NCBI GenBank assembly: GCA_016839765.1
Contig: JAEOTP010000090.1
Coordinates: 1-31,403 of the forward strand
From: Promethearchaeota archaeon
Lineage (GTDB): Archaea > Asgardarchaeota > Lokiarchaeia > Sigyniarchaeales > SOKP01
Length of the DNA: 31,403 bases
Direction of reading: 5' to 3'
How positions within the stretch are numbered: the first letter of the stretch is position 1; each line of letters starts with the position of its first letter. The notes beneath the pieces are model-generated. The model saw only the letters and a list, made by a program, of their open reading frames with translations, was not told the origin of the DNA and searched no databases. Shown in pieces: positions 1-31,403 of the stretch. A program made the position numbers and the translations under genes.

Positions 1-21
1 ATATATGGTTTTTAGGTACAC

Positions 22-1131
22 TTATTGAACAACCTTTCTTTTAACCATTAATCTATATATAACTGAAATGATTAAAATTAAACCTGATATACTAACAGTT
101 ATTATAACTGTTATTATAAAACTTGGATTTTGACTTGGATTTTGAGTTGGTGGTACATTTGAAAGTTCGAGGATTTCTAAACCATCATCTAAATCAGTTA
201 AAAACACTAAATTATTCTCAACATATAGATTTCTCGTGTGACCTCCATCATTAAATCCGCTTATCTTCCAAGGATTAGTAGGATCACTTATATTAACGAT
301 TTCAAGCCCATCATTATCATCTGATAGAAAAGCAAGATCATCTAAAATGAAAGCAAAGTATACATTACCTCCATTGTTGAACGATCCCAAAGTAATTGGA
401 AGGATAGGATCACTCACATTCAAGATCTCTAAACCATTTGAACTGTAACATAAGTAAGCTATATTTCCTATGACCTTAACACTATAAGCACCTACACCAT
501 TAAAGCACCCCCCGATTTCAATAGGATTAAATGGATCTGAAATATTAATTATTTCAAGACCAGCATGATATTCTGCTATATAAGCTAAGTCTCCATTAAT
601 AAAGACCCCGTTAGGAGCCCCTCCATCATTGTGTTCACCAATTTTCACAGGATTTCTAATATCACTACAGTTAATAATTTCAAGCCCATTTTCTATACTA
701 ATTAAATAAACAAGATCTCCAACTGTAAAAACGTCAGAAATATGCCCTCCATTATAAAAATCACTTATCTTAACAGGATTTAATGGATTTGATACATTGA
801 CTATTTGCAAACCACTAAAATAGTTCGCTAAATAAGCGATTCCATTAATAACATCGATACTGTGAGTTACTCCTAGGTCAAGGTGTCCCAACTCGATTGG
901 ATTGCGAGGATCAGAAACATCAATAATTTGCAACCCTTCTTCATTTCCCCCGACATAAGCTATGTCATCAATTACAACAACATCCCAAGCATTTAAAGTC
1001 TCGAATTGCCCGATCTTTTGTGGATTTAAATTGATATCGGCAGACACTATATTACTCTTTGAAGAAACTATAAAAAAGAGTAAAAGAACCAAAGGGAAGA
1101 ATTTTTTATAGATAAAATTTCTTGATTTCAT
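22..1131 (-). CDS. LVIVD-repeat (beta-propeller) cell-surface protein with signal peptide and C-terminal membrane anchor
   Basis: Seven ~43-aa repeats of the type AYxxxxxxGLxIx(D/N)VSDPxNP; N-terminal basic plus hydrophobic signal; P/Q/N linker, then a hydrophobic helix and KRK tail. Confidence 0.9.
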   Translation of the reverse strand: MKSRNFIYKKFFPLVLLLFFIVSSKSNIVSADINLNPQKIGQFETLNAWDVVVIDDIAYVGGNEEGLQIIDVSDPRNPIELGHLDLGVTHSIDVINGIAYLANYFSGLQIVNVSNPLNPVKISDFYNGGHISDVFTVGDLVYLISIENGLEIINCSDIRNPVKIGEHNDGGAPNGVFINGDLAYIAEYHAGLEIINISDPFNPIEIGGCFNGVGAYSVKVIGNIAYLCYSSNGLEILNVSDPILPITLGSFNNGGNVYFAFILDDLAFLSDDNDGLEIVNISDPTNPWKISGFNDGGHTRNLYVENNLVFLTDLDDGLEILELSNVPPTQNPSQNPSFIITVIITVSISGLILIISVIYRLMVKRKVVQ

Positions 1132-1238
1132 TTTTTATCAAATACTTTTTAATTTTTACAAAATAAGAAATAAATGTATTTATAAAGGTTTAAGGTGCAC
1201 TTTTCGAACAATTCAATAAAATAGTATGAAAAAAAGGG

Positions 1239-2213
1239 CTAACTCTTCTTTTTTATCTCGAAATTAACATCTTCGAATTTATTATGAATTGTTTGATAAA
1301 TCTTAAATTTTCCATCATCTAAAGCTTTTTTGATTATTTCATCAATCTCATCTTCATTGATAAGGCTCTTGGAGATTAAATCTTCCATCTTAGAATAAAC
1401 TAATTCTTTTATTTTATATTTAAAGCGGTTCTTTTTTTTTTCATTGATAAGGCCTGAAAGCTCAACATGTTCTTTATGATCCCAAATATTTTGTAAAAGA
1501 TCATCTATACCCTCTCCGTTATTAGCATCTGTCATTGAAACGGGCGGTCTCCAACCAGATTGAAAAATTGTATCATCAAGCATCATCTCTACCTGAACGG
1601 CTATATCTTCCCCACCTAAATCTTTTTTATTAATATCATAAATATCACCGATCTCGATAATCCCTGCTTTTTGCATTTGGATAGCATCACCATATCCAGG
1701 AACAAGAATGACAACAATAGTATATGCTAAGTTATAAACATCAAATTCAGCCTGTCCAACACCTACAGTTTCAATAATAATTACATCCATACCCCATGCT
1801 TCATAAAGTAAGCTTATATCAAAAACAGCTCTCGAAATTCCACCCTTATATCCCCTTGAAGCAAGACTACGTAAAAATACGTTCGGATGCAGAGTAATAT
1901 TAGTCATTCGTACTCTATCTCCTAAAAAAGCGCCTCCACTGAAAGGAGATGTCGGATCCACACAAATTATACCTACAGATTTACCCTGATCTAGTAATTT
2001 CTGAGTTATAGCACCAGTTAAAGTGCTTTTCCCCACACCGGGAGATCCAGTAATTCCAATGATATATGAATCATTTTTATTATCTTCAAAGTGTTTAAAT
2101 ATTTCATATGCCCTTTCAGGCTCATTTTCTATAATTGAAATTAATTTTGCTAGCGCAATTTTGTCTTTTTTTTTAAAATTGGGTATCAAAGTTCCTAAAT
2201 CATAACTCCTCAT
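1239..2213 (-). CDS. meaB: MeaB/ArgK family GTPase, chaperone of B12 acyl-CoA mutases
   Basis: GITGSPGVGKST, VDPTSPFSGGAFLGDRVRM, IIETVGVGQ, NKKD motifs; mutase subunits nearby. Confidence 0.95.
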   Translation of the reverse strand: MRSYDLGTLIPNFKKKDKIALAKLISIIENEPERAYEIFKHFEDNKNDSYIIGITGSPGVGKSTLTGAITQKLLDQGKSVGIICVDPTSPFSGGAFLGDRVRMTNITLHPNVFLRSLASRGYKGGISRAVFDISLLYEAWGMDVIIIETVGVGQAEFDVYNLAYTIVVILVPGYGDAIQMQKAGIIEIGDIYDINKKDLGGEDIAVQVEMMLDDTIFQSGWRPPVSMTDANNGEGIDDLLQNIWDHKEHVELSGLINEKKKNRFKYKIKELVYSKMEDLISKSLINEDEIDEIIKKALDDGKFKIYQTIHNKFEDVNFEIKKKS

Positions 2214-2418
2214 GAAAAATTGACTTCCTCAGATTCTTAGCTATATAAATTAAATACTTAGATAGAAAAATATTAGCTAGGTTTTTTAGTTTTTGACATT
2301 GTTTCGAATAAAAATATCGCAATATTTTTTATGAAAAATGGAATATTTTATTTATAGACACGACTAATATTGAAATATTTAACAATAAAATTAATTGAAG
2401 AAAATTAGAGGTATACAA

Positions 2419-3933
2419 ATGAGAACAAAAGAAGAGTATATGAACGATTTAAGCAAAATGAAAAGTAATCTATATTATGACGGTGAAAAAATTGATCGTT
2501 TAGACGAGAGACAAATGAACTGTATAAACACAATTGGAACCACATTTGATATGGTTGAGAAATTTGCAGATTTAATGCAGGTAAAATCTCATCTTATTGA
2601 TGAAACCATTAATAGATTTACACATATCCACCAAAATACTGATGATCTTCATAAAAAGCAAGATATGACCCGAAAGCTTTGCCAAGTAGTTGGTGGGTGT
2701 ATTCAACGATGTATGGGTTGTGACGGTGCTAACGCGGTATATAATGTTAGTTATGAAGCAGATAGATCAAACAAGGGAACCACAAACTATCACGAAAACT
2801 TTAAAAAATGGATGGAGCGATTTCAAAGGGAAGATTTAATTGCTGCGTGTGCTCAAACGGATGTTAAAGGTAATCGAATAAAGCGACCTGCAGATCAAGA
2901 AGACCCGGATATGTATGTTCATGTTGTGGAAAAAAGAAAAGACGGAATTATTGTGAGCGGATGTAAAGTACACATTTCAGAAGCTTCAGTTTCGGATGAA
3001 ATAATAGTTGTCCCGACAAGAGCATTACGACCAGAGGATAAAGATTATGCTGTTGCATTTGCCATTCCCGCAGATTATGAAGGGGTAAAACAAGTTGTTA
3101 CAATTCATAATCTTAGAGAGAGAAAACATTTCAAAAGAGGATTTATGCCAGGAGCTACGGATTCCTACATAATTTTTGATAATGTTTTTATTCCATGGGA
3201 AAGGGTTTTTCTTTGTGGCGAATATCAACATGCTGGTGCTCTTGCTTTGTTATTTGCATTATTTCATCGACATAGTTATTCAGGATGTAAACCGGCAATC
3301 GGGGATTTAATAGTAGGCACGGCTGCTTTAGCAGCCGAATATAATAATGTTCATAAAGCATCGCATGTAAGAGAGAAATTGGCAGAACTTATTATGGTTA
3401 CGGAACTTGGCTATGCTGCGGGATATACTGCATCTGATCTCGGCAAACCAGAAGTATACATGCCTGGTTTAGGATTTATTCCTTATGGCCCAGGAAGCTA
3501 TATACCTAATTCTATTTATTGCAATGTAGGAAGATGTTTAACTGGAGAAAATGTTTATCGGGAAGCGGAAATAATATGTGATATCTCAGGTGGTATTCCA
3601 GCTACTTTCCCTCATGAAAATGACTTCTTAAATCTAGAATTAAAGGATTATCTTTATAAGTATATTACCAGAAATCCAAAGATCGCACCTGAAAATGCAG
3701 CACAATTCTGGCGTTATGTTGGTGATATGCTTTGTTCTGCAACGGGAGGTATATATCAAGTTGGAGGTTATCATGGTGGGGGTTCCCCCGTAATGGAACA
3801 AATTGCCATCACAACACAATACGATATTGAATCTAGAAAACAATTAGTAAAGGATATTGCTGGAATTAACGACCAACTAAACGATGAGTTAAAAAAAGAA
3901 AAGAAATTAGTTTTACAGACTAAATCGGTGTAA
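2419..3933 (+). CDS. 4-hydroxybutyryl-CoA dehydratase/vinylacetyl-CoA isomerase (AbfD/HpaB) family protein, atypical
   Basis: CIQRCMG, AQTDVKGNR and HRHSYSGCK (Fe-S Cys/His ligands), HGGGSP; ATG at 2419 follows GAGGT and is preferred over TTG 2395. Confidence 0.88.
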   Translation: MRTKEEYMNDLSKMKSNLYYDGEKIDRLDERQMNCINTIGTTFDMVEKFADLMQVKSHLIDETINRFTHIHQNTDDLHKKQDMTRKLCQVVGGCIQRCMGCDGANAVYNVSYEADRSNKGTTNYHENFKKWMERFQREDLIAACAQTDVKGNRIKRPADQEDPDMYVHVVEKRKDGIIVSGCKVHISEASVSDEIIVVPTRALRPEDKDYAVAFAIPADYEGVKQVVTIHNLRERKHFKRGFMPGATDSYIIFDNVFIPWERVFLCGEYQHAGALALLFALFHRHSYSGCKPAIGDLIVGTAALAAEYNNVHKASHVREKLAELIMVTELGYAAGYTASDLGKPEVYMPGLGFIPYGPGSYIPNSIYCNVGRCLTGENVYREAEIICDISGGIPATFPHENDFLNLELKDYLYKYITRNPKIAPENAAQFWRYVGDMLCSATGGIYQVGGYHGGGSPVMEQIAITTQYDIESRKQLVKDIAGINDQLNDELKKEKKLVLQTKSV

Positions 3934-3963
3934 TATTTTTTATTTTTTTTTATTTCTTTTTTT
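3934..3963 (+). terminator. Oligo-T tract, probable archaeal intrinsic terminator
   Basis: Three long T runs directly after the stop at 3933, facing a convergent gene. Confidence 0.5.
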
Positions 3964-4082
3964 CATATGGAATTTCTTAAAGAAAAAAAAATAAGTAATA
4001 GATATAGCAACTTTAAGAATCTTTAGATATTCGAGTATCCTCAATTGCTCATTTCCTATATAGAAAGAATGAAAAAATAGGA

Positions 4083-4481
4083 TTATTTTTTGACATGTGT
4101 TTGAATAAATTCGACAATATCTGAAGTCATTGAACCAGGTCCATAGATATTTGCAACACCCATCTCTTTTAACTTAGCGAAATCTTTAGCAGGGATTACA
4201 CCCCCAAGTAGAATCATTATATTATCTAATACTCCTCGCTCTTTCAAAAGATCAAGGAGTTTTTGAGTGTACGCAAAATGAGCACCAGAATGTATACTTA
4301 GACCAATTACATCCACATCTTCTTGAATCGCAGCTTCAGCAATTTGTTGAACATTTTGAAAACCTCCAAAGATAAGTTCCATGCCTGCATCTCTTATAGC
4401 TCGAGAGACTACAATACCTCCACGCCAATGCCCATCTATTCCTGGTTTACTCATTAATACCCTTATCTTTTTGTCTGTCAA
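4083..4481 (-). CDS. Cobalamin-binding small subunit of acyl-CoA mutase
   Basis: DxHxxG motif (DGHWRG), IGLSIHSG, LLGGVIP; TTG start preceded by GGAGGTG. Confidence 0.93.
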   Translation of the reverse strand: MTDKKIRVLMSKPGIDGHWRGGIVVSRAIRDAGMELIFGGFQNVQQIAEAAIQEDVDVIGLSIHSGAHFAYTQKLLDLLKERGVLDNIMILLGGVIPAKDFAKLKEMGVANIYGPGSMTSDIVEFIQTHVKK

Positions 4482-4498
4482 TACTTACACCTCCCAAA

Positions 4499-6172
4499 TT
4501 AAATAGCAAGTGGTGGTTCCCAAATTCCATAGATTTCTCGATAGATATCACAAACCTCTTGAACGGTTGCACCCTCCTTTGTGGCTTCCATAACAGTTGG
4601 CATAACATTTTCCTCTTTTTCACAGACATTTCTGAGTTTATCTAAGATTCTTTCTAATTTCGCATTATCTCGACGCTCTTTTAATTTCATAATCCTATTA
4701 ACCTCAATTTCAATTGCTTTTTCATTAGTCCTAAAGACATCTGTCACAGTATCATAAGACACAGGGTACTTATTCACTCCAAGCATTGTTTCCTCACCAC
4801 TTTCAAGTCGCATTCTTCTTTTATGAAACGCATCCCTCATTTCCTTGTATAACCACCCCGTGGATAAAGCTTTATCAATTGTACCAACTTTTTCTATCTT
4901 ATCCATATATTTCCATACTCTTTCCTCTACTTCATCAGTGAGCCATTCGATATAATAAGAACCTGCTAAGGGATCAATAGTATTAGTAATTCTAGTTTCA
5001 TCTGAAATAACTTGTTGTGTTCTTAAAGCAACTAATGCTGCTTCCTCTGAGGGTAAACAAATTGCTTCATCATAAGAATTTGTATGTAGTGATTGACATC
5101 CTCCTAAATTAGCTTCTAATCCTTGTATCGCAGTTCGTACAATGTTTATCATTGGTAATTGAGCAGTTAAGGAACTTCCAGCGGTTTGTACATGAAATCG
5201 AAATTGTAAACTTCGTGTATCTTGGGCATTATATCTATCCTTCATTAATTTTGCCCAGATTCTTCTTGCAGCTCTGTACTTAGCGATTTCCTCGAAAAAA
5301 TCTTTATGAGCTGCTAAATGGAACGCTAATCTGTTAACAAAATCATCAATTTTCCATCCCCTCTCAATTAAATTATCAATGTGAGAACAAGCACTTGCAA
5401 AAACAAATCCTAACTCTTGAATTGCATCTATTCCTCCCTCACGGTAATTATATCCAGTAAAATTAATAGGATGCCATTTTGGTACGTTTTTCATTGGAAC
5501 TGTCCATTCAATAAAATCACAAGCCAATCTAAGTAAATGGTTAGGAGGGCTATTCTTATAAGGGATATAACCAACAGTCATAGTTAAAATATCGTTTTGG
5601 GTTGTTCCGATTAATTGGCTTATATCATAACCTCGCATTTTTGCCATATTAAAATACATGGAACATACAGGAGCACAGGTAAAGGGCTCAACTACTAATG
5701 CAACACTTACTTTATCAATAGGAATATTTTCAGTTAAAGCGAATAAACTATCAATACAATAAAGAGGTACACCAGAGGTACCAACTTCAGGTGCTCCGTC
5801 AGGATTAGTTGGATCAATTCCATTGAAGGTGAGTGCATCCACAGCAGCACTGAATCCTGTCTCTCCATTTTCATACAAATATTTCCATCTCTTATTGGTT
5901 TCTTCTGGTGTTCCATGACCAGAGAACAATCTCATAGTCCAATGTCTCCCTCTATACATGTTTGGATACGGGCCTCTAGTGTATGGAGGTTCTCCAGGAA
6001 ATCCAACTTTTTCAAAGTAATCGCCTTTTACATCCAATGGGGTATATAGTGGTTTAATTGGAATTTCAGAATCAGTAACAAATTTCGCATCTCGTTCTTT
6101 TAATTTCTTATACTTTTCTTCCCATTCTTGTTTTTTTAATTCTAACTTATATAGATAATTTTTGTCAAACAC
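4499..6172 (-). CDS. Methylmalonyl-CoA mutase family large (substrate-binding) subunit, non-canonical specificity residues
   Basis: PGEPPYTRGPY, QNDIL, HVQTAGSSLTAQ, LHTNSYDEA, DPLAGSYY; GTG start. Confidence 0.93.
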   Translation of the reverse strand: MFDKNYLYKLELKKQEWEEKYKKLKERDAKFVTDSEIPIKPLYTPLDVKGDYFEKVGFPGEPPYTRGPYPNMYRGRHWTMRLFSGHGTPEETNKRWKYLYENGETGFSAAVDALTFNGIDPTNPDGAPEVGTSGVPLYCIDSLFALTENIPIDKVSVALVVEPFTCAPVCSMYFNMAKMRGYDISQLIGTTQNDILTMTVGYIPYKNSPPNHLLRLACDFIEWTVPMKNVPKWHPINFTGYNYREGGIDAIQELGFVFASACSHIDNLIERGWKIDDFVNRLAFHLAAHKDFFEEIAKYRAARRIWAKLMKDRYNAQDTRSLQFRFHVQTAGSSLTAQLPMINIVRTAIQGLEANLGGCQSLHTNSYDEAICLPSEEAALVALRTQQVISDETRITNTIDPLAGSYYIEWLTDEVEERVWKYMDKIEKVGTIDKALSTGWLYKEMRDAFHKRRMRLESGEETMLGVNKYPVSYDTVTDVFRTNEKAIEIEVNRIMKLKERRDNAKLERILDKLRNVCEKEENVMPTVMEATKEGATVQEVCDIYREIYGIWEPPLAI

Positions 6173-6535
6173 GTGACTATCACACAGTATTGTTTAATTA
6201 GATATGACATATAGAATTATAATTATTTATTAAAATATTTAATCTTTTAAAATAGTTAAAGTGTTATCAAAATTATAAAGAGTAATTTTGAGAAAACACC
6301 TTAACTCTTTATCTTTGTCTATTTATTCATGGTTATGCTGAATAGAATCAAGAAAAACTATTTTTAATATTTAATTGAATTTTTATTATATCTTATAAAG
6401 AGATAATACCTAAAACTTTTCTAAATTGATAATTTCTTGTTATTTCTACTTAAAATATTATAGGAACATTTAAAAACTAAATTCTAGCCTAGATAATAGC
6501 TAAATATTAGAATTTTAAAAAAAGGTGATTAATAA

Positions 6536-6718
6536 ATGAGTTTAAAATGTAGTGGATGCGGTAAAATTGTTGAAACTCTCCCATTAGATTGTGGTTATAG
6601 CATTTCATTTAATGAAGAAAAGAACCAATGGGAATGTTATATGGAAAATTGTGGGTTTATATCATTTACAGAGTTCCTATGTGAAAATTGCTGTAAAAAT
6701 AGAGGAAATAAATCATAA
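6536..6718 (+). CDS. Small Cys-rich putative Zn-binding protein
   Basis: 8 Cys in 60 aa (CSGC...C...CxxxxC...CxxCC); AAGGTGA RBS upstream; T tract downstream. Confidence 0.75.
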   Translation: MSLKCSGCGKIVETLPLDCGYSISFNEEKNQWECYMENCGFISFTEFLCENCCKNRGNKS

Positions 6719-6802
6719 ATTTATTTTTTTCCCATTATTGTAGAAGATTTGATTTTTCTATATTTTTGATTAAAGTCGCAAATTCTATTATGATATAATT
6801 AA

Positions 6803-7168
6803 TTAAAACCATTGAGTAGCGTCTGCATCTAATACTAAATCATTCAATGTCGCGGCTCCTACTATTTTTACTCCTGAAATAAGATCAACTTTTTCCCAAC
6901 CTAACATTCTTTTTGAGGCTTCACAAACTAAAATTTTAATCCCCATTCCTAAAGTTTTGTCAATCATTTCTTTTACACTTGGAAAAGATCCAAGCTTAAT
7001 CCTCTCAGCTTCTCCAGGTTTCAATATTCTTAATCCAGGCCCCAAGTAATAAATTGTTGGATCTAGATCCATTGCTTTGGCAGTTTGTGCTAACACTAAT
7101 GGAGAATATTGACGTTCTGGATCATCACTTGTTTGAACATATAAAATTGATTTTTTTTCTTTACTCAT
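6803..7168 (-). CDS. DsrE family protein
   Basis: PLVLAQTAKAM, LVCEAS (conserved Cys), IVGAATL; typical length. Confidence 0.85.
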   Translation of the reverse strand: MSKEKKSILYVQTSDDPERQYSPLVLAQTAKAMDLDPTIYYLGPGLRILKPGEAERIKLGSFPSVKEMIDKTLGMGIKILVCEASKRMLGWEKVDLISGVKIVGAATLNDLVLDADATQWF

Positions 7169-7220
7169 GTATTTTCAACTCCAAATTGTAATTAAAATAA
7201 AAAGGGTGGTTACTCAATTC

Positions 7221-7478
7221 TTAAATAAGACTTTCAAAAATGCTTATACGTTTATCTGCTTTCCCCTTAGATTTTCTAATGAAATTCTTCTCTTGAAGCT
7301 TTCTTAAAGCATAAGCAACTGTACGTTTAGGAAGAAGTGTTTTGTTCAAAATCTCCCTCTCCTCTAAAGGACCTCTTTGCTTTAGTAAATACAGAATAAA
7401 TTTACTTGATGGAGATAAGGAAAACAAGTCGTTTTTTTCTTCATAACTTGTGATAAAATATAAATCCTCTACTATCAT
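7221..7478 (-). CDS. Small winged-helix (MarR/TrmB-like) regulator
   Basis: LSPSSKFILYLL...TLLPKRTVAYALRKL...DKR; AGGTGG RBS. Confidence 0.82.
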   Translation of the reverse strand: MIVEDLYFITSYEEKNDLFSLSPSSKFILYLLKQRGPLEEREILNKTLLPKRTVAYALRKLQEKNFIRKSKGKADKRISIFESLI

Positions 7479-7557
7479 TTAACCACCTATGTTGAAATAA
7501 TATAGCTATTTATTTAATTGTTCAATTTATAAAAAATAATAATCTTATATAATATTT

Positions 7558-7591
7558 ACCTAATTGAATAAACTTAAACAATCAATTAGGT
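7558..7591. promoter_or_regulatory. Perfect 10-bp inverted repeat next to a TATA-like element
   Basis: ACCTAATTGA-N14-TCAATTAGGT upstream of the wHTH-dsrE genes. Confidence 0.5.
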
Positions 7592-7624
7592 TTCAGTTTC
7601 AATCTAAAACATTATTTGATTTTT

Positions 7625-7641
7625 AGTTTCAAATTGAAACT
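7625..7641. promoter_or_regulatory. 17-bp palindromic putative operator, with a degenerate copy at 7595-7611
   Basis: AGTTTCAA-A-TTGAAACT; the copy AGTTTCAATCTAAAACA lies 30 bp away. Confidence 0.5.
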
Positions 7642-7682
7642 CAATTATAAATATAAAAATATTGTTAATAAAAGGAGTTTTA

Positions 7683-8246
7683 TCAAAAATTGCCACATCC
7701 ATCACATTTACCATCTAAAAAAGCTTCACATTCATTACATATGTTTCCACATTTAACTTCTTGACTTTTTTTACTAAAAAGATTCAGCGGAAGAAACTCT
7801 GGAGTTTTTAAGTTAGAGATAAATAATATCTCCGAATGTAAAATGCCATCTTTATTAGTAGGGCCGCAATAGTTTATATATCTGTGTAAGACATCTATGT
7901 TTTGACCAATTATGCCCATTATTAGATTATATTGACCTGTGATTTGGGCCAAAATAAAAATTCTCGGACAATCAGAATATGCTTTGATGATTTTCTTAAC
8001 CTCATCATAATTTTTCATTTCTAAGAGGATCAAACAGGCTTTATAATCTATTTCATTAATATTAATATTTCCTTGAATCTTGAGAATTTTTGAATTTTTT
8101 AATTTTTTAATTCGTTTTTTAACACCTGTATGGCTCATAATAGATTGATCTGTTTTAGTTACTTTCTCTCCGATATCGATTAAATTTTCTCGTCCATTTT
8201 TAAATAGAATATTTATAATTTGCTTATCGATATTATCTAACTTCAT
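7683..8246 (-). CDS. Lrp/AsnC family regulator with C-terminal Cys cluster
   Basis: LDNIDKQII...KRIKKL HTH; ITGQYNL RAM domain; tail CGNICNECEAFLDGKCDGC. Confidence 0.88.
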   Translation of the reverse strand: MKLDNIDKQIINILFKNGRENLIDIGEKVTKTDQSIMSHTGVKKRIKKLKNSKILKIQGNININEIDYKACLILLEMKNYDEVKKIIKAYSDCPRIFILAQITGQYNLIMGIIGQNIDVLHRYINYCGPTNKDGILHSEILFISNLKTPEFLPLNLFSKKSQEVKCGNICNECEAFLDGKCDGCGNF

Positions 8247-8335
8247 AATATAATTAATATAATTATTAATATTAAAAAAAAAGTTAATTGTTATAGAAAT
8301 ATCTCTGTTTAATTTAATAGGAGATTAATTTATAG

Positions 8336-8350
8336 ATGCAAAAATTGCAT
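8336..8350. promoter_or_regulatory. Putative Lrp-type operator upstream of the lrp gene
   Basis: ATGCAAAAATTGCAT = TGYA-W5-TRCA. Confidence 0.55.
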
Positions 8351-8541
8351 TTAACCTTATAAATTTTAAAGACTCATATTCAAAAAAAGGAAAAATTAAA
8401 TTCAATTTATTATTGGATTCAACCCTTAACGAATTTCTTTGTATTATGACTTACTTGTTTATTTTATTATAGGATTGAATTTTTTTTTCTTTTTCTCTTT
8501 TTCTTTTTACAGGATTGAAGATAAATTATCATATATATAAA

Positions 8542-9489
8542 TTATTTTGAATAATGCTCTTTCTCGGGATGTATTTCTTTTATAAATCTAAAATCGAAAA
8601 TATTTTTCATCTTAAATCTTCTTTTTATATACCCTAATTTAAAAAGAATTTTAACAAACTCCATTGTAGCATTTAAATATGCTTTTGAAATTCCAGCACA
8701 ATACTTTGGGGATATTTTTATCACAGCTTCAGCATAGTCTTTATTAAAAATTCTGAACGATGAAGCTATTTTTCTAGCTGCTAAGGATGGTGAATTCCGA
8801 AGTAAATTAGAAGCTTCTTTATGACGCTTTAAAAATTTAGATATTAATTCTTCATGATCTTCAATAAAATTGTCACGAATAAAAATACCATAACTAGGAT
8901 TATTTGCCCATAACTTTTCAGGAGGAATTATTAAATGAGATTTTAAGATGGTCGATGCAAATATTGCTAATGCCGGAGTTCCAACTCCAGCCGTTAACCT
9001 ATTTTCCTTTATATCAATAGCAATAAATTCTGCTTGTTTATAATGCCGTACTTTTACTTTTTCTAATAAATTGTATTTTTTTAAATAATGGTTTAATATA
9101 ACTTCATGAATGGACCCTCTACTAGGAACGCCAATAACTTTTCCTTTGAATTGCTTAAACACTTTAGTTAAATTATTATTTAATTGGCTTAAGCTCTTGG
9201 TTTCTTGTTTCGCAACCATAATTGTACCTTCAACATGGCCTCCTGCAACGCATTTAATAGGAACTCCTTTATCTATACCTATTATTGCCGGAGGTAAACC
9301 CATATATCCTATATCTAATACTTCGTTTTCAAATGCTTTAACCATTGCTGGGCCCGTTCCAAATAAAATCCAATTAAAACCTAAGTTAAGATCGTTTTTT
9401 AACTTTTCATCTGCCATCATGACAAAATTAGTATGGTAAGCTGTTGAAAGATGCCCAATATTTAATTGATTCTTTTTAATTAATATCAC
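8542..9489 (-). CDS. NitT/TauT/NMT1-THI5-like substrate-binding-fold protein, no signal peptide
   Basis: FGTGPAM, LDIGYMGLPPAI, GKVIGVPSRGSIH; no hydrophobic N-terminus; GTG start uncertain. Confidence 0.85.
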   Translation of the reverse strand: MILIKKNQLNIGHLSTAYHTNFVMMADEKLKNDLNLGFNWILFGTGPAMVKAFENEVLDIGYMGLPPAIIGIDKGVPIKCVAGGHVEGTIMVAKQETKSLSQLNNNLTKVFKQFKGKVIGVPSRGSIHEVILNHYLKKYNLLEKVKVRHYKQAEFIAIDIKENRLTAGVGTPALAIFASTILKSHLIIPPEKLWANNPSYGIFIRDNFIEDHEELISKFLKRHKEASNLLRNSPSLAARKIASSFRIFNKDYAEAVIKISPKYCAGISKAYLNATMEFVKILFKLGYIKRRFKMKNIFDFRFIKEIHPEKEHYSK

Positions 9490-9510
9490 TTATATATTTG
9501 AATAGAGATT

Positions 9511-9525
9511 TTGCAAAAAATGCAC
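9511..9525. promoter_or_regulatory. Putative Lrp-type operator upstream of the SBP-fold gene
   Basis: TTGCAAAAAATGCAC = TGYA-W5-TRCA. Confidence 0.55.
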
Positions 9526-9600
9526 TTAAACTTAAATTTCATAATCAAAATTATTATTTAGTCAAATTTATTTTATAAAAATGAATTTATTTAAAATTTA

Positions 9601-9615
9601 CTGCAATATTTACAC
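9601..9615. promoter_or_regulatory. Putative Lrp-type operator upstream of the moaD/SAMP gene
   Basis: CTGCAATATTTACAC = TGYA-W5-TRCA. Confidence 0.55.
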
Positions 9616-9617
9616 TA

Positions 9618-9914
9618 TTGATTAAAATGTTTGATGTAAAAATAGTATTTTTATCAACATTAGTAGATATTACAGGAAAATCTGAAATTTTAATCTCTGT
9701 AGAGGAGTATTACAACATCCAGCAATTAATAGAAATTCTAATTTCAAAATTCGGAATAAATTTTAAACAAATTATGTTTAATTCTAGTGGAAATTTGAAT
9801 AGGTATCTCATTATAAGTATAAATGGTAAAGATATACGCTCTATTGATAATTTAGGTACTATTATTCATCAAGGGGACGAGATCACTTTTCTTCCTGCTA
9901 TAGCCGGTGGATAA
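9618..9914 (+). CDS. MoaD/ThiS/SAMP ubiquitin-like sulfur carrier
   Basis: INGKDI...GDEITFLPAIAGG with free C-terminal GG; alternative start ATG 9627. Confidence 0.92.
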   Translation: MIKMFDVKIVFLSTLVDITGKSEILISVEEYYNIQQLIEILISKFGINFKQIMFNSSGNLNRYLIISINGKDIRSIDNLGTIIHQGDEITFLPAIAGG

Positions 9915-9920
9915 CATAAT

Positions 9921-10190
9921 TTAGATTTTTTTTAATCTTAATTCCCATTCTTCTGCTCCCTTTTTAGGATTTACTAGTCTTACATCTAATAATTCCGCTA
10001 AACTTTGCCGCTTACAATTTTCAGGTACATTTTTTACAGCAGAACGAAAATCTAATAAAACTTCTAAGATTTCTCCTGTTTTTAATTTTTCAAGTGCTAA
10101 TTTTGTATAGACAAAAGTCATTGGACACATCAGGCCTCTGATATCAAGATGTTTAACAGTTTTTGAATTTATACTATTATTTACTGACAG
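9921..10190 (-). CDS. TusA/SirA family sulfur carrier, probable CTG start
   Basis: Frame stays open upstream of ATG 10130 and gives HLDIRGLMCPM (LDxxGxxCP); GGGAGGAG lies 7 nt before CTG at 10190; in-frame TAA two codons upstream. Confidence 0.88.
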   Translation of the reverse strand: MSVNNSINSKTVKHLDIRGLMCPMTFVYTKLALEKLKTGEILEVLLDFRSAVKNVPENCKRQSLAELLDVRLVNPKKGAEEWELRLKKI

Positions 10191-10987
10191 ATATTACTCC
10201 TCCCATAATCTGATTTTTCAACTAAATCAATAGCATCTTTTTTACATGCTAAACAATCTGGATTTTTATATAAATCAATGAAATTAAAACTATACTTTAA
10301 AAGGTCTACATATAAAATCCTATTAATTATTAAATCTCCAATATCTAAAATATATTTAATTGCTTCATTTGCCTCAAGGCATCCCATAACCCCAGGAATT
10401 AAACCAATTACTCCTGCTTGAGAACAGGACATTCTTTCATCACCAATGGTAACATCACCAAAAACGCATCTATAGCAAGCAGTTTCTTTTTCAGGGATAA
10501 CTGTTATTATCTGACCATGGAACCGTAAGACTCCAGCAATAGTAAACGGTATTCCTAAATTTATACAAGTATCATTAGTCAACATTTTTGTGGGAATATT
10601 ATCAGAACCTTCTATCACAAAATTGGAGCCTTTCAAAAGTTCTTTTGAGTTAGATGATGTTATTCTTTCATTTATTATTTCTATATCACAATCAGGATTC
10701 AATAACTTTAATTTTTGAAAAGCACTATAAGTCTTCTTTCTATGAATATCATTTGTATAATGAAGTATCTGGCGATGTAAATTTGAAGATTCAACTCTAT
10801 CAAAATCAATAATTCTTAAATTACCAATACCTGCTGCTGTTAAATAATATGCTACCGGGGATCCCAAAGCACCTAAACCAATTAAGGTAATTTTCGAAGA
10901 TAATAACTTTTCTTGGCCAATTCCCCCAACTTCTTTTAATACAATTTGTCTTGAGTACCTTTCAATTTGTTCTTCAGATAATTCCAT
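10181..10987 (-). CDS. ThiF/MoeB/UbaA E1-like adenylyltransferase
   Basis: RYSRQI, GLGALGS, DFDRVESSNLHRQ, CYRC, SCSQAGV (catalytic Cys), CLAC; no rhodanese domain. Confidence 0.94.
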   Translation of the reverse strand: MELSEEQIERYSRQIVLKEVGGIGQEKLLSSKITLIGLGALGSPVAYYLTAAGIGNLRIIDFDRVESSNLHRQILHYTNDIHRKKTYSAFQKLKLLNPDCDIEIINERITSSNSKELLKGSNFVIEGSDNIPTKMLTNDTCINLGIPFTIAGVLRFHGQIITVIPEKETACYRCVFGDVTIGDERMSCSQAGVIGLIPGVMGCLEANEAIKYILDIGDLIINRILYVDLLKYSFNFIDLYKNPDCLACKKDAIDLVEKSDYGRSNICQ

Positions 10988-11047
10988 TATTTAAAATATG
11001 CAGTAAATTTCTTGATACAGAAATACTCTTAAACTATTTAAAAATAA

Positions 11048-11062
11048 GTGCAATAATTACAA
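11048..11062. promoter_or_regulatory. Putative Lrp-type operator upstream of the moeB-like gene
   Basis: GTGCAATAATTACAA = TGYA-W5-TRCA; a one-mismatch copy lies at 10989-11003. Confidence 0.55.
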
Positions 11063-11150
11063 TAAAAAATCTCAAATTTTTCTTTATACCCTAAATCTGA
11101 TTAAATTTTATTATCCTGCTTGATTTCTAGCTTTAATTTACTCTAATTTA

Positions 11151-11366
11151 TTAATAAGCTACTAAATATGTATGCTTTGTTAAATCAAATGGTTCAATAA
11201 TGATACCACTATGCTTTTCCTTATCAAAATTTAAAGGAATTTTTAAAACAAACTTTTCCTCTTTTAAATAGATATTTTCATAAAATTGATCTATTGATTT
11301 ATCATAATCAAGAAATTTATTCAGGTTTATTCTTTCTTTTTTATTAAGTATTGAATACATTATCAA
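11151..11366 (-). CDS. Small hypothetical protein
   Basis: 71-codon ORF in intergenic space with protein-like composition; no motif recognised. Confidence 0.45.
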   Translation of the reverse strand: MIMYSILNKKERINLNKFLDYDKSIDQFYENIYLKEEKFVLKIPLNFDKEKHSGIIIEPFDLTKHTYLVAY

Positions 11367-11623
11367 ATCCTTGATTAATTATTTGAAATAAAATTACATA
11401 TTTTTAGAGAAAATACCCTAAATAAATTAACGCATTATATTATATCAAGCAGTTGTAATTTTGTCTTATATGATAGAATGTATTAACTTTATAAATGTAA
11501 AAAAAAACTGTAAATATTTTTTAAATCGTAGACCCTAAATAATAAGTATGAAAGCTATAATCAGGATATTTGCTCCTATTGCTATACTGACGTCTTAGTT
11601 ATCTTGTAAATTAAATTTTTTCT

Positions 11624-12571
11624 CTAAAAAGGGAATCTTTTTATTTTATCAATAGTCTCTGAATCAAATTTAGAAAGAGCATAAGATGCCACAGGCACGA
11701 TGCACCCACAATTTTCACATAATAGTGGTGAATTACCCATTACGCAGAATTTCCGTTGACCATTAGGGTAATAACTTTTTACACCTCCCATTTTAAAAAT
11801 GCAATATGGTACAAACTCTTTTGTAATGTATAATTCAAGCATTTTCTTAGAAATTAAAATAAAATTACCATAATCGCTCATAACTTTTAGTATACTCCCA
11901 GCTACAGATTTCATTTTTTCTCCCTTTACTAATAAGGGATCATTTGGATATCCTGTATACATTAAAAAGAATATACCTGAGACGCCTACCTCATAGGCAA
12001 TTTTTACTACGCTTTCAACTTCTTTATAATTTAATGCTGTTATGGTGGTGGATATTAATACCCTTTTATCGTCTTCAATGTTTTCAATTACTTTATGAAA
12101 AATATTTGCGCCCCGAATAGAATTGTGCATTTCTTCTCCACCATCCAGACTTACCCAATAAACAGGTTGTTTATGATGCTTAAACCATGGTAATTTTAAA
12201 ATCCCATTTGAAGCAATCTGTACAGAGGGAAAAAGTTTTACAGCTTTATGTAATAAACCCATTCTAAGAGTAGGCTCTCCTCCAGTTAACGATGCACTTA
12301 TGATCCCCATATCACTATGATGTTGAAATACATTAAGCCATTGTTCATCTGTTAACTCTTTTCTACTTTTTGCTGAATTATTCCTCAATTCTTTAGCAGA
12401 AGCTATGAAATAACAATGTTTACATCTTAAATTGCACTGCCATGTTAAATCATAGTTTACACCTAAAGGAATTTTCCTTGCTCTGTATTTTAAAAAATAG
12501 AATCCCCCTAAGATTCCTTTTCTAATATTTTCTAAAGTCAGTAATTTAGGCTTGGAGTTCGAGCTTACCAC
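11624..12571 (-). CDS. Radical SAM protein with C-terminal Cys cluster
   Basis: CNLRCKHC, TGGEP, VSLDG; C-terminal C...CVMG...CENCGC. Confidence 0.92.
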   Translation of the reverse strand: MVSSNSKPKLLTLENIRKGILGGFYFLKYRARKIPLGVNYDLTWQCNLRCKHCYFIASAKELRNNSAKSRKELTDEQWLNVFQHHSDMGIISASLTGGEPTLRMGLLHKAVKLFPSVQIASNGILKLPWFKHHKQPVYWVSLDGGEEMHNSIRGANIFHKVIENIEDDKRVLISTTITALNYKEVESVVKIAYEVGVSGIFFLMYTGYPNDPLLVKGEKMKSVAGSILKVMSDYGNFILISKKMLELYITKEFVPYCIFKMGGVKSYYPNGQRKFCVMGNSPLLCENCGCIVPVASYALSKFDSETIDKIKRFPF

Positions 12572-12669
12572 CTATTTTATTATCAAACACTATTAACCAA
12601 AAATAATCCATTGTACTTTATTACTTTATTTCAAATAAAATTTAATAGAATTGTATTGTAGTTAAGACT

Positions 12670-12996
12670 ATGGATAATAAAGTTGAGGAGTATATCGAAA
12701 AACAAAAATCTCCCCAAAAAGAGATTTGCCAAAAATTAAGGGAAATTATATTAAATAAGTTCCCAAATATTAAAGAAGAAATGAAATATGGAGTTCCTTA
12801 TTATGGAAATAAATATTACATTGTTGCTCTAAAAACTCATGTCAATCTGGGTTTCTCAATTAAGGATTTAACAGAAAAAGAGATATCACTTTTAGAAGGG
12901 AGCGGTAAAACAGTGAGACATCTTAAAGTTAATTCTTTCGAAGATATTGATGAAGAAGAAATTTTAAAGTTATTAAAAATGGTAATGGATAAATAA
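12670..12996 (+). CDS. DUF1801/YdhG-like protein
   Basis: EEMKYGVPYY, HVNLGF, LEGSGKTVRHLKV. Confidence 0.87.
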   Translation: MDNKVEEYIEKQKSPQKEICQKLREIILNKFPNIKEEMKYGVPYYGNKYYIVALKTHVNLGFSIKDLTEKEISLLEGSGKTVRHLKVNSFEDIDEEEILKLLKMVMDK

Positions 12997-13025
12997 TCTA
13001 GATAAAATACTTTTTTTCTTAAAAT

Positions 13026-13841
13026 TTACATTTTGGAGACAAAATATCTGAATTTACCACTATCATCATTAATTTCCCATGCGTGAAAAAAATCAAAAGG
13101 AATTTTACTTTCCCAAAGATTTTCAATATTTTTTATTCCATCGTAAAGATCTGTTAAAAGTGTCTTATCACACGGATATTTTCTATGTGAAGGATAAAGC
13201 TCAATAATTTTTTGTTTTTCACATAATTTTATTAATTTAGAAAGAGTATCAAGAACTTGAGGAAAATCTTCTCTTTTAGGTAAAAATTGATCACCATAGT
13301 AGGCTACATCACTTGTAAAAAGTTCGCTATTGCTTGTAATTATACATATTGAACCAGGAGAATGTCCTGGACAATGAATAATCTCTGCTTCTAATCCTCC
13401 TAAATCAAAAGTATCTCCACCTTTTAAGGTGTCGATAGTTTTTGCTGGGGGAATTAAAAAATTTTGTTCTGCATAACAATTAACAATTTTATTTGGAGAA
13501 TCTTTGAAATATGAAACGTCATAATGTTTTGAAACAATATCAGCTTCATTTTCATGAATATAGATTTCTTCAAATTCAACATTTCCTAAAACATGATCCC
13601 AATGAGTATGAGTATTGATAACTAATAATTTTCTTTTCCCAATTAAATCATCCACAATTGGCTTTAGAGGATAAAGCCCACATCCCGTATCAAGTAAAAG
13701 GGCAGTGTGAGCTCCTAAAATTAAATACATATTGAGAGGATCGTTAGTATAAACAGGATGAACAATGGATATATTTTCTTGAATTACAAATAAGGAATCC
13801 TTATGTTTTGAAATTTTAAAATACTGTTTATTATTACTCAT
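13026..13841 (-). CDS. Metallo-beta-lactamase fold hydrolase
   Basis: LLDTG, THTHWDH, PGHSPG, FTSD, PSH. Confidence 0.92.
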   Translation of the reverse strand: MSNNKQYFKISKHKDSLFVIQENISIVHPVYTNDPLNMYLILGAHTALLLDTGCGLYPLKPIVDDLIGKRKLLVINTHTHWDHVLGNVEFEEIYIHENEADIVSKHYDVSYFKDSPNKIVNCYAEQNFLIPPAKTIDTLKGGDTFDLGGLEAEIIHCPGHSPGSICIITSNSELFTSDVAYYGDQFLPKREDFPQVLDTLSKLIKLCEKQKIIELYPSHRKYPCDKTLLTDLYDGIKNIENLWESKIPFDFFHAWEINDDSGKFRYFVSKM

Positions 13842-13961
13842 AGTTCAACTAATGTATAAAGCAGATTTAATTATAATTGTTTATTACAATATTTAATCGC
13901 TTAAAATAATTTAAATTGATAAGAAGATTTTGAGTAAAAAATAGATAAATTGCTGATGTTT

Positions 13962-15107
13962 ATGGATTTTTCGTTAACAAAAAAACAGAAAATGATTAGA
14001 GAAAAAACACGAGAATTTTGTGAGGTAAATATTATCCCAGTAGCCCAGGAATCAGACCAAAAACAGGAATTAGACCCTGCTGTTATGGAAAAAATGAAAA
14101 AAATGAACTATTTTGGATCATGTATACCTGAAGAATATGGGGGTGCTGGTTTGCATGATGATACAATAGCATTTTCAATAATCACTGAGGAGATTGGTAG
14201 AGTAGATGCTTCTTGGTCTATCACTACAGGAGTTCATTGTAGTGTTTGTGCATATCCTATATACAAATTTGGTACTGAGGAACAAAAAGAAAAATTCCTC
14301 ATCAACCTTGCTAAAGGAGATAAGATCGGTGCTTTCTGTTTAACGGAAGCAAATGCAGGTTCTGATGTAGGAGGAGTTCAAATGACAGCAGAAAAAGAGG
14401 GAGACGAATATTTATTGAATGGATCGAAAATTTTCGCTACAAATGGTGGAATTGCTGAAACCTTATTAGTAGTTGGGAAAACTGGTGAAAAAGGAAGTAG
14501 AAAAGAATTAACTGTTTTTATTGTAGATAGAGATACTCCAGGATACTCTGTTGGCGTAAGGGAAGATAAATTAGGATGTAGAGCATCAAATACTTCAGAA
14601 TTAGTCTTTGATAATGTAAGGGTTCCAGAAGAAAACATTTTAGGGCAATTAGGCGGAGGTTTTAGATTAGGGCTCCAGATTCTTGATTATGGTAGAATTT
14701 CAATTGCCGCACAATGTCTTGGATTGGCTCAGGGTTGCTTAGAAGCAGCAATTAAATATGCGAATGAACGAAAACAATTTGGACAAAAAATTGCACGATT
14801 TCAAGGAATTCAGTGGAAGATTGCTGATATTACAACAGCTGTAGAATCATCTCGATTACTAACTTATAAAGCAGCGTGGATGTGTGATCAAGGCATGGAT
14901 TACGGATTGACAGCCTCAATGGCAAAATTAGTTGCATCTGAAGCAGGAATGATGGCAGCACATCAAGCAGTTCAAATTCATGGGGGGTATGGCTTAATGA
15001 AAGCTTATCCAGTTGAACGGTTTTTTAGAGATGCTAAGATGGGAGAAATATATGAAGGTACAAGTGAAATTCAGAGAATGGTAATTGCAAACCATATGTT
15101 AAAATAA
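13962..15107 (+). CDS. Short/branched-chain acyl-CoA dehydrogenase (Bcd-like)
   Basis: FCLTEANAGSD, GSKIFATNG, GRISIAAQ, RKQFG, QIHGGYG, IYEGTSEIQR; start may be 13950 or 13956. Confidence 0.95.
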   Translation: MDFSLTKKQKMIREKTREFCEVNIIPVAQESDQKQELDPAVMEKMKKMNYFGSCIPEEYGGAGLHDDTIAFSIITEEIGRVDASWSITTGVHCSVCAYPIYKFGTEEQKEKFLINLAKGDKIGAFCLTEANAGSDVGGVQMTAEKEGDEYLLNGSKIFATNGGIAETLLVVGKTGEKGSRKELTVFIVDRDTPGYSVGVREDKLGCRASNTSELVFDNVRVPEENILGQLGGGFRLGLQILDYGRISIAAQCLGLAQGCLEAAIKYANERKQFGQKIARFQGIQWKIADITTAVESSRLLTYKAAWMCDQGMDYGLTASMAKLVASEAGMMAAHQAVQIHGGYGLMKAYPVERFFRDAKMGEIYEGTSEIQRMVIANHMLK

Positions 15108-15167
15108 AAGTATTAAATTTGAATTATTTTATTTTCTCAATTTTTTAATAGAATAAGAAATAGATTT

Positions 15168-15656
15168 TTATTCTTTAACATCTATATTTTTTATCAATTC
15201 TTCAAATTCTTCCTCGGCTAAAAATCCTTTAAGGGATAGTGTTTCTTTAATTTCTTTTAAAACATTGTTTAAGCTTAAAAATCTTAATTTGTTAATGTAG
15301 GAATCCAATTGGTTGAGTTTTGCCCTTAATTTTTTATTTTCCAAATTAAAATTAAAGTTTTCTTGCTCTTTAGATTCAACATTTTTTTTTATATCCTCAA
15401 CCTCTTTATCGATAAAAGCTAATTTTAATTTTGATTTTTCTAAGTTATTTTCCAATTTTGTTATTTTCTCTTTCACATATTCTAATTTAGCCTTTACTTC
15501 TCTAGATTTGATTTTATGTTCTTCTGAGCTACTAGTTAATTCACTAATCAATTTATTTTTTTGTTTGATTTCTATATCTTTTTTGGTTAATTCTTTCTCT
15601 AAATTGTTTAATATTTCGTCAATATCTTCAGATTTAATTGGCCAATTGATTGACAT
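15168..15656 (-). CDS. Coiled-coil protein with C-terminal SHOCT-like hairpin (paralog of 17324..17806)
   Basis: MSINWP, heptad K/E/L-rich core, EIKETLSLKGFLAEEEFE. Confidence 0.75.
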   Translation of the reverse strand: MSINWPIKSEDIDEILNNLEKELTKKDIEIKQKNKLISELTSSSEEHKIKSREVKAKLEYVKEKITKLENNLEKSKLKLAFIDKEVEDIKKNVESKEQENFNFNLENKKLRAKLNQLDSYINKLRFLSLNNVLKEIKETLSLKGFLAEEEFEELIKNIDVKE

Positions 15657-15753
15657 TTGAAGTCTGTATTAATATTTATTCATTATTTTTATTAAGAATT
15701 AGTATAAACAATCCTAAAAAAATTTAATCCTATGTAAATTAAGAATAAAAATT

Positions 15754-17121
15754 TCAAATTTTTCTCATTTTCATAACTTTCCTTTTGTTAAAAATGGAAT
15801 TAAGAAATAGATTTTGATTATTTGTATAAGTTAAAGGAATAACATCTGAAACAACTTCTTTTTTAAGTATTTGATACGTTTTCTCATCTGCATTTGAAAC
15901 AATTTTATGGATAGTAATGATTGGAATAGTAGGGGTTATTAAACAATAATAACAAAAACAACGTTTTTTAGTGATTTCTAAAATTTCCAATAATTTTTCT
16001 ACACTAGCATCACTATCAACTGTTAATTCAATTTGATAATTATCAATCATAGGAATATAATCTTCTATCCCAAAACCAGTTGTTAAGTCGATATATTGCT
16101 TTACCTTTATTTTCATGCTTTTTAGCTCAATTCCTTCAATTGCAGCCCATTTAGCAAATTCAGCGGAGAAGTTTCCAGCAAGACCTGCCATACAAAGATG
16201 AACAGGGTGAAACGAAGTTCCTCCGCCCCCTAGTATTGTTGTTTCATCTGTTTGGATAAGTATGTCTCCTGCCCTTTCAGTTGGTAAAGTTGTTTGATAT
16301 TGAGGACCATATTCCACGTCTAATCTCCATGTCCCTTCAACATCTAAAACTTTCTTACATAATGAACGATTTTGAGAATACTTTCCTTGAATGTCTCTAA
16401 ATCCTTTCACGTTTATCCGGTTTAGCATGTATTCATCAGACTCAGGGTTTCCACTTTCTAATTTTATAATTTTATCTTCAAGACCAGAATACTCCTTAGT
16501 TAAAAGTACAGTTGGAAAGACAGATATTGCGGCACAATAATAGCAAAAGCAACGTAGTTTGGTAAGTTCTGCTATTTCACGGAGTTTTTCCATATTAGTA
16601 TCACTTTCAATAAAGAAATCTAAATGATAACTATCTATCATAGGGATATAATCCTCAATTCCAAAACTACTTGTTAAATCAATATTTGCTTTTGCTCTTA
16701 TTTTTAAAGTTTTTAATTCAATTCCCTGCATTGCTGCCCATTTTGCGAAAGCTGCAGTAAAACAGCCCCCAAACCCTGCCATACATAGAGAAATTGGATG
16801 GACTGCAGTACCCCCTCCGCCTAACAACGTTGTTTCATCAGTTTGTACGAGTATTGCCCCTGCTTTTTCAGTTCGTAATTTTGTTTCAAATTGTGGTCCA
16901 TATTGAACATCTAATCGCCATATACCTTCAATTTCTAAATATTTTTTACATAGAGAACGATCATTTGTATACTCTCTCTGTATTGCTTTAAAACCTTCTA
17001 AATTTATCCTATTAAGAACGTTTTTCCTTTGACGAAATGCTTTACTCTCATAATAAAGCATTTTTTCTTCAAGTTTTCTCAATATTTCACTGAAGCCTTC
17101 TTTATCTGCCTGATTATCCAT
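15754..17121 (-). CDS. Tandem-duplicated OsmC/Ohr-like protein
   Basis: Two ~170-aa repeats with DETT(L/I)LGGGGT..HP, AAxxGIEL, RCFCYYC. Confidence 0.8.
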   Translation of the reverse strand: MDNQADKEGFSEILRKLEEKMLYYESKAFRQRKNVLNRINLEGFKAIQREYTNDRSLCKKYLEIEGIWRLDVQYGPQFETKLRTEKAGAILVQTDETTLLGGGGTAVHPISLCMAGFGGCFTAAFAKWAAMQGIELKTLKIRAKANIDLTSSFGIEDYIPMIDSYHLDFFIESDTNMEKLREIAELTKLRCFCYYCAAISVFPTVLLTKEYSGLEDKIIKLESGNPESDEYMLNRINVKGFRDIQGKYSQNRSLCKKVLDVEGTWRLDVEYGPQYQTTLPTERAGDILIQTDETTILGGGGTSFHPVHLCMAGLAGNFSAEFAKWAAIEGIELKSMKIKVKQYIDLTTGFGIEDYIPMIDNYQIELTVDSDASVEKLLEILEITKKRCFCYYCLITPTIPIITIHKIVSNADEKTYQILKKEVVSDVIPLTYTNNQNLFLNSIFNKRKVMKMRKI

Positions 17122-17323
17122 GTTCTATCGTTCTTTTCTACCTTATAATTATCGAATTTACTTCAATTATTAGTTTTTTTAATTATTGATAAAAATACTA
17201 TTTTTTATAATTAACGAGTTTATGATTTTTATACCTAAAAAATCTTAGAAGTTAGATTAAAACTTTTTTATTATTAGCTTTTAGTTATTAAAAATAGAGA
17301 TAATTAAGTAGAAATTTTTCCTT

Positions 17324-17806
17324 TTATATCTCTTCTCCCTTTTCTAATTTTTCATATTCTTTGTCAGATAAAAAACCTTTTTGAGCTAAAATTTCCTTGA
17401 TTTTATTAAGTAATATGTCAAATTTAGAGCCATTTAATTCTTGAGTTTCCTTCTCCTTTTTGGAAATTAACGCTTTTAATTCAGTGTTATTTAAACTTAA
17501 ATTTGATAGTTCTTCATCCAGTTGTTTTATTCTATTTAGTAGACCTTCCTTTTCTCCGATGAATGAGGATAATTTTGTATTAGAAGATATTAATTCTTCT
17601 TCTAAATCTGATATCTTTTGTGTTGCAAAATCTAATTTAGCTTCTATTTCATTAAGTTTATTCTTAGATATTTCCAAATCTTTGTTCAAATTTTCTATTT
17701 TTTCATTTTTTTGTTTTAATTCGATTTCTTTTTGAGATAATAGTTTTTCAAAATCCTCTATTATCTGATCTGGTTCCCTTTTTACGTAAGGCCAATCATC
17801 TGACAT
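17324..17806 (-). CDS. Coiled-coil protein with C-terminal SHOCT-like hairpin (paralog of 15168..15656)
   Basis: MSDDWP, heptad core, KIKEILAQKGFLSDKEYE. Confidence 0.75.
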   Translation of the reverse strand: MSDDWPYVKREPDQIIEDFEKLLSQKEIELKQKNEKIENLNKDLEISKNKLNEIEAKLDFATQKISDLEEELISSNTKLSSFIGEKEGLLNRIKQLDEELSNLSLNNTELKALISKKEKETQELNGSKFDILLNKIKEILAQKGFLSDKEYEKLEKGEEI

Positions 17807-17912
17807 TTTGATATTATACCAAAAAAATTTTGGAATGTAATTAATTTAATATGATTATTATAAAATCTTCTTATAAATATATCTAAATTAATACTAGTAA
17901 ATAGCTATTGAT

Positions 17913-18305
17913 TTAACCATATTCTTTTAGTGAATCTTGAATAGCCTCTTCAAAACATAGAAACGGTTTAACATTACAGTCCCAATTATTAAATATCTCT
18001 GGAGGATAAGCATTAAAGAATTTTTCTATTACTTTATCTAATTCTTTTACGATCTTTTTTTCTTTTTTTTTATCTGAACTATCAGTTACGAATAAAATAT
18101 CATTCTTTTTTTTCAGATAAATTGTTTTATCACTAATTACAAAATTTGAGATAATATCCTCAAACAATCCTGTCTCTGCAAAAGTATTAAGCGATGAAAT
18201 AATTGCTCCAAAAAGTTGTTCGTCAATAATTGGTTCATATTTACGATGGAATATAACTGATCCAGTATTTGTCAGAATCCAGACATTTTGTAATATTTTT
18301 CCCAT
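17913..18305 (-). CDS. Stand-alone longin/roadblock-like domain protein
   Basis: VWILTNTGSVIF beta-hairpin, QLFGAIISSLNTF helix, C-terminal WDCNVKPF. Confidence 0.7.
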   Translation of the reverse strand: MGKILQNVWILTNTGSVIFHRKYEPIIDEQLFGAIISSLNTFAETGLFEDIISNFVISDKTIYLKKKNDILFVTDSSDKKKEKKIVKELDKVIEKFFNAYPPEIFNNWDCNVKPFLCFEEAIQDSLKEYG

Positions 18306-18405
18306 AATTAAAATTATTTTTGGAATTTCAAATTAATCTAACTATTTACTCTATTAAATGGGTATTATTTCACACTTTTAAATAATTTCATTTATTTTAA
18401 ATATT

Positions 18406-19275
18406 TTAAATATTAAATAATTCTTCAGATAGGGAAACTGTATTACTTTCTTCATCAATTTTTAAGAGTTCTTTTACTTGCATTTGCTTAATAGTTCTTA
18501 CTGCTAAAATTGGGGGTAAATCAATGTGTTTTTTTAATTCATCTAAACTACAATTTTGTTTTTCTATTAACATTGTAATTATATCTAACTCAGGGATTTT
18601 CTCATCAGAATTTTCAATTAAAAACAATGTAAAGAAATCACTTCTCTTAAATTCATTAAATTGCTTTTCCACTTCTTCAAACTTTTTTAACCATTGATCT
18701 TTAATTTCTTTAATTTTGTTTAAACCCTCTTGGTCAAATTCCTTTAAATTTATCTCATTTTTTATTTTAAATTGTTCCAATTCTTTAGAATGAGCAGATA
18801 ACGCATTTCTATGCTTCTCTTCATTATCTCTTCTTTTTTGCTCTAAAACTTCCTTCTCTGATTCTTTTGCAGATAAATTCGATTCCACGGTTTTTAACTT
18901 CGATTTAATACTTTCTAAGTCCTCTTTACATTCACTCAAATTTTTATCAATTTTATTATAAGAATCTTTTAGGGTATTAATTTCTGATTTTAATTCATCA
19001 GTTCTATTCTGTGAATCCTGAAAATTCTTATTAAGATCCTCAAATTGAATTTGTAATTTGAATAATTCTGAATCTAGAACCCGAAGCTCATCCTCTAATT
19101 TTTCATTTTCACTTTTTTCATCTTTCAATCTGGCCAAGATCCCCTTTAAGTTTTCAATAATTTTCTGACTATTATCTTGAAATGATTGATTGGCTTCTCC
19201 ACTGCTTGAGATTAAGAACAATTGCTTAATTATCTTCTCTGAAAATTGTTCAATTAAATCAAGATATACGCTCAT
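18406..19275 (-). CDS. Long coiled-coil protein with C-terminal winged-helix-like domain
   Basis: ~190-aa heptads, then PELDIITML..CSLDELKKHIDLPPILAVRTIKQM..LLKIDEESNTVSL; ATGA overlap with upstream gene. Confidence 0.75.
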   Translation of the reverse strand: MSVYLDLIEQFSEKIIKQLFLISSSGEANQSFQDNSQKIIENLKGILARLKDEKSENEKLEDELRVLDSELFKLQIQFEDLNKNFQDSQNRTDELKSEINTLKDSYNKIDKNLSECKEDLESIKSKLKTVESNLSAKESEKEVLEQKRRDNEEKHRNALSAHSKELEQFKIKNEINLKEFDQEGLNKIKEIKDQWLKKFEEVEKQFNEFKRSDFFTLFLIENSDEKIPELDIITMLIEKQNCSLDELKKHIDLPPILAVRTIKQMQVKELLKIDEESNTVSLSEELFNI

Positions 19276-20126
19276 AGCTTAAAGTCAACCTCCTTCTGTA
19301 AGGTTATTAATCCATTTTTCTCATTAAAATTGACAGGTCCACCCTCAGCCACCATCTTTTTTATTACCTTTTCTGCTCTTTGAGGATCATAATTTAACGC
19401 TTGGCAAATGAAATTTAGTTCCATGGGTTTATTTTTTTCTAAAGCACTGATAAAATTGAATAACTCTGAATTAAGCATTCTATTTCTTATTAATAGTCTT
19501 ATAGCTTTAGTTTTAACTTTAACCGGTTTAAAGCTATCTAGCTTTAAATTATATTCTTGTTCGTTTTCAGCTTCTACTTCCTTTATTTTATTATTCAGTT
19601 CTTCTTCCTTTTTTGTTAAGATTTGGTTATATCCTAATTTTAAAGCATTTATTTCTTGGTTAATATTTTCTTCTGCTTTTGATATATCTTGGATTTTTTC
19701 TTCCACTTTCTTCCAAGAATTATTGAGTTCTGATTCTAAATCTTCAAGAAGTTGTCTCTTTTTGTCATATTCTCTGTTAAATTTCTCTTTTTTAGATTGA
19801 ATCTCTTCTAATTCTTTCCTTTTTATTTCTAAATTTTTTTGAATTTCTTCTTGTTTTTTGGATAGCTCACTGACCTCTGATTCATATTTCGGAATTTCTT
19901 GGTTAAATTGAAAGATTTTTACTTTCAAAGATTCAATATTATCTTTATTTGTTTTAATTTTCTCAATATTACTATTTTTTTCTCTATTAAAACTTTCTAT
20001 CGCATCAAATATTTCATTTGGTTCCGCTTCTAATCTAAGCTTATTATTTTTGATTGAATCATTAATTTTTTTTATAAACATAAATACTTCTTGTAAATTT
20101 GGAATTAAGTCAATAATTTGAGACAT
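19272..20126 (-). CDS. Long coiled-coil protein with C-terminal winged-helix-like domain
   Basis: Heptads, then ELFNFISAL..MELNFICQALNYDPQRAEKVIKKM..PVNFNEKNGLITL. Confidence 0.75.
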   Translation of the reverse strand: MSQIIDLIPNLQEVFMFIKKINDSIKNNKLRLEAEPNEIFDAIESFNREKNSNIEKIKTNKDNIESLKVKIFQFNQEIPKYESEVSELSKKQEEIQKNLEIKRKELEEIQSKKEKFNREYDKKRQLLEDLESELNNSWKKVEEKIQDISKAEENINQEINALKLGYNQILTKKEEELNNKIKEVEAENEQEYNLKLDSFKPVKVKTKAIRLLIRNRMLNSELFNFISALEKNKPMELNFICQALNYDPQRAEKVIKKMVAEGGPVNFNEKNGLITLQKEVDFKL

Positions 20127-20286
20127 CTTTTTTCCAGCTCAAAATTTGATTAAACTTTCTAATAATATAGAAAAGTGCGGTTATTAAAATCTTCTGATTC
20201 AAAAAGATTAAACTAGATTATTAAGGGATTAGGTATTTATATCAAAAAATAAAACAATAAAAATTTGTATATCTATGACAAAAAAA

Positions 20287-22314
20287 TTAGACATTTAATT
20301 TCCAAGTAGAATAATCTTCAAATAATATACCCAAGTTACTGATACGATAGAAGATTTTTCCTTTTTCTGTTTCACCTATCAAAAATCTTGCCTTACCCAG
20401 ATTTCTGATCCCTCTAATAATCCTAATTATTCTCATATGCGGCATATAAAATGGAAATACCCTTTTTGTTATTCCAATCTCATCAGGAGCCATCCAACCT
20501 TTATTTTCATCCTTATAAAGGTACAAAGTATGGATAATTTTCATTTGATCTTCATTTAATTGATAATGAATTTCATCAAAATTAGTTTTTTCTTTTATAT
20601 AGCGTTGAGGGAGTTCTTGTTGGTTATATAATAAATTTTCATCAATCGATTCCATATTGAAAATATCAATAAGCACAGTGGAAATGTTATATGTATTTTC
20701 GTTCTCACTCCAAAAGTTTAAATCTTTATCTAAACTAAAATTAATTTTATTTTGGGTACAACCTCCGTAGTAAAAACAAAATAGTATTTTTTTCTCTGAC
20801 AATGAACCTAATCTGGAAATAAAACCCATCATTTCTAATCTAGGTATTAGATTATCTTTACTTTTAATCATATCTTCATCGATGATAAAGAAGCCATTAG
20901 GTTTTCCTTTAAAATCTTCTTTCATAACCCTAATTAATTTATCAACGAGATACTTATCATGAATAATCTCATGTTCAGAAAAATAGTAGTTTGATTTTGT
21001 TTCTTTTAAAATTGAGCTGAAATAATCTTTATAGAGAAACTCCCTATAAACAAATTCAGATGCTTCTGTAATTCTATTAATTGATAGTTTACTTTTCATT
21101 TTTAAGGTCATAATGCATTTAGGATGACTTAGAATCAATCCAATTAGCCTTGGAACATTCATAGACATAAAAAACAGATGTTTAAAAAAAGAAGATACGT
21201 CATCAAAAAGAATATTTAATGATTTAACGTCTCTAAAGACATCAGCTAATTCAGAATTAAGTCTTTTAAATACTAATTGGATTGATGTATCAATTCCTCT
21301 CTGAATTCTTCTCTCATAAGGCTCATCTGAATATAATTTGCAATAATCTAATTCTATAGTTTGATAATCTTGTTGTTTTTTCAAAGAACCTGTGTAATAG
21401 AGTTTAGGATAACATGCAATACAAAAGCATAAATCACTAACATCTTTAAATAAAGGTTCAACAAAACTTTCAATAATTATTTTCTGGTTAATGATTGAAA
21501 TTTCTGAAAAATCATCTATAAGAAAATGAATATAATTTAATGGAAATTCTTTAATTAGTTTTAAATCATTAAAAAGTTCTTTAAACACGTTTATATCGAA
21601 CAAATTTTTAAAAATAGTTAAAAGCTCTTCATTTTTTCCCGATTCAAATAATAATTTCTCATTATCACTATAATAAGAGATTTCTTCTATACTCCTTTTT
21701 AAAATGACATAATAATTTCTTAATTCTTCGTCATTAACTTTTGAAATAGGTGGATCTGTGTTTACTAAGTTATTTATCTGTTTATTAATAAGATCTTCAA
21801 TTTTAAGAAACATTGAATCACTTATAACACCTAATCCTCTCAACTCATCATAAGTATTTTCGACTTGTCGTATTAATTCTATATTTAAATTTCTAATTAA
21901 ATAACCAAGATCGTCAATCTCATCTCCTTTTAATGAGATTTTATCAAGGACGTTTAAAAATAAATTTTTAATTTCAATATATATAGGTAGAACCATTTTT
22001 TCTTGTTTTAAATAATCCAAATTTTTTTTTATGAAAAAAGATTCAAGGCACTCTATCCTTGCTCTTTTTAAAATAGTAGTTTTCCCAGCTCCTCTTCTAC
22101 CGATTAAGTAATTTACTTTTCTTTCTTTTATAGTTTGAAAAAGAGCTTTAATGCAAATATCGTCAGGAATGAGTTGGACATAAGCTTTCTTTTGTTTTAA
22201 TATCTCATCATAGTTTTCTCTTTCAATGTTATTGTATCTTGCTAAATCTTTAAAAACGTTAATAACTTTTTCAAGATCTCCATCTTTTAAGTTATTTAAT
22301 GACATTAACTTCAC
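20287..22314 (-). CDS. P-loop NTPase (ORC/Cdc6- or STAND-like) with C-terminal wHTH
   Basis: Walker A GRRGAGKT, Walker B FLIDDFSE, NVPR motif, terminal YRISNLG wing. Confidence 0.75.
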   Translation of the reverse strand: MKLMSLNNLKDGDLEKVINVFKDLARYNNIERENYDEILKQKKAYVQLIPDDICIKALFQTIKERKVNYLIGRRGAGKTTILKRARIECLESFFIKKNLDYLKQEKMVLPIYIEIKNLFLNVLDKISLKGDEIDDLGYLIRNLNIELIRQVENTYDELRGLGVISDSMFLKIEDLINKQINNLVNTDPPISKVNDEELRNYYVILKRSIEEISYYSDNEKLLFESGKNEELLTIFKNLFDINVFKELFNDLKLIKEFPLNYIHFLIDDFSEISIINQKIIIESFVEPLFKDVSDLCFCIACYPKLYYTGSLKKQQDYQTIELDYCKLYSDEPYERRIQRGIDTSIQLVFKRLNSELADVFRDVKSLNILFDDVSSFFKHLFFMSMNVPRLIGLILSHPKCIMTLKMKSKLSINRITEASEFVYREFLYKDYFSSILKETKSNYYFSEHEIIHDKYLVDKLIRVMKEDFKGKPNGFFIIDEDMIKSKDNLIPRLEMMGFISRLGSLSEKKILFCFYYGGCTQNKINFSLDKDLNFWSENENTYNISTVLIDIFNMESIDENLLYNQQELPQRYIKEKTNFDEIHYQLNEDQMKIIHTLYLYKDENKGWMAPDEIGITKRVFPFYMPHMRIIRIIRGIRNLGKARFLIGETEKGKIFYRISNLGILFEDYSTWKLNV

Positions 22315-22478
22315 TTTATATTAAAAAAAAATATATTATTTTACTAATTTATCTGATTAAATGATTCTAAATATAAGTAATAATAAGTAGTTTAACAATT
22401 GCTAGTTTAAAAAAAATATTAAAAAAGTAAAAGATATATTTCTATTTTTATTAAAATTATCCCGATTTTTCTCAAGAG

Positions 22479-22877
22479 TTATAAATCTGCCATTTTAAAA
22501 TAAAGATCTACTTTATCCTTAAATTTTTCAAAAAAAGAAACATCGCCGTCCCAATTATTAATATCTTCAAGACTGAACATATCATCAAAAATATCTGCTA
22601 TAATTTTGGTAATTTTTTGAATTTTCTTATCTTTTACTTCCAATGGGGATTTACAGACAAGGATAACTTCATTTTGAACACATGTAGTAAACGTATATTT
22701 ATCATTTCCCACATTTAAAGACCTTAATTGCCCTTTTGATACTTCTTTAACGAAAACTTTTATAGCAGAAATAAAACTACCTAACATAGATTTATCTACA
22801 CCACCAATTCTAGCAAAATCAACAATAGGAATGCCGTCTTTTGAAAAGATCCAAATCTCGTCGAGTATTGATGACAT
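22479..22877 (-). CDS. Stand-alone longin/roadblock-like domain protein
   Basis: IWIFSKDGIPI, MLGSFISAIKVF, WDGDVSFF; aligns by eye with 17913..18305. Confidence 0.7.
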   Translation of the reverse strand: MSSILDEIWIFSKDGIPIVDFARIGGVDKSMLGSFISAIKVFVKEVSKGQLRSLNVGNDKYTFTTCVQNEVILVCKSPLEVKDKKIQKITKIIADIFDDMFSLEDINNWDGDVSFFEKFKDKVDLYFKMADL

Positions 22878-22893
22878 TTTTTTACAATTTTAT

Positions 22894-23229
22894 TTATTTT
22901 TCTTTTTTTGAAACTGGTTCTCGAAGAATCGTTTTATATGTTTTAAAACTAAGATTTATTACAATCAATACAAATAATCCCCCAAAAATATAAACAATAG
23001 CAGTCATAACAGCAATAATTTCCGGCATATTTAATGCTAAGAATATAATGTTAAAAACATAGCCGAAAAGAAATAGAACTATTAATAATTGTATTATTAT
23101 CCATTTCTGATTAATCTTAGATCCAGGAAACAGCCCTTTTATTTTTGTAATAATAAATAAACTAATTACAAAAAACACTGCTCCACTGATAGAACATATA
23201 AAACTAAAAATATAGACAATCTCATCCAT
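22894..23229 (-). CDS. Small 3-TM membrane protein
   Basis: Three hydrophobic segments with WIII..LFLFGY and IFGGLFV; ends 16 bp before the longin-like gene. Confidence 0.78.
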   Translation of the reverse strand: MDEIVYIFSFICSISGAVFFVISLFIITKIKGLFPGSKINQKWIIIQLLIVLFLFGYVFNIIFLALNMPEIIAVMTAIVYIFGGLFVLIVINLSFKTYKTILREPVSKKEK

Positions 23230-23380
23230 TGCATATCTACCTTTATTTAGATTTTTTTTGTGTTTTAATTATTTAATTAATCTTTTTTATAAATTTAAAA
23301 TTATTTTTATCTATAATTTTGAAAACAAGGCTACTATATCAAAAGATATAATATTGAATTAATACCTTGACCAAAATATA

Positions 23381-26221
23381 CTAAATACGACTCTTTAAAA
23401 ATTCAATTTTTTTCTTCAAAATTCCTGATTTTTTTGACTTTTCTAGTCCTAAATTATTCAACATCTCTAATGATTGAATGGTATATTTAAGTGAATTTGA
23501 ATATTCATATTTTGCATAATAGACTCCAGCAATATTATTAAATAAATCTGCTTTAAATTCAAGATTATCCATTTCCTCCACTAATTCTAAAGCATGTTCA
23601 AAATAATTCATAGATTCATGAAAATTTTCTAAAAAGTAATAGGCTTTTCCTATATTATTAAGTTGAACAGCTTTTAGTTCTAAACTATTTAATAACTCAG
23701 AAACTTGAAGTGCATCTCTGAAATTCTCTAAAGCTTTGAAATACTTTTTTTGATCATAATGTATATTACCAATTTTATCGAGGAACCACACTTCTTCATC
23801 TAAATGCCCTATTTGTTCATTTAACTGATGACCAATGTCTAATAATTTCAAAGCTTGAGTATAATTTTCTAATTTATAATAACAAGTTCCTAAATTATTA
23901 AGACTAACAGTTCTGCTGTTCAAATCATTTATTTGGTTAAAAATTCTGTATGATAACTCAAAAAATTTCAAAGCTTGAGTAAAATCCTCACTTTTAAAAT
24001 ATATTACTGCAATATTGTTAAGGTAAACCGCTTTGTTCTCTAGATCTCCCAAATTTTCGGCAATTTTTATCGCTTCTTTATATTTTTCGAGCGCATTTTT
24101 ATACTCTTCCTTATTTTCATAGATTTCTATAATCTCATTAATAAAAATGATTTGCCCTGGTAAATCGTTTAATTCTTTACAATATTCGAATCCTTTTTCA
24201 AAAAGAAACGTTGATTCATCAAGCTTTTTTTGGGTTTTATAGATTTCTCCGATTTCATACAAATAAATGCATTTTTTTTCTAAATTATCTATATCATTAG
24301 AGAGATTAAGTGCTTGGTTATACCAATTTAAAGCTTCAAAAAGGTCGTTTTGCTTTTTATATAACTTACCTATATTACTAATACATAAGATTTCTTTCTC
24401 AAGATCATTTAAACTTGTTGATAGATTATAAGCTTCTTTAAATTTCTCTAAAGCTTTTATATCATTTCTCTGATCAAGATAAAGGTTACCTATATTATTT
24501 AAAACAGAGATTTTTAGTAGGTTATCATTTTTTCGATCTAAAATAATTAAAATTTCTTCATATTTTTCCAAAGCTTTGTCATATTTTTTTTGGTTTAAAT
24601 AAATTTTGCCAATATTCTCTAAAGCTAAAGTTTTTATTGCATAATCATCGAGTTTAGTAGAATAATTTAATATCTTATTAAATTTCTCTAATGCTTCAGA
24701 AAATTCCTTCCGACTAAGATAAAGCTCTCCTATTTCATTTAGTATTTCTATTCTCTTTCTAATATTGCCAAGTTTGGTTTCAATTAGAAGAGCCTCCTCA
24801 AATCTTTCTATAGATTTTTCAAAAATTTGTTGTTTCTTATACAAAGTTCCAAGCTTGAATAAAAGATCTACAATTTTCCTTAAATTTTTCAACTCTTTAT
24901 GAATTTCTAACTCTTTTTCATAGATTTTCACGGCTTCTGGGTATTTGTTTAATTTTTCTTGAATTGCTCCCATTTTAGAAAGAAAGAGCACTCTTTTAGA
25001 TAAATTATTGACATTTTTTATTAACTGAACTCCCTCTGAATAATATTCAAGAGCTTTTTCAAAAACACCGCGCTTTTCCCAAATTGAGCCTATATCAAAA
25101 AATATATCGATTTTTTGAGGGTCTTTAATAGACTCCATAGCAACATCTAAAAGCTCCTCTCCACATCTTAATGCCTCATCAAGCATATTATAATTAATAA
25201 ATATCTTAAAAGGAATTACCTTTTTCATAACATAATTTGGTGAATCAAGGTTGAATCGCATCCAATTTTCTATATCCGTAGAAAATCCATTTTGTGTTAT
25301 ACCTTGTTCAAGAGTTAAAAAATTTTTAAAAAATTTACAAGTGTTTACATTTATTCTGTAAATTTTCATATTTTGATGATAATTTTTAATCTCTAAAAGA
25401 ATTTTATCAATTCTATCAAATTTTATGGTAATATAATGTGAATCTTTATCTATTTCGTATACGTCGCTTTCATTTTCATCTAATATATGGTTTATCCAGA
25501 ATATATTATTCAAACTATCAATATCTCTTAACATTGGGAGAATATCAAAATCATTTTTCCCTGAATAACCTATAATAATCAACGAACTTCCACTTAATAT
25601 ATTATTTAAAAGTGGTTGTTTATATGGTTCCAATTGGAAAAGTGATATTCTTTTTTCATTTTCACCAATTTTTTGAATAGTATTAATTAAGGGCTTAGTT
25701 GTATTTTCACCAGTGATAATATTTTTAATAGAACCATGTAATTTGAATAGAAATAGCTTTCCTTTTTTTAATGCTTTATCAAAATTCTCATCTTGTTTAT
25801 AATCTTTTTCTGTAATGATTGGCACTATTTTTTTTTTAGAGACATTAGATTGTAATAATGATTCTTCAATTAAACAATCAAAGTTCGTGGTCATGACATA
25901 TTGACCATTCTTAATCATATCAGCAAGAAAGAAATGCAAATAATTGGGTTTTGTATCAATTCCATATAAATTGTATATTTTGAGTATTGGATCGAAATGA
26001 GTACAAATAATTTTAAGCAAAGTTTCAAGAGTTAGTTCTGGAATGCTTAATATTTTTTGAATTTCAAAATCATCACACAGAAATTTAACAATATACTGAA
26101 TCATTTCATGTCCGTCAGGTAAATATGATGGAGCTTCAACAGAACAACCAGCACCAGCAAGAAATACTAATTTTTCATCATTACCTAACAAATGAGTAAT
26201 TTTTTGAATGATTTCTTTCAT
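23381..26221 (-). CDS. SIR2-like domain fused to TPR repeats
   Basis: FLAGAGCS, TTNFD, KLHGS, IGYSGKNDFDI; about 14 repeats of 40-aa period (LNNIGxxY...AL). Confidence 0.9.
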   Translation of the reverse strand: MKEIIQKITHLLGNDEKLVFLAGAGCSVEAPSYLPDGHEMIQYIVKFLCDDFEIQKILSIPELTLETLLKIICTHFDPILKIYNLYGIDTKPNYLHFFLADMIKNGQYVMTTNFDCLIEESLLQSNVSKKKIVPIITEKDYKQDENFDKALKKGKLFLFKLHGSIKNIITGENTTKPLINTIQKIGENEKRISLFQLEPYKQPLLNNILSGSSLIIIGYSGKNDFDILPMLRDIDSLNNIFWINHILDENESDVYEIDKDSHYITIKFDRIDKILLEIKNYHQNMKIYRINVNTCKFFKNFLTLEQGITQNGFSTDIENWMRFNLDSPNYVMKKVIPFKIFINYNMLDEALRCGEELLDVAMESIKDPQKIDIFFDIGSIWEKRGVFEKALEYYSEGVQLIKNVNNLSKRVLFLSKMGAIQEKLNKYPEAVKIYEKELEIHKELKNLRKIVDLLFKLGTLYKKQQIFEKSIERFEEALLIETKLGNIRKRIEILNEIGELYLSRKEFSEALEKFNKILNYSTKLDDYAIKTLALENIGKIYLNQKKYDKALEKYEEILIILDRKNDNLLKISVLNNIGNLYLDQRNDIKALEKFKEAYNLSTSLNDLEKEILCISNIGKLYKKQNDLFEALNWYNQALNLSNDIDNLEKKCIYLYEIGEIYKTQKKLDESTFLFEKGFEYCKELNDLPGQIIFINEIIEIYENKEEYKNALEKYKEAIKIAENLGDLENKAVYLNNIAVIYFKSEDFTQALKFFELSYRIFNQINDLNSRTVSLNNLGTCYYKLENYTQALKLLDIGHQLNEQIGHLDEEVWFLDKIGNIHYDQKKYFKALENFRDALQVSELLNSLELKAVQLNNIGKAYYFLENFHESMNYFEHALELVEEMDNLEFKADLFNNIAGVYYAKYEYSNSLKYTIQSLEMLNNLGLEKSKKSGILKKKIEFLKSRI

Positions 26222-26444
26222 TTTTACTGCGATGATATCAGATTTTATAAATAATAAAATTCTTTCTATAAATAATTTTCTTCAATAGATTTCCATTTTG
26301 TTGCAATACAATTGTATAAAGTTTATGAAATTCTTACGAATTTTTTATAAAATTATATAAGAACGTACCTCTATAAAAAAATATACGGTTTAAATGTGTT
26401 TAAATATTTTCTAGTAGTAAAAGATTCTTTTTATGTGACTGTTA

Positions 26445-27251
26445 TTGAAAATTTTCGTTTGTATAAAGCAAGTTCCCGGAATTTCTGAAGTAAAAATTGA
26501 TCCCAAAACAAATACATTAATACGATCTGGAATCCCTTCAATTATAAATCCACATGATAAACATGCAATTGAATTAGGACTTACTATTAAAGAAAATCAT
26601 GGAGGGGAAGTTATTGCAATAAGTATGGGACCTCCTCAAGCAGAAGAAGCTTTACGCGAAGCTCTATCTATGGGTGTTGATAAATCTTATCTTTTGACCG
26701 ATAGAGCGTTTGCGGGAGCAGACACTTTAGCTACATCCCATACATTGGCTTTAGCAATTAAAAAATTATTAAAGGACTTAAAAAAAGCAGAACCTTATTT
26801 AGTTATCTGTGGAACCCAAGCAATTGATGGAGATACTGCTCAAGTTGGCCCTGAATTAGCAGAAGAACTGGGTATACCTCAAATAACATATGTGTTAAAT
26901 TTTGAATTAAAAGAAGACAGAATTATAGTAGAAAGAGTTTTTAGAGCTGAAGAAGTGATTATAATTGAAACTAAATTACCTGCTTTAATTTCAGTTCTCA
27001 AAGAAATAAATAATCCGAGAAAACCTGGAATAAAAGGGATTGTTGATGCTTATGAGAAAAAGAAAGTAGTATTTTGGAATTCTGAAGATTTGAAAGCTGA
27101 TAAGGCAGAAGTTGGATTAAACGGTTCTATGACAGAGGTGTGGAAGATCTTTATCCCCGTAAGAAAAGGAGAACATATCAAACTTACTGGTACAATTGAT
27201 GATATGGCAAATGAGTTAGTAAAAAATTTAAAAGAAGATAAAGTAATTTAG
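26445..27251 (+). CDS. etfB: Electron transfer flavoprotein beta subunit
   Basis: VCIKQVP, NPHD, DRAFAGADTLAT, QAIDGDTAQVGP; TTG start. Confidence 0.95.
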   Translation: MKIFVCIKQVPGISEVKIDPKTNTLIRSGIPSIINPHDKHAIELGLTIKENHGGEVIAISMGPPQAEEALREALSMGVDKSYLLTDRAFAGADTLATSHTLALAIKKLLKDLKKAEPYLVICGTQAIDGDTAQVGPELAEELGIPQITYVLNFELKEDRIIVERVFRAEEVIIIETKLPALISVLKEINNPRKPGIKGIVDAYEKKKVVFWNSEDLKADKAEVGLNGSMTEVWKIFIPVRKGEHIKLTGTIDDMANELVKNLKEDKVI

Positions 27252-27263
27252 GAGGAGATCCGT

Positions 27264-28460
27264 ATTAGTATAATTATTGAAGATGCTTTATGTACAGGTT
27301 GTGGTAATTGTGTTGTAAATTGTCCTTATGGTGGAATTGAGATAATAGATGATATCGCAGTAATTACTAGTGAGTGTAACTTATGTGGAGCATGTTTAGA
27401 TGAATGTCCTGTTGATGCTATTATATTAGAACGTGAAGAATATATAGATAAGATTGATAAAAGTCAGTATAAAGGTGTGTGGGTTGTAGCAGAACATTAT
27501 AAAGGTATAATTCATAAAGTCGCTTACCAATTATTAGCGAAAGGAAGAGAATTAGCGGATATTTTAAATGTAAGTTTGACTCTTGTCATATTAGGAGATA
27601 AATTTGATGCTCTTCTGGATGAATTTGGAGAATATGGTGCTGATAAAGTCATTTATGTAAAGTCTACTTTATTGAAAGATTATTATTCTGATTTATATGT
27701 AAAAACTTTAACAGAATTAATCTCAAAACGGAAACCAGAGATTGTTTTAATAGGTGCTACACCAACCGGAAGAGATTTTGCTCCTCGAGTTGCAAAAAGA
27801 CTAAATGCTGGTCTAACAGCAGATTGTACAGGATTAGATATTGAAAAAGAAACAGGGAATCTTATGCAAACTCGTCCTACATTTGGTGGAAATATTATGG
27901 CAACGATTCGAACTCCCACAAGTAGACCACAACTAGCAACAGTTAGACCAGGAATCTTTAAAGCAGTTACATGTGAAAAAAAGAAAATAAAAATCACAAA
28001 ACTAGAGAAAGAATATAAAGAAAAAGATTCTGTTGCTAAAATTGTAAAAATAATTGGCAAAGAAAAAAAAAAAATTAATTTAGAAGAGGCAGAAATAATA
28101 GTAGCAGGGGGGAGAGGCGTTGGTTCGAAAGAGGGCTTTAAATTAATTAAAGAACTAGCAGAAGTTCTTGGGGCCGAAATGGGGGGTTCAAGAGTAACTG
28201 TGGAATTAAATTGGCTCGAGCAAGATAGACAGGTTGGACAAACCGGAAAAACAGTCTCACCAAGTCTTTATATTGCCTGTGGAATTTCTGGAGCAATACA
28301 ACATCTAGTTGGAATGCAGAACTCTGGAATTATCGTTGCAATTAATAGAGATGTAAATGCTCCAATCTTTAATGTTGCGCACTATGGAATTGTCGGGGAC
28401 CTTCATGAAGTTATTCCAGTATTAATTGAAAAAGTAAAAAAAGCAAAGCTAGAAGAATAA
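27264..28460 (+). CDS. etfA: Electron transfer flavoprotein alpha subunit with N-terminal 2x[4Fe-4S] ferredoxin domain, probable ATT start
   Basis: 71 open codons upstream of GTG 27477 encode CTGCGNCVVNCP and CNLCGACLDECP; GGAGGAG lies 6 nt before ATT 27264; TRPTFGG, QVGQTG, GISGAIQH. Confidence 0.92.
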   Translation: MSIIIEDALCTGCGNCVVNCPYGGIEIIDDIAVITSECNLCGACLDECPVDAIILEREEYIDKIDKSQYKGVWVVAEHYKGIIHKVAYQLLAKGRELADILNVSLTLVILGDKFDALLDEFGEYGADKVIYVKSTLLKDYYSDLYVKTLTELISKRKPEIVLIGATPTGRDFAPRVAKRLNAGLTADCTGLDIEKETGNLMQTRPTFGGNIMATIRTPTSRPQLATVRPGIFKAVTCEKKKIKITKLEKEYKEKDSVAKIVKIIGKEKKKINLEEAEIIVAGGRGVGSKEGFKLIKELAEVLGAEMGGSRVTVELNWLEQDRQVGQTGKTVSPSLYIACGISGAIQHLVGMQNSGIIVAINRDVNAPIFNVAHYGIVGDLHEVIPVLIEKVKKAKLEE

Positions 28461-28594
28461 ATTCCCTCTCTTGATTTGACAAAACTTAAATTAACATTTT
28501 AGATTTTTACCCCTATTTTTAATCTAATACTAATGGATTTTTACATTAAATTAAGTAGATTTGATTTAGATAGATTTTAAAAAAGAAAAAAAGT

Positions 28595-28666
28595 TGTAAT
28601 GGAATGATTTCAAGCCAATAATTAGTGGAGGAATAAATTATGGCAAATTTAAAACATTCCACTACA
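28595..28666. other. Long imperfect hairpin in a 1-kb intergenic region
   Basis: TGTAATGGAATG...CATTCCACTACA outer arms; GCCA(A)TAATT...AATTATGGC inner arms. Confidence 0.45.
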
Positions 28667-29484
28667 TTGATAGAAAAAACTTTTTTTCTATAATATTCAC
28701 AATAGTGACCCAACTATAAAAAGTTTTCGTCGATTTTATAAACGTTCTATTTAAATATTTGATAAATTTACTCCTTATAAAAGTATTTGAAATACTATAT
28801 CTACTATTTTAGAATCATGTTGCTATTTTTTTATAGAAAAGCTAAGTTGGTTCATAAATTTAATTTAAAAAAAAAATTTTTCTTAAATCTCATAGGATAT
28901 TTTGTACTTTTTTTGAAAAATACAATCCCAATTTGCACTCCAATTTTTTAATATTGAAGTTACCTACCACTACAAAATATATTTTTATTAAGATCTTAAT
29001 AAGCATAAAATCAAAATTTCCTTTTTTGATTCATTAGAAATCTAAAAGAAATTAGCTAAATTCTAGGAAACTTAAAAGTTTTTAATATAATAAGCATAAC
29101 TGGCTCATTATTGGAAAAAATAGTTTTCAAAATCTTAATATATTGAAGATTAAAAGATTTGAAGCATATTAAAACGACCAGTATTTCAAATTATAGGAGG
29201 AGAGAAAAAATCAAGAAATAAAATGGCACAATTTACTTTAATTCCTTTAAAATCATCTTTACAACATTTCTAGCACCAACAGCAACGCCCATTACAAATA
29301 ATAATTGTGCTTCAATATCTAATTAAATAGTATTTTAAAAATTTAAGATAATTAAATTCAGTAATAATAATAGTAATTTCAATTTTATTAGAATAATAGT
29401 CTTCGATCAAATCATTTTATTTTCTTATTTAATTGGATTTTATATTACTAATAATAATACTAAAAAAGTAAGAAAAGGGAGAAA

Positions 29485-30858
29485 ATGGTAAATTTATTTT
29501 TTAAACCGAAAACTATTGCCGTTATTGGAGCAACAGCAAACCCAAAAAAATTCGGTAATGCAGTAACTATTAATATTCTTAGAAATAAAAATATAGAAAG
29601 TGAATTATTCCTTGTTACTCATAAAAGCACCGAAATAATGGGGCTAAAGTGCTATAGATCAGTAATAGACGTTCCTAAAGACGTAGATTTAGCAATTATT
29701 TTAGTACCTGCAAAATTTGTTGAAGAAGTTGTAGATAATTGTATAGAAAAGAGAGTTAAAAGAATTATTATTATTACAGCAGGATTTGGTGAAATTGACG
29801 AAAAAGGCAAAATCGTTGAGCGCCAAATCGCTAAAAAATGTAGAGAAGCGGGAATTCGCGTTATGGGTCCAAATTGTGTTGGTATACAAAATTTAGATAT
29901 AGCATTAAATGCCTCGTTTCTACAAATTGCACCTCAAGGCAATATAAGCTTGATAAGCCAATCAGGTTCGTTTGGATGTGCGAGTTTTTACGCAATGGAA
30001 AAGGAAAATCTTGGATGTTCAAAATTTGCCAATGTTGGTAATAATATTGATGTCTCATTTAGTGAGATATTGGAATTTTTCAATGAAGATGTGAACACTC
30101 ATATTATTTGTATTTATATGGAAACAATTTCAGATGGTAGAACTTTCTTAAATACTTTAAAAAGAATACTACCAAATAAACCTATTATTATCTTAAAAGG
30201 TGGAAGATCCCCTAAGGGTATGAAAGCTGCTAGTAGTCATACTGGTTCAATGGTCACAAATTATAAAATGCTAAAAACTTCAATCAAACAAGCAGGGGCT
30301 ATTTTATGTGAAAATGTTGCTGATTTTATAACAGCATTAAAAAGCTTTTATTTCTTACCAATCCCTCAAGGAGAGGACATTGGAATATTAACGAACTCAG
30401 GGGGAAGTTCTGTTTTATTTAGTGATAAAGCGGAAGAATTTGGATTAAATCTTGCCGAATTTTCGGAAGAACTGAAAGAAAAAATGGCTCCCCATTTAAT
30501 TCCCTTAGTTAAATTGATCAATCCACTTGATATGATCGCTCTCGCTGCTGGTATACAATACTATGAGATTACTAAACTAATGTTGGAGGATCCCAGGATA
30601 GATATTATTGTTCCATGTGTAGTTATACCTCCTTTTTTAGAAATGGATCCTAGCGAGCATTACAGAGGTATTATTCGTGCCTGGAATGAAACAAAAAGAA
30701 TTAAACCAATAATCCCGCTAATCTTTTTTAGTCAAAATTTTGAAACCCTTATAAGCTATGCAAAAGAAGAAAACGCACCAATTTTTTTTACGCCTCATGA
30801 AGTAGCATTTTCAGCAAAAATTATAATTGAAAGAATGAAATTTTTATCGAAACTATAA
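29485..30858 (+). CDS. acdA: ADP-forming acetyl/acyl-CoA synthetase alpha subunit
   Basis: AVIGAT, TAGFGE, MGPNCVG, ISQSGS, ASSHTG (phospho-His), TNSGG, NPLD. Confidence 0.9.
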   Translation: MVNLFFKPKTIAVIGATANPKKFGNAVTINILRNKNIESELFLVTHKSTEIMGLKCYRSVIDVPKDVDLAIILVPAKFVEEVVDNCIEKRVKRIIIITAGFGEIDEKGKIVERQIAKKCREAGIRVMGPNCVGIQNLDIALNASFLQIAPQGNISLISQSGSFGCASFYAMEKENLGCSKFANVGNNIDVSFSEILEFFNEDVNTHIICIYMETISDGRTFLNTLKRILPNKPIIILKGGRSPKGMKAASSHTGSMVTNYKMLKTSIKQAGAILCENVADFITALKSFYFLPIPQGEDIGILTNSGGSSVLFSDKAEEFGLNLAEFSEELKEKMAPHLIPLVKLINPLDMIALAAGIQYYEITKLMLEDPRIDIIVPCVVIPPFLEMDPSEHYRGIIRAWNETKRIKPIIPLIFFSQNFETLISYAKEENAPIFFTPHEVAFSAKIIIERMKFLSKL

Positions 30859-30883
30859 AGGTATTTAAAAAACATTGTCAATT

Positions 30884-31402
30884 TCATTTTAAATCATATT
30901 TTTCTTGTGCAAATAGCGCTGCTCCTATAGCTCCGATGTATTGAGGATTTGGTGGAATTAAAATATCCGCTTTTATTTCTCGTTTTAAAATTTCCCCAAT
31001 AACACTATTATGGGCTATAACCCCTCCAGTAAGGATTATTGTGCCCTCTAATTCTGCCATCTCAATGACTCTCCTTATTACAGAGTCAAACGCACTCTTT
31101 ATCAAATCCTCTACTTTTTCTCCATCTTTTATACGGGTAAGAATTTCTGTTTTTGCAAAAACAGTGCAAAAACTTGCAAGAGGAACATTTGATGTGGATT
31201 TAGCGGCTAGACTATTTAACTCTATAAGAGGGATATCAAGTCGATATGCAATTTCCTCTATAAATGCTCCTGTTCCTGCTGCACATTTTCTATTCATTTT
31301 AAACCTAATAATCTTTCCTTTGTCATCAAGTATAATAATCTTAGTATCCTGCCCTCCTATATCGATAACGGTTATTTTTTTGGGAAAATAGTGATAAGCA
31401 CC
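30884..31402 (-). CDS. 2-hydroxyacyl-CoA dehydratase activator (BadF/BcrA-type ASKHA ATPase), 5' end outside the window
   Basis: Frame open to the window edge: IDIGGQDTK, MNRKCAAGTG, SFCTVFA, TGGV, GAIGAA. Confidence 0.92.
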   Translation of the reverse strand, partial: GAYHYFPKKITVIDIGGQDTKIIILDDKGKIIRFKMNRKCAAGTGAFIEEIAYRLDIPLIELNSLAAKSTSNVPLASFCTVFAKTEILTRIKDGEKVEDLIKSAFDSVIRRVIEMAELEGTIILTGGVIAHNSVIGEILKREIKADILIPPNPQYIGAIGAALFAQEKYDLK

Positions 31403-31403
31403 C

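Follow-up and report, generated by a model that had tools for sequence, protein, structure and literature searches.

The DNA analysed here, a window of 31,403 nucleotides (positions 1-31,403 of the forward strand of contig JAEOTP010000090.1, GenBank assembly GCA_016839765.1), comes from a Promethearchaeota archaeon (Archaea; Asgardarchaeota; Lokiarchaeia; Sigyniarchaeales; SOKP01) whose genome, labelled G000, is 95.9% complete. A first-pass annotation had described seven genes at 6803-10987, and our gene calls, together with Pfam and NCBIfam searches, recover the same domains at the same coordinates. They are listed with a nearby radical SAM gene and four copies of a palindromic operator motif found by motif search.

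6803..7168, minus strand: DsrE-family protein (PF02635, 49.8 bits)
7221..7478, minus strand: MarR-type wHTH protein (PF01047, 39.8 bits)
7683..8246, minus strand: Lrp/AsnC-type HTH regulator with a C-terminal five-Cys tail, C-x3-C-x2-C-x7-C-x2-C (PF13404, 27.6 bits)
8337..8349, no strand: operator box 1 (TGCAAAAATTGCA), upstream of the Lrp gene
8542..9489, minus strand: cytoplasmic SsuA/TauA/THI5-fold (NMT1_2) protein, here the SBP-fold protein (PF13379, 62.5 bits)
9512..9524, no strand: operator box 2, in the SBP/MoaD divergent promoter
9602..9614, no strand: operator box 3, in the same promoter, just 5' of the MoaD start
9618..9914, plus strand: MoaD/ThiS-family ubiquitin-like sulfur carrier, C-terminus ...LPAIAGG-stop (PF02597, 40.6 bits; TIGR01687, 62.6 bits)
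9921..10190, minus strand (annotated 9921-10130): TusA persulfide carrier (PF01206, 52.6 bits)
10181..10987, minus strand: ThiF/MoeB/UbaA-type E1 without a rhodanese domain (PF00899, 234.8 bits)
11049..11061, no strand: operator box 4, upstream of the E1-TusA operon
11624..12571, minus strand: radical SAM protein (gene call)

The carrier exceeds the cut-offs of both of its beta-grasp family models (22.5 bits for PF02597, 49.5 bits for TIGR01687) and ends in a free Gly-Gly, as do 27 of 29 SBP-linked carrier orthologues, which places it in the MoaD/ThiS family; its true start is probably the ATG at 9627. Starting TusA at the annotated ATG (10130) would cut off its conserved LDIRG strand. No stop codon interrupts the frame upstream as far as a CTG at 10190-10188, 6 nt after GGAGGAG, and the D-x-R-G strand lies upstream of the sole NTG codon; relatives are 87-94 aa long, with an ATG start and an identical N-terminus. 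The protein has the TusA domain and a Cys-Pro motif preceded by the D-x-R-G strand (LDIRGLMCPMTF, encoded in frame). The E1, whose PF00899 match spans profile positions 1-237 of 238, is a ThiF/MoeB-type enzyme and is dedicated to the module. As had also been observed at first reading, the usual acceptors are missing: MoaE, ThiG, NcsA/TtuA, CysM, JAMM and AOR are all absent from the ORFs of at least 90 aa in the 31.4-kb window.

Operator boxes and the extent of the unit

The 13-bp palindrome TGYA-W5-TRCA occurs four times in 31.4 kb against 0.33 expected, and four occurrences were reached in none of 100 shuffles. All four sites lie in promoter regions of the module and none elsewhere in the window, so that the shared operator motif noted earlier is borne out. 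Counterparts are present in relatives, box 1 upstream of the Lrp gene in L040 and L042, box 2 in the equivalent MoaD/SBP intergenic region of L099, and box 4 upstream of E1 in L038, L042, L043 and L099. The Cys-tailed Lrp is the likely regulator of the module. In 12 of 34 Asgard loci its gene is next to that of the SBP-fold protein, its score against the NCBIfam LysM-type Lrp model (43.9 bits) is under the cut-off, and its tail, CGN(I/V/M)C-x2-CEA(F/Y)L-x-G-x-C-x-GCG, is invariant across 11 orthologues. We infer that the protein binds the boxes at its own gene, at the SBP/MoaD divergent promoter and at the E1-TusA operon, and that this binding would make expression responsive to sulfur, Fe-S or redox status.

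The core unit is the Cys-tailed Lrp, the signal-less SsuA/TauA-fold protein, the MoaD-type carrier, TusA and the E1. The wider unit first drawn, in which all seven genes belonged together along with the radical SAM gene, did not hold up. DsrE is found near these genes in no more than about 5 of 35 loci, the MarR gene accompanies it in about 5 of 35 to 8 of 34, the radical SAM gene is linked to it only in the three closest relatives, and the window motif search found no box before any of the three. These genes are variable neighbours outside the functional unit. DsrE has an 80% paralogue in a TusA-DsrE-IscS-IscU operon (C17:75160-77852), and two paralogues of the radical SAM protein, at 56-57%, are encoded elsewhere in G000. 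The DsrE protein belongs to the DsrE/DsrF/TusD family and not to the specific DsrE2 subtype, against whose equivalog model it scores 34 bits (cut-off 210).

Linkage and inheritance across genomes

The conservation expected of the neighbourhood is seen for the MoaD/SBP pair: in 33 of 34 Asgard loci, drawn from five families, the SBP-fold gene has a MoaD-like gene directly beside it, far above chance, although the compared relatives are phylogenetically non-independent and this and the other counts across loci and genomes are to be read so. The pair may be divergent, convergent or co-directional, and in distant Asgard families E1 and TusA are missing from its neighbourhood. Among species representatives we found 501 loci of the SBP-fold family, spread over methanogens, ANME archaea, Bathyarchaeia, several Asgard classes and bacteria that are syntrophic or reduce sulfate; everywhere the product carries the label 'ABC transporter substrate-binding protein'. 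Across 75 additional loci (methanogens, Bathyarchaeia, Thermodesulfobacteriota), the gene most often directly next to it is ThiS. By HMM, MoaD/ThiS stands beside the SBP-fold gene in 26 of 76 non-Asgard loci, with none detected in the other 50, which weighs against the protein being the client of the carrier. Three loci (L120, L121, L124) carry a bacterial operon of E1-rhodanese, MoaD and the SBP-fold gene, the bacterial E1 counterparts being fused to a rhodanese domain, unlike the Asgard E1.

The module is an optional, co-regulated gene set in this Loki-type Asgard archaeon. Of 42 genomes in the genus, 24 contain an E1 orthologue, and the SBP-fold gene occurs in the same ones save one or two fragmented assemblies; about 23 genomes have both and 17 neither, many of the latter being 98-100% complete. 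Because some 40% of the species lack E1 and the SBP-fold gene together, the module is not a housekeeping tRNA-thiolation set. Relative to the closest relative (G272), the flanks share 89-90% DNA identity and the SBP-MoaD segment 71% (68% and 58% for the two proteins), and the pair has therefore been exchanged as a cassette. In relatives a ThiI-like PP-loop/NFACT-R RNA thiolase, CysE-CysK or IscU is inserted between MoaD and TusA, and CysE/CysK or MetX/MetY occur inside or beside the module, while the SBP-fold gene stays constant.

It could be argued that E1 and carrier are an ordinary SAMP/UbaA-type pair for tRNA 2-thiolation, with NcsA elsewhere, or for protein conjugation, and that the SBP-fold gene is an unrelated neighbour. 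G000 does have one NcsA/TtuA-type gene (at C91), the carrier scores against SAMP1 and Urm1-like models, and a PP-loop RNA thiolase lies inside the module in eight relatives. We nevertheless consider this very improbable. The module is missing from 17 same-genus genomes, many of them complete, the adjacency of SBP-fold and carrier genes is conserved across domains, and G000 lacks the PP-loop/NFACT-R thiolase. The same genome has five other E1 genes (six ThiF-family genes with that of the module) and, besides the carrier, seven genes of the ThiS family; its JAMM genes are neighbours of other E1 genes (C33, C17), not of the module E1. The equivalog scores are also under their cut-offs (SAMP1, 40.4 bits versus 60; UbaA, 252 versus 450). 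Conjugation, one of the functions first suggested, is unlikely given that no JAMM gene is linked, the bacterial E1 is fused to rhodanese and the archaeal module has TusA; rhodanese-fused E1 and TusA supply are hallmarks of thiocarboxylate formation.

With the MoaD-MoaE system and its MoeB, the module shares a MoaD-family carrier (over the TIGR01687 cut-off) and a MoeB-like E1. It is not a molybdopterin set, because MoaE, MoaC and MoeA gave no match in G000 while control genomes gave matches, and the early view of an undescribed sulfur-carrier module distinct from the ordinary one is thus upheld. Many other Asgard genomes encode MoaE alongside a member of the SBP-fold family, and the SBP-fold protein is therefore not a MoaE substitute.

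A candidate client for the carrier

The SBP-fold gene is separated from the divergent MoaD gene by 128 bp, and its product has no signal peptide, the N-terminus leading directly into strand 1 and leaving no space for one. An AlphaFold model (pLDDT 90.8) has TauA, 3un6, SsuA and THI5 as its top fold matches (TM-scores 0.72-0.80 to SsuA/TauA/THI5-type structures), with the desulfinase DszB at rank 46. Invariant positions in the family alignment number 27; they include Cys and several His, Tyr and Trp, and sit on loops lining the cleft in this fold; the motifs are YHT, KC-x-AGGH-x-EG, GSIH, NPSYG, SPKYC and HP-x3-HY. Two familiar identities were rejected. The protein has the fold of an SsuA/TauA binding protein of an ABC importer; there is no export signal, profile searches found no ABC permease or ATPase gene in the window, and TIGR01728 gives 79 bits, under the cut-off of 163.5. 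As for a THI5/NMT1 HMP-P synthase, no Lys is invariant or near-invariant in either family alignment, and the PLP-binding site of THI5 is therefore lacking; ThiC is present (612.8 bits), whereas a THI5 role would be expected in genomes lacking it.

The SBP-fold protein had been put forward as a possible acceptor for the carrier, and the adjacency across Asgard loci upholds it as the best candidate partner. To our knowledge, every characterised ThiS/MoaD-type carrier has a dedicated client: ThiG, MoaE, CysM, MetY or TtuA. From family membership, the E1 would adenylate the C-terminal Gly-Gly of the carrier, and TusA would deliver persulfide sulfur to form the thiocarboxylate, the role taken by the fused rhodanese domain of the bacterial version. 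The signal-less SsuA/TauA-fold protein may be the carrier's dedicated client, binding a small anionic substrate of the sulfonate type in the cleft between its lobes and taking up the thiocarboxylate sulfur. It would then be a functional counterpart of MoaE, ThiG or CysM in an accessory sulfur-insertion module controlled by an Lrp-type regulator. That the protein is such an enzyme is, from sequence comparison, a serious possibility that stops short of probable.

The best candidate substrate comes from methanogens and may be sulfoacetaldehyde, converted to a coenzyme-M-type thiol. Cysteate synthase, comDE and the SBP-fold gene form an overlapping operon in Bathyarchaeia (L178), and cysteate synthase and comDE adjoin the SBP-fold gene in Hecatella, Methanomassiliicoccales, Methanoregula and Asgard family f9. 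Among Methanoregulaceae with cysteate synthase and without MMP16, the SBP-fold gene lies beside cysteate synthase or coenzyme M genes in nine of nine genomes, which may represent one evolutionary event; it is present in 5 of 24 with both and in 0 of 58 without cysteate synthase. The nine-of-nine pattern suggests that the SBP-fold protein could be an alternative coenzyme M synthase in this family. Methanoregula boonei has cysteate synthase and comDE and no mmp16 (Chadwick et al. 2025, PMC12068725, S1 table).

Clustering and MMP16 complementarity hold in Methanoregulaceae, Bathyarchaeia and Hecatella, but not in the Asgard genus. There, MMP16 is present in 38 of 42 genomes with or without the module and ComD does not track the module, so a simple MMP16-replacement role fails. 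A genome search of G000 found no cysteate synthase and no ComA, and hence no known route there to the proposed substrate. The Loki-type Asgard archaea studied here have ComDE and a true MMP16, and no McrA. It is tempting to speculate that the SsuA-fold protein and a thiocarboxylate carrier form a second, COG1900-independent pathway that makes coenzyme M or a sulfonate thiol closely related to it, and which in these Asgard archaea would be a regulated, persulfide-fed parallel route to a thiol serving as cofactor or redox buffer; we regard this as doubtful.

Alternatively, the SBP-fold protein may be a cytoplasmic ligand sensor for coenzyme M, another sulfonate or an S-oxyanion, gating sulfur-carrier and thiol-biosynthesis genes with Lrp or an XRE-HTH protein. 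In Methanoregula the gene lies in a conserved operon with an XRE-type HTH gene, at a 4-nt spacer, and in L197 the two are one ORF, an apparent fusion; this arrangement fits a sensor and counts against the enzyme reading. The adjacent Lrp gene in a third of the Asgard loci and the known cytosolic SBP-like regulatory domains, of which the PDB matches include the C-terminal domains of CmpC/NrtC, point the same way. A sensor would, however, leave unexplained the MoaD adjacency in three orientations (including loci without a nearby regulator), the bacterial E1-rhodanese-MoaD-SBP operons and the presence in exactly the cysteate-synthase-positive, MMP16-negative Methanoregulaceae, and the density of invariant Cys, His and Tyr would be unusual for one. 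We think this role unlikely.

It is also conceivable, with a similarly low likelihood, that the SBP-fold protein works where sulfur enters the module. As a binder of thiosulfate, sulfite or a sulfonate, it would feed TusA, rhodanese and the carrier, or sequester or deliver sulfite, for example for cysteate synthase, with E1-TusA-carrier as a general sulfur supply for Cys, Fe-S and tRNA thiolation. Fold relatives bind anions with SO3 groups, and sulfur-consuming genes are inserted in relatives while the SBP-fold gene stays. Several loci have sulfite-related neighbours, a number of them identified by eye only: L100 has Sat, CysH and TauE, L171 and L197 have TauE-type genes, and in L168 and L170 a small sulfite-reductase-like gene adjoins E1. 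Cysteate synthase, itself a sulfite consumer, is a further such neighbour. Sulfur entry, however, is already covered by the E1-rhodanese fusion and TusA, and the MMP16 complementarity would go unexplained.

If the client reading is true, sulfur insertion would gain a new class of enzyme, one with the fold of a transporter binding protein. The SBP-fold protein is also a concrete coenzyme M synthase candidate for MMP16-less methanogens such as Methanoregula boonei. In Asgard archaea, the module together with ComDE and MMP16, without methyl-CoM reductase, raises the question of which sulfonate thiol is made, and why.

Comparison with known systems

The module resembles the TusA/DsrE relays (Tus, and TusA-DsrE2/3 of sulfur oxidisers) in its Cys-Pro TusA and DsrE-family neighbour; it differs in that DsrE is not conserved with the core and no Dsr, Hdr or MnmA is linked. 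The SBP-fold protein has its fold in common with SsuA/TauA, THI5 and DszB, including Gly-rich anion-binding loops, and is set apart from the SsuA/TauA importers by the missing signal peptide and transport partners and by a motif set of its own. THI5 (HMP-P synthase) and DszB (desulfinase) establish that this fold can be catalytic in the cytoplasm.

With MMP16/ComF, the COG1900 coenzyme M synthase, the SBP-fold protein would share a candidate reaction, the thiolation of sulfoacetaldehyde. Its gene occupies the MMP16 position beside cysteate synthase and comDE in Bathyarchaeia, Hecatella and MMP16-less Methanoregulaceae. The two proteins are unrelated in fold, the proposed sulfur donor is a protein thiocarboxylate, and MMP16 is nearly universal in the Asgard genus, where it coexists with the module.

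The closest parallels are protein-thiocarboxylate-dependent cysteine synthesis by MoeZ(R)-CysO-CysM of Mycobacterium tuberculosis and homocysteine synthesis by HcyF-HcyS-MetY of Wolinella succinogenes, which likewise combine an E1, rhodanese-type sulfur input, a small carrier ending in GG and a client enzyme encoded next to it. Unlike them, the module has no linked JAMM hydrolase. Near the module, G000 lacks orthologues of CysK, CysE and MetX, and tblastn found no CysK orthologue genome-wide. Whereas CysM and MetY are PLP enzymes, the constant client here would have the SsuA/TauA fold, and the sulfur input, fused as rhodanese in the bacterial relatives, is provided by TusA in trans. The bacterial E1-rhodanese-MoaD-SBP operon has the layout of MoeZ-CysO-CysM, whose third gene encodes the acceptor enzyme.

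Genes of the window and membership of the unit

The genome that contains the window (3.32 Mb, 95.9% complete, the window being its contig C79) is that of a low-GC Loki-type (Promethearchaeia) Asgard archaeon. The ORF list, together with Pfam and NCBIfam scans, confirmed every gene that the first-pass annotation had named between 6803 and 12571:

6803-7168, minus strand: DsrE
7221-7478, minus strand: MarR-type wHTH protein
7683-8246, minus strand: Lrp/AsnC regulator with a five-Cys tail
8542-9489, minus strand: NMT1_2/SsuA-fold protein of 315 aa without a signal peptide (the SBP-fold protein)
9618-9914, plus strand: MoaD/ThiS-family carrier ending AGG-stop
9921-10130, minus strand: TusA
10181-10987, minus strand: ThiF/MoeB-type E1
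11624-12571, minus strand: radical SAM protein

The remaining genes (a B12 acyl-CoA mutase set, acyl-CoA dehydrogenase, ETF, longin and coiled-coil proteins, and similar) include no known thiocarboxylate acceptor, in agreement with what had been read from the window at first. At 6536-6718 (plus strand) lies a gene for a 60-aa protein that contains ten Cys and matches no family. The protein is conserved in the relatives L042 and L199 (92-97% identity), and its gene, convergent with that of DsrE, reads toward the DsrE 3' end.

For 34 related Asgard loci, the genes were retrieved and grouped by clustering; calls in fetched loci are longest-ORF calls, noisy for high-GC bacteria, and the relatives compared are not independent samples. 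A MoaD-like gene directly flanks the SBP-fold gene in 33 of the 34, head-to-head in the window's family (f1), tail-to-tail in f9 and f19 (Hermodarchaeia), and co-directionally in f21 (Freyarchaeia), with a gap or overlap of 3-14 bp. E1 and TusA join this pair in 20-21 loci, all f1 or f7, and neither lies within 8 kb of it in the distant families f9, f19 and f21. Twelve loci include the Cys-tailed Lrp, whose tail is invariant across 11 orthologues. The DsrE of the window is 80% identical to a paralogue within a TusA-DsrE-IscS-IscU operon of the same genome (C17:75160-77852), which suggests that it arose by duplication of a relay component linked to a cysteine desulfurase. From gene co-occurrence and from the paralogues of DsrE and the radical SAM protein, the unit is therefore Lrp, the SBP-fold protein, the carrier, TusA and E1. 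The seven-gene sulfur-relay system proposed for 6803-10987 stands for these five; DsrE (4-5 of 34 loci) and MarR (8 of 34) fall outside it. The radical SAM enzyme, once suggested as acceptor, is rejected: only the three closest relatives show the linkage, two paralogues (56-57% identity) are encoded elsewhere in the genome, and its gene carries no operator.

The members of the unit coincide exactly with the genes carrying operator boxes. The TGYA-W5-TRCA palindrome occurs four times in the window against 0.33 expected, with all four copies confined to promoter regions of the cluster, two of them in the SBP/MoaD divergent region, one upstream of Lrp and one upstream of E1. The motif was found again at equivalent promoters in several relatives, so the shared operator noticed in the first-pass annotation is well founded.

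The tusA frame has a feature of its own. The conserved N-terminal strand VKHLDIRGL is encoded upstream of the sole ATG (10130-10215, minus strand), and no ATG, GTG or TTG is available ahead of that strand. A CTG, positioned within the 3' end of the E1 gene, follows a GGAGGAG motif by 6 nt. The tusA of the closest relative (G272) also lacks an NTG start, and other relatives begin with ATG. Judged from the reading frame, tusA of the window probably has a non-canonical start.

An accessory module with an exchanged SBP/MoaD pair

Among 42 genomes of the genus, 23-24 carry the SBP-fold gene and 24 an orthologue of the module E1. The two sets coincide except in one or two fragmented assemblies, and both genes are missing from 17, many of which are 98-100% complete. 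Besides this module, the window's genome holds five more ThiF-family and seven more ThiS-family genes, one NcsA/TtuA-type gene, and JAMM genes that adjoin other E1 genes; MoaE, MoaC and MoeA were not detected in it at 95.9% completeness. Because the module is absent from 17 of 42 genomes, MoaE, MoaC and MoeA are lacking, and NcsA/TtuA, JAMM and other E1 and ThiS genes lie elsewhere, it is neither the molybdopterin set nor a housekeeping tRNA-thiolation set, the ordinary explanations that the first-pass annotation had set against its own proposal. An ordinary SAMP/tRNA-thiolation pair, for which the genome does have an NcsA/TtuA-type gene, is accordingly very improbable.

The genome has eight AOR genes (aldehyde:ferredoxin oxidoreductase, tungstopterin) yet no MoaE, MoaC or MoeA, which suggested a role for the SBP-fold protein as a substitute for MoaE; MoaE is found in only 12 of the 41 other genomes of the genus. 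This idea was ruled out, as MoaE and the SBP-fold family occur together in f9 (3/3), f21 (6/6), most of genus g22 and ten genomes of genus g1.

Between the window and its closest relative, the flanks share 89-90% DNA identity, and Lrp, E1 and DsrE are 94%, 93% and 97% identical as proteins. The SBP-MoaD segment shares just 71% at the DNA level, with 68% and 58% for the two proteins. The SBP/MoaD pair thus travels as a cassette. Between its MoaD and TusA genes the relative has further genes, CysE-CysK-IscU and a PP-loop thiolase, none of which is present in the module of the window, and orthologues of its thiolase or CysK are found nowhere in the window's genome. The same insertion point is occupied in other relatives by the thiolase only, by CysE-CysK, or by IscU, and the window's minimal form, with four genes, is common among relatives (L038, L044, L048-L050, L095, L097, L101). 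One locus encodes between MoaD and TusA a protein of about 340 aa (L041:9422-10459) in which a ThiI-like PP-loop domain with conserved Cys residues is joined to an NFACT-R_2 RNA-binding domain. Equivalents occupy this position in L039, L040, L043, L045, L046, L091 and L199; the protein is probably an uncharacterised RNA thiolase.

The SBP-fold protein and coenzyme M

The AlphaFold model of the SBP-fold protein (pLDDT 90.8) matches TauA, SsuA, the 3un6 protein and THI5, with DszB at rank 46, all at 13-17% identity. Asgard, methanogen and bacterial members have 27 invariant residues in common, with the motifs KC-x-AGGH (including the Cys), N-terminal YHT, GSIH, NPSYG, SPKYC and C-terminal HP-x3-HY. 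In TauA, whose structure is solved, the sulfonate is bound mainly through main-chain amides that belong to Gly-rich loops (PMC6906117). Mapped by alignment rather than by a computed superposition, the equivalent loops would fall among the invariant positions. A true transporter binding protein is ruled out by the missing signal sequence and ABC partner genes, and a THI5-like HMP-P synthase is excluded because there is no invariant Lys and ThiC is present. A protein with these binding-protein matches might still serve as a ligand sensor, a role we regard as unlikely beside its conserved pairing with the carrier.

Several neighbourhoods link the family to sulfonates. In Hecatella, cysteate synthase (NCBIfam, 537 bits, cut-off 325) and a fused sulfopyruvate decarboxylase (ComDE) adjoin the SBP-fold gene; in Methanomassiliicoccales, cysteate synthase lies 1.2 kb away, and in Asgard f9 ComDE abuts it (both NCBIfam). 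In Bathyarchaeia (L178), overlapping cysteate synthase, comDE and SBP-fold genes form a single operon, and in Methanosarcina the position of the SBP-fold gene in that operon is occupied by MMP16 (PMC12068725). MMP16 (COG1900) acts as the primary synthase of coenzyme M, and Methanoregula boonei has cysteate synthase and comDE without mmp16 (Chadwick et al. and its S1 table, PMC12068725). Among 91 Methanoregulaceae genomes, the nine with cysteate synthase and no MMP16 all have the SBP-fold gene, always 3-4 kb from cysteate synthase. It is present in five of the 24 with both enzymes, distant or on another contig, and in none of the 58 without cysteate synthase. No MMP16 or COG1900 domain was found in the Bathyarchaeia and Hecatella genomes, which are small MAGs; both MMP16 and the SBP-fold gene occur in those of Methanothrix and Methanomassiliicoccales.

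This pattern does not settle the Asgard case, because MMP16 is found in almost the whole genus (38 of 42 genomes, module present or not), ComD does not follow the module (10/24 SBP-positive and 5/18 SBP-negative genomes), and ComA, cysteate synthase and McrA are all lacking in the window's genome. The same counts rule out that the Asgard module is a plain replacement for MMP16. The window's genome has ComD (194.9 bits, C87:11476-12530) and ComE, both above cut-off, and a true MMP16 (459 bits, cut-off 364; C50:57403-58701). A 579-aa acetolactate-synthase-like ThDP enzyme adjoins this MMP16, and an L-ASST-type COG1900-CBS protein is encoded at C6:70604-72076. Thiolation of sulfoacetaldehyde would be the most concrete candidate reaction, well supported for some methanogens and a candidate for the Asgard genome.

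The wider family and its likely chemistry

A profile scan of GTDB species representatives recovered 501 SBP-fold loci. The bacterial ones are in Thermodesulfobacteriota and Syntrophobacteria; those of methanogens and ANME are in Methanosarcinales, ANME-2, Methanoperedens, Methanothrix, Methanoregula, Methanocella, Methanobacterium and Methanomassiliicoccales; other archaea are Bathyarchaeia, Hecatella, and Jord-, Hermod- and Freyarchaeia. ThiS is the commonest Pfam family among immediate neighbours (18 of 142, in 75 loci), and the families ranking after it are lineage-specific. With an HMM built from Asgard carriers, MoaD adjoins the SBP-fold gene in 26 of 76 loci. A literature search turned up no account of a pairing between MoaD and an SsuA-fold protein. 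No fused form of at least 553 aa was found at E <= 1e-20, and MoaD-SBP fusions apparent in high-GC loci were artefacts, with the ORF called in another frame.

Some loci depart from the common arrangement. In Methanoregula, an XRE-type HTH gene lies 4 nt upstream of the SBP-fold gene within the coenzyme M cluster (L197:7557-8927, L179:7488-8924); one locus reads as a single 456-aa ORF, which may reflect either a genuine fusion or a faulty assembly. In ANME-2/Methanosarcinales, the histidinol dehydrogenase gene extends over the start of the SBP-fold gene (L139:3550-5774, L177:5856-8083), hence an apparent translational coupling, with no MoaD gene nearby. Two Freyarchaeia carriers (L089, L090) end GGFGS or GGSNG and would need C-terminal processing because their GG is not free; that of a third Freyarchaeia locus is free.

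Methanothrix loci repeat the Asgard design (SBP-fold, sulfite-reductase-like gene, E1, TusA, PP-loop thiolase, CysK, CysE) or have the arrangement MetY-MetX-MoaD-SBP. In such company the SBP-fold protein might act on the sulfur-input or S-oxyanion side, although this seems improbable to us. The conserved pairing, the cassette exchange, the bacterial three-gene operon (E1, MoaD, SBP-fold gene) and the pattern of invariant residues lead us to favor, tentatively, an SBP-fold protein that would be the client enzyme of the carrier, with a small, anionic substrate; the first-pass annotation had offered this protein as one possible acceptor. By family membership, E1, the GG carrier and the persulfide carrier together are predicted to make a protein thiocarboxylate. 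The E1 of the bacterial operon has a C-terminal rhodanese domain, the E1-rhodanese architecture of MoeZ/Uba4, which makes thiocarboxylates; in archaea TusA would stand in for that domain.
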